This document shows positions 1 to 64,000 of a DNA stretch of 64,000 bases, piece after piece; within the stretch, counting starts at the first letter, position 1, and every line of letters begins with the position of its first letter. The notes below the pieces were generated by a model, which saw nothing but the letters and a program-made list of their open reading frames with translations, was not told the origin of the DNA and ran no database searches. Source of the DNA: Clostridia bacterium (GTDB lineage: Bacteria > Bacillota > Clostridia > Peptostreptococcales > Anaerovoracaceae). Location of the stretch: the NCBI GenBank assembly GCA_900766045.1, contig CAAFTW010000046.1:23764-87763 (forward strand). Reading direction: 5' to 3'. The translations under genes were made by a program, and so were the position numbers.

Positions 1-74
1 AGGGATATAAGATGATAGAATAAGAATATTAAATAGAATGTGTCACGATGTAATGCTCAATAGAAAGGATGTTT

Positions 75-1262
75 ATGAAAAAAGTGGAAAAGAGTGAGAC
101 GGCACAGGGAAATGAACAGCAGACCTTTTGGAAAAAGTGGGGAAGCAAGATTATCCTCCTCGCTATTGTCGCTGTCTGTGTGCTGATTTATTTGTATGTT
201 CCTTCCGTTCACCATGGAATCAATAAGGTGATCGTCACCTTCAAAGATGGTGATTTTGATGAGATGAAGGCGTTCATCGCCAAATATGGAAAATGGGCAA
301 TGCTGGTTTCCGCTCTTCTGATGATTTTCCAGTCCATCATGGCGCCTCTTCCGGCATTCTTTATCACACTGACGAACGCGAATCTGTTCGGATGGTGGCA
401 GGGATGCATTCTGTCCTTCGTTTCATCGATGGCGGGCGCCGCTCTCTGCTTCTATATCGCAAGAATTCTGGGACGAGACGTCGTAGAGAAAATCTGCACC
501 AAAGGAGCACTGAATCAGATTGAGGTATTCTTTGAAAAGCAGGGTAAGAAATGTATCCTGATCGCGAGACTTCTGCCATTCATTTCTTTCGACGTCGTCA
601 GTTACGCTGCGGGACTTACGGCGATGGATTTCGGCGGATTTTTCCTGGCTACGGGACTCGGACAGCTTCCGGCCTGCATCATTTACTCTTATGTAGGCGG
701 AATGCTGACGGGAGGCGCGAAGAAACTGTTCGTCGGACTGGTCTGCCTGTTTGCTCTGGCTATTCTGATCGTGCTGCTCCGACAGGTGTATACGGCTAAT
801 GAAAAGAAAAAAGCCGCGAAAGCAGAAATGGAAGGGAAGCAATATGTTTCTGACGGTATGTCTCCGGCAGTTGTCATTGGAAAGCTTTACACGACGGCAT
901 TCTGGGGAATGGTCGCTGCTGTTCTCTGCACCAGATCCGTTTACCTTGCCATGAGAGTCAATGTCGGCTGGATTTTCTACGGCGGCTGGCTCCTGCTCTT
1001 CCTGCTGTCTCTGATGTTCAGCAGCTTCAAGTGCGGATTTAAATTTACACTGATCAATGCGGCAGTCTGCACGCTGATCATCCTGTTTGGATCCGGCAAT
1101 GCCCTTCTGATTACCCCGGCATCGGTTGCGAGAATGGGAATCGGCATGGTTTCTGTGTCACTGAACCTGTTTAACGGAATTCTTTTGGCTTTTGCTGTTA
1201 TCGGCATTCTGCTCGTGTTCATTTTGAATTACAGAAAGAACAAGGCTGGAAAGAGTGCTTAG
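75..1262 (+). CDS. TVP38/TMEM64 (DedA/SNARE-associated) family membrane protein with an extra C-terminal polytopic region
   Basis: ORF 69..1262. DedA-type core (..RLLPFISFDVVSYAAGLT..) and many hydrophobic helices. The AAAGGA ribosome-binding site favours the second ATG at 75. Confidence 0.7.
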   Translation: MKKVEKSETAQGNEQQTFWKKWGSKIILLAIVAVCVLIYLYVPSVHHGINKVIVTFKDGDFDEMKAFIAKYGKWAMLVSALLMIFQSIMAPLPAFFITLTNANLFGWWQGCILSFVSSMAGAALCFYIARILGRDVVEKICTKGALNQIEVFFEKQGKKCILIARLLPFISFDVVSYAAGLTAMDFGGFFLATGLGQLPACIIYSYVGGMLTGGAKKLFVGLVCLFALAILIVLLRQVYTANEKKKAAKAEMEGKQYVSDGMSPAVVIGKLYTTAFWGMVAAVLCTRSVYLAMRVNVGWIFYGGWLLLFLLSLMFSSFKCGFKFTLINAAVCTLIILFGSGNALLITPASVARMGIGMVSVSLNLFNGILLAFAVIGILLVFILNYRKNKAGKSA

Positions 1263-1369
1263 ACTGCGCATATGGGAAAAGGAATTCTATAGTATAATGT
1301 TAAATAAAGCTGCAGAGTGCGTGGAATTACCGACTCTGCGGCAGATATATAGGAAAAGAGGTTAAAGAA

Positions 1370-2041
1370 ATGAAATCGAAAACGCTGAAAAAAATTCTTG
1401 TTGCTGCCCTGGGAGTTGTAATGGCTGTCTCCCTTGCCGCCTGCGGAAGTTCGTCTTCTTCCAGCAGTTCTTCCGGCTCATCGGCAAAAAAAGACTATTC
1501 CAAGGTAAGCGTCAATAAGGCAAAGAAGAGTATTTCTTTCTATGCAACGGTTAACGGCACTTATTTTACACAGGCTACCAGACATTATATCGTGACCAAA
1601 GGAAAAACAAATGGAGATAAATCCATTCTCCGCGCCTATCCTTCTGAATTAAAAATCTATAACGGTTTAAAGGCAGTCGGAGGAAAGCCTTGGGACGGCA
1701 TGAAGATCGAGCAGAAGGGGCAGAAAACACAGGGAGAAAAAGTTGCGGTGACTCTTTCCTGGAAGGGCTCCAATGGTGAAGTTCCGGCAGCAAAAACGGT
1801 AAAAACCGCTTCCGGCGCAGCGCCTAAGATTGACTTCCGTTATTCCGGAAATCTGAAGAACGCAAAGAAATATAACGTAGGATGCATCGCCTGCCTGGAC
1901 AGCTGCTACGTTGGAATCATCTCAAACGCAGCCTATGGATACGGAGATATTGAAGGTGGAAAAGTAAAGACAATGGGCAATTCCAAAGTTCTCCCTAAGG
2001 ATGGAACGGTTGTAAAGGTTACATTTACGTTGAAAGACTGA
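1370..2041 (+). CDS. Lipoprotein of unknown function
   Basis: Signal peptide plus lipobox (LAAC|GSSSS), then a Ser-rich linker. Good ribosome-binding site (AAAGAGG). I recognise no known catalytic motif. Confidence 0.6.
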   Translation: MKSKTLKKILVAALGVVMAVSLAACGSSSSSSSSSGSSAKKDYSKVSVNKAKKSISFYATVNGTYFTQATRHYIVTKGKTNGDKSILRAYPSELKIYNGLKAVGGKPWDGMKIEQKGQKTQGEKVAVTLSWKGSNGEVPAAKTVKTASGAAPKIDFRYSGNLKNAKKYNVGCIACLDSCYVGIISNAAYGYGDIEGGKVKTMGNSKVLPKDGTVVKVTFTLKD

Positions 2042-2081
2042 TGCACATTCAGCTGATAAAGTGATATTCGGGAGGAAAGAA

Positions 2082-2528
2082 ATGGCTTTACCGGAAAATT
2101 ACAGTGTTGAAGAAATCAAAGATAAATTTATGCATGGCATTGACTGTTCTCAGCTTGTCGCGGCTGCATACAGTAAAGCACTGGACATGGATGAACAGGA
2201 ACTTCTGCGCATGACCTCTGCCTTTGGCGGCGGAATGCTGAAGGGAGAGACCTGCGGCGCAGTAATTGCGGCATTTATTCTTCTGGGTCTGAAATATGGT
2301 CATGACCATGAAGACGATGCAGAGGGAAAGACCGAACTCTATAAGAAGATGGCACAGTTCCGTATGGAGTTTCAGAAAAAGTATGATTCAGAGATGTGTA
2401 CCGGACTTCTGGGCTATAATCTGAGCGACCCGGACGAGGCAGCGAAGCACCAGGAAGAAAATCTGCTTCTTACACGCTGCCCGGTGATCGTAAAAGATAC
2501 AATCGATATTCTGGAGGGCCTTCTGTAA
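2082..2528 (+). CDS. C_GCAxxG_C_C family putative redox-active protein
   Basis: Hallmark Cys motifs (..GETCGAVIAAFILLG.., ..CTGLLGY.., ..TRCP..). GGAGG ribosome-binding site before the ATG at 2082. The stop overlaps the start of the next gene (TAATG). Confidence 0.75.
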   Translation: MALPENYSVEEIKDKFMHGIDCSQLVAAAYSKALDMDEQELLRMTSAFGGGMLKGETCGAVIAAFILLGLKYGHDHEDDAEGKTELYKKMAQFRMEFQKKYDSEMCTGLLGYNLSDPDEAAKHQEENLLLTRCPVIVKDTIDILEGLL

Positions 2529-3907
2529 TGACGGAAAAAAGAGCGGTAATTCTCTTTACAAGAATTCCTGTTCCCGGCCTTACCAAGACCCGTCTGATGC
2601 CTTATTATACGCCTGAACAGTGCGCAGAGCTTCATCTCTGCTTTCTCAGGGACATTCGCAGAAACTTAAGTGGAATTGACGCGGATCTGTTTATTTACTA
2701 CGCAGAACCGGGAGATCCGGCTGTGTTGAAAGAGATATTCGGAAACAGGCTTCCAAGGCCGCGGCACGGCTGGATTCACGGCTCAGGAAAGATTACATAC
2801 CGTCTTCAGGTCGATTTGGGTCTGGGGGAACGGATGTACCAGGCGATGGAAGATGTACTGAACGAGGGATATGACAGCTGCGTACTGACAGGAACAGATC
2901 TTCCGGATCTGACAAAAGAAATCTTCGAAGATGCATTCGCAAGGCTGAAAACGCATGACGTGGTCCTGGGTCCTACCAGAGACGGGGGCTATTATCTGAT
3001 CGGAAGTAAGGCGCCCCAGCATGTCTGTTTTGAAAATCAGGTTTACGGCGGAAGCAGTGTATTTGAAAATACTGCTGCAGCCGTATTAAACCACGGTCTG
3101 AGTCTGAGCCTGGCTGAAGTTCTGCATGATGTGGACACCAGAAGTGACTTGATTCACCGTCTTGACCGGCGGAGACGTCATACGGAAAAACCGTTTCTGG
3201 AAAGCGACCGCTATATCGCGGCTCATGTGAAAATATCTGTGATCGTTCCGGTATACAATGAAATCAAGCTTGTCCGTCAGATCCAGCGGGAGCTGAAAAA
3301 GAAGTTCTCCTCTTGCGAGGTGATTTTTGTCGATGGAAACAGCGCGGACGGTACAGCAGAGAAAATTGATGAGAAATATACACGGCTTAAGAGTGAAAAG
3401 GGCCGGGCGAAACAGATGAATCTGGGCGCGCAGAGGGCGTCGGGGGATATTCTGTTCTTTCTGCACTGTGACTCGCGTCTTCCAAAAGATCCGCAGCGGG
3501 AGATCCGCCGTGTATACATTTCAAATCTTGCGGGATGCTTTAAAATAGGATTCCCGACAAAGCGCTTTCTCATGCTGACCAACAGCATTCTGTCTAACCG
3601 ACGGGTGAAAGAAGATGGGATTATGTTCGGCGATCAGGGAATATTTATTGACCGCCGTCTGTTCATGAAGATGGGTGGATTTCCGAATATCCCGCTGATG
3701 GAAGATTATGAACTGTCCAGAGAGCTGAAGCGGCATGGGATTTCTATCGGCATGACAAGGAAAAAACTGATCAGCTCAGACCGGCGCTATCCCAGAAGTA
3801 CCAAAGGGACGCTGCGTCTGATGAAAAAAATGTATGACATGCGCCAGATGTATCTGCATGGAGTGAGTCCGGAAAAACTGGCAGAGAAATACAGGGACAT
3901 TCGATAA
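2528..3907 (+). CDS. Fused DUF2064 (TIGR04282-like) plus family-2 glycosyltransferase (TIGR04283-like), the 'rSAM/selenodomain-associated transferase 1+2' pair in one polypeptide
   Basis: N-terminal half: AVILFTRIPVPGLTKTRL...DLGLGERM...VVLGPTRDGGYYLIG (DUF2064). C-terminal half: ISVIVPVYNE...VIFVDGNSADGT...FFLHCDSRLP (GT2 fold). Confidence 0.75.
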   Translation: MTEKRAVILFTRIPVPGLTKTRLMPYYTPEQCAELHLCFLRDIRRNLSGIDADLFIYYAEPGDPAVLKEIFGNRLPRPRHGWIHGSGKITYRLQVDLGLGERMYQAMEDVLNEGYDSCVLTGTDLPDLTKEIFEDAFARLKTHDVVLGPTRDGGYYLIGSKAPQHVCFENQVYGGSSVFENTAAAVLNHGLSLSLAEVLHDVDTRSDLIHRLDRRRRHTEKPFLESDRYIAAHVKISVIVPVYNEIKLVRQIQRELKKKFSSCEVIFVDGNSADGTAEKIDEKYTRLKSEKGRAKQMNLGAQRASGDILFFLHCDSRLPKDPQREIRRVYISNLAGCFKIGFPTKRFLMLTNSILSNRRVKEDGIMFGDQGIFIDRRLFMKMGGFPNIPLMEDYELSRELKRHGISIGMTRKKLISSDRRYPRSTKGTLRLMKKMYDMRQMYLHGVSPEKLAEKYRDIR

Positions 3908-4002
3908 AATGAAGCAGAAAAAAACCGGCACTGCTGAAAGGGCTTTCTAAGCCTGGATCGTGGCGCCGGGATTTCTGATGGGAAATGCAGGAGAATGAGA
4001 AT

Positions 4003-5238
4003 ATGAGAATACTGAGTATTACTGCGCAGAAGCCGAGCAGCACGGGCAGCGGCGTTTATCTGACTGAAGTCGTAAAAGCCCTTGCCGCAGAAGGCCATCA
4101 GCAGGCGGTCGTGGCGGGAATCACGCATGAGGATGAGCCGGTGTTTCCGGATGGCGTTGGATTTTATCCGGTGTACTATGAGACGGATGAGCTGCCATTT
4201 CCAGTGGCAGGAATGTCGGATGAGATGCCGTACAGAAGTACACGTTACTGTGATTTTACGGAAGAAATGAGTGCTCAGTTTAAAGATGCGTTCTTAACGG
4301 TGATTCGCAGGGCGGTGGATGATCTGGATCCGGAACTGATTTTGTGTCATCATCTGTATTTCCTGACGGCACTGGTAAGAGAAGAATTTCCGGACCGCTG
4401 CGTATGCGGATTCTGCCATAATACGGACCTGCGGCAGATGGAGAAAAATCCAGTGAACCGGGAGTGGATCCGGCCGAGAATCCCCTTGCTGGATAAGATT
4501 TTTGTCCCGCAGAAACCACAGGCGGATAAGACAGTAAGGATTTACGGAGCCGATCCTGAGAAAATCGTCACGGTAGGCATGGGATTTAACGATCAGATCT
4601 TCCGGATTGATCCTTCTGCGCGGGCTGAAAAGCTGCGCCGTGAGGGCGATCAGGGCCGGAGGAGGCTGCTGGTGTTCGCCGGGAAGATCGCGGAGAAAAA
4701 GGGCGTGATGAGTCTGATCAGAGCACTGGACCAGATGGATATTCCGCCGGAGAAGCTCCAGGTCGTTCTGGCGGGCGGCGCCGGTAATAAGGAAGAATAT
4801 CGTCAGATTACGGACATGGCAGAGGAATGCCAGTATGAGCTGAAATTCCCTGGCAGAATGGCCCAGGAAGATCTGGCAGAGCTGTATAACCGGGCGGATG
4901 TATTCGTTCTGCCGTCATTTTTCGACGGAATTCCGCTGGTGGTTATCGAAGCCCTTGCCTGCGGTGACCGGGTTGTGGTATCTTCACTTCCGGGAATTGA
5001 TGCCTGGCTGAAGAAGAACGCGCCGGGTGCGGATGTACGAATTGTAAAGCTGCCAGAAATGAAGAATGCCGACGAACCGGATCCTGCCGGGCTGCCGGGC
5101 TTTGAAGAGAAGCTTGCGCGTGCACTTGAGGAGAGCCTGCTGAGCCCGCTGAGTAAACCGGCAGATGTCAGCAGAATTTCCTGGCGCAGTCTCGTAAATA
5201 CAGTGATCGGAAGTGTTTCCGACCGCAGGACAAAATAA
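4003..5238 (+). CDS. Glycosyltransferase family 1 (GT4-type)
   Basis: GT-B C-terminal signature (..LLVFAGKIAEKKG...VFVLPSFFDGIPLVVIEALACG..). GGAGAA ribosome-binding site before the ATG at 4003; an alternative ATG lies at 3985. Confidence 0.75.
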   Translation: MRILSITAQKPSSTGSGVYLTEVVKALAAEGHQQAVVAGITHEDEPVFPDGVGFYPVYYETDELPFPVAGMSDEMPYRSTRYCDFTEEMSAQFKDAFLTVIRRAVDDLDPELILCHHLYFLTALVREEFPDRCVCGFCHNTDLRQMEKNPVNREWIRPRIPLLDKIFVPQKPQADKTVRIYGADPEKIVTVGMGFNDQIFRIDPSARAEKLRREGDQGRRRLLVFAGKIAEKKGVMSLIRALDQMDIPPEKLQVVLAGGAGNKEEYRQITDMAEECQYELKFPGRMAQEDLAELYNRADVFVLPSFFDGIPLVVIEALACGDRVVVSSLPGIDAWLKKNAPGADVRIVKLPEMKNADEPDPAGLPGFEEKLARALEESLLSPLSKPADVSRISWRSLVNTVIGSVSDRRTK

Positions 5239-5250
5239 AAGGAGCAAGAA

Positions 5251-6027
5251 ATGACGGAGCGCAGACGTGTCTTATTTTACGGCGATTCGAATACATATGG
5301 TTATGATCCGAGGGGCTTTCTGGGAGGCCGCTATCCGATTGAAGAAATATGGGTCAGCCGTGTCCGGGAAGCTCTGAAAGACAGTTGGACGGTAATGATC
5401 GATGGGATGAATGGACGGGAAATCCCGTCCTCTCCTCTTACCATGCAGGCACTGGACCGGACATTGAAAGGCTGCGCTCCTCTGGATCTGTTCGCCGTTA
5501 TGCTGGGTTCAAACGACTTGTTATTCTCCGGCCCGGACCCACGGAAAGCTGCGGATAAGATGGAAATGATGCTGGATCATGTATCGGAGCTTCTCGCGCG
5601 TGAGAACCGGAAGGCGTGGAAAAAAGGAAAGGCGGCCGTGCATGGAATACATGGCGCTGTGGAGGGCCGTAAAGATGCTGATGATGGAACCGGCAGGAGT
5701 GGTGCATCTGCTGACGTCAGACCTGGCGGGAGCGGTAAAGCGGATGCGGATGGCATTGGTGAAAACACATCTGCCGCTTGTCTGAATATAAAAGATGCAG
5801 AAATTCTCCTGATTGCGCCGCCCCTCGATTATTCAGAAGGGGAGCGCCTGAAAGATGCCAGCGCCCGTCTCGGCATCTTGTACAGGAAGCTCGCGGAAAG
5901 GAAACATTACCATTTCCTGGATGCCGGGAGCCAGAACTTTTCACTGGCTTTTGACGGCCTGCATTTTTCTGAAGAAGGACACCGGCAGATGGGAGAATTC
6001 ATGGCAAAGGCGCTGGCGGAGCTGTAA
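5251..6027 (+). CDS. SGNH/GDSL hydrolase-type esterase with an internal low-complexity insertion
   Basis: Block I (VLFYGDSNTYG), block III (GSND) and block V (DGLHFSEEGH). A Gly/Asp/Ala-rich insert lies between the blocks. Strong ribosome-binding site (AAAAGGAG). Confidence 0.75.
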   Translation: MTERRRVLFYGDSNTYGYDPRGFLGGRYPIEEIWVSRVREALKDSWTVMIDGMNGREIPSSPLTMQALDRTLKGCAPLDLFAVMLGSNDLLFSGPDPRKAADKMEMMLDHVSELLARENRKAWKKGKAAVHGIHGAVEGRKDADDGTGRSGASADVRPGGSGKADADGIGENTSAACLNIKDAEILLIAPPLDYSEGERLKDASARLGILYRKLAERKHYHFLDAGSQNFSLAFDGLHFSEEGHRQMGEFMAKALAEL

Positions 6028-6111
6028 GGGCTCAGGCTGAAGGATCATACTGTCCGGATGTGTACTGGGACTATGTTAAGTTGAAAATTAGCGGATGGTG
6101 AATGAAGACTT

Positions 6112-6150
6112 ATGGATGCTGGTTGATGGCTGTTGGCTGTTGGCTGTTGG
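6112..6150. repeat. Short tandem heptamer repeat (GGCTGTT x4, plus one degenerate unit)
   Basis: ggttgat ggctgtt ggctgtt ggctgtt ggctgtt, read directly in the non-coding region after the SGNH hydrolase gene. Confidence 0.8.
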
Positions 6151-6570
6151 CTGTTGCAGCGAGTATACTGCATACCGAATCCTGCCTTTCCTGGAGTTAT
6201 ACTGTATAATCATAATCACATATCGATTCAACTCTATTATCCAGGGTAGTTAGGTAATTAATGTGCTTGTTTTGGGTCAGATATTCGGAAAATCGTGATT
6301 TCCAGAAAATGGGAAAAGGAGCTGAAAAAAATCTGTTTTGGAATTCTAAAATAATCATGATTTCACAACGGACAGCATCCGTTCCTGTGCGATTTCTTCT
6401 AATATATGGAAATTTTAATTGGGAATAGGATGAAGGCGAGAAAAAAATGGTAGAAGCATTAACAGAGTATACAATCATATAGGTAAATTATTAAATATAT
6501 ACTGTTTATTTATATATGTAAAACAATTTGTCCCATTCTCTGCTGCGGTTTTAGAAGAATATAAACGCTC

Positions 6571-6645
6571 AGAGAAAAGAGGCCGCAGGAAATCAAAAGA
6601 ACTCGGAAAAGAATTCAGATAATTTCCTGCGGCTTCTTTTGCCGT
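6571..6645. terminator. Long hairpin with U-rich tails on both strands (bidirectional terminator-like)
   Basis: GCCGCAGGAAAT...ATTTCCTGCGGC followed by TTCTTTT. It lies in the 1.1-kb AT-rich gap between the SGNH hydrolase gene and fabD. Confidence 0.45.
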
Positions 6646-7128
6646 TTCATAATCGTGGTTAATAAATTATTTCAAAACAAATTTCGAGAAAGTGCTATCT
6701 ATCGATGAATTGCCGGGGCAATGGGAAAGAAAAATAGGAGCAGGCTGGTGAAGATAATGGAACAATGAAGGAGAATTTAGTATGTCGGCAGCATGAAGTG
6801 CAAGTATGCAGTATACACACGATTCTCTCCTCCGTTGACGGGCGCATGGTAATTAAAATTATTTAAATAAAAATATTGACTTAAATTCGAAAAAAGTCTA
6901 TGATAAGCCATGTGGTTAAAATTTTTGAAGTAAAAGTGATGAATTTACGTCAGCATAACTGCTGTCTGCGGAAAATCTGCTGAAGCTGAGATCGTCCGCA
7001 AGACACTGGGCCGCCTGTGAGCCTGATTTTGCAGGAGGGACAGTGGATTCACACACCGATATCATACAATCAGATTCATGTGAGGAATAAGAGTTCGTGA
7101 ATAAGATTGTTCCAACAAGGGGGATCAT

Positions 7129-8061
7129 ATGGGTAAGACAGCGCTTCTTTTTGCGGGACAGGGCAGTCAGTTCCCGGGTATGGGAAAGGACTTTTATGAG
7201 CAGTATTCAGGGTTTAAAAGGGTTTTCGACCTTCTTCCGGAAGAACAGCGGAATATCGCCTTTTCCGGGAATCGGGATCAGCTGAAGGAGACGGTGAACA
7301 CGCAGCCGATTCTTCTGGCTTTTGGAGTCGGAATTTATGAGATATTGAAAAACAGCGGCTTTCGTCCGGATATGGCGGCAGGCCTGAGCCTCGGAGAATA
7401 TTCCGCTCTGACCGCTGCCGGTGTCTTTACGCCGGAACAGGCAGTTTCGCTGATTCAGTGCCGTGCGAAGGCGATGGTGGAGGCTTCTGCAGGCGTTGAG
7501 ACAGAAATGTCCGCGATTCTGGGCCTTGATCGGGAGAAGCTGACAGACTGCCTGAAGCGTGCGTCTTCTGCTGGCCGCGTAGAAGCAGCCAATTTCAACT
7601 GTCCGGGGCAGATCGTGATTGCAGGCGAAAGCGCGGCCGTAGAAGAGGCCGAACGTCTGGCAAAAGAAGCCGGTGCAAGGAAGTGTATGCGTCTTCCGGT
7701 CAGCGGTCCCTTCCACACATCTTATATGAAACCGGCGGCAGAAGTTTTAAGGCAGCGTTTTCAGCATGAATTTTTTGGCAGGATGGAGTTTCCGGTATAT
7801 TTTAACTGCACAGGAAAGCCGGAGAAGGCTGCAGACGGCCAGACTGAGGCGGAATTGATTTCCAGCCTGCTTGTTCGTCAGGTGCAGTCGGGTGTATACA
7901 TGGAGGACACGATCCGGAATATGATCGCTGCTGGTGCAGACCAGTTCATTGAAATCGGCCCGGGAAAGACCCTCTCCGGATTTGTAAGGCGCACAGACAG
8001 AAGCGTACACACGGTCAGTATTACAACAGCAGAAGATCTGCAGGCTTTTCTCAGTGAATAA
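7129..8061 (+). CDS. fabD: Malonyl-CoA:ACP transacylase
   Basis: GQGSQFPGMG and GLSLGEYSAL (active-site Ser). Ribosome-binding site GGGGGA. Confidence 0.92.
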   Translation: MGKTALLFAGQGSQFPGMGKDFYEQYSGFKRVFDLLPEEQRNIAFSGNRDQLKETVNTQPILLAFGVGIYEILKNSGFRPDMAAGLSLGEYSALTAAGVFTPEQAVSLIQCRAKAMVEASAGVETEMSAILGLDREKLTDCLKRASSAGRVEAANFNCPGQIVIAGESAAVEEAERLAKEAGARKCMRLPVSGPFHTSYMKPAAEVLRQRFQHEFFGRMEFPVYFNCTGKPEKAADGQTEAELISSLLVRQVQSGVYMEDTIRNMIAAGADQFIEIGPGKTLSGFVRRTDRSVHTVSITTAEDLQAFLSE

Positions 8062-8073
8062 AAGGAGATAATC

Positions 8074-8814
8074 ATGGGTGAACGGAGAGCAGCAATCGTA
8101 ACAGGCGGCGGAAAGGGAATCGGACGCGCGATTTGTCTTCAGCTGGCGAAAGACGGAAATGATATCATCGTAAATTATGCGGGGAGCCGGGAGGCTGCGG
8201 AAGAAACTGCTGAAGCATGCAGAAGACTCGGTGTTGACGCGCAGGCAGTTCAGGCGGATGTGGCAGATGAAGGAGAATGCTCCTTGCTGGTTGATTTTTG
8301 TCTGAAACAGTTCGGGAGAATCGATATTCTGGTAAATAATGCAGGTGTGACCAGAGATAATCTGATTATGCGTATGGGAAAAGAGGATTTTCAGAAGGTG
8401 ATTGACACGAATCTGACGGGGACGTTTATGATGATGAAGGCGGTCAGCCGTCCGATGATGAAGGCGCACTACGGCAGAATCATCAGTATTTCCTCGGTTT
8501 CTGCGCTGACGGGAAATCCGGGACAGGTAAATTACGCGGCCAGCAAGGCCGGGATTATCGGGATGACCCGGTCTCTGGCCAGAGAACTTGCGTCCAGAAA
8601 GATTACGGTCAATGCGGTGGCGCCGGGTGCGGTGGATACGGATATGACCAGGGCTCTGCCAGAGAAGACCAGGGAAGCCATGATTGCGGCGATTCCGATG
8701 AAGAGAATGGCGGAAGCTTCGGATATCGCGAATGCGGTCTCTTTTCTGGCAAAAGAGGAGTCATCGTATATTACCGGTCAGGTGCTGAACGTCAGCGGCG
8801 GTATGGTGATTTAA
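8074..8814 (+). CDS. fabG: 3-oxoacyl-ACP reductase (SDR)
   Basis: AIVTGGGKGIGRAI Rossmann motif, NNAG, YAASKAG catalytic triad. Ribosome-binding site AAAGGAG. Confidence 0.9.
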   Translation: MGERRAAIVTGGGKGIGRAICLQLAKDGNDIIVNYAGSREAAEETAEACRRLGVDAQAVQADVADEGECSLLVDFCLKQFGRIDILVNNAGVTRDNLIMRMGKEDFQKVIDTNLTGTFMMMKAVSRPMMKAHYGRIISISSVSALTGNPGQVNYAASKAGIIGMTRSLARELASRKITVNAVAPGAVDTDMTRALPEKTREAMIAAIPMKRMAEASDIANAVSFLAKEESSYITGQVLNVSGGMVI

Positions 8815-8825
8815 GGAGGCATGAG

Positions 8826-9269
8826 ATGAAGCTGAATAATGATGAAATCCGAAAGATCCTTCCCCACAGATATCCTTTTCTGCTGGTGGATAAAATCACG
8901 GATATGGAGCCGGGAGAGTATGCGAAGGGAATCAAGTGTGTGTCTGCTAATGAAATGCAGTTCCTTGGGCATTTTCCGCAGAAGGCCGTGATGCCGGGAG
9001 TGCTGATTCTGGAGGCGCTGGCGCAGACGGGAGCCTGTGCGATTCTGTCGCTGCCGGAGTATAGAGGGAAGATTGCAGTGTTCGGAGGTGTGAAGAAATG
9101 CCGGTTTAGGAAGGTTGTGGTTCCGGGGGATGTTCTGGAAATGTCCTGTGAGATTACGGCAAAAAAAGGTCCGGTCGGGTTTGGGAAAGCCTGCGCTGTG
9201 GTCGATGGCGAAATTGCCGTTGACGCGGAAATTTCTTTTGCCATCAGTGACAGTGAAGAGCGGGCGTAA
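8826..9269 (+). CDS. fabZ: 3-hydroxyacyl-ACP dehydratase
   Basis: LPHRYPFLLVDKI...HFP...PGVL hot-dog-fold signature. Ribosome-binding site AAGGAGG. Confidence 0.9.
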   Translation: MKLNNDEIRKILPHRYPFLLVDKITDMEPGEYAKGIKCVSANEMQFLGHFPQKAVMPGVLILEALAQTGACAILSLPEYRGKIAVFGGVKKCRFRKVVVPGDVLEMSCEITAKKGPVGFGKACAVVDGEIAVDAEISFAISDSEERA

Positions 9270-9436
9270 GTAACAATGGGATTTAAGAAAAGAGGCTGGT
9301 GTATGCATATGCGGTAATGCCATCGTGAGAAATGAAATTCTTGTGAAGGGAAAACAGCGGTGCAGTACATCAGCCTCATTTTTATTTTTATGCGATTTCA
9401 GTCTGCCTGGGGATCCGCAGACGTGAAACATGGTTT

Positions 9437-10021
9437 CTAGAGATTGTCCTGTTTTCTGAAGACCAGTCTGCAGTCATCCATGCTGTCGACGATGGCCAGG
9501 CTGGTAACATCGTAGCCTTTCTCGCGGAGTTCGTCTCCGCCGTGCTGGAAACCTTTTTCGATGGCAATGCCGATGCCGGCAACCTCTGCGCCTGCCTGCC
9601 TGCAGATGTCCAGAAGGCCGTGCATGGCTTTTCCTGTTGCCATGAAGTCATCGATGATCAGGACCTTGTCGTCAGGCCCCAGGTACTTCTTTGACAGGGT
9701 GATGTCGTAATCCTTATCATACGTATAGGAATGAACACGGGAGGTGAAGACATCTCCGTCGATGTTCTTGCTCTTTGCTTTTTTGGCAAAAACGAACGGA
9801 ACATGGAAATAACGGGCGGTGAGAGCCGCGATGGCAATTCCGGATGATTCAATCGTCAGGATGCGGGTGATGCCGCTCTTTCCGTATTTCTTATAAAAGG
9901 CTTCGCCGATCTGATCCAGAACGGAAACGTCAATCTGGTGATTGAGAAACGAGTCGACCTTCAGGATATTACCCGGGCGGACGTGGCCGTCCTTTAAAAT
10001 TCGCTCTTCAAGAAAATTCAT
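9437..10021 (-). CDS. xpt: Xanthine phosphoribosyltransferase
   Basis: MNFLEERILKDG...VLIIDDFMATGKA PRPP-binding motif. AGGAGG ribosome-binding site before the ATG at 10021. The ORF track extends 24 codons further upstream; I think that extension is spurious. Confidence 0.88.
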   Translation of the reverse strand: MNFLEERILKDGHVRPGNILKVDSFLNHQIDVSVLDQIGEAFYKKYGKSGITRILTIESSGIAIAALTARYFHVPFVFAKKAKSKNIDGDVFTSRVHSYTYDKDYDITLSKKYLGPDDKVLIIDDFMATGKAMHGLLDICRQAGAEVAGIGIAIEKGFQHGGDELREKGYDVTSLAIVDSMDDCRLVFRKQDNL

Positions 10022-10337
10022 CTGCTCCTCCTGTGTACGGTAATCTGTTAAATGGTTGACATCTATTATACTTGATTCTGTCAGGTCAGGCAATTCAATC
10101 CAGTAAATTTACGCAGTAATGAAGCAGCTTTTCTGCTTATCCATGCAGATATACATACTGAGACAGCGTAATTTGTTTACTTCATGCAAGAAAGAGGACA
10201 GAAAATCTGCGACAGGATTTTACAAAATGGTAAAGATATCCTGTATACATATATGATAGAATATGAACATCACCCTTCTGTGCTGCTGGATGCGGACTGG
10301 AATGCGGATGAAATAAAGACAGAGGAAGATAAAAGCG

Positions 10338-11012
10338 ATGAAAAACTATAAATATATATTCTGGGACCTGGATGGAACAATTATCAACAGTTATGACGGC
10401 GTGACCCGGAGTGTGCAGTATGCACTTTCGAAGTTCGGGATCAATGAGAAAGATCCGGAGACGCTCCGCCGCTATATCGGCCCGCCGCTGCGGGATTCAT
10501 TCCAGAAGATTTCCGGTCTGACAAAAGAGCAGGCAGATCAGGGTCTGGAGTATTACCGGGAACGCTATAATAAGATCGGTCTGTTTGAGTGTGATCTCTT
10601 CCCGCAGGTGAAGGAGACGCTTCAGTATTACCAGGCAAAGGGAAAAGTACAGTTTTTATCTTCTTCCAAGCCGGAAGTCATGTGCAGAAAAATCCTGCAT
10701 AATCTCAAGGTGGAAAAGTGTTTTGATGAAATCGTCGGAGCCAGCCTGGATGGAAAAATTGACACGAAGCAGGAGGTCCTGCAGGAGGCCTTCCGCCGGG
10801 CTGAATCCTACAGCGGAGACAAGCGTCCGCCTTTTCAGAAAAAAGACGTCGTGCTGATCGGAGATACGAAATTCGACGCCGACGGAGCGAGAAAATGTGG
10901 GATTGACTGTATCGGGGTCGAATATGGTTTCGGAACGGATGAAGAGCTGCGGGAGCATGGTGTACTGGCGATTGCAGATGATCTTCAGGAGCTCCGCGCG
11001 ATGCTCCCTTAG
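10338..11012 (+). CDS. HAD-IA family hydrolase (phosphatase)
   Basis: IFWDLDGTIINS (DxDGT motif I)...GDTKFD (motif IV). Confidence 0.8.
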   Translation: MKNYKYIFWDLDGTIINSYDGVTRSVQYALSKFGINEKDPETLRRYIGPPLRDSFQKISGLTKEQADQGLEYYRERYNKIGLFECDLFPQVKETLQYYQAKGKVQFLSSSKPEVMCRKILHNLKVEKCFDEIVGASLDGKIDTKQEVLQEAFRRAESYSGDKRPPFQKKDVVLIGDTKFDADGARKCGIDCIGVEYGFGTDEELREHGVLAIADDLQELRAMLP

Positions 11013-11243
11013 CCGGGAAATGAGCAGCTGGGAAAAGTTTTGTTCGTCTGCGGCAGCAGAGATTCTCGTGTTTGGATGTAGATACATAATCTTGCGCATT
11101 TACTTTTGTCGAATGAACAAGAAATGGAAATTATCCGTCTGTTATCCCAAAAAATACCATACCTGGTCATTCGAAAGCGCAGATCTATGTTATAATCACA
11201 CATGGGTTAAGGATTTGGATTGATTTTGAATGGAGGAGAGAAA

Positions 11244-12455
11244 ATGTACACGAAAGAAAATTTTCTGGAAGCTGCAAAAATCGTCAAAGAGGTTACTCTG
11301 CCGACGAATTTGATCCACAGTGAGTTTTACAGCAGGCTGACTGGCGCAGACGTTTATCTGAAGCCGGAGAACCTGCAGCGCACGGGCGCATACAAGGTCC
11401 GTGGTTCCTATTATAAGATCAGCAAGATGAGTGAAGAGGACCGGGCAAAGGGGCTGGTTACAGCATCTGCCGGAAATCATGCTCAGGGTGTTGCTTATGC
11501 AGCGCAGAAGTTTGGATGCCGTGAAGTCATCGTTATGCCGGTCGGAACTCCGCTGATCAAGGTAAAGAGAACCAAGGCTTATGGCGCCGAGGTTGTCCTG
11601 TACGGAGATGTCTATGATGATGCTTATGCCTATGCGCAGAAGCTGGCTGATGAACAGGGGCTGACCATGGTTCATCCATTCGATGACTTCGATGTTTCCA
11701 CTGGGCAGGGATCCATTGCTGTAGAGATTCTGGATGAGCTTCCGGACTGCGATATGATTCTGGCTCCGATTGGAGGCGGCGGCCTTTCCACAGGTGTTGC
11801 AGTCTGCGCCAAGATGCTGAAGCCGGAAATTGAAGTAGTCGGTGTAGAGCCGAGAAAGGCTGCAAGCATGACGGCTGCTCTTGAGGCCGGACATCCGGTA
11901 GAGCTGGCAAGCGCCATGACCATTGCTGACGGAACTGCCGTTAAGAAGGTCGGCGAGAACGTGTTCCCGTATGCAAGAGATAATATCGACAGAGTCCTCT
12001 GTGTCGATGATGAGGACCTGGTCGGATCTTTCATTGATATGGTAGAAAATCACAAGCTGGTTGTAGAGAACTCCGGACTTCTGAGTGTATCTGCGCTGAA
12101 GCAGATGAATCTGAAGGGAAAGAAGGTTGTCTGCATTCTGAGCGGCGGAAACATGGATGTTACAACTATGGGTTCCATGATTGAGAATGGTCTGATTCAG
12201 AGAGGCCGTGTATTTACCGTTACCATCCGTGTACCGGATAAGCCGGGACAGATTGCGGAGATGACACGCATCGCCGCTGAGCATAAGGCCAATATCCTGC
12301 GCATTGACCACAACCGCTGGGTAAGCACCAACCGTGCACAGGCAGTTGAAGTCACGGTAACCTTTGAGTCCTTCGACTCTGAGCATAAGAAGGAGATCAT
12401 GAAAGCATTGTCAGATGCGGGATTCTCACTGAACGAGGTTGGCGTACGCATGTAG
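11244..12455 (+). CDS. ilvA: Threonine ammonia-lyase (PLP-dependent) with a single C-terminal ACT-like domain
   Basis: PLP lysine context (LQRTGAYKVRGSYYK), Gly-rich GGGGL loop, C-terminal regulatory domain. GGAGGAG ribosome-binding site before the ATG at 11244. Confidence 0.88.
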   Translation: MYTKENFLEAAKIVKEVTLPTNLIHSEFYSRLTGADVYLKPENLQRTGAYKVRGSYYKISKMSEEDRAKGLVTASAGNHAQGVAYAAQKFGCREVIVMPVGTPLIKVKRTKAYGAEVVLYGDVYDDAYAYAQKLADEQGLTMVHPFDDFDVSTGQGSIAVEILDELPDCDMILAPIGGGGLSTGVAVCAKMLKPEIEVVGVEPRKAASMTAALEAGHPVELASAMTIADGTAVKKVGENVFPYARDNIDRVLCVDDEDLVGSFIDMVENHKLVVENSGLLSVSALKQMNLKGKKVVCILSGGNMDVTTMGSMIENGLIQRGRVFTVTIRVPDKPGQIAEMTRIAAEHKANILRIDHNRWVSTNRAQAVEVTVTFESFDSEHKKEIMKALSDAGFSLNEVGVRM

Positions 12456-12571
12456 TTCGGAGCAGCCTCTTAAGCTGCATTGGGCGCTTTAATTTCTTAA
12501 GCTTTGTTAAGATAAAATTTGCTTTTTCTTAAGAATTATATTAGAATAAGGGAAAAGTCTGCGGGCGGAAT

Positions 12572-12615
12572 AAGTTTTTTATTCTGCCCGTTATTTGTTA
12601 TTAAGAACAAAATAA
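12572..12615 (+). terminator. Rho-independent terminator after ilvA
   Basis: GCGGGCGGAATAAG...TTATTCTGCCCG stem followed by TTATTTGTTATT. Confidence 0.6.
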
Positions 12616-12682
12616 AACTGAGCAAGGGGCAGGCATGGCAGAATGCCGGCACCAACAGGAAATGCAGAGAGGAGAGAACGTA

Positions 12683-14002
12683 ATGATCAGCTTTACCGGA
12701 TCCGCGGGAAACAGACTTTCCGGACATGCAGGTTATGAAAAGAAAAACAGGACCTTTCAGAAGGCGGCAAGGGGTGCTGCGGCAGTCGTGCTGACGATGA
12801 CGATGGCAGCGGCGCTGGCGGTTCCTTCTGTCAGCTATGCAGACACGGCTTCAGATACCGATACATCCGACACGGCTGTGACGCCTGTCACGACGACCGT
12901 GTCCGGTTATGCGCGTACACATAATCGTAAGGACTATTCGAAGACCATGACAGACACGATCAAGGTTGCGCCGGCTTACGGCCGTCAGGTCAAACTTTAT
13001 CACTATAACCCGGATACGAAGAAGTGGGTGAAAGACAGCACTTATACAACAGACGACAGTTACCAGTCAAGCGTAAAGCTGGTATTCAATAATTTCTGGA
13101 AGACCAGATACACGACGAAGTATAAGATTGTCATGGATGCGGTAGAAGGGGACGGTTCTTCCTATACAGGAGACTCGACTACGAAAGAGGCGTTTCAGTC
13201 CGAGGGAGCGACCAAACTTTCCTCGAAGATGACCACGACCTTTAATCCGGTGACCGCGAAGACAGCCGTTGTCATGAATGCGGATACGCATGAGCTCGTC
13301 TATCAGAAGAACCCGGATACACAGAGAAAGCCGGCCAGCATGACCAAGATGATGACCGCTATTCTGCTTCGTCAAAATTTCACACTGGGTCATAAGGTAA
13401 CGATCACGTCCGAGGCGGCTCATACACCCTGGGGAATTGGTCTGAAAGCTGGAGACACCATGACGGTGAGAAACCTGCTCTACGCCATGTTCCTCCCATC
13501 TGCCAACGATGCGGCCTGTGCGGCGGGAATCGCAGTAGGCGGAAGCACCAGCAATTTTGCTTCCATGATGAATGAAAAGGCAGAGGAGCTGGGCTGCACC
13601 AATACGGTGTATAAAAACGCCCACGGCCTGGACACAACGGGAAATTACTCCACCGCACGTGATCAGGCTCTGATCGGAAGCTATATCATGACAGACTCCA
13701 GCCTCAATGCTCTGCGCAGTGTGGCAAAAAAGAAAAGCAAGGTGATTTATTCCGGAAAGGGAAGAAAATACACCCTGTATAACACAGACGCCCTTCTTGG
13801 AACAGGAAACTTCCAGGGCCTGAAGACAGGAACAACGACACTGGGCGGATACTGTTTCTGCGGAGCCTACACCGTAAACGGCCAGATGTATGTCAGCGTC
13901 GTCATGGCTTCCTCCACCTCCTCCGGACGTTTTACCGACACGAAAACCCTTGCCGGACTGACGGATTATCTGGAAAACAGTGCACAGAATCAGACCGCAT
14001 AG
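12683..14002 (+). CDS. Serine-type D-Ala-D-Ala carboxypeptidase (peptidase S11/PBP5-like) with a long N-terminal secreted extension
   Basis: Signal peptide, SxxK motif (PASMTKMMT), SAN-like (PSANDAA) and KTG (LKTGTT) motifs. GGAGAGAA ribosome-binding site before the ATG at 12683. Confidence 0.85.
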   Translation: MISFTGSAGNRLSGHAGYEKKNRTFQKAARGAAAVVLTMTMAAALAVPSVSYADTASDTDTSDTAVTPVTTTVSGYARTHNRKDYSKTMTDTIKVAPAYGRQVKLYHYNPDTKKWVKDSTYTTDDSYQSSVKLVFNNFWKTRYTTKYKIVMDAVEGDGSSYTGDSTTKEAFQSEGATKLSSKMTTTFNPVTAKTAVVMNADTHELVYQKNPDTQRKPASMTKMMTAILLRQNFTLGHKVTITSEAAHTPWGIGLKAGDTMTVRNLLYAMFLPSANDAACAAGIAVGGSTSNFASMMNEKAEELGCTNTVYKNAHGLDTTGNYSTARDQALIGSYIMTDSSLNALRSVAKKKSKVIYSGKGRKYTLYNTDALLGTGNFQGLKTGTTTLGGYCFCGAYTVNGQMYVSVVMASSTSSGRFTDTKTLAGLTDYLENSAQNQTA

Positions 14003-14114
14003 ACATTTTATCGGGAGAATGTGTGAAGAGAGTCTGAAATGTGCGTCATCAGATGGACGACAGCTGAATTTATGTGTTAGAATAACAGGATGAATAGAAA
14101 GAAGGTGTCGAACG

Positions 14115-14426
14115 ATGAAAAAGTTTGTCAAGCTTGTAATCAGCCGTGACTTTAATCAGGAGCTGTCGGTTGATGTCATGGATTTCCCGCAGGGACGAGA
14201 CGCAGAACCGCGCAGGAGGTTTACTCTGACCCTGGATTACGGAAAATATGATGTTTCACCGCTGCTGAACGATCATCTGACACTGGATCAGGCCGTTGAG
14301 CACTACCGTGACCAGCTGTACAGAAGTATCGCAGGCCTGCTGATGACTGACTGGGAGTGTGCGGAAGAGGATCTGACAACCATCCTGAATACCATCCGGG
14401 AAAAGATCGCTCCGTATTTTCAGTAA
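14115..14426 (+). CDS. Hypothetical small cytoplasmic protein
   Basis: 103-aa ORF with a GAAGG ribosome-binding site. No recognisable motif. Sits directly upstream of a small membrane protein. Confidence 0.45.
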   Translation: MKKFVKLVISRDFNQELSVDVMDFPQGRDAEPRRRFTLTLDYGKYDVSPLLNDHLTLDQAVEHYRDQLYRSIAGLLMTDWECAEEDLTTILNTIREKIAPYFQ

Positions 14427-14467
14427 TATATTTATTCGTTATTATTTTTATCTGGAATGGGGGACCC

Positions 14468-14836
14468 ATGGAAAAAGAAAATCTGAACAAGCAGAACACA
14501 GTAGAAGAGAATATTGTGTCCGCTGAGGAAACAAAAGCGGAGACAAAAAAGACAGGCAAGGCCAAAAAGGCACAGAAAAAAGGATCAAGCAGATGGCTGC
14601 AGATCTGTCTTCTGGTATTGTCACTTATCTTTGTCGCCATGTTTGTATACACGCTGGTTTACAACATTCTGTACATCAAGAATTATGCATCCAGCTATGG
14701 CGTAAGTATTACAAGCATCCTTGGACAGGCGATTAATTCCATTCTCTCTGCAATTCTTCCGTACACAGCATATGCGGCACTGACATTCACTGCGTACAAG
14801 ATTCTCACGATTGTTTCCGGAAAGCAGGAGAAATAG
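14468..14836 (+). CDS. Hypothetical small membrane protein (Lys-rich N-terminus, two predicted transmembrane helices)
   Basis: GGGGGA ribosome-binding site before the ATG at 14468. Hydrophobic segments (LQICLLVLSLIFVAMFVYTLVYNIL and ILSAILPYTAYAALTF). Confidence 0.5.
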   Translation: MEKENLNKQNTVEENIVSAEETKAETKKTGKAKKAQKKGSSRWLQICLLVLSLIFVAMFVYTLVYNILYIKNYASSYGVSITSILGQAINSILSAILPYTAYAALTFTAYKILTIVSGKQEK

Positions 14837-14894
14837 TAGAAAACAGAGAGTTTTCTGCAGACAGACGAAATCATATCGGAATCCATTCCATGAA

Positions 14895-14955
14895 AAAGAG
14901 AACAAAAAAACAGTCGGGCAGTCGATTCTGTCCGGCTGTTTTTTATGCTCCAAGA
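14895..14955. terminator. Bidirectional terminator between the small membrane protein gene (+) and sstT (-)
   Basis: AAAAAAACAGTCGGGCAG...CTGTCCGGCTGTTTTTTAT. An A-tract and a T-tract flank an imperfect stem. Confidence 0.55.
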
Positions 14956-15001
14956 GAAGAACAGAGCAAAGGATAGGCATTCAGCCCGTTTTTACCCCTG
15001 C

Positions 15002-16312
15002 TTATTTCTCTGTATTTTCTGTTGTGTAGTGATGTTTATGCGTATTGCTCTCTTCTACAACAGTGGTTCCGCCAAGGAATGTCGGCAGACTCTTTCCCTT
15101 TCTCTTCCAGGAAAGATATTCCGCAGTTGCGGTCCAGAGTACGTCTCCGGAGGAGTTCAGTGCAGTTTCCAGCGCGTCCTGAACAACGCCGACGATAAAA
15201 CCGACGGCGACAACCTGCATTGCGATTTCGTTGGAAATTCCGAACAGTGAGCAGGCCATCGGGATCAGCAGCAGGGAACCTCCGGCAACTCCGGATGCTC
15301 CGCATGCAGCGAACGCGGACAGGATACACAGTACGATAGCTGACGGAAGGTCAACGTTAATGCCCAGTGTATGTGCGCAGGCCATGGTCATGACAGAAAT
15401 CGTTACGGATGCTCCGTTCATATTGATGGTGGATCCCAGCGGGATGGAAACGGAATACATGTCCTCATCCAGACCGAGGCGTTTGCAGAGTCCCATGTTT
15501 ACCGGGATGTTCGCTGCTGAACTTCTGGTGAAGAATGCGGTGATCGCAGAACCCTTGATGCATCTCCAGAGCAGCGGATATGGGTTCCTTCTCAGAACGA
15601 TGAACTCGATCAGAGGGTTGACCAGCAGCGCTGCAGTAAGCATGCATCCGACCAGGAGCAGAAGCAGCTTTCCATAGGTTGTGAAAATAGAAAGTCCGTT
15701 TGTGGATACGTTGGTGTAAACGATACCCATAATTCCGAACGGTGCAAAGTTGATGACCCAGCGTACACCCTGCTGAACCGCGTCGGAAAGGTCTTTCATG
15801 AAACGCTGCGAATTCGGTGCGGCAAAACGCTTCAGTGCAAGGCCGAAAATTACTGCCCATGCCAGAATGCCGAGGTAATTGGCGTTGACCAGCGCGTTGA
15901 CCGGGTTGTCGACGATGTTCATCAACAGGTTGTGAACGATCTGTCCGAATCCGTGAACAACGCTGTCTGCGTGGTAAGCCTTCGCGAATTTAATCGTCTG
16001 CGGGAACATAAAGCTTCCGATAACTGCGACAACGCCGCCCATCGATGTACCGATCAGATACAGAACAATGACTGTGCCGAAACGGCGGTCCAGCTTGCTG
16101 GACCCCTGACATAGTGCTGCGATAACGATGACGAATACCAGAACCGGCGCGATGGCTTTCAGTGCTCCGACGAACAGGTCTCCGAGAATGGAGATGGCTG
16201 CCAGATTCTTGAAAGCAACACCAAGCACAGCTCCGATAACCAGCCCGATAATGATACGGATGATCAGACTTGTATCATTGTACTTATGGGCAATCGCTTT
16301 TAGAACTGTCAT
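15002..16312 (-). CDS. sstT: Serine/threonine transporter (dicarboxylate/amino acid:cation symporter family)
   Basis: The N-terminus (MTVLKAIAHKY...IIIGLVIGAVLG) and overall topology match SstT. A perfect AGGAGG precedes the second in-frame ATG at 16312. Confidence 0.8.
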   Translation of the reverse strand: MTVLKAIAHKYNDTSLIIRIIIGLVIGAVLGVAFKNLAAISILGDLFVGALKAIAPVLVFVIVIAALCQGSSKLDRRFGTVIVLYLIGTSMGGVVAVIGSFMFPQTIKFAKAYHADSVVHGFGQIVHNLLMNIVDNPVNALVNANYLGILAWAVIFGLALKRFAAPNSQRFMKDLSDAVQQGVRWVINFAPFGIMGIVYTNVSTNGLSIFTTYGKLLLLLVGCMLTAALLVNPLIEFIVLRRNPYPLLWRCIKGSAITAFFTRSSAANIPVNMGLCKRLGLDEDMYSVSIPLGSTINMNGASVTISVMTMACAHTLGINVDLPSAIVLCILSAFAACGASGVAGGSLLLIPMACSLFGISNEIAMQVVAVGFIVGVVQDALETALNSSGDVLWTATAEYLSWKRKGKSLPTFLGGTTVVEESNTHKHHYTTENTEK

Positions 16313-16809
16313 AATGGTCCTCCTAACCATAAAATAAAGTTGTGGTTTAATAAATTACATATTAATTCTACTACATTCTATTGTACTTGAAAACAGAAAA
16401 GACGTGTTAATTTTTAACTTTTTACCATGTTTTATGTACAGAATACAGTATACATACATGAAATCTGTGGAAGATCACGGTGCGTATGGCATAGAATCAA
16501 CAGATTCTATTTCTTCGGACTGCAGCTTTTGGCAGGTGAATATTTGCATGTTCTTGTGACAAAACAATAACTTAACAAGTGATTGACGGCCGATCTGTTA
16601 TCAGGCTCTGGCCTATAACCGCAATATTACGCTGTCTGCGGAATTTGAAGCAGGACATTTGAATAATTGAGATTTATTTCAGTAAATTTTCACAATTAAG
16701 GATGCATTAGTCACGGTTGAATGGTATAATATGAAATGTATGAAAGAGAATTCATTTATAGTTGAAAAATATAATAAACAATTATTGTTTGAAGGAAAGG
16801 AATGTCACG

Positions 16810-17784
16810 ATGCTTGAAAAAACGAATATCAAGAAGGCGAGACTCCTGTATATCCTGAAGCTGCTTGATGAGAAGACGGATAAGGATCATCCGGTAACGA
16901 CAAATGAAATTCTGGAGTATATCAACTCTCTGGGCATGACGGCTGAAAGGAAGACAATTAAAACCGATATGAATCTGCTGATGGATATCGGCTATAAGAT
17001 TGTGTTCATGAAAAGTTCGCCAAACCGTTATTACCTTGAAGAGCACGCTTTGTCCTTCGATGAGATGAAGCTTCTGAAGGATGTGATTCTGTCATCGCCG
17101 CTTCTGACGGATAAGGAAGCTGAAAAGCTGACCGGTAAGATCGCGAAGATGGGAAGCTGCTATCAGCACGATGCACTGATGGGACACGCGTCTGTACTGC
17201 GTCACGCGCATCGCGACGAATCCCTTGAGCTTGATGAATATGCGGCAGTCAGCGATGCCATTGACCGGGGAAAGAAGATTCTGTTCCGCTATCTGGAGTA
17301 CACGCCGGACAAGCAGAAGGTTCTGCGTCACGACGGTGAAGTGTATAAAGCAACGCCGTATGCGTTCTGGTGTGATGAGTCCGGCTGTCATCTGATCGCG
17401 TGGCTGGAGAAACTGCAGGGAATTGCGGAATTCCGCGCGGAGAGGCTGGAGAACGTTGAGGTTCTGGATGAAGACGGTGCGCCACTGCCGGAAGGTATGG
17501 ATCTGATGGATTACAGAAACAGGATTTTTGATCCGTTTAATGAGGAAACAGCTTCTGTACAGCTTCTGTGCGAGAATTCTGTTATGAATGATATTATCGC
17601 CAAGTTCGGTGAGAATGTTAATACGCACACGATCAGCCGCAACCGTTTCCAGGTGACCGCGGCAGCACAGCTTGGTCCTGCCTTCTATGCCTGGGTGTTT
17701 AAATTTGGCGGGAAAGTGCAGATTAAGAGCCCAAAGCGTGCAGCATCAGAATTCCAGCGTATGATTTATGCGCAGATGCGCTAG
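16810..17784 (+). CDS. WYL-domain transcriptional regulator (N-terminal wHTH, central WYL, C-terminal WCX-like region)
   Basis: HTH region (ARLLYILKLLDEKTDKDHPVTTNEILEYI) and a WYL-type segment (..FRYLEYTPDKQKVLRHDGEVYKATPYAFWCDESGCHLIAW..). Ribosome-binding site GGAAAGGAA. Confidence 0.7.
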   Translation: MLEKTNIKKARLLYILKLLDEKTDKDHPVTTNEILEYINSLGMTAERKTIKTDMNLLMDIGYKIVFMKSSPNRYYLEEHALSFDEMKLLKDVILSSPLLTDKEAEKLTGKIAKMGSCYQHDALMGHASVLRHAHRDESLELDEYAAVSDAIDRGKKILFRYLEYTPDKQKVLRHDGEVYKATPYAFWCDESGCHLIAWLEKLQGIAEFRAERLENVEVLDEDGAPLPEGMDLMDYRNRIFDPFNEETASVQLLCENSVMNDIIAKFGENVNTHTISRNRFQVTAAAQLGPAFYAWVFKFGGKVQIKSPKRAASEFQRMIYAQMR

Positions 17785-17794
17785 AGGCTTGCAG

Positions 17795-18478
17795 ATGGCA
17801 GGCTGTATGAATGTGTATTTTATGCGTCATGGCGAAACGTCGTATAATCGTCAGCATCTGCTTCAGGGGCAGAAAGACATTCCGCTGAATGAAGCAGGCC
17901 GGAAACAGGCAGAGGACGCGGCAGAATGGTGCAGGGAAAGAGGCATATGTTTCAGCAGAGTGTACGCAAGTCCACTGGAGCGTGCAAGGGAGACCGCGGC
18001 GCTGGTCAGCGGTTTTCCGCAGGATCGGATCATCATAGAAAAGCAGATTATCGAAATCGATTTTGGTCCTGTGGAAGGAAGAAAATGGGAGGATCTTTCT
18101 GCTGAGGAGATGGATTACATCAATGATCCGTGGGAAGGAAAACCGATTGAAGGTGTAGAAAGCGCGGATCACGTAATTGCCCGTGTTCGTGTATTTCTGG
18201 ACGAGCTGCACCGTTCGGCAGAACAGCTTTCTGCAGACGGAGAAAAGCAGATTACAAGCGAATCCACAGAGCTGTCTTCTGAAGGGACTGAAAAACCATC
18301 TGTGCTGGTGGTGACGCACGGTATGGCGCTTCACGGAATTCTCACGGCGCTGACGAAAGACCGGGGTCTCTGGAAAGTTCCGCTGGGAAACTGCTGTATC
18401 TTTCATTCCCGCCTGGATGAAGAAAATGGATATTCCTGGCCGGAGCGCCTGACGCCGCCGCTGCCGACATTCCGTTAA
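17795..18478 (+). CDS. Histidine phosphatase family protein (phosphoglycerate-mutase-like)
   Basis: MNVYFMRHGETSYN (RHG catalytic motif)...VVTHGMALHG. The start is uncertain: ATGs lie at 17795 and 17807, and the ORF track extends to 17768, overlapping the end of the WYL-regulator gene. Confidence 0.7.
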   Translation: MAGCMNVYFMRHGETSYNRQHLLQGQKDIPLNEAGRKQAEDAAEWCRERGICFSRVYASPLERARETAALVSGFPQDRIIIEKQIIEIDFGPVEGRKWEDLSAEEMDYINDPWEGKPIEGVESADHVIARVRVFLDELHRSAEQLSADGEKQITSESTELSSEGTEKPSVLVVTHGMALHGILTALTKDRGLWKVPLGNCCIFHSRLDEENGYSWPERLTPPLPTFR

Positions 18479-18720
18479 AAGCCGGTAATTAATAGGTGAT
18501 TTCGATACGGGATGACAGCAGAATATTCGATAATTATGTGATCAGGAAGAATAACACGGTTATTCATTTCCCCGTTCGCAGATAAACGGCTGCGGATGGG
18601 GATTTTGTTTACTCTGCACAAAAAACTGTGCAGAAATTGTCAGATGCGGTTGACAGATTGATAAATCTATGAGACACTAATTAACATAATAAACAGAAGA
18701 GATAGAGGCGCACCCTCTAA

Positions 18721-19030
18721 TCAGTAGGTTTTCCTTAAGGATGTACATATCCGGAGGGCAGAAAGGTAGGGGTGCCGAGGCTGGATTTTCCATGTACGGG
18801 GAATTTCAGCTGGGCGTACAGAATAAGATCTGTGCGACTGTCGCAGAGCGCGGACTTCCGAGAAGACGTGTGAGGAATGCGGAGCGCTATCCTGGATGAT
18901 TACCTTGGCGTGTTGTTTTTGTCGTGTGCAGGGCGGGCCCCGGAGGGGGATTTCCGTTTCCATCTGACAGAATGCGCCATGTACAGGAATTTTTCAGGCA
19001 GCTGATTTCGCATCAGCTGTTTATTTTTAT
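18721..19030 (+). promoter_or_regulatory. GC-rich, apparently structured non-coding leader ending in an intrinsic terminator (18997..19030) about 50 nt upstream of nhaC; candidate riboswitch or attenuator of unknown class
   Basis: No convincing ORF in the 310-nt stretch. It contains the pseudo-repeats CCATGTAC(G/A)GG(G)AAT at about 18790 and 18976. The terminal hairpin is GCAGCTGAT-ttcgc-ATCAGCTG followed by TTTATTTTTA. Confidence 0.4.
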
Positions 19031-19081
19031 GTTATTATCAATTTCATTAAAGTTTCTAACTAAAGAGAGAGGAGATTGCTC

Positions 19082-20737
19082 ATGAGTAATCAAGATGAAA
19101 AGAAGAGCAGACGCGGTATGGCCAGTCTGATCGCCTTCGGAGTAGTAATCGTGTTCCTGGTTATTGCTGCGATGGTTACAACCAAGGCCAGTGCCAGAAA
19201 CTCGGCATGGTCTCTGGTTCCGCCGATTATCGCCATCGGTCTTGCCCTTGTAACAAAGGAAGTTTACAGTTCCCTGTTTGTCGGAATTATCGCCGGAGGT
19301 CTTCTGTATTCCGGATTTAATTTTGCGGGAACCATGAATCATGTTTATAAAGATGGACTGATCGCGTCCCTGTCTGACCACTATGACGTCGGAATCCTGA
19401 TTTTCCTGGTCATTCTGGGTGTACTGGTTGCGCTGATGAATAAGGCAGGCGGTTCTGCGGCATTTGGAAAGTGGGCGTCAAAACACATCAAGTCAAGGAA
19501 AGGCGCGTCCGTTGCAACAATCGTTCTGGGAATCCTGATTTTCATTGACGACTATTTCAACTGTCTGACTGTAGGATCCGTAATGCGTCCGATCACTGAC
19601 CATCATCATATTTCAAGAGCCAAGCTCGCGTATCTGATCGACGCAACAGCTGCTCCGGTATGTGTAATCGCCCCGATTTCTTCATGGGCGGCAGCGGTTT
19701 CCGGAATGGTTAAAGGTCACAACGGATTTACCGTATTTATCCAGTGCATTCCATATAACTTCTATGCACTGCTGACCATCGTATTCATGTTCTCCATCGT
19801 GCTGACAAACACGGAGTTCGGACCGATGGTTGCGCATGAGAGAAATGCGATTCATAACAATGACCTGTTCACCACACCTGAGCGTCCGTATCCGGATGAA
19901 TCCGAAATTCCAAACAGCAGAGGAACAGTAGCAGACATGGTCGTTCCGATCATCGTCCTGATTATCTGCTGCGTACTGGGAATGATCTACACAGGCGGCT
20001 TCTTCTCCGGAGCTTCCCTGGTAAAGGCGTTTGCAGGAAGTGATGCTTCTGTCGGACTGGCATATGGCTCCTTCTTCGCACTGGTCTTCACCCTGATCTT
20101 CTATATGGCCCGCAGAATTATGAGCTTCGAAGAATTCATGGACTGCGTTCCGGAAGGATTCAAAGCCATGGTAGCCCCGATCCTGATCCTGACCTTTGCA
20201 TGGTCCCTGAAAGCCATGACAGACAGCCTCGGATCTACCGTATTCGTAAAGCACTTTGTACAGACCTATGCTTCCAGCTACATGTCCCTGCTGCCGGCAG
20301 TTGTATTCGTTATCGGCTGTATTCTGTCCTTCGCAACAGGAACATCCTGGGGAACATTCGGAATCCTGATCCCGATCGTTACGGGTATTTTCGGTTCCTC
20401 CGATTATCGCCTGATGATCATCTCCATTTCCGCCTGCATGGCCGGCGCGGTATGCGGAGACCACTGTTCACCGATTTCCGATACAACCATCATGTCCTCT
20501 GCCGGAGCACAGTGCTATCATATGAACCACGTATCCACACAGCTTCCATACGCGATGACCGTAGCAGCAATCTCCTGCATTACCTACGTCATTGCCGGAT
20601 TCACCAGAAGCGCCTGGATTTCTCTCCCATGCGGCATCCTCATGGTCATCCTGGTCCTGCTCTTCATCCGCAAGATCAACCCGAACGACGACATGAGAAC
20701 CGCAGCCGTCGGAGCCGTGGACGCAGATACGCTGTAA
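19082..20737 (+). CDS. nhaC: Na+/H+ antiporter, NhaC family
   Basis: Polytopic membrane protein, about 550 aa, with NhaC-family length and topology. GGAG ribosome-binding site before the ATG at 19082. Confidence 0.8.
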   Translation: MSNQDEKKSRRGMASLIAFGVVIVFLVIAAMVTTKASARNSAWSLVPPIIAIGLALVTKEVYSSLFVGIIAGGLLYSGFNFAGTMNHVYKDGLIASLSDHYDVGILIFLVILGVLVALMNKAGGSAAFGKWASKHIKSRKGASVATIVLGILIFIDDYFNCLTVGSVMRPITDHHHISRAKLAYLIDATAAPVCVIAPISSWAAAVSGMVKGHNGFTVFIQCIPYNFYALLTIVFMFSIVLTNTEFGPMVAHERNAIHNNDLFTTPERPYPDESEIPNSRGTVADMVVPIIVLIICCVLGMIYTGGFFSGASLVKAFAGSDASVGLAYGSFFALVFTLIFYMARRIMSFEEFMDCVPEGFKAMVAPILILTFAWSLKAMTDSLGSTVFVKHFVQTYASSYMSLLPAVVFVIGCILSFATGTSWGTFGILIPIVTGIFGSSDYRLMIISISACMAGAVCGDHCSPISDTTIMSSAGAQCYHMNHVSTQLPYAMTVAAISCITYVIAGFTRSAWISLPCGILMVILVLLFIRKINPNDDMRTAAVGAVDADTL

Positions 20738-20929
20738 TGGCGCTTGCTCTCATGAGCGGGAGTGCAAGCGACCGCGAATGATGAGAAGGCCTTATGCTGG
20801 TTCCGCCTGAGAGAGCAAGCGGAAGGCGAAGCTCGATCAGCAAGCGGAACGTCGTATATATCGATAACCAAGAGGCGGGTGCAGTAGTACTCGTCTCTTT
20901 TTTATTCCTTTATCAATCAGTGACAAAAA

Positions 20930-20985
20930 GCAAAAGGGCGGAATCCTGTGGTGTAATTCCTTCAGGATTCCGCCCTTTTCATACA
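20930..20985. terminator. Bidirectional Rho-independent terminator (nhaC on +, nuclease lipoprotein gene on -)
   Basis: Perfect stem AAAAGGGCGGAATCCTG...CAGGATTCCGCCCTTTT with A and T tracts on either side. Confidence 0.8.
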
Positions 20986-21000
20986 GAGGAAAACGCGTTT

Positions 21001-22107
21001 TTATGGATTGCAGTTCTTGCACGGGCGGTAGCCGTGTTCGATCAGAAACGAGCGTTTTACTCTCATCGTACGCTTATTCTTCTCCAGCGTGCGCTTCGCA
21101 GAGCTGCAGGTCGGATAATGGAACACTTTGGTATTTACGTTAACGACGTAGGTGTGGCGGGCATTGTCATGATGCGTGAAAGTGGAAGATTCTGAGTGAT
21201 GCGTGCTTCCGCTGTAGGACGGTGTACTTCCGCCGTGCGTTCCGCTTTCACCGTTTGTGGCTGTGCTGTCTCCTGTTGCGTAGTTGATTTTTACGCCTGG
21301 CTGGACGTTATAGCAGTAGATGTTGAATTTTACGCCCCGGCCATGGTCCTCGACAGATTCCGCTTCCATGTGGACGCCGCGGGCGACGAGCTCATGGCCT
21401 TTGAAAATCGGTGTCACCCGGTAGAGGACGTGCTTTCCGGTGTGTTTGACATAGTTAGCGATTTCTGTCTCAAAAGGCTCCATTCCCTGGACGTTCATGT
21501 ATCTCGTTCCGGTGATCAGGTTGCGTTCGTTGGCATTTTCCCCGGTCAGCTGGTAGCCGATGAGGTGGCAGCGGTTGTAGAGATATTTACCGTCAACAAA
21601 GGAGTAGCGGATGGTGTGCCATCCAGTCGGTTTGATCATGCCGATACTGCCGCGCTCCGTGGTTGGCATCAGGTCGCGTCCGATGCTGGATATTGCAGTC
21701 GTGCAGCGGCCGAGAGAATCCAGCGAACCGTATTTCTCATAAGAGCGTCTGGTCAGCTGGGAAGAAGAGAAGGACGGAGTATTTCCATTCAGCGTCGTGT
21801 AGGGACTGTTTTTATAGGCCGGAACTTTGGATAAGTTGACGGCGCCGGTAGAGCTTCCCGCTTTTACTCCCGATGCATTGGCCGCGCTTGCCGAGACAGC
21901 GTGGTGCAGCGTTTTCGATCCGTGGTGCTCAGAGTGTGTCTGTTCCTGAGATGCCGCGGAACTGCTGTGGTGCGTGCTGCTTTCTGATGACGTGTTCGTC
22001 CCACATCCGGCCATGGTAAAGGTCATGGCCAGTGCCAGCAGGAGAGTCAGCAGCAGACGGCGGGTCTGCTTTGCGGACTTCTGCCGTGTTTCCATATTCT
22101 TTTTCAT
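21001..22107 (-). CDS. EndA-like DNA/RNA non-specific endonuclease lipoprotein with a C-terminal Ada-type zinc-ribbon domain
   Basis: Signal peptide plus lipobox (TMAGC|G) and a Ser/His-rich linker. Nuclease core (NRCHLIGYQLTGENANERNL...VLYRVTPIF...FNIYCYNVQPG) resembles pneumococcal EndA. The C-terminus (VFHYPTC...GYRPCKNCNP) matches the Ada N-terminal metal-binding pattern. GGGGA ribosome-binding site before the ATG at 22107. Confidence 0.75.
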   Translation of the reverse strand: MKKNMETRQKSAKQTRRLLLTLLLALAMTFTMAGCGTNTSSESSTHHSSSAASQEQTHSEHHGSKTLHHAVSASAANASGVKAGSSTGAVNLSKVPAYKNSPYTTLNGNTPSFSSSQLTRRSYEKYGSLDSLGRCTTAISSIGRDLMPTTERGSIGMIKPTGWHTIRYSFVDGKYLYNRCHLIGYQLTGENANERNLITGTRYMNVQGMEPFETEIANYVKHTGKHVLYRVTPIFKGHELVARGVHMEAESVEDHGRGVKFNIYCYNVQPGVKINYATGDSTATNGESGTHGGSTPSYSGSTHHSESSTFTHHDNARHTYVVNVNTKVFHYPTCSSAKRTLEKNKRTMRVKRSFLIEHGYRPCKNCNP

Positions 22108-22367
22108 AATCAATCCCCATTTCATAAATTCATTGCGCAACTTTACCTTAGATATAATATGGTAAGGTTCTGTTTAAGTATACCATGAAAACAAGTGTTC
22201 ATACTATACGCGTGAAAAATTTCATATTTCTTTCGTGTACAGCTGTGACGAATCCGACTGTTTCGCTTCTGCGGAGTTTAGGGTATAATACTTAATACTG
22301 TGTTTAAAATAGTTGAGAACGTTTATTTTTCGCGGACGGTCTCAATAATATGGAATGGGAGTTATTC

Positions 22368-24095
22368 ATGAAAACAATCGGAAAGTTTATTAAATATTAC
22401 AGGCCTTACCGCGCGGTTTTCTATTTTGACTTATTCTGTGCGGCTGTAATCAGTATCGTAGATCTGGCTTTTCCTCAGGCACTCAGAGTACTGACGAGGA
22501 CACTGTTCTTAAAGGACGGCCAGACGATTCTGCACCGGCTGCCTCTGATTGCTGCAGGCTTCTTTGCTGCCTATGTCATTCAGGCGCTTTGTAAATACTA
22601 CGTCAGCTGTCAGGGCCATATCATGGGCGCCCGGATGGAGCGGGATATGCGGCAGGAGCTGTTCGAGCACTATGAGAAGCTGTCCTTTTCTTATTACGAC
22701 AAAAATAACACGGGCCAGATGATGAGCAAGCTGGTCTCCGACCTTTTTGATATCTCGGAAATGGCCCATCACGGGCCAGAGAACCTGTTTATTTCCATCG
22801 TGAAGCTGATCGGTTCCTTTGTTTTCCTGTTTCTGATTCAGTGGAAACTGGCTTTCATCCTTGCGGGGGTGGTTTTTGTCATGATTCTGGTGAGCCTGAG
22901 GCAGAACAACCGGATGCAGATGACCTTCACGGACAACCGCAGGAAGATCGGCGACATCAACGCATCCCTGCAGGATTCTCTTTCTGGAATCCGCATGGTG
23001 CAGGCATTCGCCAATGAAGATATTGAAAAACAGAAATTCGATGCGGGAAACGAAGCATTTCTTATTTCAAAAAAGGACAATTACCGGGCGATGGGCACTT
23101 TCCAGAGCGGAAATACCTTCTTTATCGGGATGATGTATCTGGTGACGCTGGTATTTGGCGGATATTTTATCGCAAAAGGAGAGATGACGGCGTCAGACCT
23201 GGCAATGTACGCGATTTACATCGGAATTTTCATCAGTCCGATTCAGATCCTGGTGGAGCTGACGGAGATGCTGCAGAAGGGATTTTCCGGATTCAAGCGT
23301 TTCCGCGAGGTCATAGAGGCGGAGCCGGAGATCATCGATGCACCGGATGCAGAAAATCTGAAGGATCCGGAAGGAGACATTACTTTTCATCATGTGGCGT
23401 TTAAATACGATGAAAATGAAGATGTGTTAAATGATATCGATTTTACCGTTCCACACGGAAAGTCGATTGCGCTGGTAGGTCCGTCCGGCGGCGGAAAGAC
23501 GACCATCTGCTCACTTCTTCCGAGATTTTATGATGTGACAAAAGGCAGTATTGAAATTGCCGGTCAGGATGTCCGGAAAATCCGCCTGGAGTCCCTGCGT
23601 AAAACCATCGGCATCGTTCAGCAGGATGTGTACATTTTCTCCGGATCGATTAAGGAAAATATCGCCTACGGAAAGCCGGGAGCTTCTGATGAGGAAATTG
23701 TCCGCGCCGCGAAAGAAGCGGATCTCCATGACTTTATCATGTCTCTCCCGGACGGATATGAGACCTTTGTGGGCGAGCGGGGAACCAGACTGTCCGGAGG
23801 ACAGAAACAGAGGGTTTCCATCGCAAGAATCTTCCTGAAGAACCCTTCGATCCTGATTCTGGACGAGGCGACCAGCGCACTGGATAACGAAAGTGAGCAG
23901 TACATCCAGAAGAGTCTGGAAAAACTGTCCGAGAACCGCACGACCATCACGATTGCGCACCGTCTGTCTACGATCAAAAATGCGGATGAAATTCTGGTTA
24001 TTGAAAACGGCGTCATCAGCGAACGCGGAACGCACAGCCAGCTGATTCAGCAGGGTGGAACCTATGCGAAATACTGCAGTCTGGCGGAGAACTAG
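22368..24095 (+). CDS. ABC transporter, fused permease and ATPase (type I exporter, MsbA/LmrA-like)
   Basis: Six transmembrane helices N-terminal. Walker A (GPSGGGKTT), ABC signature (LSGGQKQR), Walker B (ILILDEATSALD). Confidence 0.88.
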   Translation: MKTIGKFIKYYRPYRAVFYFDLFCAAVISIVDLAFPQALRVLTRTLFLKDGQTILHRLPLIAAGFFAAYVIQALCKYYVSCQGHIMGARMERDMRQELFEHYEKLSFSYYDKNNTGQMMSKLVSDLFDISEMAHHGPENLFISIVKLIGSFVFLFLIQWKLAFILAGVVFVMILVSLRQNNRMQMTFTDNRRKIGDINASLQDSLSGIRMVQAFANEDIEKQKFDAGNEAFLISKKDNYRAMGTFQSGNTFFIGMMYLVTLVFGGYFIAKGEMTASDLAMYAIYIGIFISPIQILVELTEMLQKGFSGFKRFREVIEAEPEIIDAPDAENLKDPEGDITFHHVAFKYDENEDVLNDIDFTVPHGKSIALVGPSGGGKTTICSLLPRFYDVTKGSIEIAGQDVRKIRLESLRKTIGIVQQDVYIFSGSIKENIAYGKPGASDEEIVRAAKEADLHDFIMSLPDGYETFVGERGTRLSGGQKQRVSIARIFLKNPSILILDEATSALDNESEQYIQKSLEKLSENRTTITIAHRLSTIKNADEILVIENGVISERGTHSQLIQQGGTYAKYCSLAEN

Positions 24096-24136
24096 AACAA
24101 TCCTGCTCCATAAGCAGACGAATAACGGATAAGTCC

Positions 24137-24180
24137 AACAAAGCCTCCGGGGGAAATCAACCCTCAGGAGGCTTTGTTAT
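24137..24180. terminator. Bidirectional terminator between the ABC exporter gene and znuB
   Basis: AACAAAGCCTCC...GGAGGCTTTGTT perfect stem. Confidence 0.7.
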
Positions 24181-24208
24181 GTGCAGCGGGTCACAGCCCG
24201 TTCATCCC

Positions 24209-25033
24209 TTACGCATTTTGTTTTGTCACTAGTCCGATGGCCCCGTAGGCACAGAAGGCGATGATGTTGCAGATGACGATGCTGGCACCGCTCGGGGTTC
24301 CGAAGAGGTAGGAGAGGATCAGGCCGATCCAGACACAGAGCACGGAGATGACGGAGGAATTCAGAATGACGGTCCGGAAAGTCTTGCAAAGGCGCATGGA
24401 GGTCAGCGGCGGGAAGACGATCAGCGCGGAGATCAGCAGCGCTCCCATCATCCGCATGCCCAGGACGATGACCAGTGCTGTGAGCAGGGCGATGATGATG
24501 TTCAACAGGCCCGCATTGGTTCCGGTTGCCCGGGCGAAGTTTTCATCGAATGTGACGGCAAAAATCCGGTTGTAGAAGAGGATGAAGAGCAGCAGGACGA
24601 CGGCGGAAAGGCAGATGCTGAGGATGATGTCGTCGTGGGACATGCTCAGGATGCTTCCGAACAGGTAGTTATAGACGTCTACATTCATGCCGTTGGTCAT
24701 GGAGATGATCATAACGCCCACGGCCATGGAGCCGGTGGAAATCAGCGCGATGGCGGCATCTCCGTTGACGCGGCTGTTCTGGGCAATCCACAGCATCAGG
24801 ACAGATGCGGTGATAACGATCGGGATGGCAACGGCCATCGGCGCGGCGTTCAGGGCCGTGGCAAGGGCGAGAGCACCGAATCCGACGTGGGACAGTCCGT
24901 CACCGATCATGGAATAGCGCTTCAGCACCAGGCTGACGCCCAGCAGGGCCGCGCAGAGGGCAATCAGTGTGCCGGCGATGAATGCGCGGACCATGAAGGG
25001 ATATTCCAGCATTTCTTTCATCAGACTAAGCAT
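24209..25033 (-). CDS. znuB: Metal (Zn/Mn) ABC transporter permease, ABC-3 family
   Basis: ABC-3 permease topology and motifs. Overlaps the znuC stop. Part of the zur operon. Confidence 0.85.
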   Translation of the reverse strand: MLSLMKEMLEYPFMVRAFIAGTLIALCAALLGVSLVLKRYSMIGDGLSHVGFGALALATALNAAPMAVAIPIVITASVLMLWIAQNSRVNGDAAIALISTGSMAVGVMIISMTNGMNVDVYNYLFGSILSMSHDDIILSICLSAVVLLLFILFYNRIFAVTFDENFARATGTNAGLLNIIIALLTALVIVLGMRMMGALLISALIVFPPLTSMRLCKTFRTVILNSSVISVLCVWIGLILSYLFGTPSGASIVICNIIAFCAYGAIGLVTKQNA

Positions 25034-25847
25034 ATTCCTCCCCCTTTCTGTTTTCTGCTTCTGGCTTCAGCGGACTTTTTGTTTCCGCAGGGCCGGAAGA
25101 ATCTTCCGGATTTTTTCGATGCTGCTTCAGCAGGCCGGCATCCTCGGATTCTCCGATAAATTTCCGTCCGATATCACTTTCGATATATTCCTCTGTCGTT
25201 CCGTAGAACAGCTGCTGCTGGTGGAGCTGCAGAATGTGTTTTGCGTATTTCAGGGCGGCGTGCATATCGTGGGAAACCATGATAATCGTAATTCCCATCT
25301 GTTTGTTGATCGTGTCGATCAGTTCGTACATTTCCTGTGTAACGACCGGATCCAGGCCTGCTGCAGGCTCGTCCAGCAGAAGAATTTTTCTGGTGGCACA
25401 AAGAGCACGCGCAAGGAGAACCCTCTGTTTCTGTCCTCCGGACAGCTCCCGGAAGCACTTGTTCTTCAGCGCTGTGATGCCCATGCGCTCCATGTTCTGC
25501 GCCGCAAGTTTTCTTTCCTTATGGCTGTAAAACGGGTGGAACTTCATCTGGTTCAGGCATCCGGACAGGACGACCTCCCGGACACTGGCCGGAAAATCCT
25601 TCTGAATCTGTGTCGTCTGCGGGAGATAGCCGATGTCGCTTGCGGTCAGGCCGTCCCCGTAGATAATGCTTCCGGAAGACGGCTTTTTCAGCTGGAGGAG
25701 GCCCTTGATTAAAGTACTTTTTCCCGCGCCGTTCTGGCCCAGAATATAGAGGTAGTCGCCGCTTTCCACATGAAAGTTCAGGTCTTTCAATGCGTAGAAA
25801 CTGGATTCATAACGCATAGTTAAATTTTTACAGCTAATTAAATTCAT
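25026..25847 (-). CDS. znuC: Metal ABC transporter ATP-binding protein with a C-terminal charged extension
   Basis: Walker A (GQNGAGKST), LSGGQKQR, Walker B (LLLDEPAAGLD). Confidence 0.88.
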   Translation of the reverse strand: MNLISCKNLTMRYESSFYALKDLNFHVESGDYLYILGQNGAGKSTLIKGLLQLKKPSSGSIIYGDGLTASDIGYLPQTTQIQKDFPASVREVVLSGCLNQMKFHPFYSHKERKLAAQNMERMGITALKNKCFRELSGGQKQRVLLARALCATRKILLLDEPAAGLDPVVTQEMYELIDTINKQMGITIIMVSHDMHAALKYAKHILQLHQQQLFYGTTEEYIESDIGRKFIGESEDAGLLKQHRKNPEDSSGPAETKSPLKPEAENRKGEEYA

Positions 25848-25931
25848 CAGTCATCATCTTTCTTTTCTATATGTATATAAAGGTGTGTTTGCAGGATTCC
25901 AGGCCGCGGTGTGCCGCTGCTGCGCTGATGA

Positions 25932-26924
25932 TCAGTGGTTCAGCGCGTAGTTTAATACCTTTACGTTGTGCTCCATCATCGACAGATAAGTCACGCCGGC
26001 TTTTTTCTGCTTTGCTGTAACATTGTGGCAGGAGTAGAAGGTCATGCGGCGGGCGCCAGTGACCTCACAGATGGAATCTGCCATCTGATGGTTCGACAGC
26101 TCAATCGTAAAGACCACCGGGATGTGATCCTTTCTGACTTTATCGGTCAGGAAGGACACGGTTCTGGCGCTCGGCTCGGTGTTCGCGGAGCAGCCGGAGA
26201 AGGCCGCGTAGTATTTCAGACCCAGTTCATCCGCCAGATAACGGAGCGGGAAGCGGTCGGCAAAAATGATCTCTTTCCTCTTAGAATGGGAAACGACATG
26301 TTTAAACTGCCGGTCCAGCCGGGAAAGCTTTCTGACGTATGCCGCCGTGTTTGCTTTATAGTCTTCTTCGTGTTTCGGGTCCAGTTTCTGCATCTCCTTT
26401 GAGATTTTCCTGGTGATCTCGATAGCTTTCACTGGTGAAGTCCAGACATGTTCATCCAGGTCTTTTGCGTGTTCGTTCCGTTCAGCCGGATTTTCCTGCA
26501 TGCCTTCCGTTTCTTCTTCTGTTACCGTACTGGTCAGGTCGATTAGTTTGATAGACTTTGGTGCCTGATTTCCCATGGACTGTAAAATTTTCTTTACCCA
26601 GCTATCGTTGTCGCCTCCTACGTAAATGAAGAGGTCAGCGCTTTGAATTTCCCGGATGTCTTTAGGAGTAGGTTCATAGGAATGCGCCTCTTCACCGGGT
26701 TTCAGGAGCATCTTTACGTCAGCGTCTTTTCCTCCAATCTGCCTTGCAAAGTCGTATGGGGTGAAGATTGTGGCGACGATTTTCAGTTTGTGGGAAGAAG
26801 ATGTCTTCTTGCTGGATGCTTTTTGTCCTGCGCCGCAGGCGGAAGTGAGCAGCGTGGTGAATACAAGAAGAAGGGAAAGCAGAATAACGGAAAGTCTGCA
26901 CACAGTAATTCTGTTATTTTTCAT
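25932..26924 (-). CDS. znuA: Metal ABC transporter substrate-binding lipoprotein (ZnuA/AdcA/TroA family)
   Basis: Lipobox (LTSAC|G) and cluster-9 SBP fold motifs. Ribosome-binding site AAGGAAG. Overlaps the zur stop. Confidence 0.85.
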   Translation of the reverse strand: MKNNRITVCRLSVILLSLLLVFTTLLTSACGAGQKASSKKTSSSHKLKIVATIFTPYDFARQIGGKDADVKMLLKPGEEAHSYEPTPKDIREIQSADLFIYVGGDNDSWVKKILQSMGNQAPKSIKLIDLTSTVTEEETEGMQENPAERNEHAKDLDEHVWTSPVKAIEITRKISKEMQKLDPKHEEDYKANTAAYVRKLSRLDRQFKHVVSHSKRKEIIFADRFPLRYLADELGLKYYAAFSGCSANTEPSARTVSFLTDKVRKDHIPVVFTIELSNHQMADSICEVTGARRMTFYSCHNVTAKQKKAGVTYLSMMEHNVKVLNYALNH

Positions 26925-27372
26925 GGCGATCTGCTTCCTTCTTATTATTTTCCTTTTCCTCCATCTGCCGGCATGCTTCGCAGATGCCGTAGAGAACCGT
27001 GCGCCCGGGGTCTAGGGTGAATCCGTGACCTGCCTGAATGTGATCGGCGATTTTCTGCATCTCTTCACAGTGCAGGTGGATCAGACGGCCGCAGCGCTCG
27101 CACATCATGTGGTATTCGCCCGGATGGCAGCGCGTTTCTTCATTTAAGTATTCATAGCAGGCACTCTGTCCGCTGCCTGCCTCGTATTTCCGGACCTGAT
27201 TCTCTGCCACCAGCCGGTCCAGGGTTCTGTAAATCGTGGTGGTTCCGATGTGTATTCCATTATCTTCCAGCAGACGCTGAAGAGACCCGGCAGTCACGTG
27301 TTTTCCAGGATGCTGCTTCAGATAGTCCAGGATTGCGTCCTTCTGCCGCGTCTTATATTCTGATTTTGACAT
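26914..27372 (-). CDS. zur: Fur-family regulator, Zur-type
   Basis: Fur-family HTH and C-terminal CxxC pairs (CERCG...CEAC). It is the first gene of the znuABC operon. Confidence 0.8.
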   Translation of the reverse strand: MSKSEYKTRQKDAILDYLKQHPGKHVTAGSLQRLLEDNGIHIGTTTIYRTLDRLVAENQVRKYEAGSGQSACYEYLNEETRCHPGEYHMMCERCGRLIHLHCEEMQKIADHIQAGHGFTLDPGRTVLYGICEACRQMEEKENNKKEADRHEK

Positions 27373-27396
27373 TGTTTTCGCTTCCTCATCATAAAA

Positions 27397-27411
27397 TGAA
27401 AACCGTTTTCA
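27397..27411. promoter_or_regulatory. Candidate Zur operator: 7-1-7 palindrome TGAAAAC-C-GTTTTCA, 25 nt upstream of zur
   Basis: Perfect inverted repeat read directly. It is AT-flanked, matching the general layout of Firmicute Zur boxes (7-1-7 inverted repeat). Lies in the divergent zur/hcpR intergenic region. Confidence 0.45.
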
Positions 27412-27580
27412 GTTTCATATCATATACAGAAACTGGGAATTTGTCAACCGCCTGTATACACGTTCTTGCTTATATCCTTTTTTCATGTGGTATACTTTAA
27501 GAGATGCCTTCCGGCACGCACCGATACAGCAGGGACAAAATGCAGCTGTGCGGCGGGCCGAAGGGAAAGGAGAAATGGGT

Positions 27581-28279
27581 ATGACAGAAAAAGAACTCCA
27601 GAAATACCAGGAAGGGCTCCTGTCCTGTGCACTGTTTAAGGGAATGGATCTTTCTGAAATCGGGCATTGTCTGTCCTGCAGCGGGTCCCGGGTTAAAAAA
27701 TACGGAAGAGGAGAACAGATCTTCAATGAAGAGGATCATCCGGAGTATCTGATGATCCTGCTTTCAGGAAAAGTTCAGGTGGGAAAAGAATATCTGGACA
27801 GCCGGCGGGCGGTAATGGCGGATTTTACGGATCCGGGAGAAATGTTCGGAGAAGTTCTTTTGTTTTTAGACAAGGAGAATTACGAATATTACGCAGAAGC
27901 TCAGAATGCTTCAGATCTTCTTCTGATGCCAAAGAATTTTACTTTTCAGTCCTGCGGAAATGCCTGCGAATGGCATCAGAAGCTGATTCACAATATGATT
28001 GCCGTATTTGCGAAAAAAGCATATTTCTTAAACCGCAGGCTTCAGATCATGAGCTGCTCGACCTTGAGGCAGAAAATCGCGAAGACCCTTCTGGTCTATC
28101 TGTCCGATCATCCCGGTAAACCGTTTGCCATGAGCCAGGCGGATCTTTCCGAATTTCTGAATGCGGCCAGACCTTCTGTTTCCAGAGAACTGAATCACAT
28201 GAGGGAAGAAGGCCTGATCGGTATGGAAAAACGGAAGATCACCGTGCCGGATATGGACAGGCTGATCGATCTGATCTAG
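27581..28279 (+). CDS. Crp/Fnr-family transcriptional regulator (HcpR-like)
   Basis: cNMP-binding fold followed by a C-terminal HTH (SQADLSEFLNAARPSVSRELNHMREEG). Sits immediately upstream of hcp. AAAGGAG ribosome-binding site before the ATG at 27581. Confidence 0.8.
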   Translation: MTEKELQKYQEGLLSCALFKGMDLSEIGHCLSCSGSRVKKYGRGEQIFNEEDHPEYLMILLSGKVQVGKEYLDSRRAVMADFTDPGEMFGEVLLFLDKENYEYYAEAQNASDLLLMPKNFTFQSCGNACEWHQKLIHNMIAVFAKKAYFLNRRLQIMSCSTLRQKIAKTLLVYLSDHPGKPFAMSQADLSEFLNAARPSVSRELNHMREEGLIGMEKRKITVPDMDRLIDLI

Positions 28280-28459
28280 TTATTCCAGACATTCAGGACT
28301 GTCCGGATAAAGAATTTGCAAGATCGGAATAAAATTTTGCGTAATGTAACATTTGTTATCGAAACCGTTCTGAAGTCATGCTATACTTCAGTTGTTGTTT
28401 GAAAGAAGCGCGTCGGAAAAGACGCAGGGAATAAAAGAAATCATTTAAAGGAGGACGTT

Positions 28460-30358
28460 ATGGAAGATAAGATGTTTTGCTTTCAGTGCCAGGAGACAGC
28501 AGGAAACAAGGGATGCACAAAGGCCGGCGTATGTGGAAAGAAGCCGGAAACTGCAGGACTGCAGGACCTTCTGATCTACGTTACAAAGGGACTGTCCGCA
28601 GTTACCACAAGAATGCGTGATGAGAATAAGGAGGTTCCAAGAGACGTTGATCATATGGTAACAGAAAACCTGTTCACCACAATCACCAATGCAAACTTCG
28701 ATGACGCAGCGATCAGAGAGAGAATTACAGAGACTCTGTATGAGAAGGAAAAGCTGCTGCATCAGGTAGACAACCGCGACAATCTGCCGGAAGCAGCAGA
28801 GTGGAACGGACCGGAAGAGTCTTATGAAGAGAAGGCAGCATCCGATGAAGTTGGCGTTCTGGCTACTGTCGATGAAGACATCAGAAGCCTCCGCGAGCTG
28901 ATCACTTACGGACTGAAGGGTCTGGCAGCTTACACCAAGCATGCAAACGTCCTCGGAAAAGAAGATCCGGATGTTGACGCATTCGTTCAGAAGGCACTGG
29001 CTCAGACACTGGATGATACAATGACCGCTTCCGAGTACATCAACCTGACTCTGGAAACAGGAAAGAATGGTGTTCAGGGAATGGCTGACCTGGATGAGGC
29101 GAACACGTCTGCTTACGGAAACCCGATTATCTCCGAAGTCAACATCGGAACAAGAAACAATCCGGGAATCCTGATTTCCGGACACGACCTGAAGGATCTG
29201 GAAATGCTGCTGGAGCAGACCAAGGGTACAGGCGTTGACGTTTACACCCATTCCGAGATGCTCCCGGGAAATTACTATCCGGCATTCAGAAAATATGACA
29301 ACCTGGTAGGAAACTACGGAAATGCATGGTGGAAGCAGAGAGAAGAGTTCACTTCCTTCCATGGTCCGATTCTGATGACTACCAACTGCATCGTTCCGCC
29401 GACAGCCAACAGCACATATAAGGATAAGATGTTCACAACAGGAGCTGCAGGCTTCCCGGGCTGCAAGCACATTGAGGCAGACGAGAACGGCCACAAGGAT
29501 TTCTCCGAGATCATCGAGCTCGCTAAGACATGTGAACCGCCAGAGCAGATTGAAGAGGGAACAATCGTCGGAGGATTTGCTCACGCTCAGACACTGGCTC
29601 TTGCTGACAAGGTTGTTGAGAATATCAAGAACGGTTCCATTAAGAAGTTCATCGTTATGGCTGGATGCGACGGCCGCATGAAGAGCAGAGATTACTATAC
29701 AGAGTTTGCAAAGGCTCTGCCAAAGGACACCATTATCCTGACTGCAGGCTGTGCAAAGTATAAGTACAACAAGCTGAACCTCGGCGATATCAACGGAATT
29801 CCGCGTGTTCTGGATGCAGGACAGTGCAACGACTCCTTCTCCCTGGTGATGATCGCTATGGCACTGAAGGACGTATTCGGACTGGACGACATCAACGATC
29901 TGCCAATCGAGTTCAACATTGCATGGTATGAGCAGAAGGCTGTCATCGTACTGCTTGCTCTCCTGTCCCTGGGCGTAAAGAACATTCACCTCGGACCGAC
30001 ACTGCCGGCATTCCTGTCACCTACAGTTGCTCAGGTTCTGGTCGACACATTCGGAATCGCAGGAATCGGTACAGTAGAAGACGACATCAAGCTCTTCACT
30101 GCTGAGAAGGAGACAAAGACTGACGCAGCAGAGGAGACAGCTGACGATGGTTCTGCTGAGGGTCCTGTTACATCCGACATGCTGGTTGGCGAAATCATTT
30201 CCCAGTTCCCGGAGACAGCAGATGCTCTGATGAACTGCGGCATGCACTGCCTGGGCTGCCCGTCCTCCCAGATGGAGTCCCTGAGAGATGCCTGCTACGT
30301 TCACGGTCTGGACGTCAATGCAGTCCTGAAGGCTGTTAACGACGCAGTTGGAAAATAA
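28460..30358 (+). CDS. hcp: Hybrid-cluster protein (hydroxylamine reductase) with a fused C-terminal DUF1858 domain
   Basis: N-terminal Cys cluster ([23 protein letters not shown]). Length and motifs match Hcp through about residue 545. An acidic linker follows, then about 60 aa containing CxxC ([15 protein letters not shown]). Confidence 0.9.
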
Positions 30359-30491
30359 GGAAAAAGAAAAGCAATAAAGCAATACCTGTTCCGGGCGGCA
30401 TTCTGAAGATGCCGCCCGGAGATTTAAAAAAGAAGGTCCGGGCAGTTTGGAAATACTGCGAAGTTCCTTCCTGAATAAGAGGAGAATAGAA

Positions 30492-31679
30492 ATGAGTAAG
30501 TTCCTTGGACCGATTCACTTCTGGCTGTATCACAAGATCCAGCTTCAGGAGGGAATGACGGACGCAATCGTGAAATACGGAAAAGAGAATAATTGGAATG
30601 TTCTTGCAGATTCTGCTTTGTCGGAAGATGTAAAGCCGGTGGAGATGCCGCAGCTGGACACCGTCATTGACGGAGGAAACATCCACGGATGGCTGCAGGC
30701 GAGAATCGGAGCGGCAGAAGACAGAAGCGCAAGGCTTGTCAGCGCAATTCTGGATGAGGATGCGTCCCGCATGGACGACCTGAAGAAGGCGGCAAAAGCA
30801 TTCGGAGAAGAGAATAGGGCGGAAATCAAAGATGCACAGGAAGCCTATCAGCTGCTGAATGACAGCCTTCTCGACGGTATGCCTTGTGATAACGTCAATC
30901 AGCTGACCGAGCAGTCAGAGGACCGCGTAAGCTGGAGCAGAGTGCAGGACATGCACGCGGGAAGCTACCAGGTACTGGGAAAGGACGATGCGCCGTATTA
31001 TGCCCTGCGTGAGGCTATGGTATCCGGAATGCTGGATGGAAGCGGCTATAAATATTCTGATCATGACGGATCCTGTGTAATTAAGAAGGCAGATGTGAAA
31101 CTCGGTATGTATGCCGTCGATCTGATGATGGATGAACACCAGAACATTCACTACATGCTGCAGGTCGTAGACCGAATCTGCTGCGGAATTCTGGATGGTG
31201 CGGACGTAGATGCGGATGAACTCAGAAGGATTATTGATTTCATCAGAAAGTATGCAGACCGTCATCATCACGGAAAGGAAGAGAATTTCCTCTTCCCGAG
31301 AATGGTGGAAGACCTGGGAATGGTTGCGGAGAACCTGATCACTCACGGCATGCTAGTTGAGCATGACCTGGGAAGAGAGCATATCCGTGAGGCTGAAGAG
31401 GCACTGAATCTCTATGAGAAGGAGCCGAAGACCGAGCATAAGCTGCAGCTGCTTGCTCATCTGATGGGGTATGCGAACCTGCTTCAGCGTCATATCGAGA
31501 AGGAAAACAATGTTGTCTATACCTTCGCGAACAACCAGCTTTCTGAAGAGGCAAAGGAAGAAGTCAACCAGAAGTGCCGCGACTATGAGCGTAAGCCGCA
31601 GTCCATGATCACCAGAGAACTCCACCTGTCTTTCCTGAAAACTATGATGGAAAAATACGGTGTTACAGAGGACGACTAG
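30492..31679 (+). CDS. Hemerythrin HHE cation-binding domain protein with an N-terminal DUF438-like region
   Basis: C-terminal half carries HxxxH...HHHGKEENFLFP...EHD...H..KEN iron-ligand spacing. AAGAGGAG ribosome-binding site before the ATG at 30492. Confidence 0.7.
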   Translation: MSKFLGPIHFWLYHKIQLQEGMTDAIVKYGKENNWNVLADSALSEDVKPVEMPQLDTVIDGGNIHGWLQARIGAAEDRSARLVSAILDEDASRMDDLKKAAKAFGEENRAEIKDAQEAYQLLNDSLLDGMPCDNVNQLTEQSEDRVSWSRVQDMHAGSYQVLGKDDAPYYALREAMVSGMLDGSGYKYSDHDGSCVIKKADVKLGMYAVDLMMDEHQNIHYMLQVVDRICCGILDGADVDADELRRIIDFIRKYADRHHHGKEENFLFPRMVEDLGMVAENLITHGMLVEHDLGREHIREAEEALNLYEKEPKTEHKLQLLAHLMGYANLLQRHIEKENNVVYTFANNQLSEEAKEEVNQKCRDYERKPQSMITRELHLSFLKTMMEKYGVTEDD

Positions 31680-31774
31680 ATCGCAGACTGCTGAAAGAAA
31701 CATTGCAGTACCCATAACAAATCACTCCCATGAGACAGTGATTCTGTTTCGATGTAAGATTATATAACAGGAAA

Positions 31775-31810
31775 AGACGGCTGAGGTGTGAGTCAGCCGT
31801 CTTTTCGTTC
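31775..31810 (+). terminator. Rho-independent terminator after the hemerythrin gene
   Basis: AGACGGCTGA...GTCAGCCGTCT followed by TTTCGTTC. Confidence 0.7.
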
Positions 31811-31924
31811 TGCGGGGCAGACCCTGTCCGACCGGGAACTGCATCTTGACACCATCATAACACCATCCTGGTTTGACAGGACTCTTCTGCAGTGTTACGA
31901 TAATGAACACAGAAGAATAACATG

Positions 31925-32015
31925 CACGTACATAAAGGGGAGCTGAAAGGCTGAGAAAGGTAAGAACCTGACCCTGAAAACCTGATTTGGATAATGCCAG
32001 CGGAGGGATTATGGA
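31925..32015 (+). promoter_or_regulatory. TPP (THI-box) riboswitch upstream of thiD-cytX
   Basis: GGGGAGCTGAAAGGCTGAGA...ACCCTGAAAACCTGATTTGGATAATGCCAGCGGAGGGA. This matches the conserved CUGAGA and ACCUGAUCUGGAUAAUGCCAGCGUAGGGA cores. Confidence 0.85.
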
Positions 32016-32220
32016 ATATGAATTTTGAAGGGGCTTTTCCGGAAGGAAGGCTCCTTTTTCTATGCTTCCGGATTATTCGGGCTACGGGCGGAATTTCAGA
32101 GAATTTTTCGGAATTCTGCGGAAATCCTGCCGCGCGCATGCTTCTTCCTGCGGCAGATTGGGGGCACCACCTTCGGCCGCAATAGAAAATTAATGCGTTT
32201 CTGAGAAAGGAGAACTCAAG

Positions 32221-33051
32221 ATGAACATGAAAACCGCATTAACAATCGCTGGATCAGATTCCAGCGGAGGCGCTGGAATTCAGGCAGACATTAAGACGAT
32301 GACGGCCAATGGAGTTTATGCCATGAGCGCAATTACCGCTCTTACGGCACAGAACACCACCGGTGTCGCAGATGTCCTGGAATCCACGCCTGAGTTCCTG
32401 GAAAAGCAGCTGGACTGCATTTTTACAGATATCTATCCAGATGCGGTAAAGACAGGAATGGTATCCTCGAATGAACTGATCATGGTGATTACCGATAAGC
32501 TGAAGCAGTATGACGCAAAGCACATCGTCGTGGACCCGGTCATGGTTGCGACCAGCGGAGCAAGACTCATCAGCGAAGATGCTGTCGATGCCCTGAAAAA
32601 CAAGCTCCTGCCGCTGGCAGAGGTCATTACGCCGAATATTCCGGAGACGGAAGTTCTGGCAGAGATGCCGGTAAAGTCAGAAGAAGACATGATTGCGGCT
32701 TCTAAGAAAATCATGGAGCATTACGGCTGTGCCGTTCTCTGCAAGGGCGGTCATCAGCTGAGCACCGCCAACGACCTGCTCGTTGACGCTGAAGGCGCAC
32801 ACTGGTTCAGAGGAAAGCGCATCGATAATCCGAATACCCACGGAACAGGCTGTACGCTGTCCAGCGCCATTGCATCCAACCTCGCAAAGGGCCGGGATCT
32901 GAAAACTTCTGTCCGCCTTGCCAAGGCCTATATTTCCGGCGCACTTGCTGCGATGCTGGATCTGGGAAAGGGAAGCGGCCCGATGAATCACGCCTTCCGA
33001 ATCGAAGGAGAGTACGGAGATCTGCTTCCGGAGGAGGACGCAGATGAATAA
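32221..33051 (+). CDS. thiD: Hydroxymethylpyrimidine/phosphomethylpyrimidine kinase
   Basis: ALTIAGSDSSGGAGIQADIKT...GTGCTLSSAIAS (PfkB/ThiD motifs). Confidence 0.9.
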   Translation: MNMKTALTIAGSDSSGGAGIQADIKTMTANGVYAMSAITALTAQNTTGVADVLESTPEFLEKQLDCIFTDIYPDAVKTGMVSSNELIMVITDKLKQYDAKHIVVDPVMVATSGARLISEDAVDALKNKLLPLAEVITPNIPETEVLAEMPVKSEEDMIAASKKIMEHYGCAVLCKGGHQLSTANDLLVDAEGAHWFRGKRIDNPNTHGTGCTLSSAIASNLAKGRDLKTSVRLAKAYISGALAAMLDLGKGSGPMNHAFRIEGEYGDLLPEEDADE

Positions 33052-34222
33052 AAAAACATCGGTCTTCAGCAATGCGCTGATCTGGTTCGGCGCGGGCGTG
33101 TCCATTGCGGAGATCCTGACCGGAACCTACTTTGCAGGGCTGGGATTTCAGAAGGCGCTTCTGGCAATCCTTCTGGGCCATCTGATTGGCGGCGTCATGA
33201 TGCTTCTGGCCGGTCTGATCGGAGGTTTTGAAGAAAAGAGCGCCATGGAAACGGTCAGCATGAGCTTTGGAACCGTCGGCTGCAAGCTGTTTGCTATCTT
33301 GAATGTCCTGCAGCTCCTGGGATGGACGTCCATTATGACTTACGACGGAGCTGTATCGGCCCAGTCGATTTTCCACATGGGCATCTGGTTCTGGGCTCTG
33401 CTTATGGGTGTTCTGATCCTGATCTGGATCCTAGTGGGCGTGACCAATCTGGGAAAGCTGAATTTGGTTTCCATGGTCCTGCTGCTGATTTTGTCGGTTG
33501 TGCTGTTCAAGCTGGTATTCTTCAGCGGACATACTATGGGACGCGTTTCTCCGGGTGAGCTGACCTTCGGCGGCGCTGTAGAACTTGCGGTTTCCATGCC
33601 GCTCAGCTGGCTTCCTCTGATTTCCGATTACACAAGAGAAGCAGAGAAACCTGCGGCAGCGACTGCAGCAAGTGTTGTGACTTACAGCATCGTTTCCGTC
33701 TTCATGTTTGTGATCGGGATGGGCGCTTCTCTGTTTACCGGAGAGACAAATATCGCTGTCATTATGACCAAGGCGGGTCTTGGCATCGCCGGACTTCTGA
33801 TCGTCATCCTGTCCACGGTAACGACAACCTTCCTGGACGCATACTCCGCGGGGGTATCCAGTGTGACGGTTTATCATAAGATCAATGAGAAACACGCGGC
33901 GCTCATCATTACCATTATCGGAACGGCCGGAGCTATGATCTTCAACATGGATAATATCACCAATTTCCTGTATTTTATCGGAAGCGTTTTTGCGCCGATG
34001 ATTGCTGTGCAGGCGGCAGATTACTTTATCCTGAAGAGGGCGGACTGCGAGGACCGGTTTAACTGGGTCAATCTGATCGTCTGGCTGATCGGATTTATCC
34101 TCTACCGCTGGCTTATGACCGTAAATACCCCGGTGGGGAATACCCTTCCGGATTTTGTGATCACCATGGTTTTATGCGTGATTGCGAACCTTCTTGCAGG
34201 CAGAGGCCGCAGGAGAGTGTAG
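33044..34222 (+). CDS. cytX: Putative hydroxymethylpyrimidine transporter CytX (NCS1 family)
   Basis: Polytopic membrane protein. Overlaps the thiD stop (ATGAATAA) and is riboswitch-linked. Confidence 0.75.
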   Translation: MNKKTSVFSNALIWFGAGVSIAEILTGTYFAGLGFQKALLAILLGHLIGGVMMLLAGLIGGFEEKSAMETVSMSFGTVGCKLFAILNVLQLLGWTSIMTYDGAVSAQSIFHMGIWFWALLMGVLILIWILVGVTNLGKLNLVSMVLLLILSVVLFKLVFFSGHTMGRVSPGELTFGGAVELAVSMPLSWLPLISDYTREAEKPAAATAASVVTYSIVSVFMFVIGMGASLFTGETNIAVIMTKAGLGIAGLLIVILSTVTTTFLDAYSAGVSSVTVYHKINEKHAALIITIIGTAGAMIFNMDNITNFLYFIGSVFAPMIAVQAADYFILKRADCEDRFNWVNLIVWLIGFILYRWLMTVNTPVGNTLPDFVITMVLCVIANLLAGRGRRRV

Positions 34223-34268
34223 ACAAAAATTATCGTATATGGGAAAAGCAAGGAGTTTCCTTGCTGGA

Positions 34269-34320
34269 GGCTGCCGGAAGGCTTTGGAATTTCAGGGCTT
34301 TCCGGCAGCTGTTTCTTTTT
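34269..34320 (+). terminator. Rho-independent terminator after cytX
   Basis: GCTGCCGGAAGG...CTTTCCGGCAGC followed by TGTTTCTTTTT. Confidence 0.7.
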
Positions 34321-34356
34321 GTCCTGAAAAAGAAACATAAGTTAGGATTGTTTTAT

Positions 34357-34375
34357 TATACCCTGTGGGGGTATA
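34357..34375. promoter_or_regulatory. CsoR operator overlapping the -10 element of the csoR-copZ-copA promoter
   Basis: TATACCC-TGTGG-GGGTATA inverted repeat (GC-rich CsoR-type box) running into TATAAT. Confidence 0.7.
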
Positions 34376-34437
34376 ATGCATGTGTCAGCGAGAGATGAGA
34401 AAAAGCAGAAGATAAAAATGCCGGAGGAGGGGATAAA

Positions 34438-34821
34438 ATGTCATGTGAAGCATGTGAAAAGATGCCGGATGAAAAGAATCCGCAAAAGCACGCGGACGCC
34501 ACCGTTCACGCAGATGGATCGGTGACGGTCGATGACGGATGCTGCAAGATGAAAAAGCGTTCGCCTAAGGAGTACCGGGACCTGATCAACCGGCTGAGCC
34601 GCATTGAAGGACAGATCCGGGGAATCCGGAGGATGATTGAGGAAGATGCCTACTGCCCGGATGTGCTGAGACAGTCCTCGGCCGCGGCAGCAGCATTGAA
34701 CAGTTTCAATAAGGTGCTTCTGGCTAGTCATATTAAAACCTGTGTCGCTGATGACATCAGAAATGGCAGAGATGAATCCATCGACGAACTGGTGAATATG
34801 CTGCAGAAAATGATGAAGTAG
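34438..34821 (+). CDS. csoR: CsoR-family copper-sensing repressor with a Cys/His-containing N-terminal extension
   Basis: CsoR core (LINRLSRIEGQIRGIRRMIEEDAYCPDVLRQ...H..C) preceded by MSCEACEKMPDEKNPQKHADATVHADGSVTVDDGCC. Confidence 0.8.
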   Translation: MSCEACEKMPDEKNPQKHADATVHADGSVTVDDGCCKMKKRSPKEYRDLINRLSRIEGQIRGIRRMIEEDAYCPDVLRQSSAAAAALNSFNKVLLASHIKTCVADDIRNGRDESIDELVNMLQKMMK

Positions 34822-34843
34822 CCTGAGAAAAGGGGGATTCAAA

Positions 34844-35218
34844 ATGAATTTCGGAGTTATCGTTGTTATAGCCGTTATTGCCTTGATTCTTGTTTTTGCC
34901 ATCAGAAAGTCCATTAAAACCGTCAAAGGCGGATGCTGCGGAGGCGGCGGAGGAGATCTGAAGCCGCTGAAGAAGGAACTGGACGGCAAGGTCGTTTCTG
35001 AGAAGGTCATGCACATTGACGGCATGCACTGCAAGAACTGCCAGTACCGTGTGCAGAGAGCGCTGGACCGGATTGACGGTGTATCTTCCGATGTCAGCTT
35101 TAAGAAGAACCAGGCAGTTGTGAAGATGGATCGTGAGGTTTCCGATGAGCGCCTGTCTTCTGCAGTAACGAACACGGGATATGAGGTTTCCGGAATTGAA
35201 ACGGTGCCGGTAGCATAA
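34844..35218 (+). CDS. copZ: Membrane-anchored heavy-metal-associated (CopZ-like) copper chaperone
   Basis: N-terminal transmembrane helix, then the GGCCGGGGG segment, then an HMA fold with GMHCKNC metal-binding site. Confidence 0.7.
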   Translation: MNFGVIVVIAVIALILVFAIRKSIKTVKGGCCGGGGGDLKPLKKELDGKVVSEKVMHIDGMHCKNCQYRVQRALDRIDGVSSDVSFKKNQAVVKMDREVSDERLSSAVTNTGYEVSGIETVPVA

Positions 35219-35362
35219 TGACTGAAGGGGCAGGATCATGCTGCCGGGGCGGGCCGGCTGCCAGGAAGCAGGGGTATCCGGGTGCCTGGCCTGATTCTTT
35301 AATCGGGAAACGAAGTAGGGAAATGAGCTTATCAGGGTTTCTGATAAAGAAAGGAAAAAGAG

Positions 35363-37963
35363 ATGAAGCAGGATTATAACGTAAGTGGGATGAGCTGCGC
35401 GGCCTGCCAGGCAAGGGTGGAAAAAGCCGCGGGGAAGCTTCCCGGTGTGGAGAGCTGCACCGTCAGCCTGCTGACCAACTCGATGAGAGTTGAGGGGGAT
35501 GTGTCTCCGAGCGAGGTCATCAAGGCCGTGGAAGACGCGGGTTACGGTGCCGAGCTGAAAGGCGGCGAGGCAAACAAGTCTACTGTGGATATGTATGCAG
35601 AAGAAGAGAAGGCACTGGAAAACAAGGACGTGCCGGTGATGAAGAAGAGACTGATTTCTTCCGTCATCTTCCTGCTGGTGCTGATGTATTTCTCCATGGG
35701 TCATATGATGTGGAACTGGCCGCTGCCGTCCTTCTTTGAAGGAAATATGGTGGCTGTCGGCATCCTGGAGATGCTGCTGGCCGGAATTATCATGGTGATC
35801 AACCAGAAATTCTTCACCAGCGGATTCAAGTCACTGATTCACCGTGCGCCGAACATGGACACGCTGGTTGCGATGGGTTCGATGGTGTCCTTCGCCTGGA
35901 GTTTTGTCGTCCTGATGAAGATGACAAAAGACCAGATCACCGGTGGAGACGCAGCGGCGATGGCAGACATGCATAATCTGTATTTTGAGTCGGCCGCGAT
36001 GATCGTCACGCTGATCACGATTGGAAAGCTGCTGGAAGCCGTTTCCAAGGGCAGAACTACGGACGCCCTGAAAGGCCTGATGAAACTGGCTCCTAAGACT
36101 GCGGTTATCGAAGTAAACGGTCAGGAGCAGGAGATTCCGATCGATCAGCTGAATGTCGGCGATGTGTTCATCGTCCGCGCCGGAAGCAATGTCCCTGTTG
36201 ACGGTGAAATTATCGAAGGAAGCGGCGCGTTCGATGAGTCCGCGCTGACTGGAGAAAGTATTCCGGTAGATAAAGAAGCGGGAGACCGTGTTTCTGCAGC
36301 AACCACCAGCAGTTCCGGCTATGTCAAGGCAAGAGCCCTGAGAGTCGGAAAGGACACGACCCTGTCCCAGATCATTCAGATGGTCAGCGATGCGGCAGCA
36401 ACCAAGGCGCCGATCGCCAAGATTGCGGACAAGGTATCCGGAATTTTCGTACCGGCCGTACTCCTGGTCGCACTTGCGACATTTCTGATCTGGCTCCTGG
36501 CAGGCGGCGCACTTCCGTATGCCCTGTCCAGAGGCATCGCGGTCCTAGTTGTCAGCTGCCCGTGTGCGCTGGGACTTGCAACACCAGTTGCCATCATGGT
36601 CGGAAACGGGAAGGGCGCCAAGAACGGAGTCCTCTTCAAGACCGCCGCTTCGCTGGAAGAGACCGGACGCGTGGACATCGTTGCGCTGGATAAGACCGGC
36701 ACCATCACCGAGGGACATCCTCAGGTAACCGACATCATTCCTGCAGAGGGATTCACGGAAGATCAGCTTCTGAAACTCGCGGGGGCCCTGGAGTCCAAGA
36801 GTGAGCATCCGCTGGCCAGAGCAATTATGGATAAACTTTCCGCATCCGGCATGGCTGAAGAGGCTGTGGACGATTACCAGACCCTGTCTGGAAGTGGAGT
36901 CTCCGGAGTATACCACGGAAAGCAGCTCTTTGGAGGAAACGCTCGTTTCATTTCGACAAAGGCTGAAATTTCAAGGGAACAGTCGGAAGCGGCTGACCGC
37001 CTGGCAGACCAGGGAAAGACCTGCCTCTACTTTACCGAAGATGGAACATCCGCCGGCATGATTGCCGTTGCCGATACCATTAAGGAAGACAGCGCCCAGG
37101 CAGTGAAAGAACTGCAGAATATGGGTATACATGTCGTAATGCTGACCGGAGACCACGAGAAGACCGCTAAGGCGATCGGTGCTCAGGCCGGTGTAGATGA
37201 AGTCATCGCAGGCGTCCTGCCTGACGGAAAAGAATCCGTCATCCGGAAGCTGCAGAAATTCGGCAAGGTTGCCATGGTCGGAGACGGCATCAATGATGCG
37301 CCGGCCCTGACCAGAGCCGATACGGGAATCGCCATCGGAGCCGGCGCAGACGTCGCCGTTGACGCGGCCGATGTCGTCCTGATGAACAGCAAGTTGACGG
37401 ATGTATCCGCCGCCATCCGCTTAAGCCGTGCGACCCTGCGGAACATCCACGAGAACCTGTTCTGGGCATTCTTCTACAACGTCCTGCTGATGCCTCTCGC
37501 AGCCGGTGCTTACGCCCACCTGCTCGGCATTACCATGAACCCAATGCTTGGCGCTGCAGCCATGAGTCTGTCCAGCTTCTGCGTTGTCACCAACGCCCTG
37601 AGACTGAACCTCTTTGACCTGCATAATGCCGCAAAAGATAAAATGAAAAAGAACGCGATTTCAGCAGAAACCCTGATTACACAGGATTCTGAGGAAGATA
37701 AAGCTGCAGCTGGAGCTGAACCCGCTGCAGCAATCACGGAAGGAGAAGACGATATGAAAAAGACAATCAAGATTGAAGGAATGATGTGCGAGCACTGTGA
37801 AGCTACTGTAAAGAAAGCCCTGGAGGCCCTGGACGGAGTCGATTCCGCAGAAGTCAGCCATACAGCAGGACAGGCAGTCGTAAACATGAGCAGCGATGTC
37901 GCTGACGACGTACTGAAGAAAGCAGTAGAAGATAAGGATTACGAAGTCAAGAGCATTACGTAG
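35363..37963 (+). CDS. copA: Copper-translocating P1B-type ATPase with N- and C-terminal HMA domains
   Basis: GMSCAACQ (N-terminal HMA), CPC transmembrane motif, DKTGTIT, GDGINDAP, and a C-terminal HMA (GMMCEHCE). Confidence 0.92.
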   Translation: MKQDYNVSGMSCAACQARVEKAAGKLPGVESCTVSLLTNSMRVEGDVSPSEVIKAVEDAGYGAELKGGEANKSTVDMYAEEEKALENKDVPVMKKRLISSVIFLLVLMYFSMGHMMWNWPLPSFFEGNMVAVGILEMLLAGIIMVINQKFFTSGFKSLIHRAPNMDTLVAMGSMVSFAWSFVVLMKMTKDQITGGDAAAMADMHNLYFESAAMIVTLITIGKLLEAVSKGRTTDALKGLMKLAPKTAVIEVNGQEQEIPIDQLNVGDVFIVRAGSNVPVDGEIIEGSGAFDESALTGESIPVDKEAGDRVSAATTSSSGYVKARALRVGKDTTLSQIIQMVSDAAATKAPIAKIADKVSGIFVPAVLLVALATFLIWLLAGGALPYALSRGIAVLVVSCPCALGLATPVAIMVGNGKGAKNGVLFKTAASLEETGRVDIVALDKTGTITEGHPQVTDIIPAEGFTEDQLLKLAGALESKSEHPLARAIMDKLSASGMAEEAVDDYQTLSGSGVSGVYHGKQLFGGNARFISTKAEISREQSEAADRLADQGKTCLYFTEDGTSAGMIAVADTIKEDSAQAVKELQNMGIHVVMLTGDHEKTAKAIGAQAGVDEVIAGVLPDGKESVIRKLQKFGKVAMVGDGINDAPALTRADTGIAIGAGADVAVDAADVVLMNSKLTDVSAAIRLSRATLRNIHENLFWAFFYNVLLMPLAAGAYAHLLGITMNPMLGAAAMSLSSFCVVTNALRLNLFDLHNAAKDKMKKNAISAETLITQDSEEDKAAAGAEPAAAITEGEDDMKKTIKIEGMMCEHCEATVKKALEALDGVDSAEVSHTAGQAVVNMSSDVADDVLKKAVEDKDYEVKSIT

Positions 37964-37992
37964 TTTTGTACTGATCCTGTATGAACATAATG

Positions 37993-38036
37993 AAAGAGAC
38001 TGCTGCACAATTTTTTAGCTTTGTGCAGCAGTCTCT
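37993..38036. terminator. Bidirectional terminator between copA (+) and the DtxR-family gene (-)
   Basis: 16-bp stem AGAGACTGCTGCACAA-ttttttagc-TTGTGCAGCAGTCTCT with A and T tracts on both sides. Confidence 0.75.
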
Positions 38037-38052
38037 ACCTTTGTTGAAAAAC

Positions 38053-38430
38053 TTACTCCTCTTCGAACTGTTTGATATGTTTTTTCAGTGCGTTGAAGGT
38101 TTCTTCGCTCAGATCGTGCTCGACACGGCAGGCGTCCTCTCTGGCGGTGTCTGGATCGACGCCGATATTTTCGAACAGAGACGTGAGAACGCGGTGACGT
38201 TCATAGATGCTGCTGGCAATTTCCATGCCGGAGTTGGTCAGGTGGATCATGCCTTCCTTATCCATCTCAATGTGACCCTCCTCTTTCAGGCGGCGGGTCG
38301 CGTAAGATACACTCGGTTTAGTGACGCCGAGCTGATTGGCGATGTCCACGGAGCGTACATATCCGTGCTCATTATGCAGCATCAGAATGGCTTCCAGATA
38401 ATCTTCTGCTGATTTACGTACTTTTCCCAT
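38053..38430 (-). CDS. DtxR/MntR-family metal-dependent transcriptional repressor
   Basis: MGKVRKSAEDYLEAI...VTKPSVSYATRRLKEEG (HTH) plus metal-site residues. The ORF track extends to 38508, but the DtxR-family N-terminus aligns to the ATG at 38430. Start is uncertain. Confidence 0.7.
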   Translation of the reverse strand: MGKVRKSAEDYLEAILMLHNEHGYVRSVDIANQLGVTKPSVSYATRRLKEEGHIEMDKEGMIHLTNSGMEIASSIYERHRVLTSLFENIGVDPDTAREDACRVEHDLSEETFNALKKHIKQFEEE

Positions 38431-38928
38431 ATGCTTGTTGCAGGAGAACGGTATGCTGAGCTGTCCTCCTGATCTCCTTTCTCTCATCTGCCGATGAAAA
38501 TTTTTCATGACAAAACACGATCCGGCAAGGCTGTATCCGTGTATTCTGCCGCATACACAACAGTTCTGCCATCTCGTGCAGTTTCATTACATTTCTGATT
38601 CATCTCTTGCTATCATTTTAAATTGTATACTATATATATTACCATTATTTCCGGATTTATACCATAGTTTTCCATATTTCCTATAGATGATCTTTATTGA
38701 TCCCGGCCTGCGAACTTCTGGAATGGGGTCAGTCCGGCATCACCACTTTTGCAGCCTGACAAGAGCAGTGTTCAGGGAAAGAACGTTTCTTTCTTGTTTT
38801 AAGATATGGCAGGTAAGGCCGGCAGTGGTCTATAATACAATATATAGATGCAGATTATAGCAGGGAATGTCGATAGAAGAAAATGAAACAGAGTACGGAT
38901 ATATTTTCTCGGGAAGGATGTGAAACAG

Positions 38929-39633
38929 ATGAAGAGTGAAGTAACGATGGAAGAACTGGAAAAACTTCTGAAGACGCGTGAGTCCGGGAAACTGCTTTCG
39001 ATGAAAGAGATGGTGTTTATAAATATGGATTTATCCGGTATGGATCTATCCGGGCTTGATTTAAGATGGGCAGATTTTACCGACTGCCGGCTGGAGGAAA
39101 CACGATTTGACGGAAGTGATCTGTCCAACGCCTGTTTCCGCAGGGTAAGTCTGAAAGACGCCAGTTTCCGCGGCTGCACCATGCATGGAACGGATCTCAG
39201 ATGGGATGACCTTCGCGGCATGCACATTGAAGGCGCAGATATTTACGCTGCTCAGCTGGAAGGATCTCAGGTTGAGGGTATCGTCGACGATGAGAACACA
39301 AAACATTTCCGGATGGCCTGTCCGGAAAAAGGCCCGTTTGTGGGATATAAAAAGTGCTTCAACAATACGCTGGTACAGCTGCTCATTCCGGCGGACGCCA
39401 AGCGTGTCATGGCGACCACCAGGGCCGGACGCTGCAGCAAGGCCAAGGTCCTGTCCATCAAGACCTTCGACGGAACGCAGAGCTTCGAAGAAACCTGCGC
39501 ACTGGCAGATCCGAACTTCATCTATAAAAAGGGCTGCTGGGTGCATGTCGATACCTTTGATGAAAACCGCTGGCTGGAGTCCACACCGGGGATTTATTTC
39601 TGGCTGACCCCGGAAGAGGCCCTGGCCTATTAA
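38929..39633 (+). CDS. Pentapeptide-repeat protein with a C-terminal globular domain of unknown function
   Basis: Repeats (MDLSGMDLSGLDLRWADFTDCRLEETRFDGSDLSNACFRRVSLKDASFRGCTMHGTDLRWDDLRG), then a Cys-containing C-terminal domain of about 110 aa. GGAAGGA ribosome-binding site before the ATG at 38929. Confidence 0.65.
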   Translation: MKSEVTMEELEKLLKTRESGKLLSMKEMVFINMDLSGMDLSGLDLRWADFTDCRLEETRFDGSDLSNACFRRVSLKDASFRGCTMHGTDLRWDDLRGMHIEGADIYAAQLEGSQVEGIVDDENTKHFRMACPEKGPFVGYKKCFNNTLVQLLIPADAKRVMATTRAGRCSKAKVLSIKTFDGTQSFEETCALADPNFIYKKGCWVHVDTFDENRWLESTPGIYFWLTPEEALAY

Positions 39634-39698
39634 ATGGATCCGAGGCCTGCAGAATAAGCAGTCTGTTCCGGGAAAGCGGAGAGAGCGGGAGTGCGTGA

Positions 39699-40715
39699 CT
39701 AAGCGGACGGTGTCTCGCTCTCTGTTTCCTTGCGCGTTTTCTTTTTGTCCTCTCGGAAAAAGGCAATCGCAGTGCCCATCAGGATGGCAATTCCGCAGAA
39801 TACTTGCAGAGCGAAGGTCGGAAGCTGACTGTCTGGGATGATCATGGCAAGAATGCCCATGGCGGCTGCCGGCGGGATCCAGAGACTGCTTTGTTTGATG
39901 GTCAGGAAGCTGCAGACAATGACGCAGATTACACAAAGCGTCAGTGGAAGATGCAGCGTGTTGATGATCAGAAAGCGGAAAAAGGCGCCGTATGCCGCAC
40001 AGGCGGTAACCAGCAGTGAAACAGCCAGCGGGCGTTTCCGTGCCGGACTTTTCGGATTGGTGAATTCTGTAAAGGCAACCAGAACCGGAGGAGCTGCCAT
40101 GAACAGGAGTTTTGCGTTGATGGCGATCCAGGCAAACAGCATGACGGTGACGATGCGCTTTCCGGCACTGACCAGGTCATTTCTGCCCGGAGCAGGAACC
40201 GGTGTGAAGACGGCAGGAATACGTTTCCCGGTCCTGACCAGGATTTCATGCAGGATGATGACGCCCAGGGTCAGGGAAGACGCAGAAATCGGGTAGACGA
40301 TGCTGTGTGTCTGCAGGATGACCGGCAGGACTGCTGCACTGATGATCGGTGCCATGGTCGTTCCGCCGAAAAGGTAGAAGATCTGGCTGACAAGGAAGGC
40401 AAGGATGATCTGATACCAGAGCGGAAGCGGCACATAGAGGACAATCAGAAGTCCGGACCAGGCGCAGCAGCTGATCAGGATGAACATGCGCAGAGAGCTG
40501 ACTCTCCATGGCTGACGCGGTGAAACCAGATACCCCAGTGCCATAGCCGCAATTTCCGGGAAGATGACTTCTTTATCATGCATGCCTTCAGAGACGGCTG
40601 CCATGGCGAGCAGGATTGCGGCGGCGAAGATCAGAGAAACCGCGTTCAGTTTATTTCCTTTGCCAGTGCTGTTTTCCGTGCTGATGCGCGTGATTGCTTT
40701 CGTAATTTTCAACAT
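39699..40715 (-). CDS. Polytopic integral membrane protein, family uncertain
   Basis: 338-aa ORF that is hydrophobic throughout, with about 9-10 predicted helices. Weak ribosome-binding site. I recognise no diagnostic motif. Confidence 0.5.
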   Translation of the reverse strand: MLKITKAITRISTENSTGKGNKLNAVSLIFAAAILLAMAAVSEGMHDKEVIFPEIAAMALGYLVSPRQPWRVSSLRMFILISCCAWSGLLIVLYVPLPLWYQIILAFLVSQIFYLFGGTTMAPIISAAVLPVILQTHSIVYPISASSLTLGVIILHEILVRTGKRIPAVFTPVPAPGRNDLVSAGKRIVTVMLFAWIAINAKLLFMAAPPVLVAFTEFTNPKSPARKRPLAVSLLVTACAAYGAFFRFLIINTLHLPLTLCVICVIVCSFLTIKQSSLWIPPAAAMGILAMIIPDSQLPTFALQVFCGIAILMGTAIAFFREDKKKTRKETESETPSA

Positions 40716-41007
40716 TGTATTTTACCTTTTTTAGACATTGAGATTATTTATTCTTTATTTTACTACATATTGGTAGGTTGTACAAGAAGAGTGGGGGTAT
40801 GCTGTGCAGTGTGAACAGCTGTCGCAGGGAGGCAGCACGGGATGGCTTTCTCTGTAAGGTAGCTGTGGAGATTCCGTTCACGGCTCTGCCTGTCTTGCCA
40901 GGGGAGGGCAGCGTTCAGGTTTCCTTCTTTGCGCGGTTATTTTTGTCTGTTAGACTTCTTTTATGATAATTATATGAATAAATTTTCATATAAAGGATTG
41001 ACAAGCC

Positions 41008-41038
41008 GAGTTAGTTCAGCTAAACTAATATATGTTAA
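41008..41038 (+). promoter_or_regulatory. Candidate sigma-A promoter (TTGACA-17-TAAACT) overlapped by an 18-bp palindrome TTAGTTCAGCTAAACTAA (DtxR/IdeR-like box) upstream of feoA
   Basis: Inverted repeat read directly. It partly resembles the DtxR-family consensus TTAGGTTAGCCTAACCTAA. A DtxR-family regulator is encoded 2.5 kb away. Confidence 0.35.
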
Positions 41039-41139
41039 ATACAGCTAATGAAAAGCAGAGGTGTTTAACCTCTGCTTTCCGATGCAAAAAATCAGGACGA
41101 GAGATACCGTTATGCTGCGGTGTCTGGAAAGGAAGATCG

Positions 41140-41352
41140 ATGATACCGATTACAATGATGAATCCGGGAGATACGGTCAGAATTAAGAAGATTACCGGCA
41201 GTGACAAGGTGCGCCAGCATCTGTCTGAGCTGGGCTGTGTCGTCGATGGTGAAATTACAATTATCTCCAGAATGGGAGGGAATGTAATTATCCAGGTGAA
41301 GGACAGCCGCGTTGCTCTGGATCGCAGCATGGCAAACCGTATTCTTGTCTAG
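41140..41352 (+). CDS. feoA: FeoA-family protein (SH3-like), copy 1
   Basis: MIPITMMNPGDTVRIKKI...RMGGNVIIQVKDSRVALDRSMANRILV. GGAAAGGAAG ribosome-binding site before the ATG at 41140. Confidence 0.8.
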   Translation: MIPITMMNPGDTVRIKKITGSDKVRQHLSELGCVVDGEITIISRMGGNVIIQVKDSRVALDRSMANRILV

Positions 41353-41366
41353 AAGGGGGAAGTCAG

Positions 41367-41588
41367 ATGAAAACATTGAAAGATCTCCAGATCGGAGAGA
41401 CGGCAACGGTCGTGAAAATCACTGGTGCCGGTCCGACCAAGAGAAGAATCATGGATATGGGCGTGATCAAAGGCGCTAAGGTCATGGTCAGAAAGGTCGC
41501 ACCGCTGGGCGATCCGATTGAGATAAACCTGAGGGGATATGAGCTTTCCCTGAGAAAAGCTGAGGCAGAAAACATTATTGTTGAGTAA
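41367..41588 (+). CDS. feoA: FeoA-family protein, copy 2
   Basis: LKDLQIGETATVVKI...MGVIKGAKVMVRKVAPLGDPIEINLRGYELSLRKAEAENIIV. Ribosome-binding site AAGGGGGAAG. Confidence 0.85.
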   Translation: MKTLKDLQIGETATVVKITGAGPTKRRIMDMGVIKGAKVMVRKVAPLGDPIEINLRGYELSLRKAEAENIIVE

Positions 41589-41893
41589 CAAGTACAGTGT
41601 CCGTATGGCACGGACGAGTTTCAATCATTGATGGGACTGCTGATGCAGATCGATTGGAGTTAAATTTTTTTTCGGTATGAGTAAGATGCGGCTAACTTAT
41701 GGTAAGGGAATTGAACTCCAGAAAATGGAAAGCGCCGCGGACGCAAATCAGCGGCATATAAACGAAACGCGAATGGTCGCAGGAGAAAGTGATCTTCTGG
41801 GACCGGCGGAATGACACGCAGGAGGCTGTGAGCTGCAGCGCTCCGATTCATACATTCATTCAGCCTGCATGAGAAAGAAAGGAGAATCAGCGC

Positions 41894-44047
41894 GTGGAAA
41901 TTAAGATTGCGCTGGCCGGAAACCCGAACTGCGGAAAAACAACCCTGTTTAACGATTTGACAGGAAGCACGCAGTATGTCGGAAACTGGCCCGGAGTTAC
42001 CGTTGAGAAGAAGGAAGGACGTCTGAAGGGTCATAAAGATGTCATTATTCAGGACCTTCCGGGAATTTATTCATTATCTCCATATACCATGGAGGAAGTG
42101 GTTTCGAGAAATTATCTGGTAAATGAAAAGCCGGACGCTATTATTAATATCATTGACGGAACCAACGTAGAGAGAAACCTGTATCTGACCACTCAGGTAC
42201 TTGATCTGAACATCCCGACCGTTATTGCCGTTAACATGTATGACCTGGTCAGGAAAAACGGAGACCGTCTCGATCTCCATAAGCTTGCAAAAGAGCTGGG
42301 CTGCCCGGTTATTCCGATCAGCGCCCTGAAGGGTGAGGGCGGAGCCGAGCTCGTTGACAAGGCCATTGAAATCGCTCAGAAACATCAGAGAGCAGAAGCT
42401 CCGCATGTATTTGAAGGCAGCGTAGAGCACGCCATCGCTCATATCGAAGAGTCCATTTCACCGTTTGTGGATAAAAACAACCTCAGATGGTACGCCATCA
42501 AGCTGTTCGAAAGAGACGAGAAGGTCATCGAAGAGCTGAAGCTGGACGAAGCTCTGATGAAGCACCTGGATATGCACATTCAGGACTGCGAGAAAGAAAT
42601 GGACGATGATGCAGAGAGTATCATCACCAACCAGCGTTACACCTACATTCAGAAGGTTGTAGACGACGCTGTCCATCAGAAGAGAGCAAGAGGAAACATG
42701 ACCCTGTCCGACAGAATCGACCGTGTCGTCACGAATAAGTGGCTGGCGCTGCCGATTTTTGCCTGCGTCATGTTCCTGATGTACTATATTTCCATTTCCA
42801 CACTCGGTGGATGGCTGACCGACTGGACCAACGATACCCTGTTTGGAACATGGATTACCAATGCCGCAAATGCCGGACTGAAGGCGATCGGTTCCCCAGC
42901 CTGGCTGCAGAGCCTGCTGGTTGACGGAATCATCGGCGGTGTCGGAACCGTACTCGGATTCGTTCCGCAGATGGTACTGATCTTCATCTTCATGGCCATC
43001 CTGGAAGATTCCGGATATATGGCGAGAGTCGCCTTCATCATGGACCGTCTCTTCCGCCGTTTCGGACTGTCCGGTAAATCCTTCGTTCCTATCCTGATCG
43101 GAACAGGATGCGGAGTACCGGCGATCATGGCCACACGTACGATTGAAAACGAGCGAGACCGCAGAATGACCATCATGCTTTGTACATACCTCCCATGCGG
43201 AGCAAAGCTGACCATCATCGGCGTTATCGTTTCTACATTCTTCCCGGGATCCAAGTTCATTGCACCAGCAATGTACTTCCTCGGAATTGCCGTTATCGTC
43301 CTCGCGGGAATCGCACTGAAGAAGGTCGGCTACTTTGCTGGTGATCCGGCACCGTTCGTCATGGAGCTGCCTGCTTACCATCTTCCGACGGTAAAGGGTG
43401 TTGCCATCCATACATGGGACCGCGCTAAGCACTTCATCATGAAGGCCGGAACAATCATCTTCTCCATCACCGTAATTCTGTGGTTCCTGCAGAGCTTCAA
43501 CTTCCACATGCAGATGGTTGACATGAACCACTCCATGCTGGCCGCTATCGGACATGCACTGCACTGGATCTTCATTCCGCTCGGATTCGGAAGCTGGAAG
43601 GGAACGGTTGCCGCGATTTCCGCCTTCGCCGCAAAAGAGCAGGCGACATCCACGCTGGCACTGCTCGGTGGATTCAGCGAAGCAAGCAGAGTCGGAATGC
43701 ATGCGATCTTCGCAGGCCCTGGAGTTCCGTCTGCTACACTGGCAGCCTTCAGCTTCCTGATGTTCAACCTCTTCGACCCACCGTGCCTGGTTGCCATGGT
43801 AACTGCATTCAAGGAGCAGGGTCAGCAGAGATGGGGCTGGTACACCGTAGGATTCCAGTTCCTGGTCGGTTTCATGATGTCCTTCATCACCTATCAGATG
43901 GGAGCATGGCTGATTTACGGTGTCTCCTTTGGTGTTGGACAGGCTGTTGCTCTGGTGGTCATCGCATTTATTGTTTACTGCGTTGTCCGCAAGCCGTCTA
44001 AGGGTAAGAGTGAACATCTGCCGGAAGGCGAGCCTGCCGTTAAATAA
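41894..44047 (+). CDS. feoB: Ferrous iron transporter B (GTPase plus permease)
   Basis: G1 (GNPNCGKTTLFN), G3 (DLPG), NxxD, then a membrane domain with gate motifs. GTG start at 41894 with a GGAGAA ribosome-binding site. Confidence 0.92.
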   Translation: MEIKIALAGNPNCGKTTLFNDLTGSTQYVGNWPGVTVEKKEGRLKGHKDVIIQDLPGIYSLSPYTMEEVVSRNYLVNEKPDAIINIIDGTNVERNLYLTTQVLDLNIPTVIAVNMYDLVRKNGDRLDLHKLAKELGCPVIPISALKGEGGAELVDKAIEIAQKHQRAEAPHVFEGSVEHAIAHIEESISPFVDKNNLRWYAIKLFERDEKVIEELKLDEALMKHLDMHIQDCEKEMDDDAESIITNQRYTYIQKVVDDAVHQKRARGNMTLSDRIDRVVTNKWLALPIFACVMFLMYYISISTLGGWLTDWTNDTLFGTWITNAANAGLKAIGSPAWLQSLLVDGIIGGVGTVLGFVPQMVLIFIFMAILEDSGYMARVAFIMDRLFRRFGLSGKSFVPILIGTGCGVPAIMATRTIENERDRRMTIMLCTYLPCGAKLTIIGVIVSTFFPGSKFIAPAMYFLGIAVIVLAGIALKKVGYFAGDPAPFVMELPAYHLPTVKGVAIHTWDRAKHFIMKAGTIIFSITVILWFLQSFNFHMQMVDMNHSMLAAIGHALHWIFIPLGFGSWKGTVAAISAFAAKEQATSTLALLGGFSEASRVGMHAIFAGPGVPSATLAAFSFLMFNLFDPPCLVAMVTAFKEQGQQRWGWYTVGFQFLVGFMMSFITYQMGAWLIYGVSFGVGQAVALVVIAFIVYCVVRKPSKGKSEHLPEGEPAVK

Positions 44048-44367
44048 CCCAATACGCGGTTAATCCTTCCTCAGGGACAAAATGTAACTGAGCAAGGTTA
44101 ATCGGATGAAATCTGCCGATTTCATCTCTTGCACCGGACTGCCCGGTACTGTAAAGTGCCGGCGGCCCGGTTATAAAAAATACATGAGTTAGACATATCT
44201 AATTAATAATAGACGTGTTTAACAAAGAAGTGGATGGGTATCATAAGAATGTCTTCAGAAGGAGCAAGTTACCTTTTGGAAACACACAAACACACAAACA
44301 ATAAACAAACTCAGATAAAAATATTGAGAAAGATCGGCCTGATGCGGCTGCTTTTGGAGGTATTGAT

Positions 44368-44553
44368 ATGAACCCTATTGTTATTATCCTGATTATTGTA
44401 ATTGCTGCATTGTTCCTGCTTGCGCTCCGTCACTCGATCAAGAATGCCGGAAAGTGCAGTGACTGTGACGGAACCAAGTGCGGAACCTGTGCGGCACTGA
44501 ATGAGATGGCGGAAGACCTGCAGAAGAAAGAGGCAGGCCGAGCGCAGAAGTAA
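44368..44553 (+). CDS. FeoB-associated Cys-rich small membrane protein
   Basis: One transmembrane helix, then CSDCDGTKCGTC. Ribosome-binding site TGGAGG. Confidence 0.7.
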   Translation: MNPIVIILIIVIAALFLLALRHSIKNAGKCSDCDGTKCGTCAALNEMAEDLQKKEAGRAQK

Positions 44554-44604
44554 ATATGCACAGGACAGATCCGTTCTGTTCCTGTGTGGAATAGGAGGTA
44601 TTTC

Positions 44605-44889
44605 GTGAGTGTTGTTATTTTAGGCGGAAACGAACGCATGGAGCGTAAATACGCAGATATCTGTAAAGAGTACAATTACAGTGCCAAGGTTTTTACCAAG
44701 ATCAAAAGCGGACTGAAGGGAAGAATCGGAAATCCTGATCTTCTCGTTATGTTTACCAGTACAATGTCGCATAAAATGGTGCGTGCAGCTGTGGCTGCGA
44801 TCAACGAAGACAGTGTCGACATTGTCCATGCGCCGAGCAGCTCCGCCAGCGCACTCCAAAATATCCTTCAGAGCAGGGCAGAAGCGTAA
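44605..44889 (+). CDS. DUF2325-like small protein
   Basis: VVILGGNERM...LLVMFTSTMSHKMVRAAVAAI. GGAGG ribosome-binding site before the GTG at 44605. Confidence 0.55.
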   Translation: MSVVILGGNERMERKYADICKEYNYSAKVFTKIKSGLKGRIGNPDLLVMFTSTMSHKMVRAAVAAINEDSVDIVHAPSSSASALQNILQSRAEA

Positions 44890-45075
44890 ATCTGTTTCCT
44901 GCAGCCTGTAAGTTTCTGACAGGGGAGAGAGAAGATAAGAATAGGGGCCGTTGCACGAAGTTAGGAAACTGACTTAGGGCGACGGCCTCTTTCATTCTGT
45001 TATTCATCTTCGTTACACCGGCCTGATGCCGCTGCTCCGGAGGGCAGCGATTTAGTCCGCATTTCCTGCAGAGAA

Positions 45076-45990
45076 CTAGTCCTCATCCCGGAAGTTCAGT
45101 GTCTTCTTCAGTCCGTCTACGCCGACCCTGGCCTTCGGGAAAACATCTGTCGCGTTGGACTCATATTCTTTCGGGTCACGGATGCTCTGGCTGAAGTGGG
45201 TGAGCCAGAGTTCCCGGGCATTGGCTTCTTTCGCGAGGCCTGCGGCTTCAGCGAAGGTCATGTGCCCCCACTGTTTAGCCTTTTCAATTTTCTCGTCGTC
45301 CGGGTAGTTTCCTTCCAGAACCATCAGGTCGGCGTCTTTACCGTATTTCACGATGCTTTCGCAGGGTCTGGTGTCGGTGGAATACAGGATCTTCAGTCCC
45401 GGACGCTGTGAACCGAGCACGTCCTCAGGCTTATAGAGATGATCACCGATCTTGACCGGCTCTCCGCTTTGCAGAACCGACCAGGCGCGGATGGGTATTC
45501 CCAGCGCTTTTGCCTTGTCAGGGTCGAATTTGCCGCAGCGCGGCAGGCTGATCTGATAGCCCAGGCAGGGAATGACATGCTGCACCGGGAAAGCCTCAAT
45601 CTGCATATCTCCGCAGCTCAGCTCCGTCTCCGCCTTTCCGTCCGTCTCGCAGGCCAGCACCTTGAATTGAAGCGGCGCAATCACAAGCAGGCACTGCAGA
45701 AGATTGGCCAGTCCCGGCGGCCCGATGACGGTGACATCTTCTGTACGTCCGGCATTTCCCATGGACAAAAGCAGACCGGCAAGACCCGCAACGTGGTCGG
45801 CGTGAAAATGCGTCAGGCAGATCGTGTCAATCGTCTTCAGCCGGCAGGAAGCCTCTGCCATGGCAATCTGCGTTCCCTCACCGCAGTCAATTAAAATACT
45901 GTGTCCTTTAGAAGTTATATAAAAAGAAGTCAGCCAGCGGTGCTTCAGTGGAACCATGCCGGCTGTACCGAGCAGGCAGACATCAATCAT
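45076..45990 (-). CDS. rnz: Ribonuclease Z (metallo-beta-lactamase fold tRNA 3' endonuclease)
   Basis: HFHADHVAG (HxHxDH) motif plus downstream His/Asp ligands. Length matches short-form RNase Z. Confidence 0.85.
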   Translation of the reverse strand: MIDVCLLGTAGMVPLKHRWLTSFYITSKGHSILIDCGEGTQIAMAEASCRLKTIDTICLTHFHADHVAGLAGLLLSMGNAGRTEDVTVIGPPGLANLLQCLLVIAPLQFKVLACETDGKAETELSCGDMQIEAFPVQHVIPCLGYQISLPRCGKFDPDKAKALGIPIRAWSVLQSGEPVKIGDHLYKPEDVLGSQRPGLKILYSTDTRPCESIVKYGKDADLMVLEGNYPDDEKIEKAKQWGHMTFAEAAGLAKEANARELWLTHFSQSIRDPKEYESNATDVFPKARVGVDGLKKTLNFRDED

Positions 45991-46470
45991 AATGCATCGT
46001 CCTTTCTGTAATTTTCTTTGTTATACCTATTTTAACGTGTTTTCACGAATATGTAAATCAGCCAGCTAGTGATGGTGTCAAGAGCTGGTGGGAGTTTTCG
46101 CTGACCGATCTCCAAGTTGTTTTGTGGTCTGTACGCAGCCTGTGCCTGGAACGCCTCTCGGCTCCCTTCGCGCATGCTCACGCTTCCGACTCCGCCGGCC
46201 CTTTCCGGGCCGCCGATCGTCTGGCAGCGAGGCGCTCAGAAGTCCATGCACAGGCTGCGTTACAGACTCACATTCAATCCGCTTAATAGATCTCTTGCTG
46301 CTCCACAGCTCCTGACACCATTTTAGCTGACAGATGTCTGCCCAAATTCTGTGATTCATGATAGAATAAAGAATGGTATAAAAATGCAGAAAGGCCAGAG
46401 CTGCAGAGTGAAGAAGAACCTCTGCTTCTGGCTTCAGAATATCAAATCTATTCAGGAAGGAACTTAAGTC

Positions 46471-46995
46471 ATGAATCAGAATATAGATTTTCAGAAACTG
46501 CGTGAGGATGCAGTTCATATTTTCCATAATGGTTTTGCCTGTTCAGAATCGGTGATTTACGCGATTCAGCAGGATCTGGATCCGGAAATCCCGGATGAAT
46601 TGATTGCGGCAAGCAGCGGCTTTCCCTGGGGCATGGGCGGGGCAGGATGTTCCTGCGGCGCTCTGGCAGGAGGCGTCATGCTGATCGGCCATTATTTCGG
46701 AAGAAAAGAGCCAAAGGGAGCCGAGTACGCGAACTGCCAGAGGCTGACCAGGGAGTATCACGATGCCTTCTGCAGCTGCGCCGGACACGCCTGCTGCGGC
46801 GCGATTATCTCCGGCATGGAGAAAAACTCTGATGAAAGAAAAAATAAATGCACGGGAATCGTCGAGTACGCCGTTACGAAAACCGCGCAGATTATTCTGA
46901 GGGAGAAGGGTCTTCTGACGGAAGAGAAGAATCAGGAACTTCAGCGGTGGCTGGATAATAAGGCGGCAGACTGCAGAAAGCGGGAGCAGGCATGA
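46471..46995 (+). CDS. C_GCAxxG_C_C family putative redox-active protein (second paralog in the window)
   Basis: GFACSESVIYAI...GMGGAGCSCGALAGGVMLIGHYFG...CAGHACCGAI. Ribosome-binding site GGAAGGAA. The stop overlaps the start of the next gene (ATGA). Confidence 0.75.
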   Translation: MNQNIDFQKLREDAVHIFHNGFACSESVIYAIQQDLDPEIPDELIAASSGFPWGMGGAGCSCGALAGGVMLIGHYFGRKEPKGAEYANCQRLTREYHDAFCSCAGHACCGAIISGMEKNSDERKNKCTGIVEYAVTKTAQIILREKGLLTEEKNQELQRWLDNKAADCRKREQA

Positions 46996-49718
46996 AGCGC
47001 ATCGTAACAGGAATACTGGCTCACGTCGATGCCGGGAAAACCACCCTGTCTGAAGCCATGCTGTATAAGACCGGAGAAATCAGCAGCCCGGGAAGAGTCG
47101 ACCACGGCACCAGCTTTTTAGACACAGGAAAGCTGGAAAGAAGCCGTGGAATTACGATTTTCTCTAAACAGGCCCAGCTGAGCTGGGACGATGTGCAGAT
47201 GACCATTCTGGATACTCCTGGACACGTGGATTTTGTCTCGGAGACGGAGAGAACCCTGTCCGTCCTGGATTACGCGATTCTTCTGATCAGCGCGGGCTCC
47301 GGCATCCAGAGCCACACGGAAACCCTGTGGAAGCTGCTGAAGAGAAGCAGGATTCCTACATTTATTTTTATGAATAAAATGGACCTGTCCATTCACAAGA
47401 AATCTGAGTGGATCGATATCCTGCAGGAGAAGTTCGGAAATAGATTTACGGACTTTTCTGTAACAGGCGGAGAGCGCTTCATTGACAGTCTGACTATGGG
47501 ATCGGAAGCGCTGATGGAAAAAGTACTGGATGACCAGAAAATTACTGATCTGGACATTGCCCTTGCAGTAAAAAGAAGGGAAGTATTTCCGGTGTTTTTC
47601 GGGTCGGCGCTGAAGACGGAAGGCATTTCCGAATTCCTTAAGGGCCTTGCCAGGTTTACTTTGTCAGAAGAGAAAAAAGAAAAGTTCGGCGCCAGGGTCT
47701 ATAAGATCGCCAGGGATGAGGATGACCGCCGCCTGACCTTTATGAAGATCACCGGGGGCAGCCTCCGGGTGAAGGATAAGATTGAAGGAAAAACGGACGA
47801 TGGGGAATCCTGGGAGGAGAAGGTCAACCAGATCCGCCTCTATTCCGGCCAGCAGTTTAACGCGGTTCAGGAAGCCGGCCAGGGCATGATCGTGGCGGCA
47901 GAAGGGCTTTCGCAGTCTGAGGCGGGTGACGGCTACGGCTTCGAGAAAAACTCGCATCCGGAGATTCTGGAGCCCTTTCTGACCTATACGGTAATTTCAG
48001 AGGATGGAACGGATTACCATACCCTGCTTCAGGAGGTCAGGGAGCTTGCGGAGGAGGATCCGAAGCTTCATGTCGGCTGGAAGGCTGCGGCGCAGGAAAT
48101 TCACATTCAGATGATGGGGCAGGTGCAGCTTGAAGTTCTGGCCCAGACCATGCTGGACCGTTTCGGGAGAAAAGTGTCTTTCGGATCCGGGAAGATTCTG
48201 TATAAGGAGACGATTGCATCGTCGGTGGAAGGCGTCGGCCACTTCGAACCGCTTCGACATTACGCCGAGGTGCATCTTCTGATCGAGCCTCAGGAGCGGG
48301 GAAGCGGGATATCCTATCAGTCTGTTGCGCCGGTGGACCAGCTGAACCGGAACTGGCAGAGTCAGATCATGACGGCCCTTCAGGAGTATTCCCACACGGG
48401 TGTACTGACCGGATCGCTTCTGACGGATGTGAAAATCACCCTGGTCAGCGGAAAGGCCAGCAAGAAACATACGGAAGGCGGAGATTTCCGTCAGGCTGCG
48501 CGGAGAGCCGTGAGAAACGGACTGATGAAGGCGGAGAACATTTTGCTGGAGCCCTGGTTTTCCTTTACGATCGAGCTTCCGACAGAAAACGTCGGGCGCG
48601 CCATGACGGACATGCAGAAGATCAGCGGGACATTCCAGCCGCCGGAAACGGGCGAGGACCATTCCCTTCTGAAGGGCCGGGGGCCTGCGTCCGGCCTGAT
48701 GCATTATCAGGAGGAGCTGACGCGGTATACGAGAGGAAATGGAAGAATTTACCTGCAGCTGGACGGCTACGATGCTTGCCACAACACAGAGGAAGTGCTG
48801 GAAGAAATCGGCTACGATCCTCTGCGCGACGTGGATAATCCGGCCGATTCCGTCTTCTGTATGCATGGGGAGAGCAATATCATCCCATGGGATCAGGTGG
48901 AGGAGTATATGCATCTTCCGAGCATTCTAGAGCAGGACGAAGAGGAAGATGATGTACTGGCCGCCGCGAGGGTGCACGAGTATGAACACCGGATCGCCGA
49001 CGATAAGGAGCTCATGGCGATTTTTGAGAAGACTTACGGGCAGATCGGCGGGGATAAAACTTCCGGAAATAACGTGCGGATGAATGCCGCAGGTTCCGGC
49101 ATTTCCGGCGTCCGGATGATTAACGCCGACGGAACGGTAGACTATGGGTATTCGACAAAAAGTTCCCGGCAAGAGGCCGTACCGGAAAGCGCGGCCGCAC
49201 GGGATCTTGATGCAGAGCAGAAAGCCCAGCAGAAGCATTCCCATCTGGCAGCCAGAAAAAAAGAAATGGAAAATCGCGCCCAGGAATACCTGATTGTGGA
49301 TGGCTACAACGTTCTGCATAACTGGGATAATCTGGAGGAACTCTGCAGGATGGACTACGGAGCAGCCCGGCAGCAGCTTCTGGAAACCCTCTGCAATTAC
49401 CAGGGCTTCATGCGCTGTAAGATTGCGGTGATTTTCGATGCCTATAAAGTAAAGGGCGGGGGTTCCGCCAGCAGCGGAAAGTTCCATGACATTGAAGTCA
49501 TCTACACGAACGAGGATCAGATCGCCGATTCCTATATCGAGCGTATGACAAAGGAATTATCCGGGAAATACCAGGTCCGTGTGGTGACGAGCGACAGCCA
49601 GGTGCAGCAGATTTCCCTGGGACACGGTGCCCTGAGGACATCATCCAGAGAATTTGAGGCAGAAGTCCGCTCCGTGGAAGATGCCATCCGCCGCGTGATC
49701 AGCAGGGAATCGAGTTGA
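46992..49718 (+). CDS. TetM/TetO-type (EF-G-like) translational GTPase fused to a C-terminal Rae1/YacP-like NYN ribonuclease domain
   Basis: Residues 1 to about 650 are collinear with ribosomal-protection GTPases (ILAHVDAGKTTL, DTPGH, NKMD, domains II-V). After a linker of about 100 aa, residues about 750-908 match YacP/Rae1 (LIVDGYNVLHNW...IAVIFDAYKVKGG...IEVIYTNEDQIADSYIE...VRVVTSDSQVQQISLGHGALRTSSREF). It is a single uninterrupted 908-codon ORF. Confidence 0.8.
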   Translation: MKRIVTGILAHVDAGKTTLSEAMLYKTGEISSPGRVDHGTSFLDTGKLERSRGITIFSKQAQLSWDDVQMTILDTPGHVDFVSETERTLSVLDYAILLISAGSGIQSHTETLWKLLKRSRIPTFIFMNKMDLSIHKKSEWIDILQEKFGNRFTDFSVTGGERFIDSLTMGSEALMEKVLDDQKITDLDIALAVKRREVFPVFFGSALKTEGISEFLKGLARFTLSEEKKEKFGARVYKIARDEDDRRLTFMKITGGSLRVKDKIEGKTDDGESWEEKVNQIRLYSGQQFNAVQEAGQGMIVAAEGLSQSEAGDGYGFEKNSHPEILEPFLTYTVISEDGTDYHTLLQEVRELAEEDPKLHVGWKAAAQEIHIQMMGQVQLEVLAQTMLDRFGRKVSFGSGKILYKETIASSVEGVGHFEPLRHYAEVHLLIEPQERGSGISYQSVAPVDQLNRNWQSQIMTALQEYSHTGVLTGSLLTDVKITLVSGKASKKHTEGGDFRQAARRAVRNGLMKAENILLEPWFSFTIELPTENVGRAMTDMQKISGTFQPPETGEDHSLLKGRGPASGLMHYQEELTRYTRGNGRIYLQLDGYDACHNTEEVLEEIGYDPLRDVDNPADSVFCMHGESNIIPWDQVEEYMHLPSILEQDEEEDDVLAAARVHEYEHRIADDKELMAIFEKTYGQIGGDKTSGNNVRMNAAGSGISGVRMINADGTVDYGYSTKSSRQEAVPESAAARDLDAEQKAQQKHSHLAARKKEMENRAQEYLIVDGYNVLHNWDNLEELCRMDYGAARQQLLETLCNYQGFMRCKIAVIFDAYKVKGGGSASSGKFHDIEVIYTNEDQIADSYIERMTKELSGKYQVRVVTSDSQVQQISLGHGALRTSSREFEAEVRSVEDAIRRVISRESS

Positions 49719-49828
49719 AGTGACTGTTGAAGTCATGGTATAATAAAATATAAATGGGTACTTGAGGAAAAGAGAACACAGATACTTATTTATTTGAAAG
49801 ATAATCATAGATAAAGGAGCAGAACTGT

Positions 49829-50533
49829 ATGGAACCAAAATATAACCGAGTGCTTCTGAAGATCAGCGGTGAGGCCCTTTCCGGCGGAAGCGGAAGCGGC
49901 ATCAATGAGGAGATGACGGCACTGGTCGCCAGAGAGATCAAGCAGCTGCATGATCTGGGTGTAGAGGTTGCGATTGTCGTCGGAGGCGGAAATTTCTGGA
50001 GAGGCAGAACCAGCCAGAGTATGAAGAGGGAGACAGCAGACTATATCGGAATGCTGGCTACCGTCATGAATTCCCTGGCCCTGCAGGACGCCTTGCTTGC
50101 AGAAGGCGTCAAGGCCAGAGTGCAGACTTCCATCACCATGAATGAAGTCGCAGAGCCGTATATCTGGAGAAGAGCGCTGAAGGAACTGAGCGACAAGGAT
50201 GTCGTGATTTTCGGAGCTGGCATCGGAGAGCCGCATTTCTCCACGGATACAGCGGCTGCCCTGCGTGCGGTGAACATCGACGCGGATATCATTCTGCTCG
50301 CAAAGAATATCGATGCGGTTTATTCCGCAGATCCGAAGATGGATCCGAATGCAGTGAAGTATGACCACCTGACGATGAAAGAAGTTGTCGAGCGTGAGCT
50401 GAAGGTCATGGACCTGACTGCAGCAACCATCTGCATGGAAAACAACATGAAGATTCAGGTGTTCGGACTGGCTGAGGAAAACAGCATGGTCAGAGCCGTC
50501 TGCGGAGAACAGATCGGAACCTTGATCGAGTGA
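49829..50533 (+). CDS. pyrH: UMP kinase
   Basis: YNRVLLKISGEAL...VVGGGNFWRG. Ribosome-binding site AAAGGAG. Confidence 0.92.
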   Translation: MEPKYNRVLLKISGEALSGGSGSGINEEMTALVAREIKQLHDLGVEVAIVVGGGNFWRGRTSQSMKRETADYIGMLATVMNSLALQDALLAEGVKARVQTSITMNEVAEPYIWRRALKELSDKDVVIFGAGIGEPHFSTDTAAALRAVNIDADIILLAKNIDAVYSADPKMDPNAVKYDHLTMKEVVERELKVMDLTAATICMENNMKIQVFGLAEENSMVRAVCGEQIGTLIE

Positions 50534-50710
50534 TCATTATATGCTTTAAGAATACAATACATCAGGCAGACAGCCCGGTAGTTATCGCGGGCGGAAGATA
50601 CAGAAGTTTACCGTAGAAAAAGAGAGTATTTCCTTGCGGAGTAATTTTTGCCATAAGTGCGCAGGGATCTCATGCCGGCTGCGGCCGGATCAACCACAGG
50701 AGGACTGAAA

Positions 50711-51262
50711 ATGGCTAAAAATAAGTCTTTAGATGAGAAAATCGAAAGAACCAAGATTGACCTGAAAGAGGCGCTGAACACGGTGCGTGCAGGACGCGCG
50801 AACGCAGCGCTGCTGGACCGTGTAACCGTTGATTATTACGGATCACCGACACCGCTGAAGAGCCTGGCGAACATTTCCACTCCGGATCCGAGAACGCTGA
50901 TGATCACGCCGTTCGATCCGAAGTCCGTGGGAGACATTGAGAAGGCAATTGAGGTTGCCAACCTGGGCATCACACCGACCAACGATGGAAAGGTCATCCG
51001 CCTCGTCATTCCGCCGCTGACCGAGGAGCGCCGTAAGGAACTGAAGAAGACCACCAAGAAGATGGGTGAGGATGCCAAGGTTGCAGTCAGAAACCTGAGA
51101 AGAAAGGTTAATGATGACATCAAGAAGCGCGAGAAGGATGGAGAAATTTCTGAGGACGACCGTAATGAGGAGCTGGAAGAAACGCAGAAGACCATTGATA
51201 AGGCGATCAAGGATATCGACCAGATTATCGCACAGAAAGATAAGGAGATTATGGAAGTATAA
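50711..51262 (+). CDS. frr: Ribosome recycling factor
   Basis: LKEALNTVRAGRANAALLDRVTVDYYGSPTPLKSLANIS...LVIPPLTEERRKEL. AGGAGG ribosome-binding site before the ATG at 50711. Confidence 0.92.
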   Translation: MAKNKSLDEKIERTKIDLKEALNTVRAGRANAALLDRVTVDYYGSPTPLKSLANISTPDPRTLMITPFDPKSVGDIEKAIEVANLGITPTNDGKVIRLVIPPLTEERRKELKKTTKKMGEDAKVAVRNLRRKVNDDIKKREKDGEISEDDRNEELEETQKTIDKAIKDIDQIIAQKDKEIMEV

Positions 51263-51281
51263 TTCCGAAAACTTTATAGGG

Positions 51282-51312
51282 CGGCTGCTGTTGGATGCAG
51301 CCGTCTTTTTCA
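51282..51312 (+). terminator. Rho-independent terminator after frr
   Basis: GGCGGCTGC...GCAGCCGTC followed by TTTTTC. It lies inside the long ORF-track version of uppS, which supports the later uppS start. Confidence 0.7.
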
Positions 51313-51390
51313 CGTTATGGAAGATGCCGCATTATATGCGCGCTGTGTGCATCGATGCGGAAAAATCAGACGAAAGGAACAGAATCAATT

Positions 51391-52113
51391 ATGCTGGATA
51401 AAGACAGAATGCCGCGTCACGTCGCGATCATTATGGATGGAAACGGCAGATGGGCAAAGAAACATGGCGTTCCGCGCCTTGCCGGACATAACGCGGGCAT
51501 GGAATCCATGAAGGAAATCGTGCGCTGCGCATCGAATCTCGGCATTCAGTATCTGACGGTTTATGCGTTTTCCACAGAAAACTGGAAACGCTCACAGGAA
51601 GAGGTCGGCGGAATTTTCAAGCTGCTGACCAAGTTCGTAGACCTGGATCTGGATGAACTGAACGAGCAGAATGTAAGAGTAAAGTGCTTCGGCGACTATT
51701 CCATCATCCCGCCCAAGGCAAAGAAAAGCATGGATGAGACGCTGGAAGAAACTGAGGATAACACGGGCATGCAGTTTAACATCGCCCTGAACTACGGCGG
51801 ACGCGCGGACATCCTGCGCGGCGTGAACAAGATCGCTGGTCAGATCCGAAGCGGGGAGATCAAAGGAGAGATCACAGAAGACATGCTCAGCCGTTCACTC
51901 TGGTCCGGAGATGAGAACGGAAACGTTCCGGATCCGGATGTGATCATCCGTACCAGCGGTGAAGAGCGTCTTTCCAACTTCCTTCTCTGGCAGTGCGCCT
52001 ACAGCGAGTTCGTATTCACCGATGTGCTCTGGCCGGATTTCACCCCGGAAGTATTCAAACAGCTTCTGGAGGAGTATCAGGGGAGAGACAGAAGGTTCGG
52101 CGGAAGAAAGTAA
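51391..52113 (+). CDS. uppS: Undecaprenyl-diphosphate synthase
   Basis: PRHVAIIMDGNGRWAKK...LTVYAFSTENWKR. Confidence 0.9.
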   Translation: MLDKDRMPRHVAIIMDGNGRWAKKHGVPRLAGHNAGMESMKEIVRCASNLGIQYLTVYAFSTENWKRSQEEVGGIFKLLTKFVDLDLDELNEQNVRVKCFGDYSIIPPKAKKSMDETLEETEDNTGMQFNIALNYGGRADILRGVNKIAGQIRSGEIKGEITEDMLSRSLWSGDENGNVPDPDVIIRTSGEERLSNFLLWQCAYSEFVFTDVLWPDFTPEVFKQLLEEYQGRDRRFGGRK

Positions 52114-52228
52114 TCGGGTCATTCAGGCGTCATGCACCATCCCGGAATCTGAAGTTTCATGCCCGGGACAGCGTGAATTCCGCATAATCGGGATCTCCGC
52201 CTGCAGTTGTTTTAGAAAGTGTGAGAAT

Positions 52229-53032
52229 ATGAAAACAAGAATTATTTCCGGCGCATGCATGGTGCCGCTTCTGATTTTCGTCTGGCTGGGCGGTTACTGG
52301 CTGACCGCACTGGCCATCCTGATCGGTGCCATGGGTGTCCACGAGTTTTACCGTGGATTCCGCGAGATCGGCGTCCACGCAAACGAACCGATGGCATACA
52401 TATTCATGTTCATCCTGTACCTGTTAAACGGTTTCTGGCCGGACGATTACAAACTGATCGCCGCCTGGCTGGTGGCCGTCATTATGGCAGGCTCTGTATA
52501 CATGTTCAACGTGCAGAAGAGAACCCCGGACGATGCGATGGTTACCATCATCGGAATCATCTACATCATCTTCTTCTCCTTCCACGTCACCATGATCGAT
52601 GAGACGGGCGCATTCAGCATCTTTAAGTGGCTGATCCTGCTGACCGCCTTCGGAACCGATATTTTTGCCTATTTCACAGGCGTATTCCTAGGAAAGCATA
52701 AGATGGCGCCGCATCTGAGTCCTAAGAAGACCTGGGAAGGTGCGATCGGAGGCATCATCGGATGCACCCTGGTCTGCTGGGGATTTGGTATGATTTTCTG
52801 CAGAGAATTCGTCGGAACCTGCGTCATCATGGGACTGATCGGCGCACCGATTTCCATGTTCGGCGACCTGACCGCATCCGCATATAAGAGGAAAATGGGC
52901 ATCAAGGACTACGGAAACCTCATCCCGGGCCACGGCGGCATCATGGACCGTTTTGACAGCATCCTGTTTACGGCTCCGTTTATTTACTATTACACCGCGA
53001 TCATCCTGATGCATTTCCACATCATTTTCTAG
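52229..53032 (+). CDS. cdsA: Phosphatidate cytidylyltransferase
   Basis: Polytopic protein; C-terminal SxxKRxxGxKDxGxLIPGHGGIMDRFDS signature. Confidence 0.88.
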   Translation: MKTRIISGACMVPLLIFVWLGGYWLTALAILIGAMGVHEFYRGFREIGVHANEPMAYIFMFILYLLNGFWPDDYKLIAAWLVAVIMAGSVYMFNVQKRTPDDAMVTIIGIIYIIFFSFHVTMIDETGAFSIFKWLILLTAFGTDIFAYFTGVFLGKHKMAPHLSPKKTWEGAIGGIIGCTLVCWGFGMIFCREFVGTCVIMGLIGAPISMFGDLTASAYKRKMGIKDYGNLIPGHGGIMDRFDSILFTAPFIYYYTAIILMHFHIIF

Positions 53033-53048
53033 AGAGGACAAAAATCAC

Positions 53049-54206
53049 ATGGCAAGGAAAAAAATTACAATTCTCGGAAGCACCGGTTCCATCGGAACCC
53101 AGACCCTGGACGTGATCGGCCGTCATCCGGAAGCCTTTCAGGTGACCGCGCTGACCTGCGGAAAAAATATCGATCTGCTGAGAAAACAGATCAGACAGTT
53201 CCGTCCGGAAATGGTCTGCACGGCAGAAGAGGAAGACGCAGCCGCACTAAAAAAAGAATTTCCGCGCCTTGAAGTGGTTTACGGAAAAGGCGGCTTGATC
53301 GATGCGGCAGAAAAAGAAAGTGATCTCCTGGTCAACTCTCTGATGGGTATGCGCGGCATGGTGCCGACTTATCACGCGATCCAGAGCGGAAAAGACATCG
53401 CCCTGGCGAATAAAGAGACTCTGGTTACGGGCGGACATCTGATTATGGATGCCGTAAAAAAGAATAAGGTGAAAATGCTTCCGGTCGACAGCGAGCATTC
53501 TGCAATTTTCCAGTGTCTGCAGGGAAATAAAGGAAAGAAGATCAGAAGAATCCTGCTTACCGCATCCGGCGGGCCCTTCCGCGGCTGGAACTACAGTCAG
53601 CTGAAGACCGTAACACCGGAGATGGCCCTGAAACATCCGAACTGGAATATGGGCAGAAAAATCACTATCGATTCCGCGACGATGATGAACAAGGGACTGG
53701 AAATGATCGAAGCCAAGTGGCTCTTCCATGTGGATATCGATGATATTCAGGTTCTGGTGCATCCGCAGAGCATTGTACATTCCGCCGTCGAATTCGATGA
53801 TACGACGGTCATCGCGCAGATGGGAAAGGCGGATATGAGAATTCCGATCAGTGTGGCCCTGGGATATCCGGAAAGACTTCACTGGGAGGGAGAAGGACTG
53901 GACTTTTTCCATTCTCCTGCGAACCAGCTGACTTTTGAAGAGCCGGATACAGCAGCATTCCGCTGCCTTCCTCTGGCGGTTTCCGCATCGAAAGAGGGCG
54001 GAAGCTGTCCGGCGGTCATGAATGCGGCCAATGAAGTTCTGGTGCAGGCTTTTCTGGATCATAAAATCGGTTTTACCGACATTCCGGAAAGCATCGAGAA
54101 AATCATGCAGCAGCATCATAAAGTAGAAAATCCGGATCTCACGCAGATTCTGGAAATCGATGAGCAGACGCGTGAGAAGACATACAGAGATTTCGTCGAA
54201 AAGTAA
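53049..54206 (+). CDS. dxr: 1-deoxy-D-xylulose-5-phosphate reductoisomerase
   Basis: KITILGSTGSIGTQTLDV...LPVDSEHSAIFQCL. Confidence 0.92.
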   Translation: MARKKITILGSTGSIGTQTLDVIGRHPEAFQVTALTCGKNIDLLRKQIRQFRPEMVCTAEEEDAAALKKEFPRLEVVYGKGGLIDAAEKESDLLVNSLMGMRGMVPTYHAIQSGKDIALANKETLVTGGHLIMDAVKKNKVKMLPVDSEHSAIFQCLQGNKGKKIRRILLTASGGPFRGWNYSQLKTVTPEMALKHPNWNMGRKITIDSATMMNKGLEMIEAKWLFHVDIDDIQVLVHPQSIVHSAVEFDDTTVIAQMGKADMRIPISVALGYPERLHWEGEGLDFFHSPANQLTFEEPDTAAFRCLPLAVSASKEGGSCPAVMNAANEVLVQAFLDHKIGFTDIPESIEKIMQQHHKVENPDLTQILEIDEQTREKTYRDFVEK

Positions 54207-54216
54207 AGGATAGATT

Positions 54217-55212
54217 ATGCATACACTGATTCTTGCCGTTCTCTTGTTTGTGGTGATGATTTTTCCCCATGAACTCGGACATTTTCTGGCCGCGAGAGCG
54301 GTGGGCGTTCAGGTCAATGAGTTTTCCTTTGGAATGGGACCTGCTCTCTGGAAAAAAGAAAAAAACGGAACCCTCTACGCAGTGAGACTCCTTCCGATCG
54401 GTGGTTACTGCGCCATGGAGGGAGAAAATGAAAACAGTGGTCATGAGGGATCATTCAGCAGTAAAACAGCGGGACAGAAATTTCTGGTTCTTGTGGCAGG
54501 CGCAGTCATGAATCTGATCATTTGTATTATGCTTTTTATGCTGGTCTTCTGCATCAACGGTATGACTACGACGACTGTTTCTAAAACCGAAGCGGGAAAG
54601 CCCGCCTTCACTGCAGGCATTCGGGCCGGCGACAGGATTACAGAAATCAACCAGAAAAAGGTCAGCTCCTGGGATGGAGTCGGAACAATCGTGCAGGCCC
54701 AGAAGGGGAAAACCGTGTCTGTAACGGTTAACCGCACAGGATCGGAAAAGACATTTTCCATTACCCCGGTGAAAAGCCAGGGAAGATATCTGATCGGAAT
54801 CGAACCGGTTCTTTCCCATAACCCGGCCAGAGCCTTCGTCCGCAGTGTCCGGGCCACAGGCTATGCGGGAGCCTTTATGTATAAAACGCTGGGACAGCTG
54901 ATTACCGGAAAGGCCGGTATGAAGGACGTCAGCGGACCGGTGGGCATCGTGACGGCGGTGCATAAGACTGTAAAATACGGATTTACCTATTTCCTGACCT
55001 TTACGGCCTTCATCAGCCTGAACCTTGCTATAGTCAATCTGCTTCCGCTTCCGGCACTGGATGGAGGAAGAATCCTTTTCCTTCTGATCCGGAAGATCGG
55101 AAAAAATCACATTACCGATTCCATGGAAGGAAGCGTTCATCTGATCGGTTTTGCCCTTCTGATGGCGCTGACCATTGTGGTTACCTGGCATGATATCACC
55201 CGCCTTTTCTGA
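54217..55212 (+). CDS. rseP: RIP zinc metalloprotease (site-2 protease) with a PDZ domain
   Basis: HELGHFLAAR (HExxH), PDZ segment, LDGG motif in the C-terminal transmembrane region. Confidence 0.88.
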   Translation: MHTLILAVLLFVVMIFPHELGHFLAARAVGVQVNEFSFGMGPALWKKEKNGTLYAVRLLPIGGYCAMEGENENSGHEGSFSSKTAGQKFLVLVAGAVMNLIICIMLFMLVFCINGMTTTTVSKTEAGKPAFTAGIRAGDRITEINQKKVSSWDGVGTIVQAQKGKTVSVTVNRTGSEKTFSITPVKSQGRYLIGIEPVLSHNPARAFVRSVRATGYAGAFMYKTLGQLITGKAGMKDVSGPVGIVTAVHKTVKYGFTYFLTFTAFISLNLAIVNLLPLPALDGGRILFLLIRKIGKNHITDSMEGSVHLIGFALLMALTIVVTWHDITRLF

Positions 55213-55267
55213 TGGACAGAAAACGGGTTCTGTGATAAGGTAGTCAGACACAGAAAAGAGGATTACG

Positions 55268-56335
55268 ATGAGCAGCAGAAAACAGGTTATGGTGCGCAAT
55301 GTCCCGCTTGGAGGCGGCGCACCGGTGGTTATACAGTCCATGTGCAATGTGGATTCCAGAGATGAAGAGGGAATCCTGAAACAGATCAGAGAGCTTCAGG
55401 AGGCGGGATGTCAGATTGTCCGTCTGGCCGTCCCGAACCAGGAGGCCCTGCAGGTCTTCTCCCGCGTCCGGCCGAAAACGGACATGCCTCTTGTTGCCGA
55501 CATTCATTTTGACTGGAGAATGGCGGTTGGAGCAATTGAGGCCGGAGCAGATAAGATCCGCATCAACCCGGGAAACATCGGTTCCCGGGAGAATGTACAG
55601 CGGATTGTGGATGCCGCAAAAGAGCATCGGGTTCCGATCCGCGTCGGCGTAAACTCAGGATCCGTGGAAAAGGATCTGCTGCAGAAATACGGCCACGTGA
55701 CGGCAGAAGCCCTTGCGGAGAGTGCCGTAAAGAACGTCCGCATGATCGAGGACATGGGTTATGATGATCTGGTTGTTTCCATTAAATCCAGCGATGTGCA
55801 GATGAATTTTGATGCGCATAAGATTGCGGCGAAGAAGATCGATCATCCCTTCCATATCGGCATCACAGAAGCCGGAACGGTCAAAATGGGAAAGATCAAG
55901 AGTGCAGCCGGGATTGGCGCCCTGCTTCTGTCCGGAATCGGAGACACACTCCGTGTCTCCCTGACTGCTGACCCGGTAGAAGAGGTTCTTTTTGCCAGAA
56001 ATCTGCTGGAAAGCATCGGCCTGAGAAAACCGAAGTTCGAGCTGGTGAGCTGCCCGACCTGCGGCAGGACCAGAATTCCGCTGCAGAAACTTGCAGAGTC
56101 GGTGGAAAAACGCCTGACGGAAGAGAAAGACCTTCCGGAAGGACTGAAAATCGCAGTGATGGGATGTGTGGTCAACGGGCCGGGAGAGGCGGCAGAAGCG
56201 GATTACGGCATCTGCGGAGGTGACGGAAAAGGCATTATCTTCGCTAAAGGAAAAGTACTGAAAACCGTGAAAGAAGACGAACTTGAGGACGGTCTGATCG
56301 CGGCGATTCGTGAAGGAGCGGGAAAGATTGAATAA
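55268..56335 (+). CDS. ispG: 4-hydroxy-3-methylbut-2-enyl diphosphate synthase
   Basis: GcpE TIM-barrel N-terminal half. C-terminal CPTCGR...GCVVNGPGE 4Fe-4S motif. Confidence 0.92.
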   Translation: MSSRKQVMVRNVPLGGGAPVVIQSMCNVDSRDEEGILKQIRELQEAGCQIVRLAVPNQEALQVFSRVRPKTDMPLVADIHFDWRMAVGAIEAGADKIRINPGNIGSRENVQRIVDAAKEHRVPIRVGVNSGSVEKDLLQKYGHVTAEALAESAVKNVRMIEDMGYDDLVVSIKSSDVQMNFDAHKIAAKKIDHPFHIGITEAGTVKMGKIKSAAGIGALLLSGIGDTLRVSLTADPVEEVLFARNLLESIGLRKPKFELVSCPTCGRTRIPLQKLAESVEKRLTEEKDLPEGLKIAVMGCVVNGPGEAAEADYGICGGDGKGIIFAKGKVLKTVKEDELEDGLIAAIREGAGKIE

Positions 56336-59300
56336 ACTGATTCAGGATTTTGTCAGCTGGAACAGATTACCGGAAGAGAAGAAAGAACAGATGGAGTGCG
56401 TCATTGAGGACGCGCAGATCAGAAAAGAAACAGGCGTACTGTCGATGGACATGCGCCTGAATTTTATCGTGCCTGCAGAAGATGACCGGAAGCTGAAAGA
56501 GGCAGTGGTACGCCAGCTGCAGGGACTTTCGGGTGTAGAGCTCCACTATCACTATGACCGGGACCAGATGGTGCTTTCTGAAGAGGAAATTCTGGAGCTT
56601 TATCTGCCGCGCCTGATCAGAGAGTCCGGATCCATCGGAAAAGTCGCCTTTGATCCGTCCAGAGTGAAGATTGAGGGACGTACAGCCGTTCTCGGATCTT
56701 TCGGACGGATGGCGACGGAGAAGATGAATGAAGAGCTTTCCTCTGAACTTGCTCAGAAAGTAAGAGAGACTTTCGGATTTACCTGCAGCGTTCGTTTTGA
56801 GAATGATGAAGAGCGTTATAAAGAGGTAGGTGAAAAAAGAAAGCGGGAGCTTTCACAGGATGAGATATTTTCTTCTCCGGGTTCTGATCCGTATTATGAT
56901 GCGGCAGCAGATACCGGATTTGACGCTTACGACCAGAGCATGAGAGATGCCCAGGGAACGGACGCAGACCAGCTTCTGGCGGCTTACGGAGGAGGCATGT
57001 CTTCTACCGATGCAGGCGCAGGAGAAATTCCGCCCTGGGAAGATGGTTCGCAGGCGCAGCCTGCTGCAGCGGCACCGTCCGGCCTGTCCCGGTCCAGAAA
57101 AGAAGGATCCGGCACCGGCCATGCCAGAAAAGCACGCCCGTCTGCAGGCCGTTCCTCAGGCGGCATGAAAAGAGGCACCGAAGTTGTATTGGGACGGGGA
57201 ATCCATGGAGAATCCACACCGCTGATGCAGCTGACACCGGAGAGCGGCAAAGTCGTTATCGAAGGAATTGTTTTCCATAAGGAGAACAGGCCGATCAAAA
57301 ACAACAAGCAGATTGTCACCCTGCTCATTACCGATAAAAAGTCATCCACTTGCGTTAAAGCCTTTGTCAAAAATGAAAAGTGGGATGACATCGACAAGCG
57401 GATCAATGAAGGCGACTACATCATCTGCCAGGGAGAAACGGAATGGAGTAAGTACGACAACGCGCTGAATGTCATCGTCCGCGATATTTCTAAGGGAGAG
57501 GGAATCCCGGAAAGAAAGGATAGCTGGGAGCATGGCCGCCGCGTGGAGCTTCACTGCCATACCAAGATGAGCGCCATGGACGCTCTGAATGACCCGGAAC
57601 GCATCGTGCAGCTGGCTTCCGACTGGGGCCAGCCGGCCGTTGCCATTACTGACCACGGCGTCGTCCAGTCCTTCCCGGATGCAGCGGCCATCGCCGGAAA
57701 GCTGGCAAAAAAAGGAAAGCCGATCAAGGTCATTTACGGCATGGAGGGCTATCTCTATGACGATGAAGGCTGCATCGACGCTGACGGAAATATCGATTAT
57801 AAGAAGAAAAAGGGAACGAACCACATCATCTTGCTCTGCCGCACCCAGCACGGCCTGAGGAACCTGTATAAGCTCGTTTCCATCTCTCATGTAAAATACT
57901 TCTACAAGAAGCCGAGAATCCCGAGAACCGTTCTGGATAAATACAGGGACGGTCTGATTGTCGGCTCCGCCTGCGAAGCGGGAGAAGTCTATCGTGCGCT
58001 GGAACAGGGAAAGTCCGATGAAGAGGTCGCGGAAATCGCGAAATACTACGATTATCTGGAAATCCAGCCCCTGATCAATAACCGCTTTATGCTGGACTCT
58101 GATAAATTCCCGGACGTCAACAGCTGGGACGACCTGAAAGAGTATAATAAGAGGATCGTCCATATCGCAGATATGCTGGACAAGCCGGTCTGCGCGACGA
58201 CAGATGCCCACTACGACGAGCCGGATTCTGCCATCTACAGAAACATCCTGCTCTACGGCATGGGATTTAAGGACGCGGAAAACGGCCAGGGCCTGTATTT
58301 AAGAACTACGGACGAGATGATTAAGGAATTCTCCTACCTGGGAGAAGACATGGCCCAGAAAGTTGTCGTCGATAACACCAATAAGATTGCAGACTGGGTT
58401 GAAGAAGGGATCAAGCCGGTTCCGGATGAGAAATGTCCGCCGAAAATCGACGGCGCGGAAGAAGAACTGTATAATAAGTGTTTCGAGAGAGCCCACCGGA
58501 TTTACGGTGATCCGCTTCCGGAAAAGATCCAGAAGCGCCTGGATACAGAGCTGAACGCGATCATCAGCAACGGTTACGCGGTCATGTACGTTTCTGCAGA
58601 ACGTCTGGTAAACAAGTCCCTGCAGGATGGCTATCTGGTCGGATCCAGAGGATCCGTCGGTTCGTCCTTTGCAGCTACCATGGCGGGAATCACCGAGGTC
58701 AATCCCCTTGACCCGCATTATATTTGTCCTAACTGCAAGCACCTGGAGTGGGGCGACATGACCAAGTACGATAATGGTCTGGATATGCCGCCGAAGAAGT
58801 GCCCGGAGTGCGGCGCGGAGATGAAGCGTGACGGTTTCACGATTCCGTTCGCGACTTTCCTGGGATTTAAGGGAAATAAAGAGCCGGATATTGACTTGAA
58901 TTTCGCGGGCGAGTACCAGGCGAGGGCGCATAAATACGTCGGCGTGATTTTCGGAGAGAAGAATGTATTCAAGGCTGGAACTGTAGGCACCATCGCCGAG
59001 AAGACCGCTTACGGATACGTACGCCGCTTTTTCGAGGAGACCGGGCGTCCGGTCAATAAGTTCGAGATCGACCGTCTGACGGAAGGCTGCACGGGCGTAA
59101 AGCGCACCACGGGCCAGCATCCGGGCGGAATCATCATCGTGCCGAGAGACCACGATATTTTCGAGTTCTGCCCGATCCAGCATCCGGCGAACGACACGAA
59201 GACGGACATTATCACCACGCATTTCGATTACCATAAGATCGATAAGAACCTGCTGAAGCTGGATATTCTGGGACACACTGTCCCGTCCATGATCCGTCAG

Positions 59301-60311
59301 CTGCAGGACATGACCGGAGTGGATCCGCTTCATGTCGACCTGACCGACCAGAAGGTACTGAGCATTTTCAACGGGACAGAGGCTCTGGACATCAAGGACC
59401 CGAACTACCGCTTCCGTCACGGGACCTTTGCGATTCCGGAGTTCGGCACGGGATTCACTCGTCAGATGCTGGACGACGTAAAGCCGAAGCGTTTTGAGGA
59501 CCTGGTCAGAATGTCCGGATTCTCTCACGGAACCGATGTATGGCTGAACAACGCTCAGGAATATATCCGGAACGGCACGGCCACCATGCGTGAAGTCATT
59601 TCCACCCGAGACGATATTATGAACTTCTGCATCGCCCACGGCATTGAGAACGAGACCTCCTTCCGCATCATGGAGGAGACTCGTAAGAAGAACCTGATTC
59701 TGACCGAGGAACATAAGCAGGTCATGCGCGACCACGGCATCCCGCAGTGGTACATCGATTCCTGCTCCAAGATCAAGTACATGTTCCCGCGGGCCCACGC
59801 GGTGGCCTACGTCATGATGTCCTTCCGTATGGCCTGGTATAAGGTGTATTATCCGGTTCCCTTCTACGCGACTTACTTCACCAGCGTGCTGGCCGACTTT
59901 GACGCCGAGACTGCGCTGAAGGGAAAAGAAGCTGTCTTGAGGAAGATGGACGAGATCAATATGAAGGGAAACAATGCCACGGCCAAGGAGAAAGACAGCG
60001 AGACCGTTCTGGAAGTCATTTACGAGATGTTCGCCAGGGGCTATGAGTTCCTTCCGGCGGAGCTGGGTTCCTCCTATGCGGAGCGCTTTTGGGAGAAGGA
60101 CGGCAAGGTTCTGCTTCCCTTCGCGGCCTATGAGGGTGTCGGCGCTGCTGCGGCCAATCAGCTGGTGGATGCCTATAAGGAGAAGCCGTTTGATACCGTG
60201 GAAGACTGCCAGACGAGAGCGCATCTGGGAAAGAGTGTCATAGAAACCCTGCGGAGTCATGGGATTTTTGAGGGACTTCCGGAAACCGATCAGATCTGCT
60301 GGGCAATTTAA
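56328..60311 (+). CDS. polC: PolC-type DNA polymerase III alpha subunit that appears to lack the internal 3'-5' exonuclease domain
   Basis: N-terminal domain, OB fold, PHP (RVELHCHTKMS...ITDHGVVQSFPD), polymerase core (GSRGSVGSS, Zn finger CPNCKH...CPECG, PDIDLNF, HPGGIIIV) and C-terminal tail are all collinear with PolC. Where the DEDDh exonuclease normally sits (between VIYGMEGY and NLYKLVSISHVKYFY) there are only about 25 residues. The likely start is the TTG at 56328 (ribosome-binding site GAAGGAG; gives MNKLIQDF...). The ORF track begins at the GTG at 56310. Confidence 0.85.
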   Translation: MNKLIQDFVSWNRLPEEKKEQMECVIEDAQIRKETGVLSMDMRLNFIVPAEDDRKLKEAVVRQLQGLSGVELHYHYDRDQMVLSEEEILELYLPRLIRESGSIGKVAFDPSRVKIEGRTAVLGSFGRMATEKMNEELSSELAQKVRETFGFTCSVRFENDEERYKEVGEKRKRELSQDEIFSSPGSDPYYDAAADTGFDAYDQSMRDAQGTDADQLLAAYGGGMSSTDAGAGEIPPWEDGSQAQPAAAAPSGLSRSRKEGSGTGHARKARPSAGRSSGGMKRGTEVVLGRGIHGESTPLMQLTPESGKVVIEGIVFHKENRPIKNNKQIVTLLITDKKSSTCVKAFVKNEKWDDIDKRINEGDYIICQGETEWSKYDNALNVIVRDISKGEGIPERKDSWEHGRRVELHCHTKMSAMDALNDPERIVQLASDWGQPAVAITDHGVVQSFPDAAAIAGKLAKKGKPIKVIYGMEGYLYDDEGCIDADGNIDYKKKKGTNHIILLCRTQHGLRNLYKLVSISHVKYFYKKPRIPRTVLDKYRDGLIVGSACEAGEVYRALEQGKSDEEVAEIAKYYDYLEIQPLINNRFMLDSDKFPDVNSWDDLKEYNKRIVHIADMLDKPVCATTDAHYDEPDSAIYRNILLYGMGFKDAENGQGLYLRTTDEMIKEFSYLGEDMAQKVVVDNTNKIADWVEEGIKPVPDEKCPPKIDGAEEELYNKCFERAHRIYGDPLPEKIQKRLDTELNAIISNGYAVMYVSAERLVNKSLQDGYLVGSRGSVGSSFAATMAGITEVNPLDPHYICPNCKHLEWGDMTKYDNGLDMPPKKCPECGAEMKRDGFTIPFATFLGFKGNKEPDIDLNFAGEYQARAHKYVGVIFGEKNVFKAGTVGTIAEKTAYGYVRRFFEETGRPVNKFEIDRLTEGCTGVKRTTGQHPGGIIIVPRDHDIFEFCPIQHPANDTKTDIITTHFDYHKIDKNLLKLDILGHTVPSMIRQLQDMTGVDPLHVDLTDQKVLSIFNGTEALDIKDPNYRFRHGTFAIPEFGTGFTRQMLDDVKPKRFEDLVRMSGFSHGTDVWLNNAQEYIRNGTATMREVISTRDDIMNFCIAHGIENETSFRIMEETRKKNLILTEEHKQVMRDHGIPQWYIDSCSKIKYMFPRAHAVAYVMMSFRMAWYKVYYPVPFYATYFTSVLADFDAETALKGKEAVLRKMDEINMKGNNATAKEKDSETVLEVIYEMFARGYEFLPAELGSSYAERFWEKDGKVLLPFAAYEGVGAAAANQLVDAYKEKPFDTVEDCQTRAHLGKSVIETLRSHGIFEGLPETDQICWAI

Positions 60312-60325
60312 TGACTGACTGACGC

Positions 60326-60360
60326 CGGTGAATGTTTCGATTATTCACCGGTTCGTTTTA
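60326..60360 (+). terminator. Rho-independent terminator after polC
   Basis: CCGGTGAAT...ATTCACCGG followed by TTCGTTTTAT. Confidence 0.75.
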
Positions 60361-60569
60361 TGACAAAATGAAACTGGCAGAGGAGCACGCGCCGGGCGTG
60401 ATTTTCCATAAAAATACATTACTTATTTTTGAATAATTATGCATGGTTTTCCCTTGGCAGGGTGAGGGCTTTGCCCTTGTAAAAAAAGCACTTGTCATGT
60501 ATACCGGATGATTTGTAAAAAGTACTTTAAAAAGACGGTCGTTGGGTATAAGATAGATATGTTGCAGGA

Positions 60570-60618
60570 ACACAACATATTGTGTAGATGCGGAAAACAA
60601 ATGAACTAGATGTTGTGT
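60570..60618. promoter_or_regulatory. NrdR boxes upstream of nrdD
   Basis: ACACAACATATTGTGT at 60570..60585 closely matches the palindromic NrdR-box consensus (acaCwAtATaTwGtgt). A weaker second box (GAACTAGATGTTGTGT) lies about 33 bp downstream. Confidence 0.6.
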
Positions 60619-60816
60619 CGCAGATGAAACAGGGCACAAGATTGTGATAAACTGAAGTTACGGGACCGCAGAACGGTGCAGCTGTCTGGCTGCAGCGGTG
60701 AAAGCACAGACTGTGGAAAAGCGCGGCCCCGCAGTTTTCTGCGCCCATATGTATACATTAATTATGCACATGGCTGTGGAAAAATGAGAATGTATGTAAG
60801 GTAAAGGAGAGCGGCA

Positions 60817-63006
60817 ATGGGCAGAGAAATTGTTTGCAACGTCATTAAAAGAAGCGGTCAGGAAGTGCCGTTTGACCAGACGAAGATCGTCAATGCGGTC
60901 AGCAAGGCCAATAAAGAAGTGGACCGCATCCATCAGATGAGCCAGTACCAGATCGAAGCCGTTGCGGAAAATGTTACGCAGCAGGTGGAGAAGATGCAGC
61001 GCGCGATTAATGTGGAAGAAATCCAGGACATGGTCGAGAAAGGCATCATGGAAATGCGCGCCTTCGAGGTTGCACAGAAATATGTCCGCTACCGCTACCG
61101 CCGTTCCCTGGCGCGCAAGGCCAACACGACAGACGATGAAATTCTATCCCTGATCGAGCAGGCCAACGAAGAAGTCAAGCAGGAGAATTCCAATAAGAAC
61201 CCGGTGATCAACTCCACGCAGAGAGATTACATGGCCGGTGAAGTCAGCAAGGACCTTTCCCGCCGGGTTCTGCTGCCGGAGGAGATCGTCAGAGCGCATA
61301 ATGAGGGAATCATTCACTTCCATGATATGGATTACTATGCGCAGAAGGAGCACAACTGCGATCTGATCAATCTGGAGGACATGCTGCAGAACGGAACGGT
61401 CATCAGCGAGACCATGATCGAGAAGCCGCACAGCTTCTACACAGCCTGTAACATCACCACACAGATTATCGCTCAGGTTGCCTCCAACCAGTACGGCGGA
61501 CAGTCCTTTACTCTGTCCCATCTGGCACCTTTTGTGGATGTCAGCAGAAAGAAACTGCGCAGACTCGTCGTTCAGGAGTTTGAAGACACCGGCGTTAATG
61601 TTGATGATAAGGTCATCGATGACATTACAGAGATGCGTCTGAAGAAGGAAATTAAAGACGGAATCCAGACCATTCAGTACCAGCTGATCACCCTGATGAC
61701 CTGTAACGGACAGGCACCGTTCGTTACCATGTTCATGTATCTGGATGAGGTTCCGGAAGGACGCACCAGAGACGACCTGGCCATGATGATTGAAGAAGTT
61801 CTGCGTCAGCGCATGCAGGGCGTAAAGAACGAGAAGGGCGTATGGATCACTCCGGCATTCCCGAAGCTGATCTACGTTCTGGATGAGGATAACATCCACG
61901 AGGATTCCAAGTACTTCTATCTGACAAAACTCGCCGCAGAGTGCACCGCCAAGAGAATGGTTCCGGATTATATCTCCGCCAAGATCATGAAGCAGCTGAA
62001 GGACGGTAACGTCTATACCTGCATGGGATGCCGCTCCTTCCTGACGGTTGAGGATTCTCAGCGCAATCCGGACGGCAGCCATAAATTCTACGGCCGCTTC
62101 AACCAGGGCGTTGTTACCATCAATCTGGTCGACGCAGCATGTTCCTCTGAGGGAGATATGGATAAGTTCTGGAAGATCCTGGACGAGCGTCTGGAACTCT
62201 GCCACCGCGCACTGCGCTGCCGCCACGAGAGACTGAAGGGAACCGTTTCCGACGTTGCCCCGATCCTCTGGCAGAACGGAGCCCTGGCACGCCTGAAGAA
62301 GGGCGAGACCATCGACAAGCTCCTGTACGACGGATATTCCACAATCTCTCTGGGATACGCGGGACTCTGCGAGATGTGCTGGAGAATGATCGGAAAGAGT
62401 AATACCTCTGAAGAAGGACGCGAGTTCTGCCTGAAAGTCATGCAGAAACTGAACGATAAGTGTAAAGAGTGGAGAGATGCGGAGAACATCGCCTACTCCG
62501 TTTACGGAACACCGATGGAATCCACAACCTACAAGTTCGCAAAGTGCCTGCAGAGAAGATTCGGCATCATCCCGCATGTCACCGATAAGAACTACATCAC
62601 CAACAGCTACCACGTACACGTTACGGAGTCGATCGACGCTTTCCACAAGCTGAAGTTTGAATCCGAATTCCAGAAGCTGTCCCCGGGCGGAGCCATCAGC
62701 TACGTTGAAGTTCCGAACCTGCAGGACAATATTCCGGCGGTCATCACCGTTATGCAGTACATCTACGATAATATCATGTACGCTGAGCTGAACACCAAGA
62801 GCGATTACTGCGAAGAGTGCGGCTACGATGGCGAAATCAAGATCGTCGAGGATGAGAGCGGCAAGCTCGTCTGGGAGTGCCCGAACTGCGGAAACCGCGA
62901 CCAGAATAAGATGTCCGTTGCCCGCCGCACATGCGGATACATCGGAACCCAGTTCTGGAACCAAGGAAGGACCCAGGAGATCAAGGATCGTGTAATGCAT
63001 CTGTAA
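60817..63006 (+). CDS. nrdD: Anaerobic ribonucleoside-triphosphate reductase (class III, glycyl-radical enzyme)
   Basis: N-terminal ATP-cone, C-terminal Zn ribbon (CEECGY...CPNCG) and the glycyl-radical motif RRTCGYIG. Confidence 0.92.
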   Translation: MGREIVCNVIKRSGQEVPFDQTKIVNAVSKANKEVDRIHQMSQYQIEAVAENVTQQVEKMQRAINVEEIQDMVEKGIMEMRAFEVAQKYVRYRYRRSLARKANTTDDEILSLIEQANEEVKQENSNKNPVINSTQRDYMAGEVSKDLSRRVLLPEEIVRAHNEGIIHFHDMDYYAQKEHNCDLINLEDMLQNGTVISETMIEKPHSFYTACNITTQIIAQVASNQYGGQSFTLSHLAPFVDVSRKKLRRLVVQEFEDTGVNVDDKVIDDITEMRLKKEIKDGIQTIQYQLITLMTCNGQAPFVTMFMYLDEVPEGRTRDDLAMMIEEVLRQRMQGVKNEKGVWITPAFPKLIYVLDEDNIHEDSKYFYLTKLAAECTAKRMVPDYISAKIMKQLKDGNVYTCMGCRSFLTVEDSQRNPDGSHKFYGRFNQGVVTINLVDAACSSEGDMDKFWKILDERLELCHRALRCRHERLKGTVSDVAPILWQNGALARLKKGETIDKLLYDGYSTISLGYAGLCEMCWRMIGKSNTSEEGREFCLKVMQKLNDKCKEWRDAENIAYSVYGTPMESTTYKFAKCLQRRFGIIPHVTDKNYITNSYHVHVTESIDAFHKLKFESEFQKLSPGGAISYVEVPNLQDNIPAVITVMQYIYDNIMYAELNTKSDYCEECGYDGEIKIVEDESGKLVWECPNCGNRDQNKMSVARRTCGYIGTQFWNQGRTQEIKDRVMHL

Positions 63007-63055
63007 AGCAGAATGCAAAATGGTCTGCAAACATAAAAAGCGAAAAAGAGGTCAT

Positions 63056-63100
63056 GGGCCGCTGTGTGAATGGGAATATTCATGCAGCGGCTCTTTTTAT
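63056..63100 (+). terminator. Rho-independent terminator after nrdD
   Basis: GGGCCGCTG...CAGCGGCTC followed by TTTTTATATATTCTTTTT. Confidence 0.75.
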
Positions 63101-63303
63101 ATATTCTTTTTAAAATAGAACTTGCTGCAGTAAATTAGCGCGTCACAGCGTAGTAATAGAACAAATGATATGATCACGGATTACGGAACGGGATACGGAG
63201 TTCTGTAATCCGTTTCTATGTGAACTATATCTTCATCCGGGCTGCTGTATTCTGAAAATATAGCGTGTCTGTTTCGACAAAATGTAACTGTGCAAGATCT
63301 TAG

Positions 63304-63357
63304 TTGACAATATCGATGTTCGATATTAAGATGAAGGTAGAAAGAATATCGATATTC
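63304..63357 (+). promoter_or_regulatory. padR promoter (TTGACA-17-TAAGAT) with two palindromic operators
   Basis: AATATCGA-tgt-TCGATATT (63309..63327) overlaps the -35/-10 spacer. GAATATCGATATTC (63344..63357) lies downstream. Confidence 0.55.
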
Positions 63358-63389
63358 GATAACGTTTACAGGAGAGAGGTTGATGCGGC

Positions 63390-63701
63390 ATGGCAAGGTC
63401 AAAGTTTCAGACGCTGACGGAGCAGATGTTCTACATTCTCCTCTGCTTTCAGGAAGAGTGCTTCGGAACGGAAGTCATGAAGAGTGTCAGGGAGATGACG
63501 GGCGGCAGGGTGAATGTCGGTCCGGGGACGCTGTATAATCTTCTGGAGCAGTTTACGAACGCCGGCATGATTGAACAGACCCGGACAGAGGGCCGGAGGC
63601 GCTGCTACCGCTTGACAGAAACAGGAAGGGAAGCACTCCGGGAGGAGTACGAACGGCTGAAATGCCAGATTCACGATTATGAGCTGTACATCAAGAGCTA
63701 A
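63390..63701 (+). CDS. PadR-family transcriptional regulator
   Basis: Winged HTH (..MKSVREMTGGRVNVGPGTLYNLLEQF..) and about 100 aa length. Ribosome-binding site GGAGAGAGG. Confidence 0.8.
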   Translation: MARSKFQTLTEQMFYILLCFQEECFGTEVMKSVREMTGGRVNVGPGTLYNLLEQFTNAGMIEQTRTEGRRRCYRLTETGREALREEYERLKCQIHDYELYIKS

Positions 63702-63887
63702 TTTTCGGCCTGCTTTTTCCTGAAAGTCCTGAATAACGGGATATAAGGCAGGCTGACTGGATGGATCTGTCGTATCATGACGCAAGTAAACGACTGCCGG
63801 CGGACAAATAACAATTTTCAAGAAAGCGGTCCCCCTGGCCGGTAATGTTTTGTCCGCGGAGAAAATTAAGAGAAAGAAGGCATATTG

Positions 63888-64000
63888 ATGAAAGTACTGT
63901 TATTAAATGGAAGTCCGCATACGCAGGGATGCACGGCACGCGCGCTTCAGGAAGTGGAGAAGACGCTGAATGAGCAGGGCCTGGAGACGGAAGTGATTCA
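63888..64000 (+). CDS. Flavodoxin-like fold / NADPH-dependent FMN reductase family protein (5' fragment, truncated by the window end)
   Basis: MKVLLLNGSPHTQGCTARAL... is the typical N-terminus of NAD(P)H-dependent FMN reductases. Ribosome-binding site AGAAAGAAGG. Confidence 0.6.
   Translation, partial: MKVLLLNGSPHTQGCTARALQEVEKTLNEQGLETEVI

Follow-up and report, generated by a model that had tools for sequence, protein, structure and literature searches.

A clostridial family of EF-G/TetM-type GTPases fused to a Rae1/YacP-type NYN endoribonuclease domain

An open reading frame joining a translational GTPase to a Rae1/YacP-type NYN endoribonuclease domain was identified in the window, a stretch of 64,000 nucleotides from a Clostridia bacterium (contig CAAFTW010000046.1). 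Both parts lie within one unbroken 908-codon ORF at 46992–49718 on the + strand, as the earlier note had reported. That note took the architecture to be undescribed; it is in fact already known, as a clostridial “Tet/TetM-like + NYN_YacP” fusion was listed in Atkinson 2015 (BMC Genomics, PMC4342817), whose Additional file 8 gives the sequences, and again in Matelska 2017 (NAR, PMC5499597), the count being ten species (PMC4342817; PMC5499597). The family is large, being found in the reference genomes of at least 600 species, and is common in gut Clostridia; no experimental characterisation of any member was found in the literature. On balance we lean, if only modestly, towards a protein that would act as a GTPase-tethered Rae1 cutting mRNA on stalled ribosomes, with both enzymes catalytically competent. 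The features identified are as follows (+ strand throughout):

46335..46396 (+), conserved segment of ~60 nt upstream of the C_GCAxxG_C_C gene (blastn against the locus L085, 79% over 62 nt)
46471..46995 (+), C_GCAxxG_C_C gene, 174 aa (Pfam 2e-24; TIGR01909 88 bits, above cut-off)
46992..49718 (+), whole fusion gene, 908 aa plus stop (ORF list, Pfam, NCBIfam)
47001..47654 (+), G domain, residues 4–221 (Pfam GTP_EFTU, 6e-50)
47685..48185 (+), domains II and III, residues 232–398 (EF-G_D2, EFG_III; confident AF2 model)
48189..48536 (+), domain IV, residues 400–515 (Pfam EFG_IV, 1.7e-18)
48543..48785 (+), domain V, residues 518–598 (EFG_C, 1.9e-16; TetO alignment stops at residue 595)
48777..48917 (+), linker module 1, residues 596–642 (conservation, AF2 model)
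48918..49040 (+), variable acidic segment and linker module 2 (alignment conservation; low-confidence AF2 helices)
49041..49289 (+), disordered tether, residues 684–766 (AF2 pLDDT 27–50)
49290..49709 (+), Rae1/YacP-type NYN endoribonuclease domain, residues 767–906 (Pfam NYN_YacP, 4.6e-44)

From N- to C-terminus, the protein comprises a five-domain EF-G/TetM-type translational GTPase, two linker modules, a tether and the Rae1/YacP NYN domain; the AF2 model presents folded GTPase and NYN units with a disordered, K/R/P-rich tether between them. The Pfam/HMM check proposed earlier returned GTP_EFTU, EF-G_D2 (residues 232–313), EFG_III (residues 327–398), EFG_IV, EFG_C and NYN_YacP. All G-domain motifs are intact (G1 AHVDAGKTT, G2 T55, G3 DTPGH with the catalytic His78, and G4 NKMD), bearing out what had been said of G1, G3 and G4, and the G1–G4 residues are kept in 78/78 family members; the NYN motifs LIVDGYN, VIFDAY and VVTSDS were likewise all found. 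The part alignable with TetM/TetO had been drawn too long, its real end lying near residue 595–598 rather than ~650. The description of the region beyond as a Gly/Ser/Ala-rich linker proved incomplete, as residues 596–683 form two family-specific conserved modules. Linker module 1 is a small folded helix/beta-hairpin/helix unit in the AF2 model, with higher pLDDT in the full-length model (~80–87) than without the GTPase body (50–77); its residues C596, C623, H625, W633 and H641 are kept in 76–78 of 78 members, and its Cys/His set is possibly a metal site. No match to this module was found in Pfam or the PDB. Linker module 2 reads D-x-E-L-x-x-I-F-E-x-T-Y-G (residues 671–683) in the family alignment. 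Across 78 members, the tether contains 24% K+R and 10% P and has a median length of 34 aa, as compared to 82 aa in the window protein, which carries a ~50-aa clade-specific insertion.

Several lines of sequence evidence place the window gene in the Atkinson/Matelska family. Additional file 8 includes an entry from Acetivibrio thermocellus ATCC 27405 to which the window protein aligns over 901 positions with 45% identity, and all entries of that file have the motifs GHFEPLRHYAEVH, KHTEGGDFR, CHN...DSVFC...W...MH and LVDGYN; the domain IV tip of the window protein bears the family signatures EGVGHFEPLRHYAEVHL and KHTEGGDFR. Relatives occur in Oscillospiraceae, Lachnospiraceae, Ruminococcus, Faecalibacterium, Butyrivibrio, Blautia, Agathobacter and others, amounting to ~279 clusters at 50% identity; members of the 90% identity cluster are labelled Eubacterium sp. 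Among 78 non-redundant members, with an overall identity of only ~43–55%, 76–78 keep the G1–G4 motifs, His78, the domain IV tip and every NYN acidic residue, so that both activities are selected together. Comparison of these sequences demonstrated that the two ends and the linker modules are under strong purifying selection, and that the fusion is widely and vertically distributed; sequence divergence broadly follows taxonomy.

The stop codon of the C_GCAxxG_C_C gene overlaps the start of the fusion gene by 4 nt (ATGA, 46992–46995), an overlap that the earlier note had described, that can be read directly in the sequence and that is also present in L085, a relative at 82% identity. In relatives at 52–55% identity, the upstream gene is tilS, mnmA or a gene for an amidase or sulfatase, and a C_GCAxxG_C_C gene adjoined the fusion in 0/80 diverse reference loci; the obligate co-expression suggested earlier does not hold beyond the clade of ≥82% identity. 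Judging from these comparisons, the C_GCAxxG_C_C gene is a lineage-specific operon partner. One further locus (L052) has a single weak C_GCAxxG_C_C match 2.5 kb downstream of the fusion. The conserved segment at 46335..46396 matched no Rfam family, and the intergenic sequence outside it is unrelated to L085 by blastn; this segment is probably the promoter or 5′ UTR of the two-gene operon. The divergent upstream RNase Z gene, pyrH, frr and uppS all scored above NCBIfam cut-offs; the pyrH-frr and rnz context is real, but it is restricted to the wider clade of the window gene and absent in the 80 diverse loci. In the seven loci with annotated gene calls, the fusion is surrounded by chromosomal housekeeping genes, and no conserved partner gene was found across the loci examined. 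Because anti-phage defence models gave no match for the fusion, the toxin-like role that had been raised gains no support.

The NYN domain is close to Rae1. It scored 150.8 bits against NYN_YacP (Pfam, residues 767–906; gathering cut-off 24.6), matched B. subtilis Rae1 (5mq8) at 3.5e-22 and is 37.5% identical to this protein over 136 residues; fused NYN domains from 87 loci are 34–49% identical to it. Residues D770, N773, D816, D846 and D868 of the fusion correspond to D7, N10, D53, D81 and D104 of Rae1, and the acidic residues and the N773 equivalent are kept in 78/78 family members. A Foldseek search with the AF2 C-terminal model matched only Rae1 (5mq8, 5mq9; TM 0.69–0.77, rmsd 1.6–3.2 Å). 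The earlier assignment of the last ~160 aa to Rae1/YacP is supported for NYN_YacP but not over the whole length: the window domain covers Rae1 residues 2–140 of ~170 (Pfam profile 1–141 of 166) and therefore lacks the C-terminal ~25 residues of stand-alone YacP, while tailed relatives cover the profile from 1 to 165. Rae1 is a ribosome-associated, translation-dependent mRNA endonuclease that acts ahead of tmRNA on ribosomes that have stalled or collided (PMC12407103; PMC13622287), a link with stalling, collision and trans-translation that dates only from 2025–26. The laboratory behind the A-site model has since moved the cut to the tail of the stalled ribosome, 12 nt upstream of the A-site codon (PMC12407103), and a 2026 preprint ties Rae1 to collided ribosomes and tmRNA (PMC13622287); cutting within the A-site, as assumed in the earlier note, is thus outdated. 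No Rae1-70S structure was found in the copy of the PDB that was searched.

Delivery of the nuclease to the ribosome by the GTPase module is a reasonable inference. In the favoured reading, the GTP form of the GTPase body would occupy the ribosomal factor-binding site, with domain IV probing the A-site region, and by docking there the fusion would pick out ribosomes that have stalled or cannot translocate. Once docked, the GTPase would hold the nuclease by its tether no more than a few tens of angstroms from the mRNA, either on that ribosome or directly behind it. There the nuclease would cleave mRNA in the manner of free Rae1 at stalled or collided B. subtilis ribosomes; the shortened message would then be open to rescue by tmRNA, with GTP hydrolysis freeing the fusion factor. 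For the fusion itself, we infer that it binds the ribosome, which ribosomal state it recognises, that mRNA is its substrate and that its action is linked to trans-translation. A cut on the same ribosome at the position used by Rae1 is geometrically doubtful, since the mRNA-exit tail is far from the factor site and the typical tether has only ~34 residues; the fusion may instead cut at the A-site or entry side, or in mRNA between collided ribosomes. The window member may behave differently from its relatives, because it lacks the last ~25 YacP residues and has Ser in place of the domain IV tip His.

A broader version of this scheme is more tentative. In most gut Clostridia, Rae1 function could be hard-wired to an EF-G paralogue, forming a GTP-gated sensor-effector, that is, a single-polypeptide, GTPase-assisted counterpart of no-go decay that feeds trans-translation; we regard this as possible but doubtful. 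Here the domain IV tip KHTEGGDFR would sense the state of the A-site, or the rotation state, of a ribosome that has stalled or collided, the tethered NYN domain would be licensed to cut mRNA only after GTPase sensing, and the conserved Cys/Cys/His/His module on domain V could bind metal and contact rRNA or mRNA so as to position the nuclease.

The substrate may be another RNA: with the GTPase docked at the factor site, the NYN domain could cleave 16S/23S rRNA in the vicinity of the decoding or GTPase centre, or else ribosome-bound tRNA, leading to rRNA/tRNA maturation or to inactivation or turnover of the ribosome in place of mRNA decay. The yacP neighbourhood (mrnC, yacO/rlmB) suggests a role in an rRNA/tRNA processome (PMC5499597), a tether with a median of 34 aa would hold the nuclease close to the factor site, where no other RNA is as abundant as rRNA, and rnz, tilS and mnmA loosely recur nearby, with TrmO-like genes in six loci. 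However, these nearby tRNA genes vary across the family, and Rae1, the sole NYN_YacP enzyme to have been characterised, cuts mRNA in a manner that depends on translation and on reading frame (PMC12407103; PMC13622287); with a fused domain at 34–49% identity to Rae1 and the same active-site residues, we consider an rRNA or tRNA target unlikely.

A tetracycline ribosomal protection protein carrying an extra RNase domain, displacing A-site tetracycline as TetM/TetO do, is far less probable. The closest solved relatives of the GTPase body are TetO, TetM and EF-G, with TetO (4.5e-76) and TetM (5.5e-73) as the best whole-protein matches; NCBI/JGI label cluster members as [quoted passage not shown], and a novel resistance mechanism was raised as a possibility in Atkinson 2015 (PMC4342817). 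In our searches, tet_protect (NF012153) was the top NCBIfam match, yet at 417.8 bits against a cut-off of 775; the TetM/W/O/S model gave 304 bits (cut-off 1100), and all Tet-specific models were far under cut-off, as was the EF-G equivalog TIGR00484 (263.7 bits; cut-off 659.4). In TetM, the domain IV loop reaches the tetracycline site and dislodges the drug, as described in the TetM/TetO cryo-EM literature. This loop (YSPVSTPADFR in TetO/TetM) aligns to S-K-K-H-T-E-G-G-D-F-R, with no Pro, in the window protein, and the family consensus at this position is AH-x-KHTEGGDFR, the tip motifs being kept in 76–78 of 78 members. Domain IV by itself is slightly nearer EF-G than TetM; the residue aligned with the EF-G domain IV tip His is His in 73/78 members and Ser in the clade of the window protein, and Foldseek matched the fusion model to EF-G at E ~1e-50. 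The housekeeping neighbours and a divergence that tracks taxonomy are, moreover, unlike those of mobile tet genes. The designation of the GTPase as TetM/TetO-like overstates the match, since the protein falls below the Tet cut-offs and lacks the TetM domain IV loop; on sequence grounds, it cannot be counted as a true tetracycline-resistance protein. Because many records give these fusions TetM/TetW/TetO/TetS names although they fail the curated cut-offs, resistance-gene counts in gut metagenomes may be inflated.

That the fusion is an artefact of chimeric assembly, or of a missed stop or frameshift between adjacent genes, is extremely improbable and was rejected on comparative data, as no support for it was found, even with many relatives being metagenome-assembled genomes, and the two parts are separated by modules conserved across the family. 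The identical protein is encoded on five independent contigs, 32 proteins make up its 90% cluster, some encoded on complete chromosomes of 2.4–2.75 Mb and one a RefSeq isolate protein, both parts lie in one ORF in 83/84 fetched loci, the architecture is common to all of the best 120 homologues, and isolate genomes in the Atkinson 2015 list carry the fusion.

That Rae1 occurs naturally fused to a factor-site GTPase argues strongly, at the genomic level, for the ribosome as the place where Rae1-type nucleases act, and GDPNP should trap an anchored complex of this kind more readily for cryo-EM.

As compared to the published fusions, nothing essential differs in the window copy, which presents the tether insertion of ~50 aa, the loss of the last ~25 aa of YacP and the acquisition of an overlapping upstream C_GCAxxG_C_C gene. 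The fusion has the five-domain, EF-G-like GTPase of the TetM/TetO ribosomal protection proteins and, by sequence, would be expected to use the same ribosomal factor-binding site, but it has ~310 C-terminal residues beyond TetM/TetO, and its neighbours in annotated loci are chromosomal housekeeping genes rather than mobile-element genes. With EF-G it has in common domain order, fold and intact G motifs, from which it differs by a distinct domain IV signature and by the C-terminal extension and nuclease. The fold and active-site Asp/Asn residues are those of Rae1/YacP of Bacillus subtilis (PDB 5MQ8/5MQ9), and the two presumably have the same chemistry and ribosome-linked role; however, Rae1/YacP is a stand-alone protein of ~170 aa, typically encoded in the context mrnC-yacO(rlmB)-yacP (PMC5499597), whereas the fusion has different neighbours, its NYN domain forms the C-terminal end of a 908-aa GTPase and, unlike free Rae1, it carries a predicted built-in factor-site anchor. 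SmrB in E. coli, MutS2 in B. subtilis (an ATPase plus an SMR domain) and Cue2/NONU-1 in eukaryotes are nucleases that sense stalls or collisions (PMC12407103; PMC13622287). By analogy, the fusion would follow the same concept, an endonuclease combined with a recogniser of problem ribosomes upstream of rescue; the SMR fold of these nucleases is unrelated to the NYN fold, and the predicted sensor of the fusion is a factor-site translational GTPase rather than an ABC/MutS-type ATPase or a protein that binds the disome interface.

A single ORF was found to encode both an EF-G/TetM-like translational GTPase and a Rae1/YacP-type NYN nuclease, as the earlier note had proposed; Pfam places the EF-G domains and NYN_YacP in the same reading frame, together with two linker modules that we delimited between them:

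46992-49718, + strand: fusion ORF, 908 codons, uninterrupted
residues 4-221: GTP_EFTU (Pfam, 6e-50)
residues 232-313: EF-G_D2 (Pfam)
residues 327-398: EFG_III (Pfam)
residues 400-515: EFG_IV (Pfam)
residues 518-598: EFG_C (Pfam)
residues 596-642 (window 48777-48917): module 1, a conserved continuation of the chain after domain V
residues 671-683: module 2, motif D-x-E-L-x-x-I-F-E-x-T-Y-G, following an acidic variable stretch
residues 767-906: NYN_YacP (PF05991; Pfam, 4.6e-44; 150.8 bits vs. a gathering score of 24.6)

An assembly artefact is ruled out by five independent contigs that carry a protein identical to the window fusion, by complete 2.4-2.75 Mb Eubacterium sp. chromosomes that carry some of the 32 members of its 90% cluster, by the presence of EF-G domains and PF05991 in 120/120 of the best database homologues (47-94% identical, 845-918 aa), and by 83 of the 84 fetched genomic loci, in which the GTPase and NYN parts form one ORF; the sole exception lies at a contig edge.

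The architecture, which the earlier note had taken to be undescribed, has been published; it is present in the survey by Atkinson 2015 (PMC4342817), with sequences in Additional file 8, and in that by Matelska et al. 2017 (PMC5499597), and, aligned over 901 positions, the window fusion and the A. thermocellus entry of Additional file 8 share 45% identity. The window gene is a new member of this published, uncharacterised fusion family, and the fusion will be no surprise to specialists who know the two surveys. No experimental work on any family member was found in the literature covered. Deves et al. 2025 (PMC12407103) mapped the cut made by Rae1 on a stalled ribosome to a point 12 nt upstream of the A-site codon and withdrew the A-site model of Rae1, superseding the premise of A-site mRNA cutting from which the earlier note had argued; a preprint by Tetreault et al. 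2026 (PMC13622287) describes tmRNA substrates made by Rae1 on collided ribosomes. Neither of these two reports mentions the GTPase fusion. The family is large and neglected, and the new work on Rae1 in collision rescue makes it timely.

Conservation was counted in an alignment of 26 homologues and then in one of 78 non-redundant genomic copies. Motifs G1-G4, with the catalytic His in DTPGH, are kept in 78/78 copies, and the family signatures of domain IV, EGVGHFEPLRHYAEVHL and KHTEGGDFR, in 76-78/78. Residue 490 (nt 48459-48461), which aligns with the His at the tip of EF-G domain IV, is His in 73/78 copies and Ser in the clade of the window (5/78). In the NYN domain, D770, N773, D816, D846, and D868 align with D7, N10, D53, D81, and D104 of Rae1 and are all kept in 78/78; Rae1 crystal structures were the sole PDB matches to the modelled domain (TM 0.69-0.77, rmsd 1.6-3.2 A), and the fused domains of 87 loci share 34-49% identity with B. 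subtilis Rae1. About half of the family carries an additional C-terminal tail of 17-46 aa that completes the YacP profile (1-165/166 in family member P0081); the domain of the window lineage ends at profile position 141, the Ser-490 clade being without the last ~25 YacP residues. Neither the window nor the fetched flanks (1.3 Mb) yielded a second NYN copy, a result with little bearing on whether whole genomes also encode a free Rae1.

Module 1 is conserved (C596 in 78/78, C623 in 76/78, H625 in 77/78, W633 in 78/78, and H641 in 77/78), and the Cys2His2-like set C596/C623/H625/H641 suggests a putative metal-binding mini-domain. The full-length AlphaFold model presents this module as a confident helix, beta-hairpin, and helix (pLDDT about 80-87); because pLDDT falls to 50-77 when the GTPase body is left out, module 1 probably packs on domain V. 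A search for the fold identity of both linker modules gave no match in Pfam or the PDB. Module 2 is followed by a disordered tether, of median length 34 residues in the family (K+R 24%, Pro 10%), which an insertion of ~50 aa extends to 82 residues in the Ser-490 clade. The fusion consists of two intact catalytic modules under joint purifying selection, joined by a conserved extension and a flexible basic tether.

A scan with two domain IV peptides as queries, using one genome per species, yielded at least 600 matches, and in all of the best 80 loci the match runs on to the end of the NYN domain. These 80 loci come from Oscillospiraceae, Ruminococcus, Faecalibacterium, Lachnospiraceae (Butyrivibrio, Blautia, Anaerobutyricum, and Robinsoniella), Intestinimonas, Flavonifractor, Herbinix, and Mogibacterium; the only one not labelled with a clostridial taxon is a full-length fusion on a short contig (CAVEPP010000094.1, 6.7 kb) binned as Alloprevotella sp. 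(Bacteroidota). This placement is likely due to mis-binning, with horizontal transfer as a less likely origin. Complete genomes with the fusion include those of A. thermocellus ATCC 27405, C. cellulolyticum H10, B. proteoclasticus B316, A. rectalis ATCC 33656, D. hafniense, and Eubacterium sp. F2. With residues 596-908 as the query, an exhaustive HMMER search recovered 279 clusters (50% identity) at E <= 1e-30, the full-length ones measuring 830-1070 aa with the match at the C-terminus.

The genes flanking the fusion encode RNase Z (divergent, upstream) and the products of pyrH, frr, and uppS, each scoring above its curated NCBIfam cut-off, in agreement, for rnz, pyrH, and frr, with the arrangement first noted. 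Immediately upstream lie:

46471-46995, + strand: C_GCAxxG_C_C gene, whose TGA overlaps the fusion ATG as ATGA
45991-46470: intergenic gap (480 nt) that separates the C_GCAxxG_C_C gene from rnz

Direct reading bears out the ATGA overlap. The wider clade of the window (52-55% identity) retains the backbone rnz ... fusion ... pyrH-frr-uppS-cdsA-dxr-rseP, and the immediate upstream gene varies within it, being the C_GCAxxG_C_C gene with the same 4-nt overlap in an 82% identical relative and tilS, mnmA, an amidase, or a sulfatase gene elsewhere. The C_GCAxxG_C_C gene was thus acquired recently and locally, and its coupling to the fusion does not belong to the system. In a tblastn search with the window neighbours, pyrH, frr, rnz, and the C_GCAxxG_C_C gene adjoined the fusion in 0/80 diverse loci, and clustering of the two ORFs on either side in 84 loci revealed no conserved operon partner, the largest clusters (6-9 loci) including ABC transporters and a signalling protein. 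The fusion observed in the earlier note is confirmed and its interpretation there has partial support, whereas the claim of novelty and the suggested obligate two-gene pairing are refuted.

Genes for tRNA processing or modification recur loosely beside the fusion in different lineages, with gaps sometimes of only 1-13 nt, and may be chance neighbours within housekeeping regions, as they are not conserved family-wide:

45076-45990 of the window: rnz
4461-5999 of locus L087: tilS
6927-7988 of locus L004: mnmA
downstream of the fusion in 6 loci, e.g., L019: TrmO-like gene

The 480-nt gap gave no match in Rfam; at its position the 82% identical relative carries a three-gene opuA-type ABC transporter, no remnant of which was found in the gap. 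Only ~60 nt (46335-46396) of the gap are conserved with this relative, and a GC-rich stretch (~46080-46330) is unique to the window in this comparison. A strong σ70-like site (49715-49744; TTGAAG, 18 nt, TG-TATAAT) overlaps the fusion stop codon, and no terminator-like hairpin was found between the fusion and pyrH, suggesting that pyrH-frr may be transcribed both from a predicted promoter of their own and by read-through. Elsewhere in the window, a lysine riboswitch (18695-18897, + strand; 87.5 bits) and a TPP riboswitch (31926-32025, + strand; 69.7 bits) scored above their Rfam gathering scores. A feoB gene (717 aa) followed by a DUF2325 gene occupies 41894-44889; in the 82% relative the corresponding place holds a FeoB-associated gene and DUF2325, and this pairing is hence conserved at least in the lineage of the window.

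GTPases of the EF-G family occupy the factor site of the ribosome and point domain IV towards the 30S A-site. From this mode of binding and the Rae1 literature, we infer as most likely a mechanism in which the fusion, in its GTP form, would dock on a ribosome recognisable as stalled by its A-site or rotation state; the tethered NYN domain would then cut RNA on or beside the docked ribosome, the factor would be released through GTP hydrolysis, and tmRNA would handle the truncated mRNA. The main weakness of this mechanism is geometric, because free Rae1 cuts where the mRNA exits the ribosome, a long way from the factor site, and with a tether of ~34 residues the NYN domain may not reach that cut site on the same ribosome; the target may consequently be mRNA in the A-site or entry channel or, with the factor bound to the trailing member of a collided pair, the mRNA between the two ribosomes. 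The main rival to mRNA cutting at a stalled ribosome is that the NYN domain could target rRNA or tRNA. A defence-system reading, and the toxin-like role raised in the earlier note, are left without support by PADLOC, which gave no match.

Many cluster members and homologues are named [quoted passage not shown] by NCBI and JGI. The fusion is no genuine member of the ribosomal protection proteins (tet_protect, 417.8 bits vs. a cut-off of 775) and falls far below the threshold of every Tet-specific model; a role in tetracycline protection was also rejected on the absence of the TetM/TetO domain IV loop and on the position of the fusion among housekeeping genes in the annotated loci. Given the score and the missing loop, these names look like systematic over-annotation, which may raise the apparent number of resistance genes in gut metagenomes. 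EF-G identity was likewise rejected (TIGR00484, 264 bits vs. a cut-off of 659); domain IV alone is marginally nearer EF-G (4e-10) than TetM (3.8e-8), and Foldseek with the whole model did not tell EF-G, EF-G2, and TetM apart. In the TetO alignment, the YSPVSTPADFR loop of TetM and TetO is replaced by KHTEGGDFR in the fusion family. The His at the domain IV tip of EF-G is shared by most members and is Ser in the clade of the window.

Follow-up and report, generated by a model that had tools for sequence, protein, structure and literature searches.

A naturally exonuclease-less PolC of Anaerovoracaceae with a complete PHP metal site that may proofread in cis

Does a PolC-type replicase that lacks its DEDDh exonuclease also lack proofreading? 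Canonical PolCs, e.g. those of Bacillus subtilis, Geobacillus kaustophilus (3F2B) and Enterococcus faecium (9QPC), carry a 211-residue DEDDh exonuclease between strands 3 and 4 of the PHP domain. In a 64,000-nucleotide stretch of DNA from a Clostridia bacterium (the window, in what follows), a sequence-only reading had noticed a polC gene without this insertion and took the product to be a proofreading-deficient polymerase, requiring a separate proofreader in trans or implying an elevated mutation rate. We examined whether the absence is genuine, whether it is new, and what it implies for proofreading.

The polC open reading frame encodes 1327 aa with zero internal stops and starts with a TTG codon 9 nt 3' of an AAGGAG ribosome-binding site. 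Its product scored far above the cut-offs of both NCBIfam PolC equivalogs, with 1410.7 bits for PRK00448 (cut-off 873) and 1306.6 bits for TIGR01405 (cut-off 1043.45). The gene order obtained with Pfam, pyrH-frr-uppS-cdsA-dxr-rseP-ispG-polC-nrdD, agrees with the canonical dxr-rseP-ispG-polC context proposed initially, and no DnaE was found anywhere in the 64-kb window. The N-terminal domain, OB domain, PHP domain, Zn finger, Pol3 core, HhH domain and C-terminal clamp motif are common to this protein and canonical PolCs (Table 1). [quoted passage not shown] Among the PolC hallmarks, we found the Pol-beta-like core with its catalytic aspartates, the Zn finger, the (HhH)2 domain and a candidate clamp motif; the columns of the Zn finger and of PDIDLNF are near-invariant in alignment A1. 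Most PolCs, including the canonical ones, end in QLSLF, whereas the subclade of the query ends in QICWAI or QLTWAL, and QICWAI is presumably a variant of QLSLF, i.e. a putative clamp-binding motif. The hallmark DEDDh insert is missing, yet membership of the PolC family stands because 6% of all PolCs lack Exo (PMC3919608).

Table 1 Features of the polC gene and its product, with positions in the window.
Feature	Position	Strand	Evidence
polC, PolC-type DNA polymerase III alpha subunit, 1327 aa, natural exonuclease-less form	56328..60311	+	translation, NCBIfam, PDB 3f2b E = 0
Low-complexity Gly/Ala/Ser/Asp-rich insert, aa 182-283, between N-terminal domain and OB domain	56871..57176	+	composition
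OB domain, aa 309-387	57252..57488	+	Pfam tRNA_anti-codon 23.7 bits, under cut-off 27; aligned to 3f2b from residue 301
PHP N-terminal half, aa 407-473, ligands H409 H411 D418 H443 E473	57546..57746	+	Pfam PHP, ligand mapping, Mtb DnaE1 alignment
25-residue linker GYLYDDEGCIDADGNIDYKKKKGTN, aa 474-498, at exonuclease site of other PolCs	57747..57821	+	alignments, regexes
PHP C-terminal half, aa 499-700, ligands H499 C549 D626 H628	57822..58427	+	Pfam, ligand mapping, alignment
Polymerase core (palm, thumb, fingers)	58464..59729	+	Pfam DNA_pol3_alpha 2.9e-56, DNA_pol3_finger 2.1e-23
Zn finger CPNC...CPEC, aa 800-829	58725-58814	+	motif position
Catalytic PDIDLNF motif, aa 853-859	58884-58904	+	motif position
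(HhH)2 domain with C-terminal clamp-binding-type motif QICWAI	60045..60308	+	Pfam HHH_6; motif at 60291-60308

The low-complexity insert is unrelated to the exonuclease question. It evolves fast, with dN of ~0.28-0.33 against two related loci (L003 and L004) compared with 0.03-0.05 for the core, and its variability is also reflected in a relative (P0012) aligned over only 78% of the query.

Several comparisons show that the exonuclease site is empty. RNase_T/DEDDh (PF00929) is absent from the Pfam matches on the 1327-aa protein, in which PHP is a single contiguous match (aa 407-577 on profile positions 1-159 of 164), and exactly 25 residues separate the PHP ligands E473 and H499. The PolC equivalog match is split in two parts, the second one pairing model positions 606-1441 with aa 488-1323 of the query. 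Alignment with full-length E. faecium PolC (9qpc) likewise gives two blocks, in which aa ~478 pairs with residue ~429 and aa 486 with residue 628, leaving ~200 E. faecium residues, including the catalytic D431/E433 (PMC12592400), without counterpart. The G. kaustophilus construct 3f2b, engineered without its exonuclease for crystallization, aligns end to end, and the query is a natural equivalent of this engineered protein. Neither the PolC protein nor the two alternative frames of 57600-58000 contained a match to regexes for the Exo I-III motifs. A search of all 561 six-frame segments from the complete 64-kb window with a profile HMM of 89 PolC exonuclease insertions was negative (best E = 1.3, 3.2 bits), as was phmmer on the six-frame window with an approximate E. 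coli DnaQ query, a weak probe (best 3.2 bits). The earlier observations of PHP halves ~25 residues apart, of absent Exo I-III motifs and of a clean in-frame absence in an otherwise complete PolC are thus confirmed.

The AlphaFold model of aa 395-701 (pLDDT 93.7, pTM 0.92) superposes on the exo-deleted G. kaustophilus PolC with a TM of 0.83 and an rmsd of 2.2 Å over 311 columns, and on the E. faecium PolC only with ~190 gap columns. The linker is ordered in this model (pLDDT ~88-94); its length is 24 aa in 105 of the 121 clade members, which share the pattern DD..C...DG.I.YKKK. Altogether, these data show that a short, conserved and structured linker replaces the DEDDh domain, the rest of PolC being intact.

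Assembly or annotation could in principle have produced this situation if ~570-600 bp of exonuclease coding sequence had collapsed, as the sequence-only reading had cautioned, but the probability of such an artefact is negligible. The frame is uninterrupted, the PHP barrel is confidently closed in the AlphaFold model and the linker sequence itself is conserved. Moreover, the closed chromosome of Eubacterium sp. F2 has the same junction, as do several MAGs and isolates of independent origin, with identities as low as 55%, so that collapse at polC is ruled out on comparative grounds. Specifically, a junction of 24-25 aa is common to the complete Eubacterium sp. F2 chromosome (97%), an [Eubacterium] saphenum MAG (91%) and two further loci (L003 and L005). 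None of the 120 closest homologues, 1131-1338 aa long and at 55-99% identity, contains PF00929; they derive from many independent assemblies and include the cultured isolate Aminicella lysinilytica. Exo motifs are missing as well in 7 related genome loci, among them those of Eubacterium sp. F2, of the [Eubacterium] saphenum MAG and of the E. nodatum type strain; E. nodatum ATCC 33099 (56%) encodes a 1256-aa protein without Exo I-III motifs, whose junction the regexes did not locate. The nearest named relatives (Eubacterium sp. F2, [Eubacterium] saphenum, E. nodatum and Aminicella) all belong to the Clostridia, Peptostreptococcales, Anaerovoracaceae, and the exo-less form is lineage-wide and typical of Anaerovoracaceae. 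Purifying selection on polC is strong, with a whole-gene dN/dS of 0.02-0.06 and PHP values of 0.012 against L002 and 0.069 against L003 (the ratio was not computable for L004).

The short form is therefore real, but it is not unusual: 120 of the 120 nearest homologues share it, and in 2013/2014 Timinskas, Balvociute, Timinskas and Venclovas had already documented exo-less PolCs from both Clostridia and Negativicutes in NAR (PMC3919608), which makes it known biology. According to these authors, Exo is lacking in 16% of the PolCs found in PolC + DnaE1 systems, and the PHP site is conserved in PolCs at large, which they reported separately from the exo-less forms (PMC3919608). The class is also characterized by a DnaE1, as opposed to a DnaE3, encoded in the same genome. 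Our protein shares with this class all PolC domains minus the DnaQ-type insertion, a clostridial host and a conserved PHP metal site; nothing essential sets it apart, and it is a member of the class, although Anaerovoracaceae are not named in the main text of that paper (PMC3919608). Near-identical proteins also carry a PolC annotation in public databases.

Given that the exonuclease is structurally absent, the capacity for proofreading depends on what remains, and here the sequence-only reading overlooked the exonuclease potential of the PHP domain. In several C-family polymerases, among them Thermus thermophilus Pol III alpha and Mycobacterium tuberculosis (Mtb) DnaE1, the proofreading 3'-5' exonuclease is the PHP domain itself (PMC5636811). 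All nine ligands of the trinuclear PHP metal centre are present in the query and invariant in 121 of 121 members of the exo-less clade. In our alignment, they match H14, H16, D23, H48, E73, H107, C158, D226 and H228 of Mtb DnaE1 one-to-one, and mutation of D23 or D226 abolishes the exonuclease of the latter enzyme (PMC5636811). The resulting signature, HHDHEHCDH, is identical in the query, in Mtb DnaE1 (5LEW/7PU7) and in Thermus Pol III alpha, and the spacer between the E and H ligands is a simple loop in each case (25 residues in the query, 29 in Mtb, 18 in Taq). The Mtb and Thermus enzymes are nevertheless of the DnaE type, with a different domain order and only ~24% PHP identity to the query, and their PHP exonuclease activity is demonstrated, whereas no PolC PHP is known to have such activity and that of the query is a candidate one.

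Two PolCs that rely on the DnaQ insert differ at this site. The position of D626 is occupied by Asn (ATGNVHY) in the PolCs of G. kaustophilus (41% identity to the query in PHP) and E. faecium, whereas the ligand set of the query is complete. The G. kaustophilus PHP, the sole PolC PHP to have been assayed biochemically, was reported to be inactive, and it carries this ligand substitution. In E. coli, PHP has a structural role and has lost five ligands (PMC5636811). C549 corresponds to C670 of G. kaustophilus and to C669 of Clostridium thermocellum PolC, in which C669Y is a ~30-fold mutator (bioRxiv 10.1101/2021.07.30.454558); this mutator is the single indirect pointer to exonuclease activity of a PolC PHP, and its effect could result from structural destabilization instead of lost PHP catalysis.

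We compared the two sites across 131 PolC sequences with at most 50% mutual identity, sampled from the top 150 matches to the query. Among the 94 with an intact DEDDh insert, the PHP site was canonical in 56 and non-canonical in 38, whereas 36 of the 37 without an active exonuclease (23 with no insert and 14 with a degenerate one) had a canonical PHP site and one did not (Fisher p = 4e-6, shared ancestry being ignored). Because most exo-containing clostridial PolCs (56 of 94) also have an intact metal site, its presence is ancestral, as opposed to having arisen specifically in compensation. The 14 representatives with a decayed insert, in which the DEDDh residues are gone, show that degenerate-insert intermediates exist among PolCs. 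In an NJ tree with long terminal branches and without support values, exo-less representatives, whose linkers measure 11-61 aa, are interspersed with exo-containing ones; on this tree, they are not obviously monophyletic and multiple exonuclease losses appear to have occurred. The conserved linker, the apparent multiple losses and the intermediates add to the class described by Timinskas et al.

On this basis, we consider it fairly probable that the query is a functional, naturally exo-less PolC that keeps proofreading, most likely in cis by its PHP domain; in other words, it is probably not proofreading-deficient. An ancestor would have lost the DnaQ-type domain, as the weakly resolved tree suggests, and the PHP active site would receive the mismatched primer 3' end in place of the DnaQ domain. 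There, the complete nine-residue metal centre would proofread in cis, like the PHP domains of Mtb DnaE1 and Thermus Pol III alpha. Extra proofreading capacity may come from a DnaE1 partner, which the literature leads one to expect in Clostridia. A complete PHP site that aligns with Mtb DnaE1 also means that neither a trans proofreader nor an elevated mutation rate follows of necessity from the missing exonuclease, contrary to the initial interpretation.

Proofreading might still be provided in trans, either by a stand-alone DnaQ-like DEDDh protein (a fission product or epsilon-like) or by the PHP of a partner DnaE1, with the PolC PHP kept for structure, which we regard as unlikely. Editing between replicases has a precedent, since the B. 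subtilis PolC exonuclease can proofread for DnaE3 (PMC12926913), and bacterial proteomes contain a mean of more than 3 DnaQ homologues (PMC12926913). Clostridial DnaE1s combine an intact PHP with a conserved putative epsilon-binding patch (PMC3919608), and the conserved, Lys-rich, structured linker could serve as a docking surface. However, DnaQ-like sequence is present in no frame of the 64-kb window nor in 166 kb around polC in 11 related loci, which excludes a split-off exonuclease gene adjoining polC, and C. thermocellum was reported to have no epsilon subunit. Furthermore, the invariance of the nine ligands (121/121 in the clade; 36/37 among exo-less or degenerate representatives) exceeds what a structural role usually needs, as judged from the five ligands lost by the structural PHP of E. 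coli.

A true lack of proofreading by PolC, tolerated at the price of a higher mutation rate or because PolC is minor (e.g. limited to short patches) and DnaE1 performs the bulk of accurate synthesis, seems to us quite improbable. Timinskas et al. suggested DnaE1 as a possible main replicase in clostridia with PolC + DnaE1 and noted exo-less PolCs only in such clostridia (PMC3919608). In addition, one exo-less representative (P0241) has a degenerate PHP site too (HRSLENSDQ); because it has neither site, PolCs without any recognizable proofreader do exist. Yet a decaying or sidelined enzyme is a poor fit for the query, because the entire gene, like its PHP part, experiences very strong purifying selection (omega 0.01-0.07), the polymerase catalytic motif, Zn finger, HhH domain and clamp-binding-type C-terminus are all kept, the canonical locus is conserved, and so, perfectly, are the PHP ligands.

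The exo-less architecture is already known and carries little weight as a discovery, having been catalogued in 2013/2014 and not contradicted when bacterial polymerases were surveyed in 2026. Its value is that of a natural test case for whether the PHP domain of PolC can proofread: being the natural counterpart of the exo-deleted G. kaustophilus construct, with a complete PHP metal site, this PolC is directly assayable. Exo-less PolCs may be the first PolC-type replicases to proofread solely via a PHP centre, with a switch from DnaQ to PHP perhaps repeated in Clostridia, a broader proposal for which we see the chances as evenly balanced. If true, exo-containing clostridial PolCs would hold two redundant cis proofreaders and their DnaQ insert would be dispensable. 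The answer bears on the division of labour in clostridial PolC + DnaE1 replisomes and on PolC-targeted antibiotics against oral and gut anaerobes.

The sequence-only reading described a complete PolC in the canonical dxr-rseP-ispG-polC context, with a continuous reading frame and without the DEDDh exonuclease insertion, and this description proved correct in every particular. The gene order is pyrH-frr-uppS-cdsA-dxr-rseP-ispG-polC-nrdD, and the polC start codon is a TTG located 9 nt 3' of an AAGGAG ribosome-binding site. The product scored 1410.7 bits with PRK00448 (cut-off 873) and 1306.6 bits with TIGR01405 (cut-off 1043), both NCBI PolC equivalog models; the equivalog match falls into two pieces, with query aa 488-1323 corresponding to model positions 606-1441. 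Pfam gave no match to an RNase_T/DEDDh domain in the 1327-aa protein, none of the Exo I-III motifs was found in it or in the two remaining frames of nt 57600-58000, and a profile HMM built from 89 PolC exonuclease insertions, run against the whole window as 561 six-frame segments, retrieved nothing (best E = 1.3). The query aligned with full-length E. faecium PolC (9QPC) up to ~aa 478 (chain residue ~429) and again from aa 486 (residue 628). The 211-residue exonuclease of E. faecium PolC, with catalytic D431/E433, lies between PHP strands 3 and 4 (PMC12592400), and the 9QPC segment without a query counterpart is the exonuclease carrying these residues. The G. kaustophilus construct 3F2B, whose exonuclease was deleted by the crystallographers, aligned end to end. 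The two PHP halves, estimated to lie about 25 residues apart, are separated between their flanking ligands by exactly 25 residues, GYLYDDEGCIDADGNIDYKKKKGTN.

Features of polC and of other ORFs in the window.
Feature	Window position (nt)	Strand	Residues (aa)	Remarks
polC ORF	56328..60311	+	1327	uninterrupted translation
Low-complexity insert of PolC	56871-57176		182-283	between N-terminal and OB domains
OB domain			309-387	Pfam, weak
PHP domain			407-577	Pfam, one contiguous match, profile positions 1-159 of 164
Linker between PHP ligands	57747-57821		474-498	
DNA_pol3_alpha, finger domain, HHH_6				Pfam
C-terminal QICWAI	60291-60308			clamp-binding-type motif
GTPase-NYN fusion	46992-49718	+	908	
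GTPase part of fusion			4-598	GTP_EFTU, EF-G domains 2, III, IV, EFG_C
NYN domain of fusion			767-906	4.6e-44
Predicted ORF	34441-35175	-	243	no Pfam or NCBIfam match
Predicted ORF	39699-40715	-	337	no Pfam or NCBIfam match

Two further features of this PolC were observed. The Gly/Ala/Ser/Asp-rich insert of ~100 aa is absent from many relatives, which cover only 78% of the query, and has a dN of about 0.3 versus 0.03-0.05 in the core. The usual pentapeptide QLSLF closes most PolCs, many of the exo-less forms among them; the query's subclade has QICWAI and its neighbours QLTWAL or QLSWAF, and QICWAI resembles a hexapeptide-type variant in which Trp fills the key hydrophobic position. Elsewhere in the window, a fusion protein combines an EF-G/Tet(M)-like translational GTPase with a C-terminal YacP/Rae1-type NYN nuclease domain. 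It scored 417.8 bits with NCBIfam tet_protect, under the cut-off of 775, and is kept in Eubacterium sp. F2 (L002 647..3397, 916 aa). Since Rae1 is an RNase that depends on the ribosomal A site, the fusion might carry its nuclease to the ribosome.

In C-family polymerases, exonucleolytic proofreading can reside in the PHP domain, as shown for M. tuberculosis DnaE1 and Thermus Pol III alpha, where nine residues hold a trinuclear metal centre (PMC5636811); the sequence-only reading left this out of account. In the query the nine are H409, H411, D418, H443, E473, H499, C549, D626, and H628, i.e. the canonical HHDHEHCDH, aligning one-to-one with H14, H16, D23, H48, E73, H107, C158, D226, and H228 of M. 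tuberculosis DnaE1, whose exonuclease is abolished by mutation of D23 or D226 (PMC5636811). All nine are invariant in the 121 members of the exo-less clade. In contrast to the query, the DnaQ-insert users G. kaustophilus and E. faecium have Asn at the D626 position (ATGNVHY), and the PHP domain of G. kaustophilus PolC is reportedly inactive (PMC5636811). The canonical DnaQ insertion site corresponds exactly to the loop lining the groove to the PHP active site in M. tuberculosis DnaE1 (PMC5636811), and this loop is simple in both DnaE1 and the query. An AlphaFold model of aa 395-701 (pLDDT 93.7, pTM 0.92), in which the linker is ordered, matched exo-deleted G. kaustophilus PolC (TM 0.83, 2.2 A over 311 columns); its superposition on E. 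faecium PolC required about 190 gap columns. Experimental support comes from C. thermocellum PolC, in which C669 occupies the place of query C549 and the substitution C669Y gives a roughly 30-fold mutator (bioRxiv 10.1101/2021.07.30.454558), an effect that could also stem from a destabilised structure. Proofreading is thus probably performed in cis, by the PHP trinuclear metal centre of the query PolC itself.

An exhaustive HMMER search of 50%-identity cluster representatives with query aa 300-1327 gave 15,614 matches, the best 150 of which are a mixture of short and long PolCs; we analyzed 130 full-length representatives along with the query. The PHP site is canonical in 56 and non-canonical in 38 of the 94 PolCs with an intact DEDDh insert, canonical in 22 of the 23 without insert (linker 11-61 aa), and canonical in all 14 whose 140-413-aa insert has lost or unrecognisable DEDDh residues. 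Pooling the two classes without active exonuclease gives 36 canonical versus 1 non-canonical (Fisher p = 4e-6, ignoring phylogeny). These PolCs, a sample biased towards the query since it was taken from the best 150, thus appear almost always to keep at least one candidate proofreader. The sole exception, P0241 (1178 aa, 11-aa linker, PHP-site residues HRSLENSDQ), is perhaps a supernumerary copy or one carried by a mobile element. In a rough, weakly resolved NJ tree, the exo-less representatives fall at scattered places among the exo-containing PolCs and have linkers of unequal length, a pattern that suggests several independent losses. Twelve representatives (P0134, P0144, P0157, P0162, P0166, P0177, P0187, P0188, P0204, P0206, P0207, and P0223) have a 140-290-aa insertion at the exonuclease site that has lost the DEDDh residues and matches the exonuclease HMM barely or not at all; their PHP sites are all perfect, and these proteins possibly represent stages in the decay of the exonuclease.

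The short form is general among close relatives. PF00929 is absent from all of the best 120 homologues (55-99% identity, 1131-1338 aa; 5.8 billion proteins searched), which come from many independent assemblies and include the cultured isolate Aminicella lysinilytica. A 24-25-aa junction is common to four related loci, those of Eubacterium sp. F2 (complete chromosome, 97%), a [Eubacterium] saphenum MAG (91%), L003 (86%), and L005 (64%); the PolC of E. nodatum ATCC 33099 (56%, 1256 aa) has no Exo motifs, and its junction was not located by regexes. The F2, saphenum, nodatum, and Aminicella relatives all belong to Clostridia, Peptostreptococcales, Anaerovoracaceae. The linker is 24 aa long in 105 of 121 clade sequences, with the conserved pattern DD..C...DG.I.YKKK. 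Assembly collapse of an exonuclease-coding stretch is ruled out by the shared junction and the independent assemblies, leaving it a negligible probability. polC is under strong purifying selection (dN/dS 0.02-0.06 overall; PHP 0.012 against L002 and 0.069 against L003, not computable against the related locus L004).

Proofreading in trans, by a stand-alone DnaQ or by DnaE1, is the less improbable of the two remaining alternatives, though still unlikely. No DnaQ-like sequence was found in the window or in the 166 kb flanking polC at 11 related loci, which rules out a split-off exonuclease gene adjoining polC. The sequence-only reading had proposed a proofreading-deficient replicase. Its premise, the missing exonuclease, stands, but deficiency is unlikely since the candidate PHP site is complete with its nine ligands. 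It is unlikely that this PolC does without proofreading or is a sidelined polymerase, which fits poorly with the strong purifying selection and with the preservation of its catalytic, Zn-finger, HhH, and clamp-type motifs.

PolCs without the Exo insertion make up 6% of the family, all in Clostridia and Negativicutes, where PolC is paired with DnaE1, except one extra Thermotogae copy, and PolC PHP metal sites are in general highly conserved (Timinskas et al., NAR 2014, PMC3919608). A 2026 survey from the same laboratory defined an 'active' PHP by the same signature, HHDHEH[C/H]DH, and gave three candidate proofreaders as usual in clostridia (PMC12926913). A protein 99% identical to the query is already in NCBI as PolC-type DNA polymerase III. 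Because exo-less PolCs have been reported in these classes, the query polC is a member of an already described and known class, and its product offers a natural system in which proofreading by the PHP domain of a PolC can be tested directly.
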